Assembly: GCA_030748735.1 (NCBI GenBank)
Contig: JASMLK010000144.1
Location: forward strand, 47,383 to 111,382
DNA: 64,000 nucleotides
Direction: 5' to 3'
Source of the DNA: Myxococcota bacterium
GTDB taxonomy: Bacteria; Myxococcota_A; UBA9160; UBA4427
The notes under the pieces are model-generated. The model was not told the origin of the DNA, did no database searches, and was given only the letters and a program-made list of their open reading frames with translations. A program made the translations under genes and the position numbers. Of this stretch, positions 1 to 64,000 are shown piece after piece; position 1 is the first letter of the stretch, and each line of letters starts with the position of its first letter.

Positions 1-24
1 GCTCGCGATCGTGTTCGCGGCATT

Positions 25-76
25 CCTGCTGTTGCCGATCCAGGCGCAGGCCTGCTGTTGCCGATCCAGGCGCAGG
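25..76. repeat. Exact 26-bp tandem duplication (cctgctgttgccgatccaggcgcagg x2)
   Basis: Copies at 25-50 and 51-76 read directly. The duplication lies in a signal-peptide-like + strand frame (LAIVFAAFLLLPIQAQA) and shifts it. Confidence 0.9.
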
Positions 77-138
77 CGTTGGACGAGCGAGACGTGTTCG
101 TCGTGTTCAACGGGAGGACCTCGCCGGTGTCGCGCTCC

Positions 139-159
139 GCTTCATGAATAATCCGGGTT
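139..159. repeat. Solo copy of the MITE-like terminal inverted repeat (gcttcatgaataatccgggtt)
   Basis: 21-bp identity to 20599-20619. Confidence 0.8.
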
Positions 160-603
160 GATCGGCGTTGAGGTCGGCATCCGGGCGGAGCGTAGCTGCG
201 CTCCGTGCGAAGCGGGTCGCCCAATCGATTGCGGTCGAGGAGCGTCGCAAAGACCTTCTTGGTGATCGCGGCGATCGGGCGTCTGGCCCGATCGCTGAGC
301 GCGGCCTGCGCGGCGACGTTCTGGCCGCGGAGCATAAGGTTGAGCGTGCCGCGAACTTAACTGCGCAGCCGCTCCAATAGCCGGTAGATGCCTGCAATCT
401 GGTTGGTTCCGCGGGGCGACATCGTGTTCCGAACGAGAGTCGACCCACGAATCAGCGGATAGGCCGTTGGGGGCGTGCGGCTTGCTGCGCGTTGGCGGCG
501 ATTTGGGCTCGTGGTGCTTACGCAGCGCTTACGTGACCGAATCTGCTTCCATGTCGGCAATGGAGCGCTCCACTCCAACTACTCGAATTGGGGAAGAATT
601 CGG

Positions 604-679
604 TGGTGGCCCGGACTGGAATTGAACCAGTGACACCGCGATTTTCAGTCGCGTGCTCTACCAACTGAGCTACCAGGCC
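604..679 (-). tRNA. tRNA-Phe (GAA)
   Basis: Reverse complement GGCCTGGTAGCTCAGTTGGTAGAGCACGCGACTGAAAATCGCGGTGTCACTGGTTCAATTCCAGTCCGGGCCACCA: 76 nt cloverleaf, GAA anticodon, GGTTCAATTCC T-arm, encoded CCA. Confidence 0.98.
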
Positions 680-757
680 ACCGAGGCGCGGACTCTAGCC
701 ATTCCGTCGTGGAGGGTCTAGGAGGCGCGAGTGGTTCCGTGCGCGTCGTATGACGAT

Positions 758-1576
758 TCAGGCGGGGTCCCCGCCGCCCCCTTCGGCCGTTGCATCCGCG
801 TTGCCGCCCCCGCTGCCGTCGCCCGGCGCGAGGCTCCCGCTTTCGAGGGTGGCGCGCTCGAGGATCACGTTTTCGAGGGGCTTGTCTTTGTCGCCCCAGC
901 GGCCATGTCGGTCGGTTTCGACGGTCGTGATGGCGTCGACGACGTCCATGCCCGAAAGCACCCGGCCGAAGGCGGTGTACTTGCCGTCGAGGTGGTGGTT
1001 GTCCTGGTGAACGATGAAGAACTGGCTCTCGGCCGAGCCCGGGCGCCCGCGGTTGGCGAGGGAAACGACGCCGCGGTCGTGGTGGATCGAACGGAATTCG
1101 TCTTCGACCGAGAGATCGCCCCAATTGCCGCGGGTGGTTCCGGGGCCGCGCTTGCGGGTCGCGGGGTCGCCTCCCTGGATCATGAAGTCGGGGATCACGC
1201 GGTGGAACAAGGTGTCGTCGTAGACGCCCCGTACCACGCAGTCGACGAAGTGGGCCACGGTCTTGGAAGCGACCTGGTCGTAGAGGGCGATGCGAATCGA
1301 TCCGCGATCCGCGATTTCGAGGACGACCACATGGCTCGGTGCTGCGGGCCATTCGAACGCGGCGACTTCGGCTTCGTAGTTCGTGCTGCGTTCGATGGTG
1401 GGACGCAGGGGGGCGCGGCGCTCCTGCGAGTCACAGGCCGCGAGCAGCGCAGCACTCGAGAGAACGCCGGCCCAGAGCACGAGGGAATGGCCGCCCAATC
1501 GCCACCGGCGCCCGTGGCTCCGGCCTTCGGTCGCGACGCGAAAGCTCGCGATTTCCTGTGATACGGTCGGGCGCAT
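758..1576 (-). CDS. Cyclophilin-type peptidyl-prolyl cis-trans isomerase, probable lipoprotein (true start probably downstream)
   Basis: FHRVIPDFMIQGGDP, SQFFI and HLDGKYTAFGRV motifs; LLAAC lipobox. Confidence 0.92.
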   Translation of the reverse strand: MRPTVSQEIASFRVATEGRSHGRRWRLGGHSLVLWAGVLSSAALLAACDSQERRAPLRPTIERSTNYEAEVAAFEWPAAPSHVVVLEIADRGSIRIALYDQVASKTVAHFVDCVVRGVYDDTLFHRVIPDFMIQGGDPATRKRGPGTTRGNWGDLSVEDEFRSIHHDRGVVSLANRGRPGSAESQFFIVHQDNHHLDGKYTAFGRVLSGMDVVDAITTVETDRHGRWGDKDKPLENVILERATLESGSLAPGDGSGGGNADATAEGGGGDPA

Positions 1577-1718
1577 GACTCCTTTCTCCCGATTCGAATC
1601 TCGCGGTTTGAGGTTCAGTTTGTGGCGCGCGCTTGCTGCCTCGTGTTGTCCGATTCATCGGCGAGATGGCCGCGAATTTTCACTGCTTCGAAGCGAAGTG
1701 TCATTCGATCGGGCCGCA

Positions 1719-3437
1719 ATGCGCGCGGCGCTGGTGCTGCTGGCCCTGCTCCTGTTGCCCGCCCCCCACGCACGCGCCGCCAGCAAGGCACCCCAGCAGG
1801 CCAGGCAGGGGATGGTGGTGACGTCGCAGGTCGACGCCGCGCGGGCGGGTCGCGCCATGCTGGCGAAGGGGGGCAACGCAGTCGACGCCGCGGTCGCGAC
1901 CGCGTTCGCGCTTTCGGTCACCCAGCCTTTCTCTTCGGGTCTCGGGGGCGGCGCCTTCGTGCTGATCCGCACGGCGGACGGGGAGACCATTGCCCTCGAC
2001 GCGCGCGAAACGGCGCCCGCCAAAGCCCATCGCGACATGTATGTAGAAGAAGGAGTTCCCGAGCGGGCTTCCGTGCACGGCCCGCTCGCAATCGCGACGC
2101 CCGGGCTGGTGCGGGGCCTCGTGCTTGCGCTCGAGCGTTGGGGAACGCTTCCGCTGGCGACGGTGATGCAACCGGCGATCCAGCTCGCCGAAGCTGGCTT
2201 CGCGATCGGCCCCTACCACGCCAAGATGGTGGGGCGGGTCCGCAACTTCCTGCCCGCCGACCGCTTCCCCGAAACGGCGCGCATCCAGTGGGGCGAGAAC
2301 GAGACCCTCGAAGTTGGCTGGACGCTCGTGCAGGAAGACCTCGGCGCAACGCTTCGCGCGATCGCCGAAGAGGGCCCCGAAGTCTTCTACACCGGCCGCA
2401 TCGCGAAGCAGCTCGTCGAACACGTGGAGGGGCAGGGGGGCATCCTCGGTCTCGACGACCTCGCGGGTTATCGCCCGGTCGTTCGCGAAGCCGTAACGGG
2501 GAGCTACCGCGACGTCGACGTGATCAGCTATCCGCCGCCTTCTTCGGGAGGCGCAGTCTTGATCGAGGTGCTGAACATCCTCGAAGGGTTCGACCTCGCG
2601 AAGCTCGGTGCGGGGAGTTCCGCGAGCGTTCACCTCATCGCCGAAGCGATGAAGCTCGCCTTCGCCGATCGCGCGGCGCACATGGGCGATGCGGACTTCG
2701 TCGACGTCCCGATCGAGGAGCTGGTTTCGAAGGACTACGCCGCGCGCCAGCGCGCACGCATCAACCCGCCCTGGTTCAAGCGCGCACCGACTACGTGGGG
2801 CAAACGCGAGACCGCCATTCGCGTGAAGGGGCCGGGTCTTCCGCAAGACGATTCGGGGACCGCGCACCTGTCGGTCGTCGACGCCGCGGGCAATACGGTC
2901 GCGATCACCAAGACGATCAACACGCCTTTCGGTTCGGGGATCACGGTGCCGGGCACCGGCGTGGTGATGAACAACGAAATGGACGACTTCGCGGTCGCTC
3001 CCGATACGCCCAACGCCTACGGGCTCGTCGATACCACGGGCGCCAACGCGATCGTGCCCTTCAAACGTCCGCTTTCGAGTATGACCCCCACCATCCTGGT
3101 GAAGGGCGGAAAGCCCGTGATGGTGACGGGGAGCCCGGGCGGCCCGCGCATCATCACCACGACGTTGCTCACCGTGTTGAACGTGATCGACTTCGGGATG
3201 AACGTGCAGGAAGCCGTCGCGGCCCCCCGCTTCCACCATCAGTGGATTCCCGACAAGCTCTTCCTCGAGCCCGAGTACCCGCGCGACGTCGTCGAGGCTC
3301 TCGAAGCGCGCGGACACACGGTCGATGTTTCGGGGCGCCGCTGGTCTTCGGCGCAGAGCATCGTGATCGACCCCGACACCGGTCTGATGACGGGGGGCAG
3401 CGATCCGCGCGCAGACGGTGAGGCGGTGGGGTACTGA
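1719..3437 (+). CDS. ggt: Gamma-glutamyltransferase
   Basis: Signal peptide; GGNAVDAAVA, SGLGGG, DARETAP, catalytic T in GTAHLSVVD, NNEMDDF, RPLSSMTP, GSPGG, DPR. Confidence 0.95.
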   Translation: MRAALVLLALLLLPAPHARAASKAPQQARQGMVVTSQVDAARAGRAMLAKGGNAVDAAVATAFALSVTQPFSSGLGGGAFVLIRTADGETIALDARETAPAKAHRDMYVEEGVPERASVHGPLAIATPGLVRGLVLALERWGTLPLATVMQPAIQLAEAGFAIGPYHAKMVGRVRNFLPADRFPETARIQWGENETLEVGWTLVQEDLGATLRAIAEEGPEVFYTGRIAKQLVEHVEGQGGILGLDDLAGYRPVVREAVTGSYRDVDVISYPPPSSGGAVLIEVLNILEGFDLAKLGAGSSASVHLIAEAMKLAFADRAAHMGDADFVDVPIEELVSKDYAARQRARINPPWFKRAPTTWGKRETAIRVKGPGLPQDDSGTAHLSVVDAAGNTVAITKTINTPFGSGITVPGTGVVMNNEMDDFAVAPDTPNAYGLVDTTGANAIVPFKRPLSSMTPTILVKGGKPVMVTGSPGGPRIITTTLLTVLNVIDFGMNVQEAVAAPRFHHQWIPDKLFLEPEYPRDVVEALEARGHTVDVSGRRWSSAQSIVIDPDTGLMTGGSDPRADGEAVGY

Positions 3438-3452
3438 CAGCAGGCGTCCCGC

Positions 3453-6083
3453 TCAGGGTGCGACGACCGCCTCGGTGTAGGCGTCGAGCTTGATGATCCG
3501 GCGCGCGACCCGCATGACGTCTTCGCGCGTCACCTCCGCAACCTTTTCGCCGAAGTGGAGGTTCGCGCCGGCGCCCAGGCCGTAGACCGCGTCGAGGGCC
3601 AGATGCGCGGCGTGCCCCGAGTTGCGCTGCTGGCTGATCGCGTGGTTGCCGATCAGGTTGCGACGCGCCTGCTCGAATTCGCGTTCGTCAGGCGGCGAGT
3701 CGAGCAGTCGGGTCAACTCGGCCAGCATGCCGGTTCGCGCGGCTTCGAGTTTTTCGGGAGCCGTCGCGATGTAGACGATGAAGTAGCCGGGCGCGTAACC
3801 CTCGACGCTCATGGCGCTCACGCTGTAGGCAAGGCTCTGCTTGTCGCGCAGTTCCAGAAACAACCGGCCGCTCTGTCCGGCCAGCAGCTGGCAGATCACG
3901 TCGAGGGCGGGGCGGTCGTCGTCGCCGACGCTCAGCCCGCGAAAGCCCATCACCAGATGCGCCTGCGCACGATCCTTGTGGAGTGCGCTGGTGCGAATCG
4001 AATGCGGGGCCGCTTCGAGGGCGGGAAGCTCGTCTCGTAAGCGCGCGCCCTCGGGCAGCGCGGCGAGTCGTTGGGAAATGCCCGCCGCGATGGCGTCGGG
4101 ATCGACGTCTCCCGCCACCCCGATGGCGAGGTTCTTCGAACCGATCAAGCGCGCCTGATGGGCGCGCAGGGTGGCTTCGTCGAACGAGGCCACGGTCTCG
4201 CGCGTGCCGATCATCGGCAAACGATAGGGATGTTTTTCGAAATGCGTTCGCGCAAACAACGCGAAGGCCTGCGATGCCAACTGGTCTTCGAGGCGTTCGA
4301 TCGTGGCCAGGGTTTCGCGCCGCTGCTTTTCGACTTCTTCGGCATCGAAGCCGGGGGCGAGCAGCACTTCGGCGAACAAGTCGAGTGCGGGTTCGAGTTG
4401 ATCCGTCGCAACGTCGAGGGTGAGCCCGAGACTGCTTCTCCCGCTGAAGCCCTCGACCTCGGACGCGATGTCTTCGACTGCTCGCGCGAACGCACCGGCC
4501 GTCAGTCGCTCGGTACCGCGCGTCCAGGTCGACGACAAGAAGTGACACAGGCCCGCGGTTTCAGTCGTCTGCGCGAGGAGTCCACCGAGGAACGCCGCAC
4601 GCACGGCCATCACAGGTGCGTTCCTGCGCGGATGCACGTGTAGCTCTGTCCCGCCATCGAGCACGTAGCTCTCGATGCTGTCGTTCTTCGCGGCACGTCG
4701 CTTCGCCGACTTCGTGCGCGCACGCGCTTTGCCGCCCAGGCGCTTCGGTGTGGGGGCAGTCGCATGGGCGTCGGCGATGCCGCCACGGATCGCGCGTTCG
4801 AGGCTGCGCCGCGTGACCTTCACCCCGGAAGCCTTCGGGAGCAGCACGCCAGCGGTGAGTGCTTCGGGCGTGAGGTATTTGCGTGCTACGCGCTGAAGGT
4901 CGTGGACCGTGGCGGCACGAAGAAGTTCGAAATAGCGCTCTTCACTGCGCCAGTCGCCGCCGAGCAGGTGGAAGTTGCCGAGCTTGCTCGCCAGCCCCGA
5001 CGCCGTTTCTCGTTCGAAGTGCTCGCTCGCGAGAAAGTTGGCGCGGGCGCGGTCGAGTTCGTCCTGGCCGACCGGCTCGCTGCGAAGCCGTTCGACTTCG
5101 CGCATGCACGCGCGAACGACGTCGTGGGCCTTCGTGTCTTCGGCGTCGATGTTGATCGAAAAGACCCCTGGGTCGACCGGCGTATAGGAAGAAGAATCGA
5201 TCCGATCGGCGAGCCCTTCGTGTTCGCGCACGCGGCGCACGAGGCGGCTCGACTCTGCTTCGCCAAAGAGGAAGGACAGCAGGTCGAGGTGGGTGGCGTC
5301 ATCGTCGCGAAAGGCAGCGCTCGGCCAGGTGAGGTCGAGCTTCATGCGTTCGAAGGGGCGCTTCACGATCACGCTGCGCCATTCCTTCTGACGCGGTTCG
5401 CGCACGCGCTTGCGTGTCGCCGAACCGGGTGCTGCATCTTTGAAGTGCTTCTTGATCTGGCGCGCGAGTCGCTTCGCGTCGAAGTCACCGGCGGCCACGA
5501 CCACCATGTTGTTGGGCGTGTACCAACGCTTCCAGAAGTTCGTGACCTTCCTGCGGTCGAAGCTCGCAACACTCTCGGCCGGGCCGAGGATCGGCAGGCC
5601 ATAGCGGTGCTTGTGGTAGTGCTCGCGAAAGACCGCGTCGCTCAGCACGTGCGCTGGCGAATCCTGACTGCGGCGGATCTCCTCGAGCACGACCTCGATC
5701 TCGCGATCGATCTCGACCGGGTCGAAGGTCGAATGCCGAACGGCGTCGACCAGCACGTCGAGGCCCGTTTCGATCGCATCGCTGGGGATCGTGGCGTAGT
5801 AGACGGTGACGTCGAACGATGTATAGGCGTTGATGCGACCACCGGCGCCTTCGATTTCGCCCGCCACCTCGCCGACGCCGCGACGCTCGGTGCCCTTGAA
5901 GAGCATGTGCTCGTGGAAGTGCGCGAGCCCGGCTTCGTGTTTGCGCTCGTCGGCGCTGCCCACGTTCGCCCAGATCTGGACGTCCGCGACAGGAGCCGCG
6001 TGACTTTCGCGGAACAACAGCGTGAGGCCGTTCGGGAGAACTTCGTGATGTACTTTTTCGGAAACGGCTCCGCGCCTGGACAT
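3453..6083 (-). CDS. M16 (pitrilysin/insulinase) family zinc protease, fused four-domain form
   Basis: Inverted zincin HxxEH (AHFHEHMLFKGT), NAYTS, second degenerate M16 half, RLFLELRDKQSLAY. Confidence 0.93.
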   Translation of the reverse strand: MSRRGAVSEKVHHEVLPNGLTLLFRESHAAPVADVQIWANVGSADERKHEAGLAHFHEHMLFKGTERRGVGEVAGEIEGAGGRINAYTSFDVTVYYATIPSDAIETGLDVLVDAVRHSTFDPVEIDREIEVVLEEIRRSQDSPAHVLSDAVFREHYHKHRYGLPILGPAESVASFDRRKVTNFWKRWYTPNNMVVVAAGDFDAKRLARQIKKHFKDAAPGSATRKRVREPRQKEWRSVIVKRPFERMKLDLTWPSAAFRDDDATHLDLLSFLFGEAESSRLVRRVREHEGLADRIDSSSYTPVDPGVFSINIDAEDTKAHDVVRACMREVERLRSEPVGQDELDRARANFLASEHFERETASGLASKLGNFHLLGGDWRSEERYFELLRAATVHDLQRVARKYLTPEALTAGVLLPKASGVKVTRRSLERAIRGGIADAHATAPTPKRLGGKARARTKSAKRRAAKNDSIESYVLDGGTELHVHPRRNAPVMAVRAAFLGGLLAQTTETAGLCHFLSSTWTRGTERLTAGAFARAVEDIASEVEGFSGRSSLGLTLDVATDQLEPALDLFAEVLLAPGFDAEEVEKQRRETLATIERLEDQLASQAFALFARTHFEKHPYRLPMIGTRETVASFDEATLRAHQARLIGSKNLAIGVAGDVDPDAIAAGISQRLAALPEGARLRDELPALEAAPHSIRTSALHKDRAQAHLVMGFRGLSVGDDDRPALDVICQLLAGQSGRLFLELRDKQSLAYSVSAMSVEGYAPGYFIVYIATAPEKLEAARTGMLAELTRLLDSPPDEREFEQARRNLIGNHAISQQRNSGHAAHLALDAVYGLGAGANLHFGEKVAEVTREDVMRVARRIIKLDAYTEAVVAP

Positions 6084-6164
6084 GGCGCGCGACACTAACC
6101 GACGGACCTCCCGGATGCTGCTTCTTTCTATACGTGCGAGAACACGGAAAGCGACGGGTTTGCT

Positions 6165-7349
6165 GTGAGTACGACCGCGTTGCCAACCGTTGGGCTCTAT
6201 GTCCACATCCCGTTCTGCGAGCGGGTCTGCCCCTACTGCGACTTCGCCGTCGTGGCGGTGCGCAAGGTCGAACCCGAACTCGAAGCGCGCTACGTGGCCG
6301 CGCTGATTCGCGAGATCGAGTCACGAGCGGTCGAATTCGAAGGAGCGCAGCTCGACACCGTCTACTTCGGCGGCGGCACCCCTTCGCTGTTTCGCCCCGA
6401 GGCGCTGGCGAAGATCCTCGAAGCAGCGACGCGGGCCTTCGCGGCCAGCACGCCGCCTCGCGAAATCACCCTCGAGGTCAATCCCAGCACGGTCGAACGC
6501 GACCGGCTGCCAGCGTTTCGCAGCAGCGGGATCGATCGCATCTCGCTCGGGGTCCAGAGCTTCGACGACGCGACGCTCAAGCGTCTCGGTCGCGCCCACA
6601 AGGCGCACGAAGCACGGCAGACCTTCACGGCCGCACGGCAAGCGGGCTTCGGCAACGTTTCCCTCGACCTGATCCTGGCCTGTCCGCACCAGGGCTTCGA
6701 CGCTTTCGCGCGCGACCTCGAAGAGGCGCTCGCCCTCGAACCCGAGCACCTTTCCCTCTACGAACTCACGATCGAAGCCGGGACCCCGTTCGAGTTCGCG
6801 GCCTCGCGCGACCAGCTCGCGCCCCCCGACGACGAAGTCGCCACCCGCATGCTCGAACACACCGCCGCCCGCAGTGCTGGGGCGGGTTTCGAGCGATACG
6901 AAATTTCGAACTACGCGCGACCGGGTTTCGCCTCCCTCCACAACCAACGCTACTGGGCGCGCGAGGCCGTGCTCGGGGTCGGAACGGGGGCGTGGTCGTA
7001 CGAGGCACCCGGAGCGCGCTTCCGCTTCGGGGCCCGCCGCATGAACCCGCGAGACCTCGGCGCCTATTTCGCCGCCGTCGGTGCGGGGGGGGACGAGGGT
7101 GTCGAGAGCGAGGTGCTCACCCTCGAGCAGGCGCGAGGCGAGGCGATCTTCCTCTCGCTGCGGCGTCGCACCGGCGTCGATGCACGGGCCTTCGAGGCGG
7201 AGTTTGGTGGTAGGCCCCGAAAATTCTACGACGAGCAGATCGACCGTCTCATGGCCGCCGGACTTCTGGCCGAAACGGAATCCGGAGATCTCCGGTTGAG
7301 CGACCGGGGCCTTCTCCTTTCCGACACCGTGTTCGCCGATTTTGTATGA
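6165..7349 (+). CDS. hemW: Radical SAM heme chaperone HemW (HemN-like)
   Basis: LYVHIPFCERVCPYCDF (CxxxCxxC), YFGGGTPS, YEISNYA, HNQRYW; directly upstream of hrcA. Confidence 0.92.
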   Translation: MSTTALPTVGLYVHIPFCERVCPYCDFAVVAVRKVEPELEARYVAALIREIESRAVEFEGAQLDTVYFGGGTPSLFRPEALAKILEAATRAFAASTPPREITLEVNPSTVERDRLPAFRSSGIDRISLGVQSFDDATLKRLGRAHKAHEARQTFTAARQAGFGNVSLDLILACPHQGFDAFARDLEEALALEPEHLSLYELTIEAGTPFEFAASRDQLAPPDDEVATRMLEHTAARSAGAGFERYEISNYARPGFASLHNQRYWAREAVLGVGTGAWSYEAPGARFRFGARRMNPRDLGAYFAAVGAGGDEGVESEVLTLEQARGEAIFLSLRRRTGVDARAFEAEFGGRPRKFYDEQIDRLMAAGLLAETESGDLRLSDRGLLLSDTVFADFV

Positions 7350-7380
7350 TTTTTCGGCATGACTCACACGGAGACGCATC

Positions 7381-8502
7381 TTGTCACCTGATCCGTCGCA
7401 CACCATCGACGACTGGGGAATCGACCTGCTGAACGATCGGCAGGCGAGGGTGATGCGTGCGGTCGTGGGTGCCTACGTGGGCGCGGCGGCGCCGGTCGGG
7501 TCGAAGACCATTGCGAACCTGCTTTCGACGCGGCTTTCGAGCGCGAGCATTCGCAACACGATGAGCGAACTCAGCGAACTGGGGTTGATCGAAAAGCCCC
7601 ATTCGTCGGCGGGTCGCGTGCCCACGGAAGCGGGCCTTCGGCTGTTCGTCGATCACCTGCTGACTCCGCGCGAGGTCGCTCCCGAACAACAGCGACGCCT
7701 GCGACACGACTTCCAGGAAGCCGACCTCGGTGGCGCGATGAAGGTCGTATCGCGCTTCCTCTCCGACAACACGCAGCAACTCGGGTTCGTCTTGCTGCCG
7801 AGCCTCGACCGGGTGCGCTTGCGGCACATCTCGCTGATCCGCCTGTCGGTGGATCGCGTGATGGTCGTGCTGGTCACCGAGTCGGGTCGCACCTTCCACC
7901 GCGAATTGGAAGACCGCGAATGCGGCCCGCAGCGCGAACTCGATCGCATCGCGCCGGTGCTCAATGAACGCATCGTGGGCCGTACTCTGGCAGAGGTACG
8001 AGAAGCGATGGCACACGATGCCACGCGCCTGCGCGCCCAGGCGGGAAGCCTGCTCGCGCGCGCCGTGCTGATCGGCCAGCGCTCGCTGGAAGCAGCACCC
8101 GAACTCGACGAAGCGAGCGGGCTCGTCGTCGCCACCCGCCTCGCCCTGCTCGATCAACCCGAATTCCACGACACCGCGCGCCTGCGCGACCTGTTCGCGG
8201 CGATGGAAGACAACGAGAAGCTCGCCGCATTGCTCGAGGGCCTGCTCGAAGCCCAGGGGGTCAATGTCTCGCTGGGCGACCAGCTCGCCGAACCCGGGCT
8301 GCAGCACTGTGCGCTGGTCTCGTCCCCCTACGGTTTCGGCCGCGGGGCTTGCGATCTCGAAGCCGGTGCTCAGGGTCTCGTCGGTGTGATCGGGCCAAGT
8401 CGCATGGACTATCCCCGCGTCATCCCGCTGGTGGACCTGTGCTCTCGACTGGTGGCGGAAAAATTCAACGAGAACGCATTTCTTGAAGAGAATCCCGCCT
8501 GA
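7381..8502 (+). CDS. hrcA: Heat-inducible transcription repressor HrcA
   Basis: PVGSKTI, SSASIRNTM, PHSSAGRVPT, GVIGPSRMDY motifs. Confidence 0.95.
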   Translation: MSPDPSHTIDDWGIDLLNDRQARVMRAVVGAYVGAAAPVGSKTIANLLSTRLSSASIRNTMSELSELGLIEKPHSSAGRVPTEAGLRLFVDHLLTPREVAPEQQRRLRHDFQEADLGGAMKVVSRFLSDNTQQLGFVLLPSLDRVRLRHISLIRLSVDRVMVVLVTESGRTFHRELEDRECGPQRELDRIAPVLNERIVGRTLAEVREAMAHDATRLRAQAGSLLARAVLIGQRSLEAAPELDEASGLVVATRLALLDQPEFHDTARLRDLFAAMEDNEKLAALLEGLLEAQGVNVSLGDQLAEPGLQHCALVSSPYGFGRGACDLEAGAQGLVGVIGPSRMDYPRVIPLVDLCSRLVAEKFNENAFLEENPA

Positions 8503-8543
8503 GCGGCCTTGAAGAAACAACGGAAGAAACCGAAGAAAGAGAA

Positions 8544-9257
8544 ATGAGCGATCCCAACAAGCCCATCGATCCCGACGACGAAGGCCTCGAGAGCATCCCG
8601 GCCAGTGACGAACTCGAAGCTGCCCTGCGTGAAGCCGAGCAGGCTGTCGATGAACGGCAGCAGGAGCGCGCGAGCGCCCAGGACCCGCCCGGCGCGGTTA
8701 ACGCGGATAGCGCGGACAAAATGACGATCGAGCTGCTTTCGCAGGAACTCCAAAACCTCAAGGCCGAGCACGAAGCCACGCTCGAAAAGGTTGGCGAGGA
8801 AAGCGACAAGTTCCTCCGCCTGCAGGCCGAGTTCGAGAACTTCCGCCGGCGTACCCTCAAAGAGAAGCAAGACAACTTCAAGTACGGGCATCAGAATCTC
8901 GTCAAGGATCTCCTTTCGACCGTCGATAATCTGGAGCGAGCTGTCGCACACGGTGAGGAGAACAAGGACGGGGATTTCCAGAGTCTTTTGCAGGGTGTCG
9001 AACTCGTGCAGAAAGAGCTTCTGGGTGGTCTGGCCAAGCACGGCATGGAGAAGATCGAGGCGGCTGGCATGCCCTTCGATCCGGAATTCCACGAAGCGAT
9101 GGCCCAGGTCCCGAGTGCCGATGTTCCGCCCAACACCGTGATCGACGTGCTCCAGACGGGTTACATGATCCGCGACCGCATGTTGCGTCCAGCACGGGTC
9201 GTGGTTTCGAAGGCCGCCGAAGAGTCACAGGGCGAGACGGCGGGAACGGATCAGTAG
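8544..9257 (+). CDS. grpE: Nucleotide exchange factor GrpE
   Basis: LRLQAEFENFRRR, DNLERA, FDPEFHEA, GYMIRDRMLRPARVVV. Confidence 0.97.
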   Translation: MSDPNKPIDPDDEGLESIPASDELEAALREAEQAVDERQQERASAQDPPGAVNADSADKMTIELLSQELQNLKAEHEATLEKVGEESDKFLRLQAEFENFRRRTLKEKQDNFKYGHQNLVKDLLSTVDNLERAVAHGEENKDGDFQSLLQGVELVQKELLGGLAKHGMEKIEAAGMPFDPEFHEAMAQVPSADVPPNTVIDVLQTGYMIRDRMLRPARVVVSKAAEESQGETAGTDQ

Positions 9258-9302
9258 GGCTCGGAGACGCGACGTCGCATCTTCGAGAATCTCGGAGGCG
9301 CG

Positions 9303-11138
<1,836 letters not shown>

Positions 11139-11351
11139 TCGAATAGTCGCCTCACCGGGCGTTTTTCACCTTCTCGTCTTGCGCCCGTCCCCGCCGTGCC
11201 TAGTGTCTGCCGCCATCTCGCGTGCGGCTGGACGGCAGCGGTCGAGCCCGCCCCCTCGAATCCCCCCGATTCGAAAATGTTCGAGATTCCGAAGAGTTAG
11301 GGCAGGCGCGCGGCCGCTTCGTGGCCGCGGGGCGAAAGGGTTCGGGAAACC

Positions 11352-12482
11352 GTGAGCAAGCGTGACTACTACGAGGTGCTCGGCGTCGATCGCGGCGTGG
11401 GCGAAGGGGATCTGAAAAAGGCCTATCGCAAGCTCGCGATGGAGCATCACCCCGATCGCAACCCCGACAACGCCGCGGCGGAGGAGAAGTTCAAGGAGCT
11501 CTCCGAGGCCTACGCGGTGCTGTCGGACCCCGAAAAGCGCAGTGCTTACGACCGCTTCGGCCATCAGGGGGTGGCGGGGGCGGGTGGCGCGCCCGACTTC
11601 GGCGACATGGGCGGCTTTGCGGACATCTTCGGAGACCTGTTCGGCGACATCTTCGGCGGTGGGCGAGGCAGTCGCGGCCGCGGCCAGCGCGGCGCCGACC
11701 TCCGATACAACCTCGAAATCAAGATGACGGACGTGCTCGAGGGGACCAAACCCAGCCTCGACATCCCCAAGATGAAGTCGTGCGAAACGTGCGAAGGCTC
11801 AGGCGCCCTCCCCGGTAGCAAGAAGCGCACGTGCGAGCGCTGCCAGGGCCACGGCCAGGTCATCTTCCAGCAGGGCTTCTTCCGTGTGAACCGCCCCTGC
11901 GACGCCTGTCAGGGCGCGGGTGAGGTGATCGAGGATCACTGCCGCGACTGCAGGGGGGCCGGCCGCGTCGAGACCGTGCAGACGATTCAGGTGACCGTGC
12001 CGGCGGGGGTCGAGGACGGTTCGCGGCTGCGGCTTTCGGGCGAAGGTGAGGCCGGGGTGGCGGGGGGACCGCCGGGCGATCTCTACGTGGTGATCGGCGT
12101 CCGGCCGCATCCGCTGTTCGAACGCGATGGCACCGACCTGCACTGCGAGATCCCGGTGCCCTTCGTGACGGCGGCGCTCGGCGGCGAAATCGAAGTCCCG
12201 ACCCTCGAGGGCAAGGTGAAGACCACCATTCCCGAGGGCACCCAGTCGGGCAAGATGCTGCGTCTGCGCGGCAAGGGGCTGCCTCCCCTCGACCCGCGGC
12301 GTCCCGTCGAGCAATTGAAGAAGATGCGCGGGAACTTCTACGCGCGAATCTTCGTCGAAGTCCCCAGCAAGCTGAATGCACGACAGCGCGAGTTGCTCGA
12401 GCAGTTTGCCGCCGAAACGGGGACGGAAGTCTCGCCCACGACCTCGGGTTTTCTCGATCGCTTGAAGGATTTCTTCGACTGA
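11352..12482 (+). CDS. dnaJ: Molecular chaperone DnaJ
   Basis: J domain with HPD, G/F-rich region, four CxxCxGxG repeats. Confidence 0.97.
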
Positions 12483-12645
12483 TCCTGCGGGACCCGGTGC
12501 CTTGGCGAGTCGCATGATCCCGTCCGCGTGGGCTGTGGCTGGCAGAACCATTGCCGCGCTGCGTGCGTGATGCGAAGGTTCCCGCGCCAGAACGGCTCGT
12601 TTGGGCGTTGTAGGGCCATGGAGCGGGCGAGCCAGGGGGGGCGGG

Positions 12646-14859
12646 GTGACATCGAGGCACGCAAGGACGCTGCAGCGCGATCGTCTGAACGGACGCGTAT
12701 GTCTTCTCATCTGCGTCGCCTTCGCGGTTTCGTGCGCGGGAGGGCCCGCGCGCGAGGCGACCGACGCCGAGTACCGCGCCTTCGAGGCGGCGGCCCGCGC
12801 AGCACGCACCCAACCCGAAGAAGGCGTGCGCCGCTTCACCGAATTTCTGAACGAGAATCCGAAGAGCGCGTTGGCGGACGATGCGGCGGCACAGCTCGCC
12901 GAACTGTCGTTGCAAGCGGCCGACGAAGAGCGTGCCAAGGACTGGCTGTACCTGATCATTCGCGAATACCCTGGCGAAGACAACGCCGATCGCGCGCGGG
13001 TGCTGCTGGCCGGCATGGAGGCGCGGGCCGATCGTCCGCGCGACGCGCGTCGTCTGCTCGCGAAGGTTCGCTTCGCGCGGCTGCCCCCCGCCGAACGCCG
13101 ACTTGCCTACCGCCTGTTTGCCGACCTGAGTGACGATGCCGTCGACCGCCTGAGTTGGCAGGTGCGCGAACGACTGGCCGTACTCGAAGAACTCGAGGAC
13201 GCCGAATACGAATCGCCGGTGCTCGGTGGCGGGCTCGAAGACCTCGAACGCGAAATTGCCGCGTCGGTCGACGCGATGACGGACGAACACCTCGTGCGCG
13301 CGGGCAAGCTGCTGCGAGGCGAGGTGCCGTCGGGGCGGGCGCTTCTGCTGCTGGCGCGCCGCGCGCTTGAACGGGGCGAATTCCCCGAAGCCAGCGATTG
13401 GTTCCGCAAGGCCGACGGACTCGAGTTCTTGGGCGAAGACCAGGCGCTCTTCGACGAAGTCTCGCTCGCGGTCGAACTGCGCGAACGCATCGTCGACGGC
13501 GGTGAACGGCTGCCGAGTTTTCGCGACGTCGCCGCGCTGCCGCAGCCGGCCTACGAAACGGCGAAGGGCGTGATCGGTGTTGTGCTGCCGCTGTCGGGTC
13601 GCTTCGCACCGTACGGCGAGAAGAGCTTGCAGGGGGTTCTCGCGGCGGCGCGCATCTTCGATCCATCAGCGAGCATCGCGGCCGCGGGTGTTGACGCCGA
13701 CGACGCGGGCGAACCGTCGCGCGAAGCCGCAATTGCACTCGAGTCCGGTGACGAAGACGACTTCGACGATGCCGACGAAGGCCATGAAGAACAGACGCTG
13801 CGCCTCGTCATCCGCGACAGCGAAGGCACGGCGGAAGCAGCCGCCCTCGCCATCGAATCGCTGGCCGCCGAAAAAGACCTGGTTGCGATCATCGGTCCGC
13901 TCCTTGGTGACACGGCCGAAGCGGCGGCCCCCATTGCGGACGAGCTCGGCATTCCGTTGATCGCGCTGACGTCGCGCGAAGAAGTGCCGCAGAACCGTTC
14001 CTACGTCTTCCGCCTGCGCACGTCCCCGCGCGACGAAATCCGCACCCTGATCGATCACGCCTCCAACGAACTCGGCGCCGAGCGCTACGCGATCCTGTAC
14101 CCGAAGGACAACTACGGGCGCGGGATGCGGGACCACTTCTGGGAAGCGGTGTCGCAGGCCGGGGGCAAGGTGGTGGCTTCGTCGGGCTACGACATCACGG
14201 CGACCGACTTCGCCGAGCCGATTCGCAACATGATCGGCTTTGCGCTGCTCACACGCGCCGAAAAGGCGGCACTCGAGAATCGCGACAAGCTGATTCGTAG
14301 CGCCCGCCGCCTCGAACCGGAAGACGCGCGAATGGTTCGCGAGATCGCCTATGCGATCCCCGGACCCGAAGGCGACCCACTGCCGCCCCAGGTCGACTTC
14401 GATGTTCTCTTCATCCCCGACGGCCACAACAAGATCGTCTTGATCGCGCCGCAGCTGACCTTCCACGAGATCGATGGGGTCAGCCTGCTGGGGCCGAGCG
14501 GTTGGAACCATCCCGAACTCGTCACCATCGGTCGCGCCCATGTTCGCGGTGCTGTGATCTCGGCACTGTTTCACGAGGGAAGTGCTTTTCCGTTCGTCTC
14601 GAACTTCGTCGATGGCTACGAGCAGACCTTCGCGGGCACCCCCGATGTCTTTGCCGCTCACGGCTACGACGCCGCGCGCCTCGTGATGGCGCAGCTGGTG
14701 GCGGGTGCGGAAACGCGCGAAGGGGTGCGCAACGGCATTCTTCGCACGCAGGCCTTCCCGGGCGCATCGGGTGTGATCAACATCTCGCCCGACGGCAACG
14801 CGCGCAAGCGCCCCTTCCTGCTCAAGGTTCGCGGCGGCCGGTTGATCTCTCTCGATTGA
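12646..14859 (+). CDS. Penicillin-binding protein activator (LpoA-like) lipoprotein: helical N-terminus plus periplasmic-binding-protein-like C-terminus
   Basis: Lipobox VAFAVSC; IGVVLPLSG, AIIGPL, FDVLFIPD, AAHGYDAA, FPGASG motifs of the LppC/LpoA-type C-domain. Confidence 0.75.
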   Translation: MTSRHARTLQRDRLNGRVCLLICVAFAVSCAGGPAREATDAEYRAFEAAARAARTQPEEGVRRFTEFLNENPKSALADDAAAQLAELSLQAADEERAKDWLYLIIREYPGEDNADRARVLLAGMEARADRPRDARRLLAKVRFARLPPAERRLAYRLFADLSDDAVDRLSWQVRERLAVLEELEDAEYESPVLGGGLEDLEREIAASVDAMTDEHLVRAGKLLRGEVPSGRALLLLARRALERGEFPEASDWFRKADGLEFLGEDQALFDEVSLAVELRERIVDGGERLPSFRDVAALPQPAYETAKGVIGVVLPLSGRFAPYGEKSLQGVLAAARIFDPSASIAAAGVDADDAGEPSREAAIALESGDEDDFDDADEGHEEQTLRLVIRDSEGTAEAAALAIESLAAEKDLVAIIGPLLGDTAEAAAPIADELGIPLIALTSREEVPQNRSYVFRLRTSPRDEIRTLIDHASNELGAERYAILYPKDNYGRGMRDHFWEAVSQAGGKVVASSGYDITATDFAEPIRNMIGFALLTRAEKAALENRDKLIRSARRLEPEDARMVREIAYAIPGPEGDPLPPQVDFDVLFIPDGHNKIVLIAPQLTFHEIDGVSLLGPSGWNHPELVTIGRAHVRGAVISALFHEGSAFPFVSNFVDGYEQTFAGTPDVFAAHGYDAARLVMAQLVAGAETREGVRNGILRTQAFPGASGVINISPDGNARKRPFLLKVRGGRLISLD

Positions 14860-15133
14860 CCGCGTGACGCATTCTCGAAGCCAGTTCAATTTGGTTTCAG
14901 TTATCCGGCGTGCGCGGTCTTTCTCGGGGATTCACTGCGTGATTCGCTGACCCATGGAGTCTATTCGACAGATCGCGAACCCTCTTTTGGATCGCGTGAA
15001 GGGTTTTCGCCGGTAAGTTGCCAATCGCCCGCGCGCGCGGGTGTTTTGGCCTTTTTCGAGAAGAACGTTTCGCGTTGTCGACGATCGTTTTGGTCTCTCA
15101 AGTCGTTCTGGCGCACGGTCGAAAGGCGCCTTG

Positions 15134-17545
15134 ATGATTGAGACTCCCCCCGAGAACCTTTCCCAGGAAGAACTGCCGCTCCTCCCGCTGAGGGAATTCG
15201 TCCTCTTCCCCTACATGGTGCTTCCGCTCTTCGTGGCGCGGGAATCGTCGATCGCCGCCGTCCAGGACGCGCTGGCGGGCGATCGTCTGATCCTGCTCGT
15301 GGCCCAGCGCGACCCCGAAACCGAAGAGCCGAGCAGCGAAGACCTCTACAGCGTCGGCACCGTCGCGATGGTGATGCGCAGCCTGCGCATGCCCGACGGA
15401 CGCCTGAAGGTGATGCTGCAGGGCCTTTCGAAGGCCCGCATCGACGCTTTCGTGGACAAGGAATCGAGCCACTGGGCTCGCGTGACCACGCTGCCGAGCG
15501 AAGACGGCGAAGATTGGTGCGTCGAAAGTGAAGCGCTCGTGCGCGCCGTGCGGACCCGGGTCGAAGAACTCCTGCCGCTCAAGAATCTTCCGCCCGAGGT
15601 GTTGTCGATTACGACCAACATCGACAAGGCGGGCCGCCTGGCCGACATCGTCGCGTCGAACCTCCGCCTGCGGCTTCCCGAAGCCCAGGAAGTGCTCGAG
15701 GTGAACGATCCCCTCGCGCGGCTTCGCAAGGTCGATACGCTGGTGCGCCGCGAGCTCGAAGTCACCACGATGCAGGCCGAGATCCAGTATCAGGCCAAGG
15801 AAGAGATGTCGCGCGGCCAACGCGAAGTCTTCTTGCGTGAGCAACTGCGCGCGATCCAGAACGAACTCGGCGAAGTCGACCCGCGCGGCGAAGAAAGCGA
15901 CGAATATCGCTTCAAGGTCGAAGAGGCGGGTCTTTCGGCTGAAGCGCTGGAAGAGTCGCTGCGCCAGCTGCGTCGCCTCGAGCGCATGCATCCCGACGGC
16001 CCCGAGGCCCAGGTGGTGCGCAACTATCTCGACTGGATCGTCGATCTGCCGTGGTCGACGACCTCGCCGGACCGGCTCGATCTAGAGAACGCCCGAACGA
16101 TCCTCGACGCGGACCACGCGCATCTCGACGGTGTGAAGGAGCGCATCCTGGAATTCCTCGGTGTGCGCAAGCTACGCCAGGATTCGCGGGGGCCGATCCT
16201 CTGCTTCGTCGGCCCGCCCGGCGTCGGCAAGACGTCCCTCGGTCGCTCGATCGCCCGCTCGATGGGTCGCGAGTTCGTGCGCATCTCGCTCGGTGGCGTG
16301 CGTGACGAAGCCGAAGTTCGCGGTCATCGCCGCACTTATGTGGGCGCGTTGCCGGGTCGCATCATCCAGGCGCTGAAGACCGCGGGCACGAACAACCCCG
16401 TCTTCATGCTCGACGAACTCGACAAGTTGGGTGCCGACTATCGCGGAGACCCGTCTTCTGCTCTGCTCGAAGTCCTCGACCCCGAGCAGAATTCGAAGTT
16501 CAGCGACCATTTCCTGAGCGTCCCCTTCGATCTCTCGAAGGTGCTCTTCATTGCCACCGCGAACGCTCTCGATCCGATCCCCGGACCGCTGCGCGATCGC
16601 ATGGAGATCATCCGCCTCTCGGGATACACGCCCGAAGAAAAGAGCGCGATCGCGAGTCGCTTCCTGATCCCGCGGCAGACCGCCGAGCACGGGCTCCTGC
16701 CGAGCCAGGTCGACTGGTCGAGCGGTGCGGTGGACAAGATCTGCAACGGCTACACGCAGGAAGCCGGTGTGCGTAACCTCGAACGTCAGGTTGCGCAGGT
16801 GTGCCGGAAGATCGCGCGCCAGACCGCCGAGGGGAACACGGACGTCACCAAGGTGACGACCCGCAACCTCAAGAACTACCTGGGTGCCGAGCGCTACCAG
16901 GGCGAAGGCCGTGGCGATCGCAGCGAAGTTGGTGTTGCGAACGGGCTGGCCTGGACCGAAGCCGGTGGCGAAATGCTCACCATCGAAGCGACGCTCACCA
17001 GCGGCGAAGGGTTGATCCTGACCGGACAGCTGGGCGATGTGATGAAGGAATCGGTGCAGACGGCGCTGAGCTTCGCGCGCTCGATCCTCTGCGACCTCGG
17101 CCTCGACGAACGTTGTCTCACCGCGAACCAGGTGCACGTCCACGTGCCGGCGGGGGCCACGCCCAAGGACGGCCCCTCGGCGGGTGTCACGATGGCGACG
17201 GCGTTGCTTTCGCTCGCGACCAACAACCCGATTCGCTCCGACGTCGCCATGACGGGCGAAGTCACCCTGCGCGGCCATGTGCTGCCGGTTGGCGGCATTC
17301 GCGAAAAGGCACTGGCAGCACTTCGCCAGGGCATCACCAAGGTGATCGTGCCCGCCTCGTGCATGGCCGAGGTCGAGGAGATCCCCAAGGAGCTCAAGCG
17401 CAAGCTCACCTTCGTTCCGGTGAAGAGCATGCGCGAGGTGCTCGACGCGAGCCTCGAGAGCCCGCTCGTCTGGCGAAGTTCCGAAGCGGGACCACCGATC
17501 GTGGCGCACTCGTCGGGACCGGTGGCATCCGTCAAGGGAAGCTGA
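15134..17545 (+). CDS. lon: ATP-dependent protease La (Lon)
   Basis: LPLLPLR N-domain, Walker A GPPGVGKT, RGHRRTYVGALPG, PKDGPSAG catalytic Ser. Confidence 0.97.
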   Translation: MIETPPENLSQEELPLLPLREFVLFPYMVLPLFVARESSIAAVQDALAGDRLILLVAQRDPETEEPSSEDLYSVGTVAMVMRSLRMPDGRLKVMLQGLSKARIDAFVDKESSHWARVTTLPSEDGEDWCVESEALVRAVRTRVEELLPLKNLPPEVLSITTNIDKAGRLADIVASNLRLRLPEAQEVLEVNDPLARLRKVDTLVRRELEVTTMQAEIQYQAKEEMSRGQREVFLREQLRAIQNELGEVDPRGEESDEYRFKVEEAGLSAEALEESLRQLRRLERMHPDGPEAQVVRNYLDWIVDLPWSTTSPDRLDLENARTILDADHAHLDGVKERILEFLGVRKLRQDSRGPILCFVGPPGVGKTSLGRSIARSMGREFVRISLGGVRDEAEVRGHRRTYVGALPGRIIQALKTAGTNNPVFMLDELDKLGADYRGDPSSALLEVLDPEQNSKFSDHFLSVPFDLSKVLFIATANALDPIPGPLRDRMEIIRLSGYTPEEKSAIASRFLIPRQTAEHGLLPSQVDWSSGAVDKICNGYTQEAGVRNLERQVAQVCRKIARQTAEGNTDVTKVTTRNLKNYLGAERYQGEGRGDRSEVGVANGLAWTEAGGEMLTIEATLTSGEGLILTGQLGDVMKESVQTALSFARSILCDLGLDERCLTANQVHVHVPAGATPKDGPSAGVTMATALLSLATNNPIRSDVAMTGEVTLRGHVLPVGGIREKALAALRQGITKVIVPASCMAEVEEIPKELKRKLTFVPVKSMREVLDASLESPLVWRSSEAGPPIVAHSSGPVASVKGS

Positions 17546-17597
17546 GCGTCCGGGTTTCGTCCTTTGCAGTGCGCATGTGCGGGCTACGCTGCCCGCA

Positions 17598-18563
17598 ATG
17601 TCGACTCTCGGTGAGCTTGGCGAATTCGATCTGATCGCCCGGATCCGCGCGCGCGCTGGCGCTGCGCGCGGTTCACAGGTGGTGGTCGGCATCGGTGACG
17701 ACGCCGCCGTACTTCGGCCCCGTGCGGGCGAAGACCTCGTGGTGTCGACCGACACCCTGGTCGAGGACGTTCACTTCCGTTTTCGCAACCAGGCGCCGGC
17801 TACGATCGGGCGGCGCGCGCTGCGCGTGAACCTTTCCGATCTCGCTGCGATGGGTGCGCGGCCGCTCGGCTTCACGTTGGCGCTTTCGGCGCCGCCGAAG
17901 CTTCCGGTCCCGACGATCGATGCACTGCTTCGCGGGCTACTCGCCGACGCCGATGACTACGACTGCCCCCTGGTGGGGGGGAACATCGCGCGTGCTGACG
18001 ACGTGCAACTCGCAGTGACGGCCTTTGGCTCGGTGCCTCGCGGCCGCGCGCTGCGACGCGATGCTGCGCGGGCGGGTGACCGGGTATTCGTGACGGGAAC
18101 GCTCGGCGCCGCCGGGCTCGCACTCGTGCGAAGCGAACGCCAGGGATCCCGGCTGCGAACGCTTCCCGAGCCTCGCGTCGCAGCCGGCCGCGCGCTGATT
18201 CGCCGGCGTGACGTCGGCGCGTGTATCGACGTTTCGGACGGCCTCGCCTCGGACCTCGGGCACGTGCTTTCTGCTTCGGACGTGGGCGCCGTGATCGATC
18301 CCGCCGCACTTCCTCTACCGCGTGGCTTTGGCGCCGCCTGCGCGCGTGAGGGGCTCGACCCGACCGCGGTCGCGACCCGGGCAGGAGAAGACTACGAGCT
18401 GCTCTTCACGCTGCGGAGGAGGAAGGGGCGAGCCCAGGGTCGGGAACCCACGCCCGCCCGCCTCGCAAAGCAGCTCGGGGTGCCGGTCAGCGAGATCGGG
18501 CAGATCGTCGCGGGGCGCGGGCTGCGTGGTCTCGCGAGTGGCACGGGCTTCCGTCACTTCTGA
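17598..18563 (+). CDS. thiL: Thiamine-monophosphate kinase
   Basis: GEFDLI, GIGDDAA, NLSDLAAMGA, DVSDGL, GEDYELLF. Confidence 0.95.
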   Translation: MSTLGELGEFDLIARIRARAGAARGSQVVVGIGDDAAVLRPRAGEDLVVSTDTLVEDVHFRFRNQAPATIGRRALRVNLSDLAAMGARPLGFTLALSAPPKLPVPTIDALLRGLLADADDYDCPLVGGNIARADDVQLAVTAFGSVPRGRALRRDAARAGDRVFVTGTLGAAGLALVRSERQGSRLRTLPEPRVAAGRALIRRRDVGACIDVSDGLASDLGHVLSASDVGAVIDPAALPLPRGFGAACAREGLDPTAVATRAGEDYELLFTLRRRKGRAQGREPTPARLAKQLGVPVSEIGQIVAGRGLRGLASGTGFRHF

Positions 18564-18739
18564 GCGACGCGCGAACCGCGCTGTGCGCGTGTGGGGTCAT
18601 GTCATGACGTGGTCATGCGCAGCTCGCATGCAACTCGCTGCAGGCGCGAAGTTGCGCATCGATGGTGGGCGCTGAATTCCGGCGTTCCTGCATCTCACAG
18701 TCCATCAAGGTGCGCTTTCGGAGGACCGATAGGCCGTGG

Positions 18740-20032
18740 GTGCGAATCGTCCTTACCCACAAATTCGTCCTCGGCTCGCTGTTGGTTGCGGCGTCGGCTG
18801 CAGTGTTGCCGGGGGGCATCCGGGCCCTTGGCTTCGACTTCCCCGAGTGGGGCTCGGTGTTCGTTGCACTCTGTGTCGGAGGCTGTCTCGGGTTTGCGAT
18901 CTCGCGCAGCCTCGGCCAGCGCTTCGAAGATCTTCGCGATGCAACCGAACGCATTCGCAGCGGTGACCTCACGGTCGAGTTGTCTCGCACGAAGCCGAGT
19001 TTCGTGGTCGACGAAACCGACGACCTCGCCTTGAGTGTGCGCGGCATGCTCGAACGTTTGAACGCTTTCGTGGGTGGAGTGCAGGAAAGCGCCAACGCCG
19101 TAAACGGTGCGGCCCAGGACCTGGCGCGTGAAATCGGGCGCGTACGCGAAGGCAACGAAGGCATCTCTTCCACCGTTGCGCGCGCGGCCGAAGGCAACTC
19201 GCGGCAACGCCATCTCTTCCAGCGCACCAACGCGATCATCGGAGAGATCTCTTCCGAAGTCGAACTCAACGCCGGACGGGCACGCGAGGCCTTTGGCTTC
19301 GCCACGGAAGCAAATCAGAAGGCCAGCAGCGGCGTCGAAGTCTCACAGCTCGCGATCGACAAGATGCGCATGGTGTTCGAGCGCGTCGAACAGACCGGCG
19401 CCATGGTGTTCGACCTCGAAGCGAAGACGAGCCACGTGCATCAGATCACCGAGATCATCACCAGCGTCGCCCATCGCACGAACCTGCTTTCCCTCAATGC
19501 GTCGATCGAAGCCGCGCGCGCGGGCGAAGCCGGGCGCGGCTTTTCGGTGGTGGCCGACGAGATTCGCAAGCTTTCCGAAAGTGCCGGCAAGAGTGCCGAC
19601 GAGATCTCGAAGCTCGTTCACGAGATCCAGTCCGACACGCGCGAAGTCGCGAACGAGATGCGCAAGAGCAGCGAAGTGATCAGTGAAGGCCGCGAGGACG
19701 TGAACACGATCGCGGATTCACTCGGCGAGATCAGCATGGCAGTTGGTGAAGCGGCCGCACGTTCGGAAGAGATCTTCCACGGCGCCGACAACCACGCGAT
19801 GAGTGCCGAGCGCATGGTGACGTCGATGAGCGAACTCAAGTCGAGCGCCGAAGACAACGACGCTGCGCAGGAAGAGATTTCCCGCATGGCTTCGGGCCAG
19901 CTGCAGGCAGTGTCGAAGATCGTCGAGGGTTCGCAAGAACTGCTGACGGTGGCCGAAGCACTGCGCGAGCACCTGAGCTTCTACCGCACCGCGCAGTCGG
20001 AACCGGCGGAAGAGACGGGAGACTCGGCGTGA
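18740..20032 (+). CDS. Methyl-accepting chemotaxis protein, DifA-like (two adjacent TM helices, no periplasmic sensor, HAMP, signalling domain)
   Basis: [32 protein letters not shown] hairpin signature; only a few residues separate the two hydrophobic segments. Confidence 0.93.
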
Positions 20033-20529
20033 GCGCCCCCGTTTCGAGCCCTCCGACCAGCCAGCGTCTGATGATCTTCGAGGTGGCGGGCCACCCCTTT
20101 GCGCTGCCCATTTCGGAGGTCCTCGAAGTGGTGGAACAAAGTGGTGTTCGCTGCATACCCACTCTTTCGAAGAGTACAGGCGGTGTCATGAACTGGCACG
20201 GGGAAGCCCTGCCCGTGATCGCGTCGCATCTGCTGCTCGGCGGAGACGCGATGCCCGAACGCGGTGCCGACGAAGTGCAGCCGTTCCTCGTCGTGAGCGA
20301 CCGACCCGACGGAGGTCGACAGCTTGGCTTGCCGATCGATCACGTGTGCGGGCTCGTCAATGGCGAGCGCGGACGCCCCGCAGGCAACGAAGTCGTGGTC
20401 GAGCGTCGCACCCTCGACGGCCGCGTCGTGAGCCTCGTGAACCCCCAGCGCCTCGTCGCGCAGGCCGAAGAAGTCATCGAACGAAATTCGTCCCGCTACC
20501 CGTCGGGTGCCGGGCAAGCCACACCTTAA
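20029..20529 (+). CDS. cheW: CheW-like coupling protein (DifC-like)
   Basis: [13 protein letters not shown]...[21 protein letters not shown]; overlaps the MCP stop. Confidence 0.85.
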
Positions 20530-20622
20530 CCCGGATTATTCATGAAGCCCTGCTGCGAAGCCCGAAAGCACTGCCATTTCACGGCCTTCTCCCTACGGGC
20601 TTCATGAATAATCCGGGTTAAG
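20525..20622. mobile_element. MITE-like element: perfect 26-bp terminal inverted repeats around a 46-bp core, TTAA at both ends
   Basis: cttaacccggattattcatgaagccc (20525-20550) and gggcttcatgaataatccgggttaag (20597-20622); a further 21-bp copy at 139-159. Confidence 0.75.
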
Positions 20623-20648
20623 CAACGAGCAACAAGCCAGGAGACTCC

Positions 20649-21029
20649 ATGAAAGCTCGAGTACTGATTGCAGATGATGCGTCCTTCATGCGCCAGATGA
20701 TCCGCGAGATCATCGAGCCCGAAGGCTACGAAGTCGTGGGTGAGGCGACCAACGGCATCGAGGCCGTGGACCAGTTTCTCGAACTGCGTCCCGACCTGGT
20801 GACGATGGACATCGTGATGCCGAAGCGCTCCGGCATCGACGCGGTGAAGGGCATCCTCGCCGAAGACCCGCAGGCCCGCGTCGTGATGTGCAGCGCGCTG
20901 GGGCAGGAGACCCTCGTGACCGAAGCGATCCAGGCCGGTGCGAAGGACTTCATCGTGAAGCCGTTCAAGCCCGACGCCGTGATCGCGACGCTCGGCAGGG
21001 TCCTCGACAAGAGCGACGACGAGGCGTAA
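20649..21029 (+). CDS. cheY: CheY-like response regulator (DifD-like)
   Basis: VLIADD, LVTMDIVMP, SALGQ, FIVKPF; GGAG RBS. Confidence 0.93.
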   Translation: MKARVLIADDASFMRQMIREIIEPEGYEVVGEATNGIEAVDQFLELRPDLVTMDIVMPKRSGIDAVKGILAEDPQARVVMCSALGQETLVTEAIQAGAKDFIVKPFKPDAVIATLGRVLDKSDDEA

Positions 21030-21032
21030 GAC

Positions 21033-21545
21033 GTGGCGCTCGACATGGGTAGATTCAGGGCGCTCTTCCTCGAAGAGGCCGCCGAGCAGCTCGCGGAGAT
21101 CAGCCGCGCCTTGCTCGAGCTCGAAAAGGACACGGCTTCGGTCGAGTCCATCGACACGATCTTTCGTATGGCGCATTCGATCAAATCGATGGCGGCGTCC
21201 GTGGGATACGACTCGGTCGAGCAGGTTGCCCATGCCCTCGAAGACCGCATGGAGGGGATTCGTGCGAGCGGCTGCGTGCCGCCCGGCGATTCGCTCTCGG
21301 TCTTGTTCCGCGGACTCGACGGCCTCGAACAGATGGTCGAAGTCGTCCGCGAAACCGACGAGCCGCCGCCGCCGCGTCCGGAACTCGTCGAGCAGCTGTC
21401 TGCGCCCGACGAGGCATCGGCTGAACCCGCTGCGCTCTCGGCGGAACCGGAACCGCCCGACGCCGCGGAGCTGGACGTCGCGCTCGTCGCGGTGATGAAC
21501 GCCCTCGAGGCGGAGTCCGGAGCAAAAAAAAAACTCTTGAACTGA
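21033..21545 (+). CDS. cheA: CheA P1 (Hpt) domain ORF; N-terminal part of a split or frameshifted cheA
   Basis: LFLEEA...IFRMAHSIKSMAA (phospho-His)...AHALED, then a Pro/Glu/Ala linker ending GAKKKLLN*. Confidence 0.88.
   Translation: MALDMGRFRALFLEEAAEQLAEISRALLELEKDTASVESIDTIFRMAHSIKSMAASVGYDSVEQVAHALEDRMEGIRASGCVPPGDSLSVLFRGLDGLEQMVEVVRETDEPPPPRPELVEQLSAPDEASAEPAALSAEPEPPDAAELDVALVAVMNALEAESGAKKKLLN
21524..21533 (+). other. A10 homopolymer at the cheA frame junction (candidate -1 frameshift or transcriptional slippage site)
   Basis: gc-AAAAAAAAAA-ctcttgaactga; zero frame stops at 21543-21545, while the -1 frame is open from the tract into the kinase ORF. Confidence 0.7.
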
Positions 21546-21568
21546 CTCCGGTCGTCGCGCGCGACGAA

Positions 21569-22792
21569 GTGCACGACCCCGCTGCGGCAGAAGACACCGC
21601 AGCCGCGGCATCGCGGGAAGGCAGCGCGCTCCCGCGCATGCCGGCACCGGCCCCGACGGTACGCGTGCGCACCCAGTCCCTCGATCGCTTTCTCGGCACC
21701 GTGGGAGAGGTGATCCTGAGCGCGCGGCAGCTGCGCCGTGTGACGGTCAAGGGTGAGGATTCCGCCGAACAGGCGGAGCAGTTCGACCAGGTCGAGCGCT
21801 GCGTCAACGAGCTGCAGCGCCGGGTGCTCGACCTGCGCACCGCACCGCTCACGCGCGCGATGGAGAACCTGCCCCGAGTCGCGCGCCAGGTGGCGGAATC
21901 CCTGGGCAAGCGCGTCGACGTGCAGCTACTCGGGACCGAACTCGAACTCGATCGTTCGACCCTCGACCGACTCAACGAACCGCTGCTCCACATCATCCGC
22001 AACGCGGTCAGTCACGGCCTCGAGTCGGTCGAAGACCGCATTCGCTCGGGCAAGACCGAAGTCGGTCAGGTGGTGATCGAGGCGCGGCGGGAAAAGAATT
22101 CGATCGTCATCGAAGTGAATGACGATGGGCGCGGGATCGACCTCGACGCCGTGCGCGATCGCGCGGTTTCGGCCGGCCTCATCCACGAGGGACTTGCCGA
22201 AGATCTTCCCGCCGAAGAGATCGTGAGCCTGATCTTTCGACCGGGTCTGTCGACCGCCAAACAGGTTTCGGAAGTGTCGGGTCGTGGCGTAGGCATGGAC
22301 GCCGTAAAGGCGACGATCGAGTCACTCGGTGGCTCGATCGATCTCAGCACGACCGCAGGGCAGGGGACCACGACGCGTTTCGAAGTACCGATCACTGCGG
22401 CGGTTCAGCGGGTGGTGCTCGTAGAGATGGCCGGCGAGTGCGTGGCGCTGCCGATCACCAAGGTCGAGCGCATTTTCGAAATCGACTCACATTTACTGGA
22501 AGAAAGCGGCGGCGAAGCGTTCGCAACGATCGGCGGCGATCCGATTCCTGTGCTCGATCTCGCACGTTGTCTCGCTCTCGAACCGATAAGAAACGAGGGT
22601 CCGATCTCGCTTGCGCTCACCGATGTCCGCGGCGAGATCGTGGCGTTGCGTGTCGACCGCTTCGTCAGTCAACAGGAGGTGTACGTCAAGCCGGTTCCCA
22701 AGCTGCTTGCGAGCTTGAAGACACTCGCAGGCATGACGACCCTCGACGATGGAAGTCCTGTCTTTCTCCTCGACCTCAAGCACCTGGTTTGA
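21569..22792 (+). CDS. cheA: CheA P3-P4-P5 (dimerisation, ATPase, CheW-like) part, DifE-like; in the -1 frame relative to the Hpt ORF
   Basis: TVRVRTQSLDRFL..VGE, PLLHIIRNAVSHGLE (N box), DDGRGID (G1), IFRPGLST, SGRGVGMD (G2), C-terminal CheW domain. Confidence 0.92.
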   Translation: MHDPAAAEDTAAAASREGSALPRMPAPAPTVRVRTQSLDRFLGTVGEVILSARQLRRVTVKGEDSAEQAEQFDQVERCVNELQRRVLDLRTAPLTRAMENLPRVARQVAESLGKRVDVQLLGTELELDRSTLDRLNEPLLHIIRNAVSHGLESVEDRIRSGKTEVGQVVIEARREKNSIVIEVNDDGRGIDLDAVRDRAVSAGLIHEGLAEDLPAEEIVSLIFRPGLSTAKQVSEVSGRGVGMDAVKATIESLGGSIDLSTTAGQGTTTRFEVPITAAVQRVVLVEMAGECVALPITKVERIFEIDSHLLEESGGEAFATIGGDPIPVLDLARCLALEPIRNEGPISLALTDVRGEIVALRVDRFVSQQEVYVKPVPKLLASLKTLAGMTTLDDGSPVFLLDLKHLV

Positions 22793-22821
22793 GCCAGGCC
22801 TTCGAGACACTGCATCCCAAC

Positions 22822-23415
22822 ATGTTGAGCGCACAGGAAGCACGGATCGATCGACTGAGCGAACTCGCGAACATTGGCGCGGGTCACGCTGCCGGTGCGT
22901 TCTCGCAGATGACCGGTCATACGATCCGCATGGAAGTGCCGCGGGTCTGGTTGTCCGGCCTGGAGCTTGGTTCCGACGGTGCGGCGGTCAGTGTGGAAGA
23001 CGCCGACGAGCGTGAATGGGCGTCGGGCGTCATCTTCGAATTCGATGGCTGTCTCAACGCCGTCATGGCGGTGCTCTTCCGGCGAGAGATGTGCGACGCC
23101 GTCGTGCGGCAGATGGTCGGCCAGGAGCAGGGCTTCCTGCCGTCCGAAACCGTCGAATCTGCACTGATGGAAGTGGGCAATGTGCTGGCGTCCCACGTCG
23201 CGTCTGCGATCGCCGACACCCTCCATGCCCGCCTGCTGCCCTCGATCCCCATGCTCTCGCTCGACGCCGCGTTCGAGCAGTTGCAGGCCCTCGCGGCGAC
23301 GCGTCCGGGCGAGGGCGAGGTCTGGATCGAATGCGAGCTGGCCGACCAGGACGGGCAGCTCGGGGGCCTCGTGGTGCTGATACCGGATCGCGAAGCCGAG
23401 GCCGCCACCGACTGA
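22822..23415 (+). CDS. cheC: CheC-family phosphatase (DifG-like)
   Basis: Two ExxN motifs: DRLSELANIGAGHAA and SALMEVGNVLAS. Confidence 0.88.
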   Translation: MLSAQEARIDRLSELANIGAGHAAGAFSQMTGHTIRMEVPRVWLSGLELGSDGAAVSVEDADEREWASGVIFEFDGCLNAVMAVLFRREMCDAVVRQMVGQEQGFLPSETVESALMEVGNVLASHVASAIADTLHARLLPSIPMLSLDAAFEQLQALAATRPGEGEVWIECELADQDGQLGGLVVLIPDREAEAATD

Positions 23416-23488
23416 AGCGCCCATCGAAGTTTGATACCGTGCCCTGCCTTCACGACTCTCTCTTGGGTTGTGGCGAACGAAGGCTCCG

Positions 23489-24238
23489 GTGGATCGCGAC
23501 GAACTTCGAAAACTCCTTGAAGGCCTGCAACGCGGCGACGTCGAGCTCGACGCCGCGGTGAAGCGCCTTTCCCACTTTCCTTTCGTCGACACGGAGCACG
23601 CGAGGGTCGACACCCAGCGCTCGCTTCGGATCGGGATCCCCGAAGTGATCTTCGGCCTCGGCAAGACGCCCGAACAGATCGTCGACGTTGCGAAGACCTT
23701 GCGTGAAGCCGGGCAGAACGTTCTCGTCACGAGACTCGAAGCCGAAGTCGCGGCTCGCGTGCAGGGTGAACTCCCGGAAAGCGAATACGACGAAGTTGCG
23801 CGCCTGCTGTGGATCGGACCGATGGAAGTGCCCGTCGTGGGCAAGGGCACGGTTGCGGTCGTTTCGGCGGGTACGAGTGATCGTCCCGTCGCGGCCGAAG
23901 CGGCCGCCGTGGCCCGTTGTTTCGGCAACGAGGTCGAGACCCTCGCCGACGTCGGCGTGGCGGGTATTCACCGGCTGCTGGCATCGCACGACGTGCTCGC
24001 GAACGCCCGGGTCTTGATCGTGGTCGCGGGAATGGAGGGAGCGTTGCCTTCGGTGGTTGGTGGGCTGGTAGACAAGCCCGTCATCGCCGTGCCGACGAGC
24101 GTGGGTTATGGCGCAGCCCTCGGTGGCATTGCGGCGTTGCTCGGCATGCTCACGAGTTGTTCGTCGAATGTCTCCGTCGTGAACATCGACAACGGTTATG
24201 GGGCCGCCTATGTCGCGACGCTCATCAACCGCCTCTAG
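23489..24238 (+). CDS. larB: Nickel-pincer cofactor biosynthesis protein LarB (AIR-carboxylase-like)
   Basis: PEVIFGLGKT, SAGTSD, DVGVAGIHRL, AGMEGALPSVV, AVPTSVGYG, VNIDNGYGA. Confidence 0.93.
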   Translation: MDRDELRKLLEGLQRGDVELDAAVKRLSHFPFVDTEHARVDTQRSLRIGIPEVIFGLGKTPEQIVDVAKTLREAGQNVLVTRLEAEVAARVQGELPESEYDEVARLLWIGPMEVPVVGKGTVAVVSAGTSDRPVAAEAAAVARCFGNEVETLADVGVAGIHRLLASHDVLANARVLIVVAGMEGALPSVVGGLVDKPVIAVPTSVGYGAALGGIAALLGMLTSCSSNVSVVNIDNGYGAAYVATLINRL

Positions 24239-25565
24239 CGCTACGCGCAAGCGTCGATCGGGTGGCACGCCTTCGGGCGGTCGCATCCTTCATCTCGATT
24301 GCTTTTCGGGGATCGCGGGCAACATGATGCTCGCCGCGTTGCTCGACCTGGGTCTTTCGCGCAAGGAACTCGACGCCGGGCTGGCGGGCCTGGGCGTGGA
24401 TTACAAGCTCCGCGTTTGCAAGGTGACCCGCGGTACGCTGGCGGCGAAGTACCTGGATGTTCTGGTGCCGGGTGTTCGTGCGAAGGCGAAGAAGAAAAAG
24501 AAGGCGAAGAAGTCTGCGCACAGCCACGGCCATGCGCATGCCCAGCATCATCATTCGCACGCCGAACCCCACGTTCATCCACACGGTCACCAGCACGGCG
24601 AGGGGCGTTCGTACGCGAAGATCCGTCGGCAGCTCGAAAAGGCAGACCTGGCCAGCGGTGTGCGTGCGCGGGCACTCGACTGCTTCGAAGCGCTGGCGGT
24701 CGCCGAGGGCAAGGTACATGGCGTCGGTTTCGAGGACGTCCACTTTCACGAAGTCGGCGCCGTGGACGCCATCGTCGATATCACCGGCATGGCGATCGGG
24801 CTCGAAGCTCTCGGTATCGACCGCGTGACTGCATCTCCGGTGGCGCTGGGGCAGGGCACCGTCCACACCGAACACGGACTGTTGCCGCTACCAGCCCCGG
24901 CAACCATCGAACTCCTGCGCGGCGTTCCGACGACCCCCGCCCATGTCGAATGGGAAACCGTGACGCCGACCGGCGCAGCGATCCTGCGAAGCCAGGTCGA
25001 CGCATACGGCGCGATGCCCGCCATGACGATCGATCGCACCGGTTTGGGGGCAGGGGACGACCGGCCCGGCCCCATGCCAAACGTGCTTCGCGCCGTGCTG
25101 GGTGAAACCTCTTCGCTGGAAGGCGATCGCATCGTGTGTCTCGAGTGCAACCTCGACGACTTCAACCCCGAACACTTCGACTACCTGATGGAGCGCTTGT
25201 TCGAAGCCGGCGCACTCGACGTTTCGCTCCAGAACGTACAGATGAAGAAGAACCGCCCGGGCTTTCTCGTCCGGGTGGTCGCAACCCCCGCGAGCCGCCT
25301 CGCTCTCACACGATGCCTGCTCACCGAATCGACGACCCTCGGTGTGCGGGCTTCGGATTGGGACCGCCTCGTCGTTCCTCGCGAATCGCGAAAGATCGCC
25401 ACGCCTTACGGACGCATCGGCGTGAAGTTCGTGACCGGGCCCGACGGGCGCACGGAGGTGTCGGCGGAATACGACGACTGCAAACGCGCGGCGCGCAAGC
25501 ACGAGGCGCCGCTGCGCGATGTCGTTCGCGCCGCCGAAGACGCTGCGCGCAAGGTGGCGCGGTGA
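24210..25565 (+). CDS. larC: Nickel insertion protein LarC (start uncertain)
   Basis: LDCFSGIAGNM, His-rich segment, VHFHEVGAVDAIVDI, TPTGAA, ECNLDD, MKKNRPG, EYDDC. Confidence 0.92.
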   Translation: MSRRSSTASSATRKRRSGGTPSGGRILHLDCFSGIAGNMMLAALLDLGLSRKELDAGLAGLGVDYKLRVCKVTRGTLAAKYLDVLVPGVRAKAKKKKKAKKSAHSHGHAHAQHHHSHAEPHVHPHGHQHGEGRSYAKIRRQLEKADLASGVRARALDCFEALAVAEGKVHGVGFEDVHFHEVGAVDAIVDITGMAIGLEALGIDRVTASPVALGQGTVHTEHGLLPLPAPATIELLRGVPTTPAHVEWETVTPTGAAILRSQVDAYGAMPAMTIDRTGLGAGDDRPGPMPNVLRAVLGETSSLEGDRIVCLECNLDDFNPEHFDYLMERLFEAGALDVSLQNVQMKKNRPGFLVRVVATPASRLALTRCLLTESTTLGVRASDWDRLVVPRESRKIATPYGRIGVKFVTGPDGRTEVSAEYDDCKRAARKHEAPLRDVVRAAEDAARKVAR

Positions 25566-26344
25566 GCGAAGCCGTCGATGCGGGCCCTTTCGATCGGGTT
25601 CCCTCCGACCACGACGGGAAGCGCGCGGCGCTCCTGTTGCACGGCTTCACGGGCACGCCGTATGAGATGCGACCCATCGGGGAAGAACTCGTGCGTCGGG
25701 GTTATCGCTGTGTCGGTCCCGTCATGGCCGGTCATCACGAGACCCACGTCGAACTCGCCCGGATCCATTGGCGCGAATGGATCGACGAGGCCGCGGATCA
25801 TCTCGATCGACTGCGCGGCGAAGCCGAGCATGTCGTCGTTGCGGGGATGTCGATGGGTGGGCTCGTGACACTGGCCCTCGGCGCGAGCCACACGCCGGAT
25901 GCCATCGCGGTCATGGGCGTGCCTTTGCAGTTACCGCGATCGATTCGCTGGCGCGTGCCGATCGGGAAGTACCTGAAACCGTACTTCCCCAAGACCGAAG
26001 GCCCCGGCGGACCGGACATACGCGAACCCGGAGCACGCGAGCGACACCCCGGCTTCGACGCGATCCCCGTGGCGGGTACACACGAGATCTTGAAACTCCA
26101 GAAGCACGTGCGCGGTGTGCTCGACAAGGTCGTCTGCCCAACCATCATTGCCCACGGCGCGCACGACCAGACCGCGAGCCCGCGCGACGCCTACCGTACG
26201 CTGGGTGAGGTCAATGCCGGACGTCGCGAGATCTTCATCGGCGAAGAATCGGGGCACGTGATCTCCGTCGACTACGACGGTGCGGAGTGTGCGAGGCGCA
26301 TCGCCGACTTCTTCGAAGCAGCGCTTGCCGACCAGGGGGCGTAG
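25562..26344 (+). CDS. Alpha/beta-hydrolase carboxylesterase (monoacylglycerol lipase-like)
   Basis: LLLHGFTGTP oxyanion region, GMSMGG nucleophile, HGAHD, SGHVISVD. Confidence 0.9.
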   Translation: MSEAVDAGPFDRVPSDHDGKRAALLLHGFTGTPYEMRPIGEELVRRGYRCVGPVMAGHHETHVELARIHWREWIDEAADHLDRLRGEAEHVVVAGMSMGGLVTLALGASHTPDAIAVMGVPLQLPRSIRWRVPIGKYLKPYFPKTEGPGGPDIREPGARERHPGFDAIPVAGTHEILKLQKHVRGVLDKVVCPTIIAHGAHDQTASPRDAYRTLGEVNAGRREIFIGEESGHVISVDYDGAECARRIADFFEAALADQGA

Positions 26345-26374
26345 CCCTTTCGTAGCTCCGAACTCGCGAGCGTA

Positions 26375-27850
26375 TCAGCCCAGGTGGTGGAGATACTCGA
26401 TCAGTCCGGCTTCGTCGGACGCGGTCATCGACTGGAACTGCAGGCCGAACCCGCGATGCCCCGAGCCCGGGACCTGATATAGCACCTCGGCGTCGAACTC
26501 GAGGTGCCGACCCATCGCCGGGATGTTGAGGTCGCAGCGTTTGACCGCGCCCTGTGCAAAGTGTTCGCCACTGCGCACCATGATGCCGCCGCGGCCGAGC
26601 AGGACGGCCGTCGAGGGCAGGTGGGCGCCGTCGATCTGGACCGACAGCTGCTGGGGATAGCGGGTGAAGCGGCGGCGCTTGGGCTGCTTGATCGTGCGTT
26701 CGAGATGTCGAGCAATCTTGGACACGTCGATCGGATAGCCGAGATAACCGATGGCCCCGGCCTGCTGTGCGGCCTTGCGGCGCGATGCACGGCGGTGGGC
26801 GTCGACCAGGATCACGGGGATCTCTTCGATCCCCACGACGCTGCGCAGAGCGGGGATCAACTCGATGCCTTCCGAGCGCCCGAGGCTCACGTCGGCCATT
26901 ACGAGTTCGGGCGAAATTCGATCGTAGTAGTCGATGGCTTCGTTGAGGGTATGGGCGACCAGCACTTCGTAGTTGCGAAGCCGCAGCGAGTCGATCGCGC
27001 TGCGTTCACGTGCGAGCTGCTCGCCGACCAGCAGGATGCGTAGCGGGCGCTCCTTCGGTTCGTCCGAAAGGTCGACGATGGTTGCCGACATCGACATGGC
27101 ACGTCGTCGCTCTTCTTCTTTGATTCGGCGGTCCATGTTCGTGAGCTCTTGCAGGCGATTGGTGATCTGGATCTCGAGATCGACGGCCGAGTCGACCTCT
27201 GCATCGATCTCGATCACGCGATCTTCGGGGCGCTGAAGCGTCACGCCACCGAGTGGCCCACGGCTGGGGAGGATCACCTTGCGGGGCTCGCAAACCTGTA
27301 CCTTGACGGCGCGATCTTCTCCCGCGAGAAGAACGCTCAACATCGCACCGTTGTTCGCGGCGTTGACATCGGCACCGAGTTTTCGGAGCCAGGCCTCGGC
27401 GTTTCGCAACTGGGTGAGGTGAGCGTTCCACGCCGCGCGAATCCGGGCTTCGAGGGACGCGGCGTTCTTGCAGTCGCCGATGGGGATCAGTGGAAGAACG
27501 AAGAGCGCGGCCGGGCGTAGGCACTTGATCTGTTCGCGACCGGCGGTCGAGAAGACGATCTCCGACAGCGCGAGTGATCCGTTCAGAGTTTCGATTGAGC
27601 GCCCGGTGCCGTGCATCGAAGCCAGCACGCTGCGCCCGCCCGGCAGCAGACGTGCGCGAACACCCATCGTCTGTAGACGATGGAGCATTCGACTCTGGTC
27701 CGATTCCCCACCTGCTTCCCGCACCTGCGACCGAAGCCTCCGCGATTCTCGACAGCTTTGCTGATCGGCAGGATGGAAGCGTTCCTTGAAGTTGCCCGTT
27801 GCTGATGCGGAATTGCGTGTCTGCTGCTGTTCAGCCTGCTCTGAGAGCAT
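26375..27850 (-). CDS. Unknown N-terminal domain + degenerate receiver domain + PilZ-like domain (start uncertain)
   Basis: RILLVGE...PELVMADVSL...IPVILV...GAIGYLGYP, then RRRFTRY (RxxxR) and GFGLQF. Confidence 0.75.
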   Translation of the reverse strand: MLSEQAEQQQTRNSASATGNFKERFHPADQQSCRESRRLRSQVREAGGESDQSRMLHRLQTMGVRARLLPGGRSVLASMHGTGRSIETLNGSLALSEIVFSTAGREQIKCLRPAALFVLPLIPIGDCKNAASLEARIRAAWNAHLTQLRNAEAWLRKLGADVNAANNGAMLSVLLAGEDRAVKVQVCEPRKVILPSRGPLGGVTLQRPEDRVIEIDAEVDSAVDLEIQITNRLQELTNMDRRIKEEERRRAMSMSATIVDLSDEPKERPLRILLVGEQLARERSAIDSLRLRNYEVLVAHTLNEAIDYYDRISPELVMADVSLGRSEGIELIPALRSVVGIEEIPVILVDAHRRASRRKAAQQAGAIGYLGYPIDVSKIARHLERTIKQPKRRRFTRYPQQLSVQIDGAHLPSTAVLLGRGGIMVRSGEHFAQGAVKRCDLNIPAMGRHLEFDAEVLYQVPGSGHRGFGLQFQSMTASDEAGLIEYLHHLG

Positions 27851-28108
27851 CTCTTGCCGGTGATCGTGAGGTTGCGGTAGATCCAGTATCCGAAGAGTTC
27901 GATGAACTCCTCCTTGAACACGTACTTGACGCCGTGGATTGCCCTCAGGAGGAGATCGAGCGATACCAGCGAGATTGCCAGGAGGCGGGCGACGGGATCG
28001 CGGGCCACCATCCCAGCCAGGTCGAGCAGTCGTCCGGTGTCCAGGTCGTTTCGAAGATCTGCACGCATGCGCATGGGTCTCGCCGGCGACACTCTACTGA
28101 GCGCCGGC

Positions 28109-29212
28109 CTATTCCTCTTCGAACGCGGCTTGACGTCTTGCCATCGCGCGCTGGCGCTCGGAGATCAGGGGGCTGCCTTCGCGCCACATGTAGCAGCTGT
28201 TGATCATTCCCCCGATGGCGCCCACCGGTGGCCCCTCGGCCTTCCCGTTGCTCTTCGTGTCGTTGCTCTTCGTGCCTGTAGGCGTTTCGGTGCTCGTGCG
28301 TACGAACCAGCGGTCGGTAATCGCGGCGAGCACCTGGATGTGTCCCGGTGCCATCTGGAGCAGCGCATCGCGTACCAGGGCGCGATCGCCGCGTGCGCCG
28401 AGCAGGTCGCGCACGCGACTCGACAGGCCAGGCACGATCGGGTGACCGAGCAATGGTTCGAGTTCGTCGCTGCGGTCGTGCCACACCGCGTCGGCGAGGT
28501 TCGGAAGCACTCGAACGCGTTCGGTCGCTTGCAGGCGACCGATGCGAAAGGCCGGTGGCTCGACCAGCCCGACGATCCGCACCTCTTCCTGGCGTTCCAG
28601 GCGTTCGAGCGGCGTTTCCACCATCTCGTGAGGACGACTGTGTACGTCCGCGAGTTGGACCGAGATCTCGATCTCCCCGCCTTCGATCTCGAAGCCGTCG
28701 ATGAAGATGCTGCGCCAGAAGAGCCGCTCACCGACGTGGCGCTTTTCGCGATGACGCCGCGCGACCTCTTCTTCGTGCATGACCGCCCGAGGGATCGCGG
28801 CCGCCATGCCGAAGAAGAGCGTCAGGAGGTGTGAGCAGCCCAACGCTCCGCCGAACTCGCTCGAGAGTTTGCGCCCGAAGTGCTCGTCCATCACTTCGCC
28901 CTGCAACGCTTGCAGTCGCGGCGAAGGGTCGCGGCAGCACTCGCCGCTGGTGCGCTCCGAGGCGTCGATCGCCACGTGGGGCTGTGCGACTTCGAGCGAG
29001 TCGATGCGCAGGCTGTTCGGATCGACGACCTGCTTGATCGTCATGTGGTGGATGATCCCGGAAGGTTGAACGTCCTGGGTCATCGGCACGAAGCCGCACT
29101 TGCGCAGGTCGATGATGTCTCCGCGCACGTCCCAGCGTCCGTCGCCGCGCAAGGCGGCCACGATCGTGAGCGATCGGGTGTGGAGCGGAACTCCCGTGAT
29201 CTTCAGCGGCAC
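28109..29212 (-). CDS. DUF2889-like protein (tandem domains)
   Basis: LHTRSL...IHHM, GALGCSHL pattern and C-terminal NSCYMW, which I recognise as DUF2889-like. Confidence 0.65.
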   Translation of the reverse strand: MPLKITGVPLHTRSLTIVAALRGDGRWDVRGDIIDLRKCGFVPMTQDVQPSGIIHHMTIKQVVDPNSLRIDSLEVAQPHVAIDASERTSGECCRDPSPRLQALQGEVMDEHFGRKLSSEFGGALGCSHLLTLFFGMAAAIPRAVMHEEEVARRHREKRHVGERLFWRSIFIDGFEIEGGEIEISVQLADVHSRPHEMVETPLERLERQEEVRIVGLVEPPAFRIGRLQATERVRVLPNLADAVWHDRSDELEPLLGHPIVPGLSSRVRDLLGARGDRALVRDALLQMAPGHIQVLAAITDRWFVRTSTETPTGTKSNDTKSNGKAEGPPVGAIGGMINSCYMWREGSPLISERQRAMARRQAAFEEE

Positions 29213-29243
29213 TCACTTCCCCTGGGTGACCAGTCGGCTGAGC

Positions 29244-29471
29244 TTAACCCAGGCGATCGCTCACGACCGAGTCGCCGACTCGCGGGTTCTGCGCAACCAA
29301 CCCCAGGCGAGGCACGTCGGCTCGAAGCCCATCGCCGCGGTTCACGTCGTAGATCAGAGGTGCCGTGTCACATCGCACGGTGCGACAAGCGGGCCCTTCG
29401 ATCACCTCACCGCCGAGTCGGTGATAGGCGAGATAGGTTCGGCACAACGCGCGCGCGGCTTCCGTCTTCAT
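29244..29471 (-). pseudogene. Short ORF, probably a truncated N-terminus (GNAT-like)
   Basis: 75 aa with APLIYDVN; coding-like sequence ends abruptly. Family assignment is a weak recollection. Confidence 0.3.
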
Positions 29472-29527
29472 GCCGAAAGCGTCAGCACGCCCGGTTCACG
29501 GGTGAGACAGGCGAGTCAGAATCGAAC

Positions 29528-30925
29528 TCAGCCCCCTCGTCGCGAAGGTGGCCTTGGTAGCAGCAAGGGGACGAGGAGTAGGGCCGCGAGGCCCAGCGCT
29601 CCGCCAGCGATCGCGGGTGCCCCGGCGCCTCCGACGTCGACGAGCCAACCCGAGGTGAAGTTCGACGCCACAGCCCCGAGCCCTGCGCCCACGAAGCCGA
29701 ACGCCGCCTGGCCGGTCGAGCGCAGGCGATTGGGCACCAGGGCGTCGATGTACACCGGCATGCCCATCATCACGCCCCACACCGTAACGCCGTGGAGGAT
29801 CTGCACGGCGGTGAGGACCGTCATGTCGCCCGTCAGGCCGCTGACCAACCAACGAATGGCGGACGCACCGATCCCGATCGCCACGATGCCGCGCTTCCCC
29901 AGCAATTCGACGCTTCGCCCCAGTACGAAGACCAACGGGATTTCGAGGGCGATCATCCAGATCCACATGTGGGCGATCGCGTCGACTTCACCGCCGTGAC
30001 TACGCACGAGTATGGGAAACATGTGCATCGGTCCCTGCATGGACATGTAGGCGAGAAAACCGAAGGTGAGCGCACGCAGCAGGTTCGGTTCTCGCAGGAG
30101 CTGAAGCCATTCGCCTGCATGAGCACGCACGCGCGTTGCATGGGTGCGTGGGATCGCGAGCGCCGCCACGCCGCCGACCGCGGCAAACGCGCTTGCTCCG
30201 ACGAACATCCAACCCAGCACGGGTTCGCTGCTCCCCGGGTTCGCGATGCCGGGTGTGATCCCGACCCCGGTGAGCGCAGCGAGACACAAGGGGAACGTCA
30301 CGACCACCAGCCCATAGGCAAGCGTTCCCCAAACGCGTACGCGTCCCAGGCGATGGCTCCCGTCTTCGTCGAGTGCCGCGATGCTCGCCGACATGGTCAT
30401 GGAGCCGAACGAGGTGAGAAAGACCGCGAGCAACGCCGTGGTGGCGGCGAAACCCAGAAAGCTCTCCTGCCTCGCGAGCAGCGCGTAGAACAGCGATGCA
30501 CCAAAGCAGATGGTTGCGACCACGCGATTGCGGCGTCCGGTCCGGTCGCCGATCTGTCCCCAGATCGGCTGCATCACCATCCCCATCAGCGGCAGCAGGC
30601 CGACTACGATGCCCGCTTCGGTGCCACTCAGCCCCGCGTTTTCGGTGAGGTAGAGCGTGTAGAACGGCAGGATGAACCCGAGTCCACCCAGGCCAAAGGC
30701 CCAGAGGAGCGAGAGTGTCAGCGATGCCCGCCGCGGGTCCACGTGGTGGGAAGCTGGTTCGTCGGTCTGCGACGCGTTCGATTCTCTTGCGGGGCTGTTG
30801 TTCGACACGTCTGCGTTCGCTCGACCGATGTTGAGTGGGCCCTGATGCTTAGCACTCGCGACCTCACTCACGCCTCCGCTGGGCGTTTCAGGTGGCCGGG
30901 TGTTGCGATGCGCGTGCCAGTCCAC
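29528..30925 (-). CDS. MFS transporter (MFS_1_like/HcaT-like; true start probably 30871 or 30742)
   Basis: About 12 hydrophobic segments, WGQIGDRTGRR motif A, GRVRVWGTLAY, QILHGVT. Confidence 0.9.
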   Translation of the reverse strand: MDWHAHRNTRPPETPSGGVSEVASAKHQGPLNIGRANADVSNNSPARESNASQTDEPASHHVDPRRASLTLSLLWAFGLGGLGFILPFYTLYLTENAGLSGTEAGIVVGLLPLMGMVMQPIWGQIGDRTGRRNRVVATICFGASLFYALLARQESFLGFAATTALLAVFLTSFGSMTMSASIAALDEDGSHRLGRVRVWGTLAYGLVVVTFPLCLAALTGVGITPGIANPGSSEPVLGWMFVGASAFAAVGGVAALAIPRTHATRVRAHAGEWLQLLREPNLLRALTFGFLAYMSMQGPMHMFPILVRSHGGEVDAIAHMWIWMIALEIPLVFVLGRSVELLGKRGIVAIGIGASAIRWLVSGLTGDMTVLTAVQILHGVTVWGVMMGMPVYIDALVPNRLRSTGQAAFGFVGAGLGAVASNFTSGWLVDVGGAGAPAIAGGALGLAALLLVPLLLPRPPSRRGG

Positions 30926-30953
30926 CGCCGTAGACGTCTTCGGCAGCGTGGAC

Positions 30954-31313
30954 TCAGAGGCCCGCCGCAGCGAGGCCGGCCTGGATCTCTCGGGCTACGA
31001 TGCTGTGGCCGAGAGCGTTGAAGTGCCTGTCGGGCAGGTAGATCGAACGCTCCAACGCAGCTCGCTTCAATGCACCGAGGGTGTCGATGCTGATCACCCC
31101 ACGTTCTCGCGCCCAGGAGATCAGCGTCTTCTGCGGGTGCAGCGGGTCCGCGAGGAACGCGGCGCCTTCGGGTTGGTCTGCATGCAGAAGCTTCGTGAGC
31201 AGCTCGAAGTTCTCGCTGGTCTGAGGGCTCGACGGCAAAATGATCAGAATCAGGGGAATCCCATCCGCGCGAACATCAGCCTCGAGCGCATCGAGCAGCG
31301 CTCGGGGGAACAT
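30954..31313 (-). pseudogene. C-terminal fragment of an SGNH/AlgX-AlgJ-like hydrolase
   Basis: LILIILP...IYLPDRHFNALGHSIVA (DxH block); the N-terminal GDS block is missing and the fragment abuts the RND stop. Confidence 0.6.
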
Positions 31314-31344
31314 GCGCCAAGGGGGGAAGACCAGACGGTGTGAT

Positions 31345-34454
<3,110 letters not shown>

Positions 34455-34458
<4 letters not shown>

Positions 34459-35597
34459 GGGGAAGCGGGTTCCGGTGTGCCGGCTGCTGCGAGGTGAGCG
34501 GGTGCGAAGGGTTCGTCCCGCCGTTGGGTCCGTACGACGAGGCCGTCGACCAGGCGCGCCTGCCCGCTGGCCACCACCCATTCACCGGCTTCGATCCCCG
34601 AGCGTATCTCCACGGCGCCGGGTCGGTGTTCGCCGGTCTCTACTTCGCGTTTCTCGACGCGCCCGTCATCGTCCACCATGAAGACCATCGGCCCGAGTGC
34701 ACGCTGCATCACCGACTGTTCGGGGACCATGACGATGCCCGAACGCCGTGCAACGCCGAGGTCGACGAGTGCGAAAAGGCCGGGTCGAAGTTCGCCGGCC
34801 GGGTTGGGGAGCCGGGCCTCGACGCGCAACGTGCGGGTGCGCGCGTCGATGGTTGGAGACACCATGCTGACGCGGGCTTCGAAGACGCGTTCGGGTTGCG
34901 GTGCTACGCGCACGGCCACCGGTTGCCCGAGGGCGACGCGACCCGAGTCGCGCTCGGGTAGATGGAATTGGACTTCGACGGGATCCATCGCGACCAGCTC
35001 GTAGAGCGAATGCCCGGGCGTCACGAATTCGCCTCGGCTCACGGTGCGGCGCGCGATCAGTCCCGCGAACGGGGCGCGGACTTCGGCGTCGCGCAGGGCG
35101 CGTTCGGCTACGCCGAGCTGCGCTTCGACCGCGCGAAGCCGAGAGCGCGCCGATTCCAGGGTGGTGTTCGCAGCGTCGAGCAGCGCCTCGGACGTGGCGC
35201 CGCGTTCGTGCAGCTGCGCGATGCGCCGCTGCTCGCGTCTCGCTTCGTTGACCGACGCGGTGGCTTCGGAAAGTTGAGCGCGCGCGTTGGCGAGTTCGAG
35301 TTCGCGCTTTTCCGGGTCGATGCGGAGCAGGACTTCGTCCGCCTCGACCGCGTCGCTTTCGTCGCGCAGTACCTCGGTGACGCGTCCACCGATTTCGGCG
35401 GCGATCGTGGCGCGTTCGACCGCGCGCAGCTCCCCGGTCGACTCGATCCGCTCTTCGAGGTCGAAGGCCCCGACGCGCACGAGCTCGACGAGCGGGGCGG
35501 GCGGCTCCGGGGGCGTTTCCTGTGAACAGGCGGCAAGCGTGCAGCAGAGGGCGATCAGGCAGGATCGCCAGTAGCGGGGTTTCGGGTGCGGATGCAT
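34455..35597 (-). CDS. RND periplasmic adaptor (MFP) lipoprotein
   Basis: LAAC lipobox, lipoyl halves flanking a coiled coil (VRAPFAG), LRPGLFA; its stop overlaps the RND start. Confidence 0.92.
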
Positions 35598-35839
35598 GTG
35601 GGAGTGTGTCCGTGGCGGCGCCGGAACCGGGCGCGGTTCGCGCTGCCAGGGTGGGCTCCCAATCGTAGCGGAATTCCGGCCCGGCGAGATCCGCCTCGGG
35701 GTCCTCAGCCATGAACCGAGATCCGTTCCATCTATGCTGTGTTCCCAGCGAGGTCGGGCTGGCCACGCACCGCCCGCTACGGCGGTCGGAGAGGAGATTC
35801 CAGGTGAGCGCGACATCCACAGAGGCACGTCCGGCGGAA

Positions 35840-36118
35840 ATGTCCGAGTTCCGATCCCCCGAGCAGGAAAGGGCGGAGCAGGGAGCTGACATCCGCCCTG
35901 TCGAAGAGTTCACCCTCGAAGAGATCAACCCCTTCAACGCGCATCTGTTCAGTCAACATCGTTGGGGCGAGTACTTCGAACGCTTGCGACGGGAAGCCCC
36001 CGTCCACTTCAACGAGATCCAGACCGCCGGGCGGTACTGGTCGGTGACGAAGTACGACGACATCAAGGAAGTCAGTCCCGACTGTCGCGACACCGATGGG
36101 TATGGCGATCACACCTGA
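35840..36118 (+). pseudogene. N-terminal fragment of a cytochrome P450 (CYP153-like)
   Basis: HLFSQHRWGEYFERLRREAPVHF...YWSVTKYDDIKEV, then truncated; no heme-Cys region. Confidence 0.7.
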
Positions 36119-37500
36119 TCGGTCGCCTGCCCGAATGCCAGGACCTCCTCGAGCGCATCGCGCAGGCAGCGTTCGAACAGCGGCAGGTCCGTGACGGCCG
36201 CCGGGTCGATGTTGAACGACACGGCGCACTGACCGCAGTAGGAGAGCATCGTCGCCATCACGGCGATGCCGGGGACCGGACCGATTCCGATCTGCTTCAG
36301 GACGCGTGCGCCGGCGATGTAGATCGGCACGGGATGGGCGGGAACGTTGCTCGCCTGGAGGTCGGGAGCGGGGATCGATTCTGCCGTGCGCGCGGTGACG
36401 GCGGTCGGCAGGCCGAGCATCAGCGGCGTCAAATGGTCGAAGAAGTCGAGGGCAGCTTCTTCGCGAATCCGCAGCACGTCCTGCCGGATGGCGGACATGC
36501 AATCGCGCGGATCCCCGTCGAGGGGCAGCGCCAGCATGCCGCCGGTGAACTGGTTTCCGCCTTCGTCGTCTTCGGCTCTGCGCGTGCTGATCGGAATGGC
36601 GATCGGGATCGCATCGACCGGCTGCTCGAGTTCTTCGTGATATCGCCGCATCGCACCTGACAACACCGCGAGATAGGCATCGTTGATCGATGCACCGGCT
36701 CCCTTTGCTGCCGCCTTCATGTCGGCGAGTGGAAACTCGAGCACGAGGAGTCGACGGGAAGCGCCGCGTTCAGCGAGGAGCGGAGACGGCGGAGCGGTTT
36801 CACTCATGACGCGCCGCAGTGATGCGATGTACTCGCTCACTTGCGACGGCTCGGCCAGCCAACGCCGTGCGCGCCCGAACATCCCCTTCACGCGATCGAC
36901 GGCCGCGCCCGGCATGTCGCTGATCGCATTCTGCGCCAGCTGGTCGCCACTCAAGTCGGGTGACTCGGGCGCAGAAGGCATGGGGCGAAGGTCTGCACCT
37001 TCTTGATCGTCGAACAGAACCATCGAAATCTGCACGCCACCGAGCCCGTCCGCGATGGCGTGACTCGCTTTGAAGAAGAGCGCCGCCTGGCCATCCGCGA
37101 GACCTTCATAGAGCGTCGCGTACCAGAGCGGACGAGAGAGATCGAGCGGCGTCATCAACTCGGGCTCGAGGGCATCGAGGAGCGCGCGAAAACGACCCTC
37201 CGCCGAGGTGTCCTCGCTCGGCGGAACGGCCGCTCGGCGAAGGTGAAAGTCGAGGTCGAACCTGGGATCGACGGCCCAATGCGCGGGACCTACACCACCG
37301 GTGGGCTCGACGACGCGCTGGCGAAAGCGCAGGAATTCTCGCCCCGCTCGCTCGAAGGTGTGTTGAAGATCCGTCCACTTCGGCGCGCTCTCCAGCACAT
37401 AGATGGCGTAGGTGGTAGGCCGACGGATGGGGTCGCGCTCGCTTCGGAAGAAGAGCTCGTCCATCGGCGACATCGCTTCGGCGGTCGGTTGCTGTTTCAC
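36109..37500 (-). CDS. Wax ester synthase/diacylglycerol acyltransferase (WS/DGAT)
   Basis: FDLDFHLRR, PLDLSRPLW, SHAIADG (HHxxxDG variant), GNQF, SNVP, SYCG; GAGGA RBS before GTG 37500. Confidence 0.9.
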   Translation of the reverse strand: MKQQPTAEAMSPMDELFFRSERDPIRRPTTYAIYVLESAPKWTDLQHTFERAGREFLRFRQRVVEPTGGVGPAHWAVDPRFDLDFHLRRAAVPPSEDTSAEGRFRALLDALEPELMTPLDLSRPLWYATLYEGLADGQAALFFKASHAIADGLGGVQISMVLFDDQEGADLRPMPSAPESPDLSGDQLAQNAISDMPGAAVDRVKGMFGRARRWLAEPSQVSEYIASLRRVMSETAPPSPLLAERGASRRLLVLEFPLADMKAAAKGAGASINDAYLAVLSGAMRRYHEELEQPVDAIPIAIPISTRRAEDDEGGNQFTGGMLALPLDGDPRDCMSAIRQDVLRIREEAALDFFDHLTPLMLGLPTAVTARTAESIPAPDLQASNVPAHPVPIYIAGARVLKQIGIGPVPGIAVMATMLSYCGQCAVSFNIDPAAVTDLPLFERCLRDALEEVLAFGQATDQV

Positions 37501-37694
37501 GGTTCCTCGATCGGGCTTAGGGAAAGAGGGTGCCCTGCAAGTGTCTATCGAGCCCTGAAGATACGAAGAAACACCCTGAACTGCCCCTCGCCCGCTCGAC
37601 GGGCCCCGATCGCCCGTAGCGCGCGTAGCCCGACGCAGCGCAACGAAACGATGCGGAAAGCGACGTTTCGGCCCCCATGCGTGCCTGCTAAAAA

Positions 37695-37723
37695 TGAACA
37701 CGTTCAGAAAAGAACATGTTCAG
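37695..37723. promoter_or_regulatory. Tandem palindromic operators TGAACACGTTCA and GAACATGTTC, probable TetR sites
   Basis: Two GAAC-N2-GTTC palindromes 16 bp apart between the divergent WS/DGAT and TetR genes. Confidence 0.65.
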
Positions 37724-37778
37724 TAGATGGCAGCCGCCCGTTGGTCGGAGGGCCGGGGAAGAGAGGGAGAAAGCCGAA

Positions 37779-38546
37779 GTGGCATCGACGCCGAATCCCG
37801 CACGCAAGACGCGCGTCCACCCGAAGGTGTCCACCGGGGAAGAGGCCATTTCGGAAGGGCTGCGCGAGCGAAACAAGCGCGAGAAGCTCACGCGCATCAA
37901 GCGCGCCGCCCGGCAGCTCTTCGAAAAGCAGGGGTTCGAAGCCACGACCGCGCGCCAGATCTGCCAGCGAGCGAACATCGGCACCGGAACCCTCTTCCTG
38001 TACGCGCGCGACAAGCGCGACCTGCTCTTTCTGGTCTTCGAAGAAGAGGCGCGTCGGCTCTTCGAAGAGGGCAGTGAGCGTGCGGCGCGATCGTCTTCGC
38101 TCGTCGATGGATTGATGTTGCTCTTCGATGGCTTCATCGATTTCTATGCGCAGAACCCAGAGCTTTCGAAAGTGATTCTGCAGGAGCTCATGTTCCAGCC
38201 TCACGACGAAGGGGGGATGGGTGGCTTGACAGTGGAGTACCAGGTCGCGGTCGCTGCGCAGGTCGAGCGTGCGCAGCAACGGGGCGAGGTCGATTCGAGC
38301 GTGGCACCCGTCGCCGCCGCGACGGCTTGTTTCGCCCATTACACGCTCTGGTTGGGCTCCTGGTTGGGTGTGCGGATGATCACGCGAGAAGAAGCGCGAA
38401 AGGGACTTCGCCAGGCGCTCGAACTGCAGATGCAGGGGTTGGCTCCGAAGCCTGCCCGCAAAAGGCCGAAGCAGCCCGCGCGCCCGAAGCGCCCGGCCAA
38501 GAAGGGCGCGAAGGCGCGAAGAACCAAGACCCGGAAGAAGTCCTGA
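37779..38546 (+). CDS. TetR/AcrR family regulator with a basic C-terminal tail
   Basis: GLRERNKREK...AARQLFEKQGFEATT..QIC.RANIGTGTLFLY..DKRDLL HTH. Confidence 0.93.
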   Translation: MASTPNPARKTRVHPKVSTGEEAISEGLRERNKREKLTRIKRAARQLFEKQGFEATTARQICQRANIGTGTLFLYARDKRDLLFLVFEEEARRLFEEGSERAARSSSLVDGLMLLFDGFIDFYAQNPELSKVILQELMFQPHDEGGMGGLTVEYQVAVAAQVERAQQRGEVDSSVAPVAAATACFAHYTLWLGSWLGVRMITREEARKGLRQALELQMQGLAPKPARKRPKQPARPKRPAKKGAKARRTKTRKKS

Positions 38547-38583
38547 TCCGTACCGAACTCATGCAGAGCTGTAGAGGAACGAA

Positions 38584-41064
38584 GTGACGAACCACGACGC
38601 GAGACCGCACCAGCAGGCCACCGGGTTGCGCCGCATTCATGAGCACGTCGAAAGGGAATTCGAAGCGTGGGGCCATTGGGTCCATCGCCGTCGAAGACTC
38701 GTCATCACCGTGATGTCGCTGCTCCCGTTGATGTTGGCGTCGCAGATGTCGCAGATCGTTCTCGATGTTTCGAACGAAGCGTTCCTACACGAGCAGGACC
38801 CCGTTCGCATCCAGTACGACGAGTTTCGCAGGCAGTTCGGGATGGAGAGCATGATCCTCATCGCGATTCGCCCGCCCGAAGTCTTCGCCCCTGGGTTTCT
38901 CTCGAAGCTGCGCGCGCTGCACGAGGCGATGGAAGACGAAGTCCCGAACGTCGACGAAGTGATGAGCCTCATCAACGCGCGCGTCACGCGCGGCGAAGAT
39001 GACGAGTTGATCGTCGAAGAGCTCTTCGAAGATTGGCCAGAAACCCCCGAGGCCCTCGCCCGGGTCGAACAACTGGCATCGACCAATCCGTTGTATCGCA
39101 ACCTGCTGCTGTCGGAAGACGGCAGCATGACCGTCCTTTCGGTTCGGCTGTCCGCGTTTTCTGCTCTGGCTGGTGACGACGATTTCACCGCCGGTTTCGA
39201 AGGCGACACGGCTGACGTCGACGGCTCCGCCGCCAGCGTGCCTTTCATGACGCCCGTCGAACTCACACAAGCCGTGAAGGCGACCGAGGCCGTGCTGGCC
39301 GAGCATGTCGAGGACGATTGGGAGGTCTATTTCACCGGTGACCCGCCCGTTTCGGTGCGAATCGCCGAGGACATGCAGCAGAACATCGGGCTCTTCCTCG
39401 TCCTCGGTCTGCTGACGATCGCCGTCGTGCTCTACGTCCTCTTCCGCCGCCTTTCTGGCGTGTTGCTCCCGCTGTTGGTCGTCTTCCTTTCGATTCTCTC
39501 GACCTTCGGCGCGGTGGGGATGTCGGGGCTACCGCTCGGCGTTCCCTCGCAGATCTTGCCCTCGTTCCTGCTGGCCGTGGGGGTCGGGTCGGCGCTGCAC
39601 ATCATGGTGATCTTCTACCAGGAGTTCGATCGGGGAGCGACACCCGAAGATGCAGTGGCGTTTGCCCTGGGCCACTCCGGCCTCGCGGTTTCGATGGCCA
39701 GCGTGACCACCGCGGGCGGCCTGGCTTCCTTCACGGCCGCCGAATTGGCGCCGGTTTCGGTGTTGGGTTTCTTCGCTCCCTTTGGTGTCTTGATCGGCCT
39801 GGTCTTCTGCTTGACGTTGCTGCCCGCACTGCTGGTTTCGCTGCCATTGCGCAGGCGGGCGGTCGGCGCGGATACGTCAGAAGCGAGTGCGTACGAGCGC
39901 GGGCTGGCTCGCGTGGGTGACTTCTCGGTCGATCACGCGGGACCGGTTGCGATCGTCTGGCTTGCGTTGGTCGTGGTTTCGCTCATCGGAGCGAGTCGGC
40001 TGAGCTTCAGCCACGACACCCTGCGCTGGTTCCCGGAGGACGATCCGATTCGCACCCACATCGAAGCAGTGGACGCCGAGATGGGCGGCACGATGATGCT
40101 CGAAGTCGTGGTCGATACCGGTCGCGAGAACGGCCTGCACGAACCCGCCGCACTCGACGCGCTGTCCCGCTTCCATGAACGCGTCGCCAGCTTGACCGGG
40201 GCGGGAGGGCTGCACGTCGGCAAGGCGACGTCTCTACTCGATGTCGTCGAGGAGATCCACGCCGCCTTGAACGCCGACGAACTCGGCCCCGGCGAACGGC
40301 CGGCTGCACTGCCCGAAACCCGCGAAGCGATTGCGCAGGAACTTCTGCTCTTCGAGTCAGCGGGAAGCGACGATCTCGAGAAGGTCGTCGATTCCCAATT
40401 CAGCAGCGCGCGAATCACACTCAAGTTGCCCTACGTCGCGCCCATGAACTACGGGGAGTTCATTCCCGATGTGGAGGCGAGCCTGGACGAGTTCTTCGGC
40501 GGAAACGTCGAGGTCTACACCACGGGCTTCATGGCGCTGCTCGCGGCCGCGTTCAAGAGCCTGGGCACCAGCTTGCTCCGAAGCTACGCGCTCGCGCTCG
40601 TGATCATCGCGCCCCTCATGGTGCTGTTGATCGGGAATCTGCGCGGCGGGGCAGTCAGCATGTTGCCCAACCTGGCCCCCATCATCATGACCCTCGGACT
40701 GATGGGTTGGACGGGAATCTACCTCGACGCCTTCACCCTGTTGATCGGCAGCATCGCGATCGGTCTCGCCGTCGACGACACGATCCACTTCATGCACAAC
40801 TTCGAGCGCTACTACGAACGCAGCGGTGACGTGCGCGACGCTGTCGCGAAGACGCTGCGCACGACCGGCCAGGCGCTGCTCATGACCTCGATCGTGCTGT
40901 CGGCCGGCTTCTTCATCTACATGTCCGCCGCCCTGGAGAACTTCTTCTTCTTCGGCCTGCTGACGGGCTTTACCATCCTGGTTGCGTTTCTCGCCGACGT
41001 GGTTCTGGCACCCGCGCTGGTGGCCCTGGCGGCACGCAGGCCGCGAGCCGTCAGCGAAAGCTGA
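38584..41064 (+). CDS. MMPL/RND-family lipid transporter
   Basis: Two 1+5 TM repeats with large loops; SVTTAGGL, IAIGLAVDDTIHF. Confidence 0.9.
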   Translation: MTNHDARPHQQATGLRRIHEHVEREFEAWGHWVHRRRRLVITVMSLLPLMLASQMSQIVLDVSNEAFLHEQDPVRIQYDEFRRQFGMESMILIAIRPPEVFAPGFLSKLRALHEAMEDEVPNVDEVMSLINARVTRGEDDELIVEELFEDWPETPEALARVEQLASTNPLYRNLLLSEDGSMTVLSVRLSAFSALAGDDDFTAGFEGDTADVDGSAASVPFMTPVELTQAVKATEAVLAEHVEDDWEVYFTGDPPVSVRIAEDMQQNIGLFLVLGLLTIAVVLYVLFRRLSGVLLPLLVVFLSILSTFGAVGMSGLPLGVPSQILPSFLLAVGVGSALHIMVIFYQEFDRGATPEDAVAFALGHSGLAVSMASVTTAGGLASFTAAELAPVSVLGFFAPFGVLIGLVFCLTLLPALLVSLPLRRRAVGADTSEASAYERGLARVGDFSVDHAGPVAIVWLALVVVSLIGASRLSFSHDTLRWFPEDDPIRTHIEAVDAEMGGTMMLEVVVDTGRENGLHEPAALDALSRFHERVASLTGAGGLHVGKATSLLDVVEEIHAALNADELGPGERPAALPETREAIAQELLLFESAGSDDLEKVVDSQFSSARITLKLPYVAPMNYGEFIPDVEASLDEFFGGNVEVYTTGFMALLAAAFKSLGTSLLRSYALALVIIAPLMVLLIGNLRGGAVSMLPNLAPIIMTLGLMGWTGIYLDAFTLLIGSIAIGLAVDDTIHFMHNFERYYERSGDVRDAVAKTLRTTGQALLMTSIVLSAGFFIYMSAALENFFFFGLLTGFTILVAFLADVVLAPALVALAARRPRAVSES

Positions 41065-41198
41065 TCGCTCGTCTTTCGCTCAGGGGCTTGATCCCGGCAT
41101 GCTGGGGAGTACAAGCCAATTGAGCGTGATGAAGCACCGGCTGGGCTTCACGGTGGGAGTCCGTGCGCCGCGCGCGATCAATGCTCGAGGGAGGCACG

Positions 41199-41639
41199 AT
41201 GGCCGAAATCAAGAAGATCCTCGTACCGTATGACTTCTCGGAAGACTCGCGTGCGGCACTCGAGCTGGCGGCGACTTTCGCGAAGCAGTTCGATGCCCAC
41301 CTGACGCTGCTGCACTGCTATCAGAACGCCGTCCCCGATGCTGCGGCGCTCGACCTCGATGCCCCGGATCAGTTCTTTCACGCGCTCAAGAAAGCGGCGA
41401 GCGAGAAGCTCGAGGTGGTCCGGGAGGCCCTTCACGCCGAAGATCTCGTCGTGAGTACGAAGGTGCGGGCCAATGTCCCGTCCGAGGCGATTCGCGAGAT
41501 TGCGGAGGAGATGCCCGCCGACCTGATCGTGATGGGGACCCGAGGCATCAGCGGCCTCAAGCACGTGATCGTCGGGAGCGTGGCCGAGCGCACCGTCCGC
41601 GGGGCTCCTTGTCCGGTGGTGACCGTCAAGGCGGATTGA
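41199..41639 (+). CDS. Universal stress protein
   Basis: KILVPYDFS, ADLIVMGTRG, GSVAERTVR.APCPV. Confidence 0.94.
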   Translation: MAEIKKILVPYDFSEDSRAALELAATFAKQFDAHLTLLHCYQNAVPDAAALDLDAPDQFFHALKKAASEKLEVVREALHAEDLVVSTKVRANVPSEAIREIAEEMPADLIVMGTRGISGLKHVIVGSVAERTVRGAPCPVVTVKAD

Positions 41640-41668
41640 CGAAACCCCGTCGGTATCCCGGCGGATTC

Positions 41669-42667
41669 CTACGTCGCGTGGGCCGCTTCCACGAGGTTGC
41701 ACATCATGCGGATCGCGTCGTCGTGAGGAACACGACCACATCCACATGAAGTAGAAACCAGCAAGCGCTCGTCGGGAATGATCTCGCGCAGGGCGGCGAT
41801 CTGATCCGCCAGTGCCTGGCGCTCCTGGGGCTTCGCTTTGACGTCCGCGATCCCCGCGATCACCTCCATCGACTCTGGCACTTCCGACAGCAGCCCGCGC
41901 TCCTTCCACTGGCCGGTGTAGGAGCATTCCAGATGCACCCGATCGATCTGGCCTTCGAGCTGCTGGATCAGCGGGATCAGGTTTCGCAGGTGCTGTTCCT
42001 GGGTTGCGGGTCGACGTCCCATGTCGCCAAGGCAGAAGTGAATCGTGCGACGGACTGACGCGACCTTGCGGAACGGATAGACGATCCAGGGAACGAGTTC
42101 CTCAGGCTTTCGAGACTCGACCAGTGCCAGGATGGCTTCGAAGGGTGCGTCGAGCTGGATCTCCTGGGCGCCGGCACTCACCAGGTCGAGCACTTCGTTC
42201 TCGACGATGCGCGCGACGTTCTCCATCTGTGCGGGCAGGGAAGGGTCCGTGGGAAACGAAAGCGTCATCGTCAGCGGTGACGGAACGGCGGCTTTGTCGA
42301 GATCAGGTTGGATGGCCTTTTCCCGGCGATAGGCAAGTGCGTGACCGGTGCCGCGCGGCGCCAGGACGTCTCCCGCGATCCGGTAGTGGCCGATTCCCTC
42401 TGAACCCGCGCGATGGTCGCGCTCACGAACCACTTCGAGGCCGGTCAGGCGCGGCGGGACGTGGTGCACGAAATCGGGAGCAAACATCTCTCCGCCCATG
42501 ATCTGGTCGAGCCCGCAAGCCAGTTGCTCGTCCATGGCGATGCGAGCCGCGGCCTGCAGCACGTCGTGCGCTTCGTCGTCGCTCGAAGCGCCCTTGTAGT
42601 ACCGCGTGAGCCTGGGCTTCAGCCCAAACGGAATGGGCCAACTACCGACGACGGTGGTGCGAATCAT
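41669..42667 (-). CDS. Cobalamin-independent methionine synthase II family (MetE catalytic domain only)
   Basis: TTVVGSWP, IQLD, Zn ligands HFC, E and TSCGC; GGAGAGG RBS. Confidence 0.85.
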   Translation of the reverse strand: MIRTTVVGSWPIPFGLKPRLTRYYKGASSDDEAHDVLQAAARIAMDEQLACGLDQIMGGEMFAPDFVHHVPPRLTGLEVVRERDHRAGSEGIGHYRIAGDVLAPRGTGHALAYRREKAIQPDLDKAAVPSPLTMTLSFPTDPSLPAQMENVARIVENEVLDLVSAGAQEIQLDAPFEAILALVESRKPEELVPWIVYPFRKVASVRRTIHFCLGDMGRRPATQEQHLRNLIPLIQQLEGQIDRVHLECSYTGQWKERGLLSEVPESMEVIAGIADVKAKPQERQALADQIAALREIIPDERLLVSTSCGCGRVPHDDAIRMMCNLVEAAHAT

Positions 42668-42802
42668 GTCCAACCTCTCCTTGCCAGATAGCCAACGCGC
42701 GACGGCACAATGTACGGTGGAGAGTGTCCCTGTGCTGAGCCTTCTTCCTCGGCGAACACTGTACTGCGCAAGTTGAACGACTCGTCGCCTCAGAATAACG
42801 AA

Positions 42803-42834
42803 GAAGGCCCCGGAGCAAATGCCCCGGGGCCTTC
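42803..42834 (-). terminator. Intrinsic terminator of groEL
   Basis: gaaggccccgg...ccggggccttc stem about 40 nt past the groEL stop, followed by T-rich sequence on the - strand. Confidence 0.7.
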
Positions 42835-42875
42835 CGTGTTCCCTGCAATCCTTCCGCGCCTGAAGCGCGAAGTGA

Positions 42876-44531
<1,656 letters not shown>

Positions 44532-44819
44532 TTACTCGATGATCCCGAGGATGTCGTCCTCGCGAATGATGAGGTGTTCTTCACCGTCGACGTTGACTTC
44601 GGTGCCGCCGTACTTGCCGAACAGCACCTTGTCGCCCTTCTTCACGTCGAGGGGGCGTACGGTGCCGTCTTCGGCGACGCGCCCGTTCCCCACGGCAACG
44701 ACCTTGCCTTCCTGGGGCTTCTCTTTGGCGCTGTCGGGAATGATGATCCCGCCTTTCGTCTTTTCTTCCTCGTCGATTCGCTTCACGAGAATGCGATCTT
44801 GGAGCGGACGAATCTTCAT
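44532..44819 (-). CDS. groES: Co-chaperonin GroES
   Basis: [27 protein letters not shown]; 95 aa. Confidence 0.98.
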
Positions 44820-45057
44820 GAGTCCGTGTTTCCTCTCTACTGGTTTGCGAATGGTTCGCCTTGGGTTGGTAGTTGGAACTTTGATGTGAACTGGTGCTGC
44901 TTTGCTCCGGGCCGGCGAGCGACGAGGTCGTGCGACGGATGGAGCGAAATCTCGGTTCGCTTCTCTTTGCGCGGTGGGCCCGAGTGGCGTCGGCCGCGGG
45001 ATCGTTGCCTTTGTCGGGCGGTTCCGGGATCGAGACCCCGGCTCGCGGGCCGGGAGG

Positions 45058-45084
45058 TTGGCACTCGAACCTCCCGAGTGCCAA
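45058..45084. promoter_or_regulatory. CIRCE element (HrcA operator) upstream of groES
   Basis: TTGGCACTC-N9-GAGTGCCAA versus consensus TTAGCACTC-N9-GAGTGCTAA; hrcA is present in the window. Confidence 0.93.
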
Positions 45085-45094
45085 CGGGCGCGCC

Positions 45095-45122
45095 AGCCTA
45101 TTCCCGCGCGACCGGGCGTCAA
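45095..45122 (-). promoter_or_regulatory. Probable sigma70-type promoter of groES-groEL
   Basis: TTGACG-N16-TAGGCT on the - strand, 10 bp upstream of CIRCE. Confidence 0.6.
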
Positions 45123-45439
45123 GGCGGCTGACCGGGATGAGGCCAAAAAAACTTGCGCGCGTGGCCGATCGTCTGGCCTGGGCCGGGACCTCAGGCCCTT
45201 CGCGGTTCGGCCGATGAGTCTTGGGGAGCGGCAGCGGAAGCCAGGAAGTGCTGCAAGATCCACCACTTGGAGGTAGTGGCGCCCCGGCGCGCGAGATCAC
45301 CCGGGTGATGCGCTTCCTTTGCGACTGCGACCTCTATGCACTCGGGCTCGAACTCGACGGCGCGGACTTTCCCGTCTCTACCGCGCCGCGCCCTCCCGCA
45401 AACTCGCCGCCTGAGCACGAAGGCGCGCTGCCCATTGAC

Positions 45440-45485
45440 TTTCGCTTTCCTTTCGTGAAACCTGCGACACGAATCTGAAGCGAAA
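45440..45485. promoter_or_regulatory. Candidate LexA operators: TTCG-N7-TTCG and the inverted CGAA-N7-CGAA
   Basis: tttcgctttcctttcgtg (45440-45457) and the reverse complement of 45468-45485 (tttcgcttcagattcgtg) match at 14/18; the first abuts the TTGACT -35 of lexA. Confidence 0.6.
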
Positions 45486-45496
45486 GGGGGGTGGCG

Positions 45497-46108
45497 ATGG
45501 CGTTGACCCGACGACAGCGCGAGATCTTCGACTACATCAGCGCGTTCGTAGAAGAGGAAGGCTATTCGCCGAGCCTCGAGGAAATCGCGGCTCACTTCGG
45601 GCTCTCCTCGGTGGCGACCGTGCATCGCCACGTCCAGCACCTGGTCGAAAAGGGCATGCTGCGAAAGGCGTGGAATCGCTCGCGCTCCCTGGAGCCCGTT
45701 CCGCAGGAAGCCGAGAGCGACCCCGGGATCACGACGCTCCCGCTGGTGGGTACGGTGGCGGCCGGCCTGCCGATCGAAGCCATCGAAGACAACGAAACGG
45801 TTTCGGTCCCCGCCGAAATGGCCGGGCGCCCGGGCGAGAGTTTCGTGCTCCGCGTTCGCGGTGACTCGATGATCGAAGACCAGATCTGCAACGGCGATCT
45901 CGTCGTGGTCGAAAAGCGGGATCAGGCACGCAACGGCCAAACGGTGGTCGCGCTGGTCGACGGAAGCGACGCGACGTTGAAGCGCTTCTATCGCGACGGG
46001 GGCACGGTGAAGTTGGTCCCCGCAAACCAGACGATGGAGCCCATCGAAGTGCCCGCTGAGCAGGTGCAGATTCGCGGCATCGTGCGGGGCTTGATGCGTT
46101 CGTTCTAA
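45497..46108 (+). CDS. lexA: SOS repressor LexA
   Basis: LTRRQ..I, PSLEEI HTH, VAAG cleavage site, GDSM catalytic Ser, TLKR catalytic Lys. Confidence 0.96.
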   Translation: MALTRRQREIFDYISAFVEEEGYSPSLEEIAAHFGLSSVATVHRHVQHLVEKGMLRKAWNRSRSLEPVPQEAESDPGITTLPLVGTVAAGLPIEAIEDNETVSVPAEMAGRPGESFVLRVRGDSMIEDQICNGDLVVVEKRDQARNGQTVVALVDGSDATLKRFYRDGGTVKLVPANQTMEPIEVPAEQVQIRGIVRGLMRSF

Positions 46109-47379
46109 GAGGTGGCGAGGCGGCGGGCGGTGGCGCGGGTGAGTTTCGGGATTTCGAGGTTGTAGGGGCAGCTCCCGAGGCAGGCCTGGTCGGTGCATGT
46201 GGAGCAGGCTGAGGCTGCGGCGCCGAGACGTGCGTAGCCCTGGCGCGCCATGCGGGGGTTGCCGTAGCGCTCTTCGTACATGCGTTGGCGCAGCACGTCG
46301 GGGATCGGGACGCCTTCGGGGCAGCTCGACGTGCAGGCATCGCAGCCCGGGCGGCAGTATTCGTTGCTCATCTCGGCGACGTAGCGTTCGAGGATGTCGT
46401 GGTCGCGGGCGGCGAACGTCTCATCCCCGGAACACGAGATGTAATTGTCCGCCACTGTCTTGTTGCGCATCGAAACGATCGCGGCGTCGATGTTGGGGTC
46501 GGAGAACACCCAGCGAAAGGCCGCGCGCGCGAAGTCGGCGCCGTCCTTCTGGTAGACGGACAGGTCGTTCACCTTCGCGCCCATCTGCGTCTTCATCACG
46601 ACGACGCCCACGCCCTTCTTGCGCGCCTTGGCGAATAGACGCGAGATCCCCTTCTGGTTGGCAACCATGTCGAAGTGCTTGGTGAAGCGTTCGTAGAAAG
46701 CCGGGTCGTTGCCGAAGTTGTGCGAGCACAGGATCACGTCTGCGAGATCGCGATCGAGGACATGGTCGAGGCATTCTTGCAAGCGCCCACCGTGCCCGGA
46801 CATGCCCGAAAAGCGGATCTTCCCCTGCTTCTTCGCCAACGCGACGAATTCCTGCCATTCGGGGCTGCTCATCCGCTCGGGTTCGTTGACGGCGTGGTTC
46901 AAGAAGATGTCGACGTAGTCGGTGCGCATGCGGCGAAGCGATGCTTCGAGTTGCTTCATGATGTGCGCGCGGTCGTGCTTCACTTCGGCGACGTACTTCG
47001 AGGCGATCACGACTTTGTCGCGCTTGTCCTCGAGCGCGTCACCGATCAGCTTCTCGACGTACTCGCCGGTCGACCAGCCCTCGGTGCGATACATCTCGGC
47101 GGTGTCGAAGTAGTTGATGCCGCGGTCGTAGCAGTGGCGCACGAGATCGGCGGTGCGACAACCCCCTGATCCGAAGCCGATGTCCGAGATCTCGAGACCC
47201 GTCTTGCCGAGCGACCGATAGCGGCGGATCTGCGGCGGGGGCGCATCCGCCGCCGCAGCTTCCTGGGCGACGTTCAATGCGGCGAGCCCCATCGCGGCGC
47301 CGGACGTCTTTCGCAGAAACGAGCGCCTCCCCATCGTGGGCGTAGGCGTAGGCGAGGACGGGTTCGAGGGCTTCGTCAT
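46105..47379 (-). CDS. Aldo/keto reductase with twin-arginine signal and C-terminal Fe-S domain
   Basis: GRRSFL, YRSLGKTGLEIS, GINYFDTAEMY, SLRRMRTDYVD, CRPGCDACTSSCP and CSTC...C...CP. Confidence 0.9.
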   Translation of the reverse strand: MTKPSNPSSPTPTPTMGRRSFLRKTSGAAMGLAALNVAQEAAAADAPPPQIRRYRSLGKTGLEISDIGFGSGGCRTADLVRHCYDRGINYFDTAEMYRTEGWSTGEYVEKLIGDALEDKRDKVVIASKYVAEVKHDRAHIMKQLEASLRRMRTDYVDIFLNHAVNEPERMSSPEWQEFVALAKKQGKIRFSGMSGHGGRLQECLDHVLDRDLADVILCSHNFGNDPAFYERFTKHFDMVANQKGISRLFAKARKKGVGVVVMKTQMGAKVNDLSVYQKDGADFARAAFRWVFSDPNIDAAIVSMRNKTVADNYISCSGDETFAARDHDILERYVAEMSNEYCRPGCDACTSSCPEGVPIPDVLRQRMYEERYGNPRMARQGYARLGAAASACSTCTDQACLGSCPYNLEIPKLTRATARRLATS

Positions 47380-47438
47380 GTGGACCTCCGGAAGTCGTTC
47401 ACGCTACGGCCGACTCGTGGGTTCGCGGCAGCTACTGC

Positions 47439-48950
47439 TCAACGACTGGACGTGCTGAGTGTATCCGCCAGACGCAGCGCGAGCGCCACGATGGTGAAGG
47501 TTGGGTTCTGCCATCCCACCGTAGGGAAGAGGGCACCGCCGGTGACGTAGAGGTTCCCCATGCCGTGGACGCGGCCGTCGCGGTCGGTGACGCCGTGCTT
47601 CGGGTCGTCCGACATGCGGGCGGTTCCCGCGTGATGGCCCGCGAGGGGGGTCCACGGGAAGTCATCGAGCGCGATCAAGCGGACCCGCCCGTGCCCCGTG
47701 CGGGCGAGTTCGGCTGCAAAGTGCCGCGCGTGCGCATGCACGCTCGCGCGGTCGTGTTGCTGCACGTTGAGGTCGACCTCGACCTTCCGCAGGCCGAGCG
47801 CGTCGGTGCGCGTGTCGAGCTGAACACGGCTTTCGGGGTTCGGAGATTTCTCGAAGACGCCGACCAGGCGCATCACGCGCGAGGGGCCTTCGTCCGTCGA
47901 GGCCTGCCCACCCCCGGCGGCTTTCGAAAGCGATCGGATGCCACCGGGCGTTCGCGAAAGGCGCGTCGGAAAGCACATCATCGAGAAGCCGAGGAGCCGA
48001 TCGCGTTCCCGTGCGATCGCGCTGGACGCAAAACCAACGACATCCCCCTGTTCGGGCTTCCCGGGTTCGAACTTCGACCTCGCATACGACTCTTCCCGAA
48101 TCGTCGGTGCCGAATCGAAGAAATGAACTTCGCCGAGATCGATCCCGCCGTGGTCTGCGAAGTAGCGCCCCACGAGTCCGTGCTGGTTGCCGATGCCTCC
48201 GCCCATCTTCTGATCCGAAAGCAGGAGCATGCGCGCGTTTTCGATCGCGCCGGCGCAAAGCACGAAGTTGCGCGCTTCGAAGGCGAAGCGTCGGCCGTCC
48301 AGTGTGGCGGCGCGTGCGCGCACGATTGCGCTTCGTTCATTGTTCGCAATCAGTGCAGTGATGTTGGTGTGGAGCAGGCAACGCAAGTGCCTGGTCGTGC
48401 GAAGGGCCTGCGCGTACGCTGGGCGCATGCGCAGCGGTCCCGGCTGCGTACGCCGCCAGACGACGGGTTCGAAGTCGGGTTCCCCCGTAGGGCCGGGGGC
48501 GAACAAGGGAACGTGATCGTTCGAATTGGTTTCGTTCGCGTCGAAGTGGAAGTGGGGTTCAGGCAGGTGGAGCATTTCGCGTGTCGCGTCGTAGTAGGGT
48601 TCGAGGTCGCTGCTTCGAATCGGCCAGCCGCTGTGCGGGACCCAGTCGTGGGCTTCGAACTCGAAGGGGTCGAGTGGCCGGCATGCGCCGCCCCAGTGGT
48701 TCGTGGTGCCGCCGAGGTAGCGAAGCCGGGAGGTGCGCAGCGGCGGGTAGTCGTTGTCGATCACCTCACCGTCGTAGAGTTGCTGGGTCGCCTGATCGAG
48801 CTCGAGCCCACCGCTTTCGACCAACACGACATCGACGCCACGCCTTGCGAGGGTGAGGGCCAGCGCGATGCCCGCGGCACCGCCGCCGATCAGACACACA
48901 TCGCTGCGAATCACCTGGCCGTTCGGCGTTGCGCGTCCGTCGATGAACAT
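47439..48950 (-). CDS. GMC-family FAD oxidoreductase
   Basis: IGGGAAG, LGGTTNHWGG, GAIENARMLL, HHAGTARM, NPTFTI. Confidence 0.92.
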   Translation of the reverse strand: MFIDGRATPNGQVIRSDVCLIGGGAAGIALALTLARRGVDVVLVESGGLELDQATQQLYDGEVIDNDYPPLRTSRLRYLGGTTNHWGGACRPLDPFEFEAHDWVPHSGWPIRSSDLEPYYDATREMLHLPEPHFHFDANETNSNDHVPLFAPGPTGEPDFEPVVWRRTQPGPLRMRPAYAQALRTTRHLRCLLHTNITALIANNERSAIVRARAATLDGRRFAFEARNFVLCAGAIENARMLLLSDQKMGGGIGNQHGLVGRYFADHGGIDLGEVHFFDSAPTIREESYARSKFEPGKPEQGDVVGFASSAIARERDRLLGFSMMCFPTRLSRTPGGIRSLSKAAGGGQASTDEGPSRVMRLVGVFEKSPNPESRVQLDTRTDALGLRKVEVDLNVQQHDRASVHAHARHFAAELARTGHGRVRLIALDDFPWTPLAGHHAGTARMSDDPKHGVTDRDGRVHGMGNLYVTGGALFPTVGWQNPTFTIVALALRLADTLSTSSR

Positions 48951-49363
48951 CAGCTGAGTTCGAGGCTCGCGAGATAGATCGCGAAGTGGAACTCGGATCG
49001 GGCGAGGACCCAACCGTCGACCTGTCGAACGTCGCCGCGATCGAGTTCGCGTGTGATGCGGCCCGGTGCCAGCAGCGTCTTTCGCGCGAGCCTTGCACGG
49101 GCTCGCCGCGACGCTGAGAACAGACGGCGACGTGGCGGGAATTCGGCCTCGACCGTCTGGCGGATGCGGTCCACTTCGCCGGGGCGTTGGCGCAGAAGTT
49201 CCCTCGCGAGCATCGCGAGGTCGCGATCGCGTTCGTCGAGTTCCGGCGGGCTGCCGGGCGGCCCTGCAGCCGAAATGCGCGGTGCTGCGGCCAGAGACGT
49301 CATCAGAAAAGCTGCGCGCAGAAAGACGCGACGCGCAACTCTGTGGGAACTCGAAAGCAACAT
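48950..49363 (-). CDS. Small Tat-signal hypothetical protein translationally coupled to the GMC gene
   Basis: ARRVFL plus hydrophobic stretch; C-terminal GDVRQVDGWVLARSE; TGATG overlap with the GMC start. Confidence 0.7.
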   Translation of the reverse strand: MLLSSSHRVARRVFLRAAFLMTSLAAAPRISAAGPPGSPPELDERDRDLAMLARELLRQRPGEVDRIRQTVEAEFPPRRRLFSASRRARARLARKTLLAPGRITRELDRGDVRQVDGWVLARSEFHFAIYLASLELS

Positions 49364-49465
49364 CAGTCGCCAACTGTAGCAATCGCAGCGCTTGCGAAGG
49401 CAAACATGGCGGGCCGGAGCAGGGCAGGATTGCTGTCGTTCGACGCTGCGCGACAATCCGGCGCC

Positions 49466-51523
49466 ATGTCGCAACCGGGCGAAGCGACCCTCGGGTCGGG
49501 CCAGCGCACGACCCGTGCCCGCATTCCGTTCGAGCCAGCACTCGAAGGGCTGCGAGGCCTCGTGCTGTTCGGGCTGCTCTGCTTTCACGCGGAGTTCTCC
49601 TGGGCCACGGGGGGCTTTCTCGGTATCGCGACGTTCTTCACGCTTTCGGGCTTCCTGCTCACTTCGCTCTTCCTTGCAGAGTGGGAGCATTCGCAGCGCA
49701 TCGCGTTCGCGGCGTTCTGGGCGAGACGCTTTCGGCGCCTCATGCCGGCGGCCCTGCTGACGCTGCTGACCATGTGGGCCTTCGGTCATTTCGTTGCGAC
49801 GCCCTCCCAACTCGACCGCTTGCGGGACGACATCATCTGGGCGCTCTTCTACGCGGCGAACTGGCACTTCCTCTGGTCGAACGCGGACTACACGGCGCTC
49901 TTCGAGGCGCCTTCGCCTCTTCATCATTTCTGGTCTCTCGCAGTCGAAGAGCAGTTCTACTTCGGGTTTCCCCTCGTGGTGTTCGCGGGGCTCCGGCTCG
50001 GACGCGGCTCGCTCCGCGGTCTGGGCGTGTTGTTCGCAGCACTCGTCGCCGTGTCGCTCGGGATCACGCTGTGGCTCGTCGCGGGGGGCGCTTCTTTCGA
50101 CCGCATCTACTACGGAACCGACACGCGGATGGCGGAGCTCTTGCTCGGTGCCGTGGTCGCGGTGGTGGTATGGCGACGCGGGTCTCGAGGCGACAGCGAA
50201 AGCGGAGTCCCCGTGCGCTGGCTTTCGTGGCTTGGCAGCGCCTCGCTGTTGGCCATGGTGCTCTGTTGGGCATGGGTCGACCTCGATACGGGCTGGCTGT
50301 ATCGGGGAGGTTTCGCGGCGTACGCGTTGCTCTCGGCAACTGTCATCGCCGCGGGAGTTCAGCCGGGTGGCTTCGTGCGCAGTGTGCTCGCACACCCCGT
50401 CATGCAGTGGTTGGGACGTGTTTCGTACGGCGCCTATTTGTTCCACTGGCCCATCTATCTCTGGTTGGACGCGGAGCGCGTCGGGCTCGATTCGACTCCC
50501 CTCTTCCTGTTGCGTGTGGGCGTGACGCTGGCGCTCGCTGAAGCGTCGTATCGTTGGTTCGAGCATCCGATCCGCACCGGACGCATGTTGCACGGTCCCG
50601 GAGCGCTTGCGTTGATCCCGATGATGTTCGGTCTGGTGGCCGCGGTGGCGTTCGCCTTGCCGAAGGCGCCCGTCCACTTCGATGTGGACAGGGCCGCGAT
50701 GGATGCCTGGGTCGAAGACGTAGTGGAGCACTACGCCACGGAACCGAATCCGCCCCCACCCACGCTCCACAGCGAGATCCCGCGCATCGCGATGTTCGGC
50801 GACTCGACCGCGACAACCCTCGCGGTTGGCCTTCAGTACTTTCAGTTCGAAACGGGGCAGAGCGTGTTGCGCCGGGGTTCCGCCCACCTGGGCTGTGCGG
50901 TCGTGCGAAAGGCCGAAATCCGCACCGGTGACTTCGTTCACACCTACGATGGCTGTGACGACTTCGACGTCTCCTGGGCGAAGGCGATCCGCGAAGAGCA
51001 GCCCGACATCGCAATCGTGCTGGCCGCACCGTGGGACATTCGTGACCGTCGTCTCGAAGGCGAAACGATATGGCGGACGATTGGCGACCCGATCCTCGAC
51101 CGCTACTACACGCAGGAACTTCAGGCCGCCGTCGACGTCTTGTCCCGGGATGGAACGCTCGTCCTTTGGCTTACCCATCCGTTGGTCGAGGTGCGAGACC
51201 GCGGCGGGAAGAAGCCCGCAAAGCCCTACGCGGCGTCGGATCCCGCGCGAATAGAGCGCTGGAACGAATTGATTCGAGACCTCGAACGGTCTCGTCCAGG
51301 ACAGGTTCGGGTGATCGACCTTCGTCGCTACATCCAGACGCTTCCGGGTGGTGAATTCGACGAACGCTATCGACCCGATGCCACGCATCTCACGCCCGAG
51401 GCGGCGTACCAGGTGGCAAAGGACTGGCTCGCCGATGAAATCATGCGCATCTACCGGGAAGAGGGCGCGCGCGCCCGCGCCGAAGGCGCACCCGGGGCAG
51501 CCGAGGCGCCCGGGCGGCGCTGA
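49466..51523 (+). CDS. Acyltransferase-3 + SGNH O-acyltransferase (OatA/OafA-like)
   Basis: LEGLRG, FFTLSGFL, RRFRRLMP, HFWSLAVEEQFY, SYGAYLFHWP; SGNH GDS and DATH. Confidence 0.92.
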   Translation: MSQPGEATLGSGQRTTRARIPFEPALEGLRGLVLFGLLCFHAEFSWATGGFLGIATFFTLSGFLLTSLFLAEWEHSQRIAFAAFWARRFRRLMPAALLTLLTMWAFGHFVATPSQLDRLRDDIIWALFYAANWHFLWSNADYTALFEAPSPLHHFWSLAVEEQFYFGFPLVVFAGLRLGRGSLRGLGVLFAALVAVSLGITLWLVAGGASFDRIYYGTDTRMAELLLGAVVAVVVWRRGSRGDSESGVPVRWLSWLGSASLLAMVLCWAWVDLDTGWLYRGGFAAYALLSATVIAAGVQPGGFVRSVLAHPVMQWLGRVSYGAYLFHWPIYLWLDAERVGLDSTPLFLLRVGVTLALAEASYRWFEHPIRTGRMLHGPGALALIPMMFGLVAAVAFALPKAPVHFDVDRAAMDAWVEDVVEHYATEPNPPPPTLHSEIPRIAMFGDSTATTLAVGLQYFQFETGQSVLRRGSAHLGCAVVRKAEIRTGDFVHTYDGCDDFDVSWAKAIREEQPDIAIVLAAPWDIRDRRLEGETIWRTIGDPILDRYYTQELQAAVDVLSRDGTLVLWLTHPLVEVRDRGGKKPAKPYAASDPARIERWNELIRDLERSRPGQVRVIDLRRYIQTLPGGEFDERYRPDATHLTPEAAYQVAKDWLADEIMRIYREEGARARAEGAPGAAEAPGRR

Positions 51524-51593
51524 CACCCGCGCTCGCGTTGCTTGACGCCACAGCACCCCCCTGCCAAGCTTTCGCCTTTCCAACTCCTTTGCA

Positions 51594-51606
51594 AATCAAG
51601 GGTTTA
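51594..51606 (+). promoter_or_regulatory. IHF-consensus site (AATCAAGGGTTTA) just before the PTPS-folE operon
   Basis: Matches WATCAA-N4-TTR; TTGACG at 51542 is a plausible -35. Confidence 0.45.
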
Positions 51607-52010
51607 TGCCATTGGTGCGACTCACCCGGGCAATCGAATTCTCGGCATCGCTGCGTTATCGCGCGGCCGGGCTGAGCGATGGCGAAAACCGCGAAGTCTT
51701 CGGGCTCGCCGCGGAGCAGCACGGGCACAACTACCGGCTCGAGGTCACGGTGAAGGGTGAGCCCGACCCGCGAACGGGGATGGTGATGAACCTCGTCGAC
51801 CTGAAGGCGATCCTCGAGCGCGAAGTCATGGGCCGCTTCGATCATCGCGATCTCAACGCCGACACCGACTTCTTCAAGGACATCCCGCCTACGCCGGAGA
51901 ACCTCGCCGCCGTGATCCACGAGTTGCTCGTCGACGCGCTGCCCGCAGGCCGTTTCGACCGCCTGCGCCTCTATCAGGACGCGGATCTCTACGTCGACGT
52001 CGTCGACTGA
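51606..52010 (+). CDS. PTPS/QueD-family protein, catalytically degenerate paralog
   Basis: HGHNY, GMVMNL, DHRDLN and TPENL are retained; first Zn His (SASL), catalytic Cys and C-terminal ET (YQD) are missing. Confidence 0.85.
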   Translation: MPLVRLTRAIEFSASLRYRAAGLSDGENREVFGLAAEQHGHNYRLEVTVKGEPDPRTGMVMNLVDLKAILEREVMGRFDHRDLNADTDFFKDIPPTPENLAAVIHELLVDALPAGRFDRLRLYQDADLYVDVVD

Positions 52011-52063
52011 TCTTCCGCACGCCTCTGCCGACCCCCCCCCCACCTACGCCCACCGGAACCCCC

Positions 52064-52480
52064 GTGATCGAACTCACCCGTTGCTATCGACTGCCCGCGG
52101 CCCACGTGCTCGCGAACCCGCGTCTTTCCGACGCGGAGAATGATGAGATCTTCGGCAAGTGCGCGAATGAACATGGGCACGGCCACAACTATGGCTTCGA
52201 CGTCACAGTCACGGGCGAGGTCGACAGCACCACCGGGCAGATCCTCGCCCCCGAACGACTCGACGCCGTCTTCGAAGCGGCGATCGCCAAGCGCTATTCC
52301 CACCGCCTGTTGAACGAATGCGAAGCGTTCGAGGCGCTGGTTCCCACCACCGAAAACTTCGCCAAGATCGTCTACGACGACCTCGCGCCCGCGATCGCGG
52401 CAGAGGGTGGTGTCGAACTCGTGCGTGTCCGACTCACCGAAACCCCGCGCAACTTCTTTGAGTATGGAGACGAACGATGA
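52064..52480 (+). CDS. 6-pyruvoyl-tetrahydropterin synthase (C-X5-HGH type)
   Basis: PAAH, GKCANEHGHGHNY, TTENF, LTETPRN. Confidence 0.88.
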   Translation: MIELTRCYRLPAAHVLANPRLSDAENDEIFGKCANEHGHGHNYGFDVTVTGEVDSTTGQILAPERLDAVFEAAIAKRYSHRLLNECEAFEALVPTTENFAKIVYDDLAPAIAAEGGVELVRVRLTETPRNFFEYGDER

Positions 52481-53049
52481 GCGACCCGATCGAAGACGCC
52501 GTCCGCACGATCCTGAACGAACTCGGCGAAAAGCCCGAGCGTGACGGTCTGCAGAAGACGCCCAGCCGCGTGGCGGCGGCGATGCGCTTCTTCACCAAGG
52601 GCTATGCCCAGGATCCGATGGCCACCCTGAACGACGCGATGTTCGACGTCGAGTACGACGAAATGGTACTGGTGAAGGACATCGAGTTCTACAGCCTTTG
52701 CGAGCACCACATGGTGCCGTTCTTCGGACGCATCCACGTCGGCTACATCCCGAATGGGAAGGTGGTCGGGCTCTCGAAGATCCCGCGTCTCGTCGAAATG
52801 TTCGCGCGCAGACTTCAAGTGCAGGAGCGCATGACGATGGAGGTGGCGGGCATCATCGAAGATGTCCTGAAGCCGCAGGGCGTCGGCGTCGTCGTCGAAG
52901 CCAAGCACCTGTGCATGGTGATGCGCGGTGTCGAAAAGCACAATTCGTTCGCAATCACGAGTTCGATGCGGGGTGTGTTCGAAAGCGACTCGAAGACGCG
53001 CGCCGAATTCATGGAGCTGATTCGCCACCGACCGGATTCCTTCGTTTGA
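52477..53049 (+). CDS. folE: GTP cyclohydrolase I
   Basis: SLCEHHMVPF, GLSKIPR, RLQVQER, HLCMVMRG. Confidence 0.97.
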   Translation: MSDPIEDAVRTILNELGEKPERDGLQKTPSRVAAAMRFFTKGYAQDPMATLNDAMFDVEYDEMVLVKDIEFYSLCEHHMVPFFGRIHVGYIPNGKVVGLSKIPRLVEMFARRLQVQERMTMEVAGIIEDVLKPQGVGVVVEAKHLCMVMRGVEKHNSFAITSSMRGVFESDSKTRAEFMELIRHRPDSFV

Positions 53050-53054
53050 CCAGG

Positions 53055-53780
53055 GTGAGCGACGACGACATCCCCGAGAACGAAGTCGTTCAGCTGATTC
53101 GCTCGGCCGCGAAGAAGCTCGAAGATGCACCCGGAACGTGGCCGGCGAAGCGTGAACTCGCCGATGCGATTCGTGAGTTGATGGCGTGCCTTGCCGAAAC
53201 CGACGCCCCCGCCGACGAACTCCTCGCGATCGCGGACCAGGTGCGAAACGCGGCACGGCGCTTCAGCGGGCAACCCGAAATGGAAGATCCGCCCGGCGTG
53301 GCCGAGATGTCTCTCGCTGCGGGGATGGAAGTGTTTCGCGATCGCAGTCCGATCGTCGGCAAGGCGAACCCCCTCGCACCGCCTGCCACCTTCGCAGTCG
53401 ATCACGACCACGAGATCGTCTACGGAGAGGTCTGCTTCGGCCCAGCCTATCAGGGCGCACCGGGCTGCGTGCACGGCGGCTTCGTGGCGGCTGCGTTCGA
53501 CGAAGCGCTCGGCATGGCGACGATCTTCTCGGGCAAACCCGGCATGACGGGCTGGATTCGTGTCTCGTACAAGAAGCCCACGCCACTGGAAACCAACCTT
53601 CGATTGGTGGGGCGAATGGACAGTGTCGAAGGCCGCAAGATCCAGACCTCCGCCGAGCTGCTCGCCGGCGACACGGTGGTCGCTGAGGCGACCGGCCTCT
53701 TCATCTCGATCCCCATCGACAAGTTCGCGGAACTCAAAGAGGCCCAGCGCCAGCGGAAGTCGCACGCTACGGACTCATGA
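53055..53780 (+). CDS. PaaI-family (hot-dog fold) thioesterase
   Basis: GKANPLAPP, GAPGCVHGGFVAAAFDEALG, YKKPTPL. Confidence 0.88.
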   Translation: MSDDDIPENEVVQLIRSAAKKLEDAPGTWPAKRELADAIRELMACLAETDAPADELLAIADQVRNAARRFSGQPEMEDPPGVAEMSLAAGMEVFRDRSPIVGKANPLAPPATFAVDHDHEIVYGEVCFGPAYQGAPGCVHGGFVAAAFDEALGMATIFSGKPGMTGWIRVSYKKPTPLETNLRLVGRMDSVEGRKIQTSAELLAGDTVVAEATGLFISIPIDKFAELKEAQRQRKSHATDS

Positions 53781-53860
53781 TCGTCTGGAGCGAATCAGGC
53801 GTGCGGGCAACGCCTGGCGATAGCGAAGCGGCACACCGTCGATCGCGATAGCATCGTGTC

Positions 53861-55063
53861 ATGACGGATTCCTCGACCGGGTCGCGTGGTCCGGGAAAGC
53901 GTTGGCTCTTTGTCGCAGTCGTTGCGCTCTTGATCGCCATCGCGGGTTACTGGACGTTTTCTGCCGAACGCTTCGACGTGCGCGTCGTGGCCGTCGCGCG
54001 CGGAACCGTCGAGTCGACGGTGACCAATTCGAAGGCGGGCACACTCAGGTCTCGCCTGCGCTCGCGCATGAGTGCGGAAACGGGTGGCCGGGTCACGCAC
54101 ATCTACCACCGCGAAGGCGATACGGTGGAGTCCGGTGCGTTGCTCGTGAAGCTGAACGACACGAGTCATCGGGCAAGGCTCGAGCTTTCTCAGGCGGTCG
54201 TCGTGACGAGTGCCGCGCGACACCGAGAGGCGTGCTTGAACCGCGATCACGCGAAGCGCGATCTCGATCGCGCACGTGAGCTGCGGCGAAACCAGGTGAC
54301 GTCCGTAGGAGACCTCGAGCGCTTCGAACTCGCCTACCGCGCCGCAGAAGCCAGCTGTAGTGCCGCGGAAGCAGACATCGCGCGCGCACAAGCCGAAGTT
54401 CGCGCCGCCCATGCCGAACTCGAAAAGACCGAGATTCGCGCTCCCTTCGACGGCATCGTGGCCGAAGTGAATTCGGAAGTCGGCGAATGGGTGACCCCTT
54501 CGCCGCCGCTCCTGAGTTCGCCTTCCGTGATCGACCTGATCGACCCGGCTTCGCTCTACGTGAGCGCGCCGATGGACGAAGTGGATTCGAATCGCATTCG
54601 CGTCGGCCAGCCGACGCGAATCACCGTGGATTCTCATCCGGGTGAGAGCTTCCCGGGGAGCGTCGTGCGCGTCGCACCCTACGTGCTCGACATCGAAGCA
54701 CAGAACAGAACCATCGAAGTCGAAGTCGAGTTCGATGCCGCTCCCGAGCCGGCCAGCATGATGGTCGGCACTTCGGCCGACATCGAAGTCACCCTTGCGA
54801 CGCGTGACGACGTGATGCGGATCCCGACCGCCACGTTGCTGCAGGGTGGCCGCGTCCTGGTCCTCGTCGACGGCGTCCTCGAAGAGCGGTCCGTGAAGGT
54901 CGGATTGCGCAACTGGGACTTCGTCGAAGTCACGGGCGGACTTTCTCCCGAAGAACTCGTCGTAGAGAGCCTCGACGAAAAAGAGATCGTGGCCGGTGCC
55001 CGCGCACGTGCCGTGCGCGACGACGACGACACCGCGGCCAACGCCGTGGGCGCAAGCCGGTGA
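53861..55063 (+). CDS. MacA-like periplasmic adaptor
   Basis: N-terminal TM anchor, lipoyl/coiled coil (IRAPFDG), VGLRNW; first gene of the ABC operon. Confidence 0.88.
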   Translation: MTDSSTGSRGPGKRWLFVAVVALLIAIAGYWTFSAERFDVRVVAVARGTVESTVTNSKAGTLRSRLRSRMSAETGGRVTHIYHREGDTVESGALLVKLNDTSHRARLELSQAVVVTSAARHREACLNRDHAKRDLDRARELRRNQVTSVGDLERFELAYRAAEASCSAAEADIARAQAEVRAAHAELEKTEIRAPFDGIVAEVNSEVGEWVTPSPPLLSSPSVIDLIDPASLYVSAPMDEVDSNRIRVGQPTRITVDSHPGESFPGSVVRVAPYVLDIEAQNRTIEVEVEFDAAPEPASMMVGTSADIEVTLATRDDVMRIPTATLLQGGRVLVLVDGVLEERSVKVGLRNWDFVEVTGGLSPEELVVESLDEKEIVAGARARAVRDDDDTAANAVGASR

Positions 55064-55800
55064 TCCGTCTTTCCAAGATCTGGAAGACGTACGAAATGGG
55101 CACGCAGAAGCTCCATGCCCTGCAGGACGTCAGCACGACGATCGAGCAGGGCGAGCATCTGGCCATCATGGGCCCAAGCGGTTCGGGCAAGTCGACGCTG
55201 CTCAACATCGTCGGGTGCCTCGACCAGCCGACTTCGGGCGAGTACTTCCTCGACGGCGAGGACGTGGCGCAGCTCTCAGACGACGACCTCGCCGAGGTTC
55301 GTCTGCGCAAGATCGGTTTCGTCTTCCAGTCGTTTCATCTGATTCCGCGCCTTTCTGCGCTCGCCAACGTCGCGCTCCCGATGGTGTTTGCGGGCGTACC
55401 GGCGGCAGAGCGAGAGGAGCGTGCACGCGAGGCCATCGACTCCGTCGGATTGGCGGATTGGAGCGATCACAAACCGGCCGAACTCTCCGGCGGCCAGAAG
55501 CAACGGGTGGCCGTTGCGCGTGCCGTGGTGATGCGCCCGGGGCTCTTGCTGGCCGACGAACCCACGGGCAACCTCGATTCGGCGTCCGGGCGCCAGGTGC
55601 TCGACATCCTGTGCGGGCTCAACCAGCAGGGCATTACGCTCATCACGGTGACCCACGACCCCAACGTCGCGCGTCTCGCAGAGCGCGTGATGGTCCTGAC
55701 GGACGGTGCGATCCTGCGCGAAGTGGAAGGTCGCAAGGTCTCGACCCTCGACGACCTCTTCAGCCCCGTCGCAAGCGGTGCTCGGGATGAACTCGCATGA
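55060..55800 (+). CDS. ABC transporter ATP-binding protein (MacB/LolD-like)
   Basis: GPSGSGKS, LSGGQKQR, ADEPTGNLD, VTHD. Confidence 0.95.
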   Translation: MIRLSKIWKTYEMGTQKLHALQDVSTTIEQGEHLAIMGPSGSGKSTLLNIVGCLDQPTSGEYFLDGEDVAQLSDDDLAEVRLRKIGFVFQSFHLIPRLSALANVALPMVFAGVPAAEREERAREAIDSVGLADWSDHKPAELSGGQKQRVAVARAVVMRPGLLLADEPTGNLDSASGRQVLDILCGLNQQGITLITVTHDPNVARLAERVMVLTDGAILREVEGRKVSTLDDLFSPVASGARDELA

Positions 55801-57002
55801 TGAGCGGTCGCGACATCGTGGGCTTCGCCGCGAACGCGCTGCTCGAACATCGTCGCCGCACCCTGCTGAGCCTCCTTGGTGTTGCGATGGGGGCCACGGC
55901 GGTGGTCTTCCTCACCGGGCTCGGTGAAGGGGCGCGGTTGTTCGTGCGCGGCGAGTTCGAAACCCTCGGCAGCAATCTCGTGGTCGTTCTCCCCGGCAAG
56001 AACGAAACCGCCGGTGCTTTGCCCGGTGTGGGTGGCGTGCCCAACGATCTCACGATCGAAGACGCACGGGCACTCAGCCGGGAACTGCGCGGGGCACGCG
56101 CGGTGATACCGATTTCGACGGGTACGGACCTGGTTTCGTTTCGTGAGCGCCGCCGACAGGTGGCCATCGTCGGAACGACGCGCAAGTTCTTCGACGCGAT
56201 GAACTTGCGGGTGGCGCGGGGCAGCTTCCTGCCAACCGCCGAACTCGGTCGCGGTTCCTCGGTGGCCGTGCTGGGCAACAAGGCCGCACGCGAACTCTTT
56301 CAGGACCGCGACCCCATCGGCGAAGTCGTGCGTGTCGGCGATGCAAGAATGCGCGTAATCGGTGTATTGGCGAGTCGGGGCACCCAGATGGGGCAGAACA
56401 TCGACGACATGTTGTTCGCCCCGGCGACGACGGTGATGCAGCTCTTCAATCGCAGTTCTCTCCGCCGCATCATGGTTCAACTCAACGCGTATGCGGATGC
56501 GGACGCGATGGTGGAGCAGATCATCGCCATCATGACCGAACGCCACGACGAAGAAGACGTCACCTGCATCACCCAGGCTGCGGTGATGGAATCGCTCGGT
56601 GGCATCCTGCGTGCGTTGACGCTCGCCGTCGGTGGGATTGCGGCGATCTCCCTCGCCGTCGCCGGGATCGGGATCATGAATGTGATGCTGGTGTCGGTTT
56701 CGGAACGCACTTCCGAAATCGGCCTGCTCAAAGCGGTCGGCGCACGCGGGCGCGACATCCTCGCGGTCTTCCTGATCGAATCGGCTCTGTTGTCCGCCAT
56801 GGGAGGCGTGTTGGGGCTCGCGCTCGGCCGTTCGCTGCTGTTGCTCGTGTCCTACCTCTATCCGAAGGTTCCCGCGACGACGCCCCTGTGGATCGTGCTC
56901 TCGGTGCTCGCCATGGCGATTTCGACCGGGCCACTCTTCGGTGTGATTCCGGCGTGGCGGGCCATGCAGCTCGAACCCGTTGCGTCGCTTCGCAAGGGAT
57001 GA
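55797..57002 (+). CDS. ABC permease (MacB/FtsX family)
   Basis: RTLLSLLGV, GIMNVMLVSVSERTSEIGLLKAVGA, PAWRA..LEPV. Confidence 0.93.
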   Translation: MMSGRDIVGFAANALLEHRRRTLLSLLGVAMGATAVVFLTGLGEGARLFVRGEFETLGSNLVVVLPGKNETAGALPGVGGVPNDLTIEDARALSRELRGARAVIPISTGTDLVSFRERRRQVAIVGTTRKFFDAMNLRVARGSFLPTAELGRGSSVAVLGNKAARELFQDRDPIGEVVRVGDARMRVIGVLASRGTQMGQNIDDMLFAPATTVMQLFNRSSLRRIMVQLNAYADADAMVEQIIAIMTERHDEEDVTCITQAAVMESLGGILRALTLAVGGIAAISLAVAGIGIMNVMLVSVSERTSEIGLLKAVGARGRDILAVFLIESALLSAMGGVLGLALGRSLLLLVSYLYPKVPATTPLWIVLSVLAMAISTGPLFGVIPAWRAMQLEPVASLRKG

Positions 57003-57015
57003 GGAGGAAGCGGTG

Positions 57016-58260
57016 ATGTCCATGCCGGCTGCCGGGCCCTCGAACGCTCGCCCAGACATCCCGCTTCGCGAGTTGCTCGGCTTTTCTGGGGGCGCCCTGC
57101 GCGCGTATCCCCTGCGCAGCGTGCTTTCGATGCTCGGGATTGCGATCGGTGTGATGTCGGTCGTCCTGCTCACCTCGATCGGCGAAGGCACGCGGCGCTA
57201 CATCCTCAGCGAGTTCATGCAGTTCGGTACGACGGTGATCGCGATCCATCCCGGCAAGACCGAAACCGGTGGTTTGCCGGGGGTGCTTGGGGGGACCACG
57301 CGCAAGCTCACGATCGACGATTCGGAGGCGCTGGCTCGCCTGCCGAACGTGACCAGCGTCGTGCCGACCACGATGGCCAGTGGGCCGGTGGAATATGGCG
57401 GGCGATCGCGCAGCGTCTACATCTACGGTGCAACGGCCGCGATGCCCGAAGTGCTGCGATTCGGGGTGGCGCGAGGGAGCTTCCTTCCGCCCGGTGATCC
57501 ACGTCGCGGGGCGTCGGTCACCGTGCTCGGCCCGAAACTCAAGCGCGAGCTGTTCGGTGACAGCTACGCACTCGGTCGTTTCGTTCGCATCGCGGGTACC
57601 AGGCTGCGCGTGATCGGCATCATGGAAGCCAAGGGACGAATCCTGGGCCTCGACATCGACGACGGTGCCTACGTCCCGATCGCAACCGCGATGCAGATCT
57701 TCAACCTCGACGAAGTCCACGAGATCGACGTCACCTACGAACACGAATACCAGACCGATGCGTTGGCGGAAGCGATCCGCCAGACCTTGATGTCGCGCCA
57801 CGGCGATCGCGAAGACTTCACCATCACGACCCAGACGGCGATGATCGAAACCTTCGGCAGCGTGATGCGCGTGATCACCCTGGGTGTCGGTGCGATCGCG
57901 ATGGTCTCGTTGATCGTCGGGGCGGTGGGGATCCTCACGATGATGTGGATCAGTGTCGGGGAGCGCACCGGTGAGATCGGCTTGTTGCGTGCGATCGGCG
58001 TGCGCAATCGAGATGTGCTGCGGATCTTCCTCGTCGAAGCCGCGATGCTCACGAGCCTCGGCGGATTCGCGGGGATGGTGCTGGGGTTGGCGATCGCAGC
58101 TGTCTTGCGGCTCGCGATTCCGGGTCTGCCCGTCCATACCCCCGCGATCTATCTCGTGGGCGCCATGGCGATGAGTGTCGCGACCGGACTGCTTTCGGGG
58201 ATCGCTCCGGCGCGCCGCGCAGCAGCACTCGAACCCGTCGAGGCGTTGCGGGCCGAATAG
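57016..58260 (+). CDS. ABC permease (MacB/FtsX family), second paralog
   Basis: RSVLSMLGI, SVGERTGEIGLLRAIG, PARRAA.LEPVEALR. Confidence 0.93.
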   Translation: MSMPAAGPSNARPDIPLRELLGFSGGALRAYPLRSVLSMLGIAIGVMSVVLLTSIGEGTRRYILSEFMQFGTTVIAIHPGKTETGGLPGVLGGTTRKLTIDDSEALARLPNVTSVVPTTMASGPVEYGGRSRSVYIYGATAAMPEVLRFGVARGSFLPPGDPRRGASVTVLGPKLKRELFGDSYALGRFVRIAGTRLRVIGIMEAKGRILGLDIDDGAYVPIATAMQIFNLDEVHEIDVTYEHEYQTDALAEAIRQTLMSRHGDREDFTITTQTAMIETFGSVMRVITLGVGAIAMVSLIVGAVGILTMMWISVGERTGEIGLLRAIGVRNRDVLRIFLVEAAMLTSLGGFAGMVLGLAIAAVLRLAIPGLPVHTPAIYLVGAMAMSVATGLLSGIAPARRAAALEPVEALRAE

Positions 58261-58282
58261 TCTTCCTTGGCGGTCGTGCTTT

Positions 58283-59806
58283 TCAGCCCCCCGCGACCAG
58301 CGCCGAGTTGATCTGCAGCCGCTGTTCGCTTTCGAACAGTTCCTTGCGATCGTCGATCCAGGCCTGGATGAGCGAGTTCTGCTGCTGCAGCTCGAGGGAT
58401 TCGCGCGCTGTTTCGACGGCACCGGCCAATGTGGCGGGGTCGGGGTCCTGGCGATCGATCAACTGGATCAAGACGAGATCGTCGCCAACGTCGAAGACTC
58501 TGGGCGAACTCGGCGCTTCGGTGCTCAGCGTGAAGGCCGTCGACAAGATGTCGAGGGAAGGTCGGCTCAAGCCGGGAATGAAGCCATCGCGGCGTCGAGT
58601 AAAGAAGCTCGTGCGTTCGAGGGTGAGGTCGGCGGCACGGGCCGCGTCTTCGAGGGACTCGCCGCCCTTGATGGCTTCGGCGAGTCGGTCGGCGAGACCG
58701 CGCGCCGCTTCCGCCGCGGCACCGTCGGCTGCGAGTTCGAGGCCGACTTCGTCGAACGACTTGCGTCCCGCTTCGGTCTTCGCGTCGACCTTCAGGATGT
58801 GAAGCCCCTCGATGCCATCGATGACTTCGCTCACCGCGCCGACGTCGAGGGAGAAAGCAGCCGCCTCGAGGCTGGGGGCGACGTCACCTCGGGGGACTTC
58901 GCCTAGACTTCCGCCGTTTTCCCGGGTGCTCTCGTCGTCCGACACTTCGGCGGCGACCGCGGCGAAGTCCTCGCCCTGATCGAGTCGCGCGCGAATGAGT
59001 TCGGCGCGTTCGCGGTTGGCGGTCGCGGCAGTTTCGGTGCCGCCGTCGGGCTTCAGCAGGATGTGGCGAAGGCTCACCTTTTCCGGCGTCGCGAAGCCGA
59101 GGACGTCGGCGTCGTAGCGCGCGAGCAGCGCATCACGATTCGCCGCGAGGTAGCCCACCACCGTGGCCTCGTCGGGCTTCTGCGATTCGGGCAGGGTCTC
59201 GGCCCCGAGCGCCACGAACGCGATGCGCGCCTCCTCGGTCCGGTAGCGGGCCGCGCTGAAGGCCTCGGCGTCGCTGATTTCGACCTGGGACATCACCAAT
59301 TCGAACATTTTTTGCTGCAAAAGGTCGCGTTGCATCGACGCCAGGAAGTTGGCCTGGCTGCCGAATTCCCATTTGATCTGGGCGTCGAACTCGTCCTGGA
59401 TGAAACGGCCGCTCTCGTCACGCAGGCCCGGATCGTTGCGCAGGATGTCCTTTACCTCTTCGGGGCTCGCGACCAACCCGAGTTCGCCCGCCGACTGGGA
59501 CAGCACGACCTGGTTGACCACGGCCTGTAGTGCTTGCGCATCGAGGAACGACGACATGGCGTCGGCGTCGAACTGGTCGCCGAGGCTGTTCTGAAGACGA
59601 TCCGACTGCTGCTTCCGCACGCGCTGGTAGTCATTCATCCGGATACGGACATCGTCGAGAACCACCACCTCCGTACCCAGGCCGCCGCCACCACCACCAC
59701 CGGGCGTCGAGCCCCCCAGTCCGAGAAAGAAGACGAAGACGATGCCGATGGCGAATACGAAGATGGCGGTGAGCCATCGCTGGCCTTTGCGGATGCGTTC
59801 GAGCAC
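58283..59806 (-). CDS. ppiD: PpiD-like membrane-anchored chaperone (SurA-N + parvulin)
   Basis: N-terminal LERIRK plus TM, RHILL, FAAVAAEVSDD, GGSLG, GLHILKV; AAGGAG RBS. Confidence 0.82.
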   Translation of the reverse strand: MLERIRKGQRWLTAIFVFAIGIVFVFFLGLGGSTPGGGGGGGLGTEVVVLDDVRIRMNDYQRVRKQQSDRLQNSLGDQFDADAMSSFLDAQALQAVVNQVVLSQSAGELGLVASPEEVKDILRNDPGLRDESGRFIQDEFDAQIKWEFGSQANFLASMQRDLLQQKMFELVMSQVEISDAEAFSAARYRTEEARIAFVALGAETLPESQKPDEATVVGYLAANRDALLARYDADVLGFATPEKVSLRHILLKPDGGTETAATANRERAELIRARLDQGEDFAAVAAEVSDDESTRENGGSLGEVPRGDVAPSLEAAAFSLDVGAVSEVIDGIEGLHILKVDAKTEAGRKSFDEVGLELAADGAAAEAARGLADRLAEAIKGGESLEDAARAADLTLERTSFFTRRRDGFIPGLSRPSLDILSTAFTLSTEAPSSPRVFDVGDDLVLIQLIDRQDPDPATLAGAVETARESLELQQQNSLIQAWIDDRKELFESEQRLQINSALVAGG

Positions 59807-59965
59807 AGAGAACTCCTTGAATTCCGGCAAGCCGGCTCGGAAGGAGCGCGAGAGTAGTTGTGCGGCGGGGGCCGATCAAGCATGAGACACGCCGTCTTCG
59901 CTTGTCCTCGAAAGGGCCGGTTGGTATCGTGCCCTTGCGAGGAGGGGGCAATCAAACATCCGTGA

Positions 59966-61222
<1,257 letters not shown>

Positions 61223-61319
61223 TCCGGTGTGACCAGGCCGAGCGCTGCATCACCCGGCAGGTCGTATCCCACCGGAAAGTCAGCGTTTTTTCGCCTGCTG
61301 TGGGGTGGGGTCCGGCGTC

Positions 61320-62255
61320 GTGATCGACTTCCTGAAGCGCTTCAGTGCGCCGATCGGCTTCGTGTTCCTGCTGCTCATCGCCGCGATCGCGATGGTGGGG
61401 GACACGCGCGATCTCGAAACCCGCCGTCACCAGTTGCCCTGGTGGCAGGCGGTGGTGATCGAAGTGGTCGCGCCTGTGCAGCGCGTCGTTTCGGTGCCGG
61501 CCACCTCGGTACGCGACGTGATCAACAACTATGTCGACCTCGTCTACGTCGCGGACGAAAACGAAAGACTCAAAGCGCGCGTGGCCGAGCTGGAAGAGAT
61601 CAACCTGCAGTACCGCGAAGCGTTGGTCGCGAGTGGGCATCTCGATCGCATCGCCGCGATGCGCGAAGACTTCGAAGTACCGATGTTGCCCGCGCGTGTC
61701 GTGGGGCTCGACATCTCACTCTGGTTCCGATCGGTGGTCGTCGATCGCGGTGAAGAACACGGTATTGCGGCGGGCAATCCGATCGTCACCAACAACGGGG
61801 TCGCGGGGCTCGTGACCGCGGCGTCGCGGCGTGCCGCGAAGGCGATGTTGTTGTTGGATCGACAGAGTGCGGTCGACGGAGTGGTGCAGCGCAGTCGTAC
61901 GCGAGGTGTCGTGCGCGGTACGGGTACCGATTCCCTGGAATTTGAATTCGTTGCGCGAGACGGCGACGTGCAAGACGGAGATGTGATCATCACGTCGGGT
62001 CTAGATGCCATCTATCCGAAGGGACTTCGCATCGGGCAGGTGCGCGAGATTCGCGAACGGGGAGGCGACCTGATCCAGACCGCAGTGCTCACACCTGCGG
62101 TCGACTTCGAACGACTCGAGCAGGTGTTCGTCATGTTCTATCAAGGGCCGACGATGGAATTGCTCTACGGCAACCAGGATCCCGATGGGCGTTCCAACGG
62201 GCCTCCCGGTGCGAGCGTTGCAGCGGGCCGCGACGGGGCGAAGCCCTCGTCATGA
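61320..62255 (+). CDS. mreC: Rod shape-determining protein MreC
   Basis: TM, coiled coil ENERLK, VDRG, TSGLD..YPKG; follows mreB. Confidence 0.93.
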   Translation: MIDFLKRFSAPIGFVFLLLIAAIAMVGDTRDLETRRHQLPWWQAVVIEVVAPVQRVVSVPATSVRDVINNYVDLVYVADENERLKARVAELEEINLQYREALVASGHLDRIAAMREDFEVPMLPARVVGLDISLWFRSVVVDRGEEHGIAAGNPIVTNNGVAGLVTAASRRAAKAMLLLDRQSAVDGVVQRSRTRGVVRGTGTDSLEFEFVARDGDVQDGDVIITSGLDAIYPKGLRIGQVREIRERGGDLIQTAVLTPAVDFERLEQVFVMFYQGPTMELLYGNQDPDGRSNGPPGASVAAGRDGAKPSS

Positions 62256-62310
62256 TCGTCAGTCTGCTGGCCAATGCCTTCGCCCCACCCGTCGATGGAG
62301 GTCGACGAGC

Positions 62311-62865
62311 GTGGTAAAACGGATCCTTGCTGTGTTCATCCTGGGGCTGCTTGCGCTCGGCGTGCAGGGCGGTCTCGCGATGGTCATGCCGCGTTCACTC
62401 TGCCCCGACCTCGGCTTGCTCGTCGTGCTTGCGATCGGGCTGCACTGGCTCGAAGTCACACCGGGGATGTTCGTTGCGTCGGCCCTCGGCTTTGCGGCGG
62501 ACCTGTTGTCGAGTGCCATCTTCGGTGCGCACGCCTTGCTGCGCGTGTTGGCTTTTTCGCTGACCTCGCTTGCGCGAAGCCAGATGGACTTGCGGGGCGG
62601 CGCCATCTTCGCCCTGTTCGCCGGCGCCATCACGATCTTGAACGCCCTCGGGCTGATGCTCCTACTGCGCTTCTTCACGTCCGGCGAAGCCGGCGCGGCT
62701 GCGTTTTCGGTATGGGGGGTGTTTTCGGGCGTGTTGCCCCACGCCGCCATCAATGCCTGCCTGGCCCCGGCGGTTTCTGCGGTGGTGGTCTGGGTGTGTG
62801 ATCGCGTCGAGGGCGAAGCGAGTCGTCCCGGGATCGAATTCGAAGCGCGGAGGCCGACCACATGA
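62311..62865 (+). CDS. mreD: Rod shape-determining protein MreD
   Basis: Hydrophobic, PDLGLL, GFAADLLS; lies between mreC and mrdA. Confidence 0.85.
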   Translation: MVKRILAVFILGLLALGVQGGLAMVMPRSLCPDLGLLVVLAIGLHWLEVTPGMFVASALGFAADLLSSAIFGAHALLRVLAFSLTSLARSQMDLRGGAIFALFAGAITILNALGLMLLLRFFTSGEAGAAAFSVWGVFSGVLPHAAINACLAPAVSAVVVWVCDRVEGEASRPGIEFEARRPTT

Positions 62866-64000
62866 TGGGCGGACTCGGCGACGGAAGGCTCTCACCCGGC
62901 GGCCCGCACGCTGCGGAAGGGCGCATCGGCATCATCGCAGTGGGGATCGTGGTCGCCTTCGTGATCTTTGCCGTGCGGTTGTTCCAGCTGCAGATCGTCG
63001 AAGGCGCGGACCTGCGAAGTCGTTCGGAGCAGAACTTCGTGCGCACCATTCGCCTCGAAGCGCCGCGGGGAGACATCGTCGACCGCGATGGCCGGATCCT
63101 CGCGACGACGCGGCCCGCCTACCGCGTGCAGGTGATTCCGAACGAGCTGCGCAGCGGCGACACCACCTTTCGCGCGCTCGGGCAGATCCTCGACGAAGCA
63201 CCGCAGGAGCTTGCGACCCGGGTCGGCAAACCGCGCGGGCGCAAGCGCTTCCAGCCCGTGCTCTTGCGAGGTGATCTCGGATACGAACGCTTCGCGCAGG
63301 TCGAAAGTCACCGCTACGCGTTGCCCGGTGTCGTGACCCACATCGGTCCGCGGCGTGACTACGCCGAGGGCGCCAGCGCGGCCCACCTGCTGGGGACGAT
63401 CGGCGAAATCGGCACCCGTCAGCTCGCGCTGCCCAGGTTCAGCGGTTACGACGCGGGCGAGATCGTCGGCCAGTTCGGTCTCGAAGCGCGGCTCGAATCT
63501 CATCTGCGCGGCAAGGCGGGTGGTCGCAACATGGTGGTCGATGTCGCGGGCCGCGAAATCGAACTGCTCGACGAGATCAAACCCGTGCCCGGCGGCCGCG
63601 TCGTGCTGACCCTCGACGCCGACCTGCAGCGCGCGGCCGAAGAAGCCTTTCGCTCGAAAGATCCAGAGGTGTCCGACCACATGGGAGCCCTGGTTGCGAT
63701 CGATCCATCGAACGGGGAGATCCTCGCGCTGGCTTCGCTTCCCGCCTACGACCCGAACGCCTTTGCGGGTGGGATCGACTCGGCGACCTGGGATGGCCTG
63801 ATTTCCGACCCCTGGAAGCCGCTGCGCAATCGCGCCGTGTCGGGTGAATATCCGCCGGGCTCGACCTACAAGGCGGTCGTTGCTGCTGCGGGGCTCTCGG
63901 AAAAAGAGATCACGCGCGAAGAGGAGATCTTCTGTCCGGGTCACTACCGGCTCGGTCGCAGGGTGTATCGCTGCTGGAAGCGTGGGGGGCACGGCAACGT
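62862..64000 (+). CDS. mrdA: Penicillin-binding protein 2 (partial, runs off the window)
   Basis: Translated by hand: RLFQLQI, APRGDIVDR, YPPGSTYK (SxxK). Confidence 0.93.
   Translation, partial: MMGGLGDGRLSPGGPHAAEGRIGIIAVGIVVAFVIFAVRLFQLQIVEGADLRSRSEQNFVRTIRLEAPRGDIVDRDGRILATTRPAYRVQVIPNELRSGDTTFRALGQILDEAPQELATRVGKPRGRKRFQPVLLRGDLGYERFAQVESHRYALPGVVTHIGPRRDYAEGASAAHLLGTIGEIGTRQLALPRFSGYDAGEIVGQFGLEARLESHLRGKAGGRNMVVDVAGREIELLDEIKPVPGGRVVLTLDADLQRAAEEAFRSKDPEVSDHMGALVAIDPSNGEILALASLPAYDPNAFAGGIDSATWDGLISDPWKPLRNRAVSGEYPPGSTYKAVVAAAGLSEKEITREEEIFCPGHYRLGRRVYRCWKRGGHGN

What the first reader, a model, noticed from the sequence alone, without database searches (positions are those of the whole stretch)
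21500..21571. cheA is split at an A10 tract in the Hpt-kinase linker: candidate programmed -1 frameshift or slippage giving a free Hpt plus full-length CheA
Seen: the Hpt ORF reads GCA AAA AAA AAA CTC TTG AAC TGA. The -1 frame (AAA AAA AAA ACT CTT GAA CTG ACT CCG...) is open from the tract into the intact P3-P4-P5 kinase, giving a fusion of about 586 aa. This is the longest A run I found in the window, three AAA codons in a row are unusual here because Lys is mostly AAG, and the break sits at a domain boundary with both halves otherwise undamaged. An SD-like GGAG (21512-21515) lies 8-11 nt before the A_AAA_AAA heptamers, and a 7-bp inverted repeat (cggagtc / gactccg) brackets the tract. Established: dnaX uses SD-stimulated -1 frameshifting in E. 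coli and A-run transcriptional slippage in Thermus to make a short and a long product; Rhodobacter sphaeroides uses a bipartite CheA3/CheA4. Inference: recoding sets a ratio of free Hpt (phosphate sink or shuttle) to full kinase, or the tract phase-varies a Dif-like pathway, or the kinase half is made separately from GTG 21569 or ATG 21638. I know of no described recoded CheA. A one-base homopolymer error remains possible.
Basis: partly seen in the sequence, partly recalled or inferred. Interest (0 to 1): 0.85.

Follow-up and report, generated by a model that had tools for sequence, protein, structure and literature searches.

The report
Conserved recoding site inside a cheA gene
A chemotaxis kinase gene in a group of uncultured marine Myxococcota is always interrupted at a short run of A's that forces a reading-frame slip, so one gene probably makes both a free phosphotransfer domain and the full kinase, which has not been described for any CheA.

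Summary
A10 lies at window 21524-21533. The Hpt ORF (21033-21545) stops 10 nt after it, and the P3-P4-P5 kinase follows in the -1 frame. It is the longest A/T run in the 5.08 Mb genome.

It is not an assembly error. I examined 188 orthologous loci from the same class:
- 11 are cut by contig ends.
- 27 are fused.
- 150 are split.

Of the 150 split loci, 146 (55 genera, 10 families) have the kinase in the -1 frame. All 146 have an A7-A11 run holding an in-phase A_AAA_AAA heptamer and an open -1 frame.

The codons right after the run are conserved in the -1 frame (S-P-E/D-L), upstream of the 0-frame stop. In the 141 canonical (-1-frame) split loci of the earlier set, 81 have no ATG/GTG/TTG between run and P3. 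A few relatives carry one extra A and are fused in frame.

Best reading: programmed -1 recoding gives a free Hpt protein plus full-length CheA of a Dif-like operon. The level is unresolved: ribosomal frameshift, RNA-polymerase slippage, or both. No RNA or protein data exist. I found no recoded cheA in print.

The parts
18662..20032 (+). MCP (HAMP + MCPsignal), first gene of the chemosensory operon
   Evidence: Pfam
20029..20529 (+). CheW
   Evidence: Pfam
20649..21029 (+). CheY-like response regulator
   Evidence: Pfam
21033..21545 (+). Zero-frame ORF: Hpt (P1) domain plus linker, 170 aa, ending KKKLLN-stop. This is the predicted short product.
21512..21515 (+). SD-like GGAG, starting 12 nt before the first A of the tract. 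This is the modal position of SD-like 4-mers in the orthologues.
21524..21533 (+). A10 slippery tract holding two in-phase A_AAA_AAA heptamers (21524-21530 and 21527-21533)
21543..21545 (+). Zero-frame stop TGA, 3 codons after the tract
21533..22792 (+). -1 frame continuation: linker (TLELTPVV...) then P3 dimerisation, P4 HATPase_c and P5 CheW-like domains. With the upstream part it gives a 586-aa full-length CheA.
22822..23415 (+). CheC-like phosphatase gene (197 aa)
   Evidence: Pfam CheC/CheX
23468..24238 (+). AIRC-domain (LarB-like) gene. It is syntenic with the Myxococcaceae locus L070.

Best explanation
The cheA gene of this Dif-like operon (MCP-CheW-CheY-CheA-CheC) is expressed by programmed -1 recoding at the A tract.

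Standard decoding ends three codons after the tract and yields a free 170-aa Hpt (P1) protein. In a fraction of events the reading shifts by -1 within A_AAA_AAA. This could be tRNA-Lys(UUU) re-pairing on the ribosome, insertion of one extra A by RNA polymerase, or both. Translation then continues through a short Ala/Pro/Glu-rich linker into P3-P4-P5 and yields a 586-aa CheA.

Shown:
- the anatomy of the site;
- its conservation across a class;
- -1-frame coding constraint starting at the tract;
- lack of any start codon for the kinase part in most orthologues.

Inferred:
- that both products are made;
- that the slip sets the ratio of free Hpt to kinase;
- that free Hpt is phosphorylated in trans.

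My split on the level of the slip is about 55% mainly ribosomal and 45% mainly transcriptional. The longer tracts (A9-A11, as in this window) are the more likely to involve polymerase slippage.
For: 1. Census (loci). Of 188 orthologous loci, 11 are truncated, 27 fused and 150 split. Of the split loci, 146 have the kinase in the -1 frame. Their tracts are A7 (70), A8 (16), A9 (24), A10 (35) and A11 (1). Every one holds at least one in-phase A_AAA_AAA heptamer and an open -1 frame from tract to kinase. They cover 55 genera and 10 families.

2. The first codons after the tract are conserved in the -1 frame: S in 41, P in 29 and E/D in 35 of 55 genera. The variable positions are +5 and +11, which are the third positions of -1 codons (information content 0.03 and 0.19). 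Positions +3, +6 and +12 are conserved. This stretch lies upstream of the 0-frame stop.

3. In the 141-locus set, 81 loci have no ATG/GTG/TTG between tract and P3. In 106 of 141 there is none between the nearest upstream -1-frame stop and the tract.

4. The tract-to-kinase linker shows the same codon-position composition in the kinase frame as the upstream linker does in the Hpt frame.

5. Relatives with one more A are fused in frame and read the same peptide. L021 has A8 and reads RKKSPELE. Four species of genus g55 have an in-frame A10, while their congener L231 is A9 and split.

6. In seven close genomes the junction is an island of conservation: 0.71 of columns are invariant, against 0-0.14 in the flanking linker.

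7. Of 62 non-orthologous CheA loci, 39 have the Hpt motif in the same open frame as the kinase. In the other 23 the simple motif did not match, but the kinase frame is 514-967 aa long.

8. Signals that favour a ribosomal shift:
- SD-like 4-mers start at -12, -11 and -10 from the tract (33, 38 and 34 occurrences, against 1-11 at each other position). They occur in 74 of 146 loci against a 23% background, and in 21 of 55 genera.
- Downstream folding z-score is -0.98 with 20% below -2, against -0.38, 0.02 and -0.59 with 0-7% below -2 in controls (71 of 141 loci).
- The genome has both tRNA-Lys(CUU) and tRNA-Lys(UUU).
- An IS3-family element in the same genome carries the same heptamer at its orfA/orfB overlap.

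9. Signals that favour polymerase slippage:
- 60 of 146 tracts are A9-A11.
- A run of 9 A or T slips efficiently in vivo, and Thermus dnaX uses such slippage (passages read in PMC5009743).
Against: - There is no RNA, ribosome-profiling or protein evidence. No run on record as RNA holds the stretch.
- Four split loci have the kinase in the +1 frame: genus g50 (3 species) and L224. A -1 ribosomal shift cannot serve these. Two of the three g50 loci have an ATG in the kinase frame 5-6 codons before the tract, so separate initiation may occur there.
- The SD-like motif is missing in 34 of 55 genera.
- No conserved downstream structure was found in the window's own genus: consensus -4.6 kcal/mol with a covariation term of about 0. 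The local hairpin starts 17 nt after the tract, far for a frameshift stimulator.
- 27 of 177 complete loci are fused, so the split is dispensable. The free Hpt may be a tolerated by-product.
- Counts come from related genomes and are not independent.
Confidence: 0.87

Rival explanations
1. RNA-polymerase slippage alone is the mechanism. The polymerase adds or drops A's on the tract, standard translation of the edited mRNAs gives full-length CheA, and the ribosome plays no special part.
For: The window's tract is A10, and 60 of 146 tracts are A9-A11. That is longer than a heptamer needs. Runs of 9 slip efficiently in bacteria (PMC5009743 passages). The four loci with the kinase in the +1 frame keep the tract in the same phase relative to the kinase frame. 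They could be served by loss of one A or gain of two. Fused relatives keep long in-frame tracts. No upstream element would be required.
Against: 86 of 146 tracts are only A7-A8, and every A7 coincides exactly with the in-phase heptamer. SD-like motifs peak at a dnaX-like distance upstream. Structure downstream is modestly enriched, while upstream it is not (z -0.23), so there is no sign of a nascent-RNA hairpin.
Confidence: 0.35
2. The tract is a DNA-level contingency locus (phase variation). Replication slippage switches the gene between split (off) and fused (on) within populations.
For: Long homopolymers are mutable. In-frame tract variants exist in L021 and in four g55 species. A tree needs at least 13 fused/split changes.
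Against: Tract length is fixed within genera despite 14-31% protein divergence. Examples are 6 of 6 A10 in the window's genus, and a clade of 11 with 10 A9 and one A10. Split loci outnumber in-frame-with-tract loci 150 to 5. A7 tracts are poor switches. A search of 5.8 billion protein clusters for longer (fused) proteins found none above 68% identity to this Hpt, so no fused allele of the near kin is on record (this is a word-based search, so it is weak evidence). The Logan contigs show A10 only (contigs drop rare variants).
Confidence: 0.04
3. CheA is truly split into two genes. Hpt and the kinase core are translated independently (internal start or reinitiation), and the A tract is incidental.
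For: Split CheA systems exist (Rhodobacter CheA3/CheA4; recalled). The window has GTG 21569 and ATG 21638. Two g50 loci have an ATG just before the tract.
Against: 81 of 141 loci have no ATG/GTG/TTG between tract and P3, including all of L002-L007. The -1-frame codons directly after the tract, upstream of the Hpt stop, are conserved at protein level. Only 17 of 141 loci have any start with an SD-like motif. The idea does not explain an A-rich tract kept in phase in a 65% G+C genome.
Confidence: 0.06
4. The break is a sequencing or assembly error, or a decaying pseudogene.
For: The genome is a 160-contig assembly, and homopolymers are error-prone.
Against: The same frame relation appears in 146 independent assemblies with four or more tract lengths. 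Both halves are intact with full Pfam domains. Logan's separate assembly gives A10.
Confidence: 0.02

Closest known systems
dnaX tau/gamma (E. coli -1 frameshift at A_AAA_AAG with upstream SD and downstream stem-loop; Thermus thermophilus polymerase slippage at a run of 9)
   Same: Both use an A-rich slippery tract and give two products that share an N-terminus. An SD-like motif lies about 10-12 nt upstream in part of the loci. Either mechanism is used on similar tracts. The review also mentions dnaX candidates in which the long product needs the shift and the zero-frame stop follows the site (PMC5009743 passages). That is the topology seen here.
   Different: The gene family is different. In the classical cases the long form is the zero-frame product. 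No conserved stem-loop was found here. The heptamer ends in A, not G.
IS3/IS1-family transposase OrfA / OrfAB
   Same: The zero frame gives a short N-terminal protein, and a -1 shift at A_AAA_AAA/G fuses it to the catalytic part. 72% of heptamers in these IS families are A_AAA_AAG or A_AAA_AAA (PMC4066793 passage). An IS3-family copy in this same genome (contig C131; HTH_Tnp_1 + rve) has the same heptamer at its overlap.
   Different: This is a chromosomal signalling gene, vertically inherited across a class, and not a mobile element.
E. coli copA / CopA(Z)
   Same: One gene gives an isolated N-terminal domain and the full multidomain protein through -1 frameshifting (PMC5009743 passage).
   Different: In copA the shift truncates the protein. 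Here the shift extends it.
Other ways of making partial CheA: E. coli CheA-L/CheA-S (alternative start) and Rhodobacter sphaeroides CheA3/CheA4 (separate genes)
   Same: The P1 and kinase functions can reside on different polypeptides, with phosphotransfer in trans. This is recalled knowledge; no call tested it.
   Different: Those systems use internal initiation or gene duplication, not recoding. Here the short form is P1 alone.
Myxococcaceae Dif-like locus (L070, CP120527.1)
   Same: The gene order is the same: CheW, CheY, CheA, CheC-like, AIRC-domain gene. The name 'Dif' is recalled, not tested.
   Different: There CheA is one 824-aa frame with a P2 domain and no A tract.
E. coli cheA as a predicted +1 frameshift hotspot (FSscan)
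   Same: It is the only paper found that links cheA and frameshifting (PMC2790909 passages).
   Different: It concerns a 16-nt cassette tested in a reporter, a +1 shift, inside an uninterrupted gene. There is no conserved split.

Membership tests
Programmed -1 ribosomal frameshift site | X_XXY_YYZ heptamer in phase with the zero frame | tested here: met
   A_AAA_AAA is in phase in the window (two copies) and in 146 of 146 loci with the kinase in the -1 frame.
Programmed -1 ribosomal frameshift site | Overlapping -1 ORF that is open from the site and encodes a functional extension | tested here: met
   The -1 frame is open in 146 of 146 loci. P3-P4-P5 domains are present. -1-frame codon conservation starts at the tract.
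Programmed -1 ribosomal frameshift site | Phylogenetic conservation of site and frame relation | tested here: met
   55 genera, 10 families and two orders of one class.
Programmed -1 ribosomal frameshift site | Stimulatory element (upstream SD-like or downstream structure at 5-9 nt) | tested here: inconclusive
   An SD-like peak lies at -12 to -10, in 21 of 55 genera only. Downstream z is -0.98 against -0.38 to 0.02 in controls. No conserved structure in the window's genus.
Programmed -1 ribosomal frameshift site | Trans-frame protein demonstrated | not testable with these tools
   No proteomic or ribosome-profiling data are available.
Productive transcriptional slippage site | Homopolymer of about 9 or more A/T | tested here: met
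   The window has A10. Across orthologues 60 of 146 have A9-A11 and 86 of 146 have only A7-A8.
Productive transcriptional slippage site | mRNA population heterogeneous in tract length | not testable with these tools
   No RNA run holds the stretch. Only DNA contigs were available.
CheA histidine kinase | Hpt, dimerisation, HATPase_c and CheW-like domains in order | tested here: met
   Pfam hits lie above curated cut-offs on the two frames. No P2 domain is present.
Phase-variable contingency locus | Tract length differs among close relatives, and on and off forms co-occur | tested here: not met
   Tract length is constant within genera. There are 5 in-frame-with-tract loci against 150 split. 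No near-identical fused protein is on record.
Split CheA (separate genes) | Own start codon and ribosome-binding site for the kinase part | tested here: not met
   81 of 141 loci have no start codon, and only 17 of 141 have a start with an SD-like motif.

The most novel reading that the evidence does not exclude
An ancient, class-wide programmed recoding event sits inside a chemosensory histidine kinase. The A tract acts as an evolvable rheostat: A7 to A11, the ribosome and the polymerase both contributing, and occasional fixation of the in-frame form. It sets how much diffusible Hpt phosphocarrier is made per kinase. The free Hpt would be a working part of the Dif-like pathway (a shuttle, buffer or sink for phosphoryl groups) and not a by-product.
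Probability: 0.35. Interest if true: 0.9.

Novelty: new variant of a known kind. Interest (0 to 1): 0.8.

Why it matters
Few chromosomal, non-mobile bacterial genes are known to rely on programmed frameshifting or polymerase slippage. The examples I know are prfB, dnaX, copA and some type III secretion genes. I found no two-component or chemotaxis gene among them in the main texts I searched.

This case has unusually deep comparative support: about 150 species, with natural variants that differ in tract length, frame relation and fusion state. That makes it a ready-made series for separating ribosomal from transcriptional slippage.

For chemotaxis research it predicts a third way, beside alternative starts and gene duplication, to separate P1 from the kinase core. 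It also offers a testable idea: the free-Hpt to CheA ratio may be a tuned parameter.

For annotation, these genes are currently called as two ORFs or as pseudogenes. A source name for a fused form even reads 'CheW'.

Tried and rejected
- Sequencing runs: no RNA holder is listed.
- Read laying: only Logan DNA contigs were available. X1 and X2 may be the source sample, and perhaps one data set filed twice. They carry A10 unchanged. X3 and X5 contigs end at 21463 and 21451, before the tract, so they say nothing about it.
- Downstream hairpin in the window (from +17): RNAalifold on 7 close relatives gave -4.6 kcal/mol and no covariation. Per-sequence folds show hairpins at variable distances. I therefore do not claim a stimulatory structure.
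- Upstream hairpin for polymerase slippage: z is -0.23, no signal.
- Internal starts are not conserved.
- The tree (FastTree, 167 loci plus 8 outgroups) shows at least 13 fused/split changes. It cannot tell gain from loss. In the second order the basal branches are fused, so a single origin with repeated loss is an inference, not a result.
- The genome-contig scan gave organism titles: MAGs labelled Deltaproteobacteria or Myxococcota, a few labelled Spirochaetales. Its 18 orthologous loci largely repeat assemblies already counted through G handles (contig lengths coincide), so I did not add them to the census. Of the 18, 13 are split with a tract, 1 is fused, 3 are truncated and 1 is odd.
- Not fetched: genome G220, which has a match.
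- The phylum sample found the orthologue in 65 of 401 genomes, all within the class.
- Literature searches and term look-ups in PMC3711429, PMC5009743 (first 300,000 characters) and PMC4066793 found no recoded cheA. Supplementary tables of these papers list candidate clusters. I could not see them, and they could hold a related entry.
- Structure prediction, complex prediction and the atlas search were not used. I make no claim of binding.
Full report
**What is there.**
The window carries a chemosensory operon:
- MCP (18662-20032)
- CheW (20029-20529)
- CheY (20649-21029)
- a cheA in two frames
- a CheC-like gene (22822-23415)
- an AIRC-domain gene (23468-24238)

The cheA zero frame (21033-21545) encodes an Hpt domain and a linker that ends ...GAKKKLLN-stop. 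The -1 frame is open from about 21425. After the tract it encodes a linker, then H-kinase_dim, HATPase_c and a CheW-like domain, up to 22792.

The break is at A10, 21524-21533, read GCA AAA AAA AAA CTC in the zero frame. It therefore holds two in-phase A_AAA_AAA heptamers. It is the only run of 8 or more A in the window and the longest A/T homopolymer in the 5.08 Mb, 65% G+C genome. AAA makes up 10.5% of Lys codons in that genome.

**Not an error: the site is conserved.**
A search of relatives with the kinase part found one orthologue per genome. To my surprise, an A or T run lay at the same junction in nearly all of them. I extended this in three steps:
- The whole class has the orthologue in 180 of 225 genomes at E <= 1e-90.
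- Its second order has it in 27 of 32 at E <= 1e-80.
- A phylum sample has it in 65 of 401, all inside the class.

I fetched 188 loci and classified them by tblastn with the window's own Hpt and kinase parts:
- 11 are cut by contig ends.
- 27 are fused.
- 150 are split.

Of the split loci, 146 have the kinase in the -1 frame. Their tracts are A7 (70), A8 (16), A9 (24), A10 (35) and A11 (1). Every one holds an in-phase A_AAA_AAA, and every one has the -1 frame open from tract to kinase. They span 55 genera and 10 families.

Tract length changes between lineages by substitution or by whole codons, so the frame relation is kept. The zero-frame stop follows within 0-6 codons in 105 of 146 loci, most often 3.

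As a control, 62 non-orthologous CheA loci from the genome-contig scan show no such break. In 39 the Hpt motif lies in the same open frame as the kinase. In the other 23 the simple motif failed to match, but the kinase frame is 514-967 aa long.

**The -1 frame is read from the tract onward.**
- The four codons after the tract are conserved as S-P-E/D-L(P/A) in the -1 frame.
- At nucleotide level the freely varying positions are +5 and +11. These are third positions of -1 codons but second positions of zero-frame codons. This stretch lies before the zero-frame stop, so it cannot be explained by a kinase gene that starts downstream.
- The tract-to-P3 linker has the G-rich first position and C-rich second position of an Ala/Pro/Glu linker in the kinase frame. 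The upstream linker has the same pattern in the Hpt frame.
- 81 of 141 loci have no ATG, GTG or TTG between tract and P3, including all six nearest relatives.
- 106 of 141 have none between the last upstream -1-frame stop and the tract.
- Natural '+1 A' forms exist. L021 (A8) and four species of genus g55 (A10) are fused in frame and read the same K-K-S/T-x-E peptide. Their congener L231 is A9 and split.
- Among seven close genomes the junction is an island of invariance: 0.71 of columns, against 0-0.14 in the surrounding linker.

**Which mechanism.**
Both known routes fit the anatomy.

For a ribosomal -1 shift:
- The minimal tract (A7) always coincides with the in-phase heptamer.
- SD-like 4-mers start sharply at -12 to -10 from the tract. 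This includes the window's GGAG at -12, but they occur in only 21 of 55 genera.
- Downstream windows fold somewhat better than shuffles and than control windows.
- The genome has separate tRNA-Lys(CUU) and tRNA-Lys(UUU). This would favour AAA over AAG in the A site. That point is an inference from the review's discussion of Thermus.
- An IS3-family element in the same genome has the same heptamer at its orfA/orfB overlap.

For polymerase slippage:
- 60 of 146 tracts, including this one, are A9-A11.
- Four loci have the kinase in the +1 frame while the tract keeps its phase relative to the kinase frame.
- Fused forms keep long tracts.

No conserved stem-loop was found in the window's genus, and no upstream hairpin signal appeared. 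I cannot decide between the two routes. I lean slightly to a ribosomal shift for the clade as a whole, with polymerase slippage likely to add at A9-A11.

**Rivals.**
- Phase variation is unlikely. Tract length is constant within genera. Split forms outnumber in-frame-with-tract forms 150 to 5. No fused protein above 68% identity to this Hpt is on record among 5.8 billion clusters (a word-based search, so weak evidence).
- Separate genes is contradicted by the missing start codons and by the -1-frame conservation. Genus g50 may be an exception, because two of its three loci have an ATG just before the tract.
- Assembly error is excluded by the number of independent assemblies.

**What system it is.**
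The titles of related contigs name uncultured Deltaproteobacteria or Myxococcota MAGs. A Myxococcaceae chromosome (L070) has the same gene order: CheW, CheY, CheA, CheC-like, AIRC gene. Its CheA is a single 824-aa frame that also has a P2 domain. From memory this order matches the Myxococcus dif locus; I did not test that name. The window's class has lost P2 and carries the recoding site in the Hpt-P3 linker.

**Evolution.**
On a FastTree of 167 kinase parts with 8 outgroups, at least 13 fused/split changes are needed. In the window's order the fused tips are nested among split clades. In the second order the states are mixed, with fused lineages basal. A single origin followed by repeated loss (insertion of one A, then decay of the tract) is my inference. 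The tree does not prove it.

**Novelty.**
Searches for cheA with frameshift or slippage terms found no recoded cheA. Nor did look-ups in the main texts of the GeneTack study, the 2016 recoding review (first 300,000 characters) and the E. coli heptamer study. The nearest item is a reporter test of a +1 cassette from E. coli cheA. Supplements could not be read.

The mechanism class is known. A recoded chemosensory kinase that yields a free Hpt and the full kinase appears to be new.

**Limits.**
All evidence is comparative. No RNA or protein data were available. Counts come from related genomes and are not independent. The function of the short product is inferred.

Noticed in passing
L256 (G000 contig C131) 1893-3127: An IS3-family element (HTH_Tnp_1 orfA, rve orfB) whose orfA/orfB overlap carries an in-phase A_AAA_AAA heptamer (CTA AAA AAA GCG). 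This is the same slippery motif as in cheA, in the same genome.
   Followed up: yes
L167, L181, L265 (genus g50) and L224: Variant loci where the kinase lies in the +1 frame relative to Hpt (GAA AAA AAG GCC TGA in g50). Two of the three g50 loci have an ATG in the kinase frame 5-6 codons before the tract. This may be a lineage moving to truly separate genes, or one relying on loss of one A in the mRNA.
   Followed up: partly
L214, L227, L229, L235 against L231 (genus g55): Four species have an in-frame A10 and a fused cheA. A fifth has A9 and is split. These are natural on/off neighbours that differ by one A.
   Followed up: partly
G000 contigs C37:11842-11954, C64:1-83, C91:4-113, C90:20836-20870, C94:11031-11089: Clusters of very long C or G homopolymers (up to C31) in the genome, several at contig ends. 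They may be assembly artefacts or G/C-tract repeats.
   Followed up: no
G000 contig C92:13609-13626: A C9 run directly followed by an A9 run, at a gene boundary by the crude frame test.
   Followed up: no
L259 (G000 contig C96, T7 at C96:19006-19012): A T7 run with coding-like frames that differ by +1 on either side. The locus was fetched but not analysed.
   Followed up: no
window 10024-10030: An A7 run inside a coding-like region that continues in the same frame. It looks like an ordinary Lys-Lys.
   Followed up: no
window 23468-25565 and 26375-27850 (-): AIRC-domain (LarB-like) and nickel-insertion (LarC-like) genes lie directly after the che operon. The AIRC gene is syntenic with the Myxococcaceae locus L070. 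A response-regulator/PilZ protein lies on the opposite strand.
   Followed up: partly
record titles (L036, L038, L043): Some assemblies carrying this Myxococcota-type locus are labelled Spirochaetales or Spirochaetaceae in their record titles. These are probably taxonomic mislabels.
   Followed up: no
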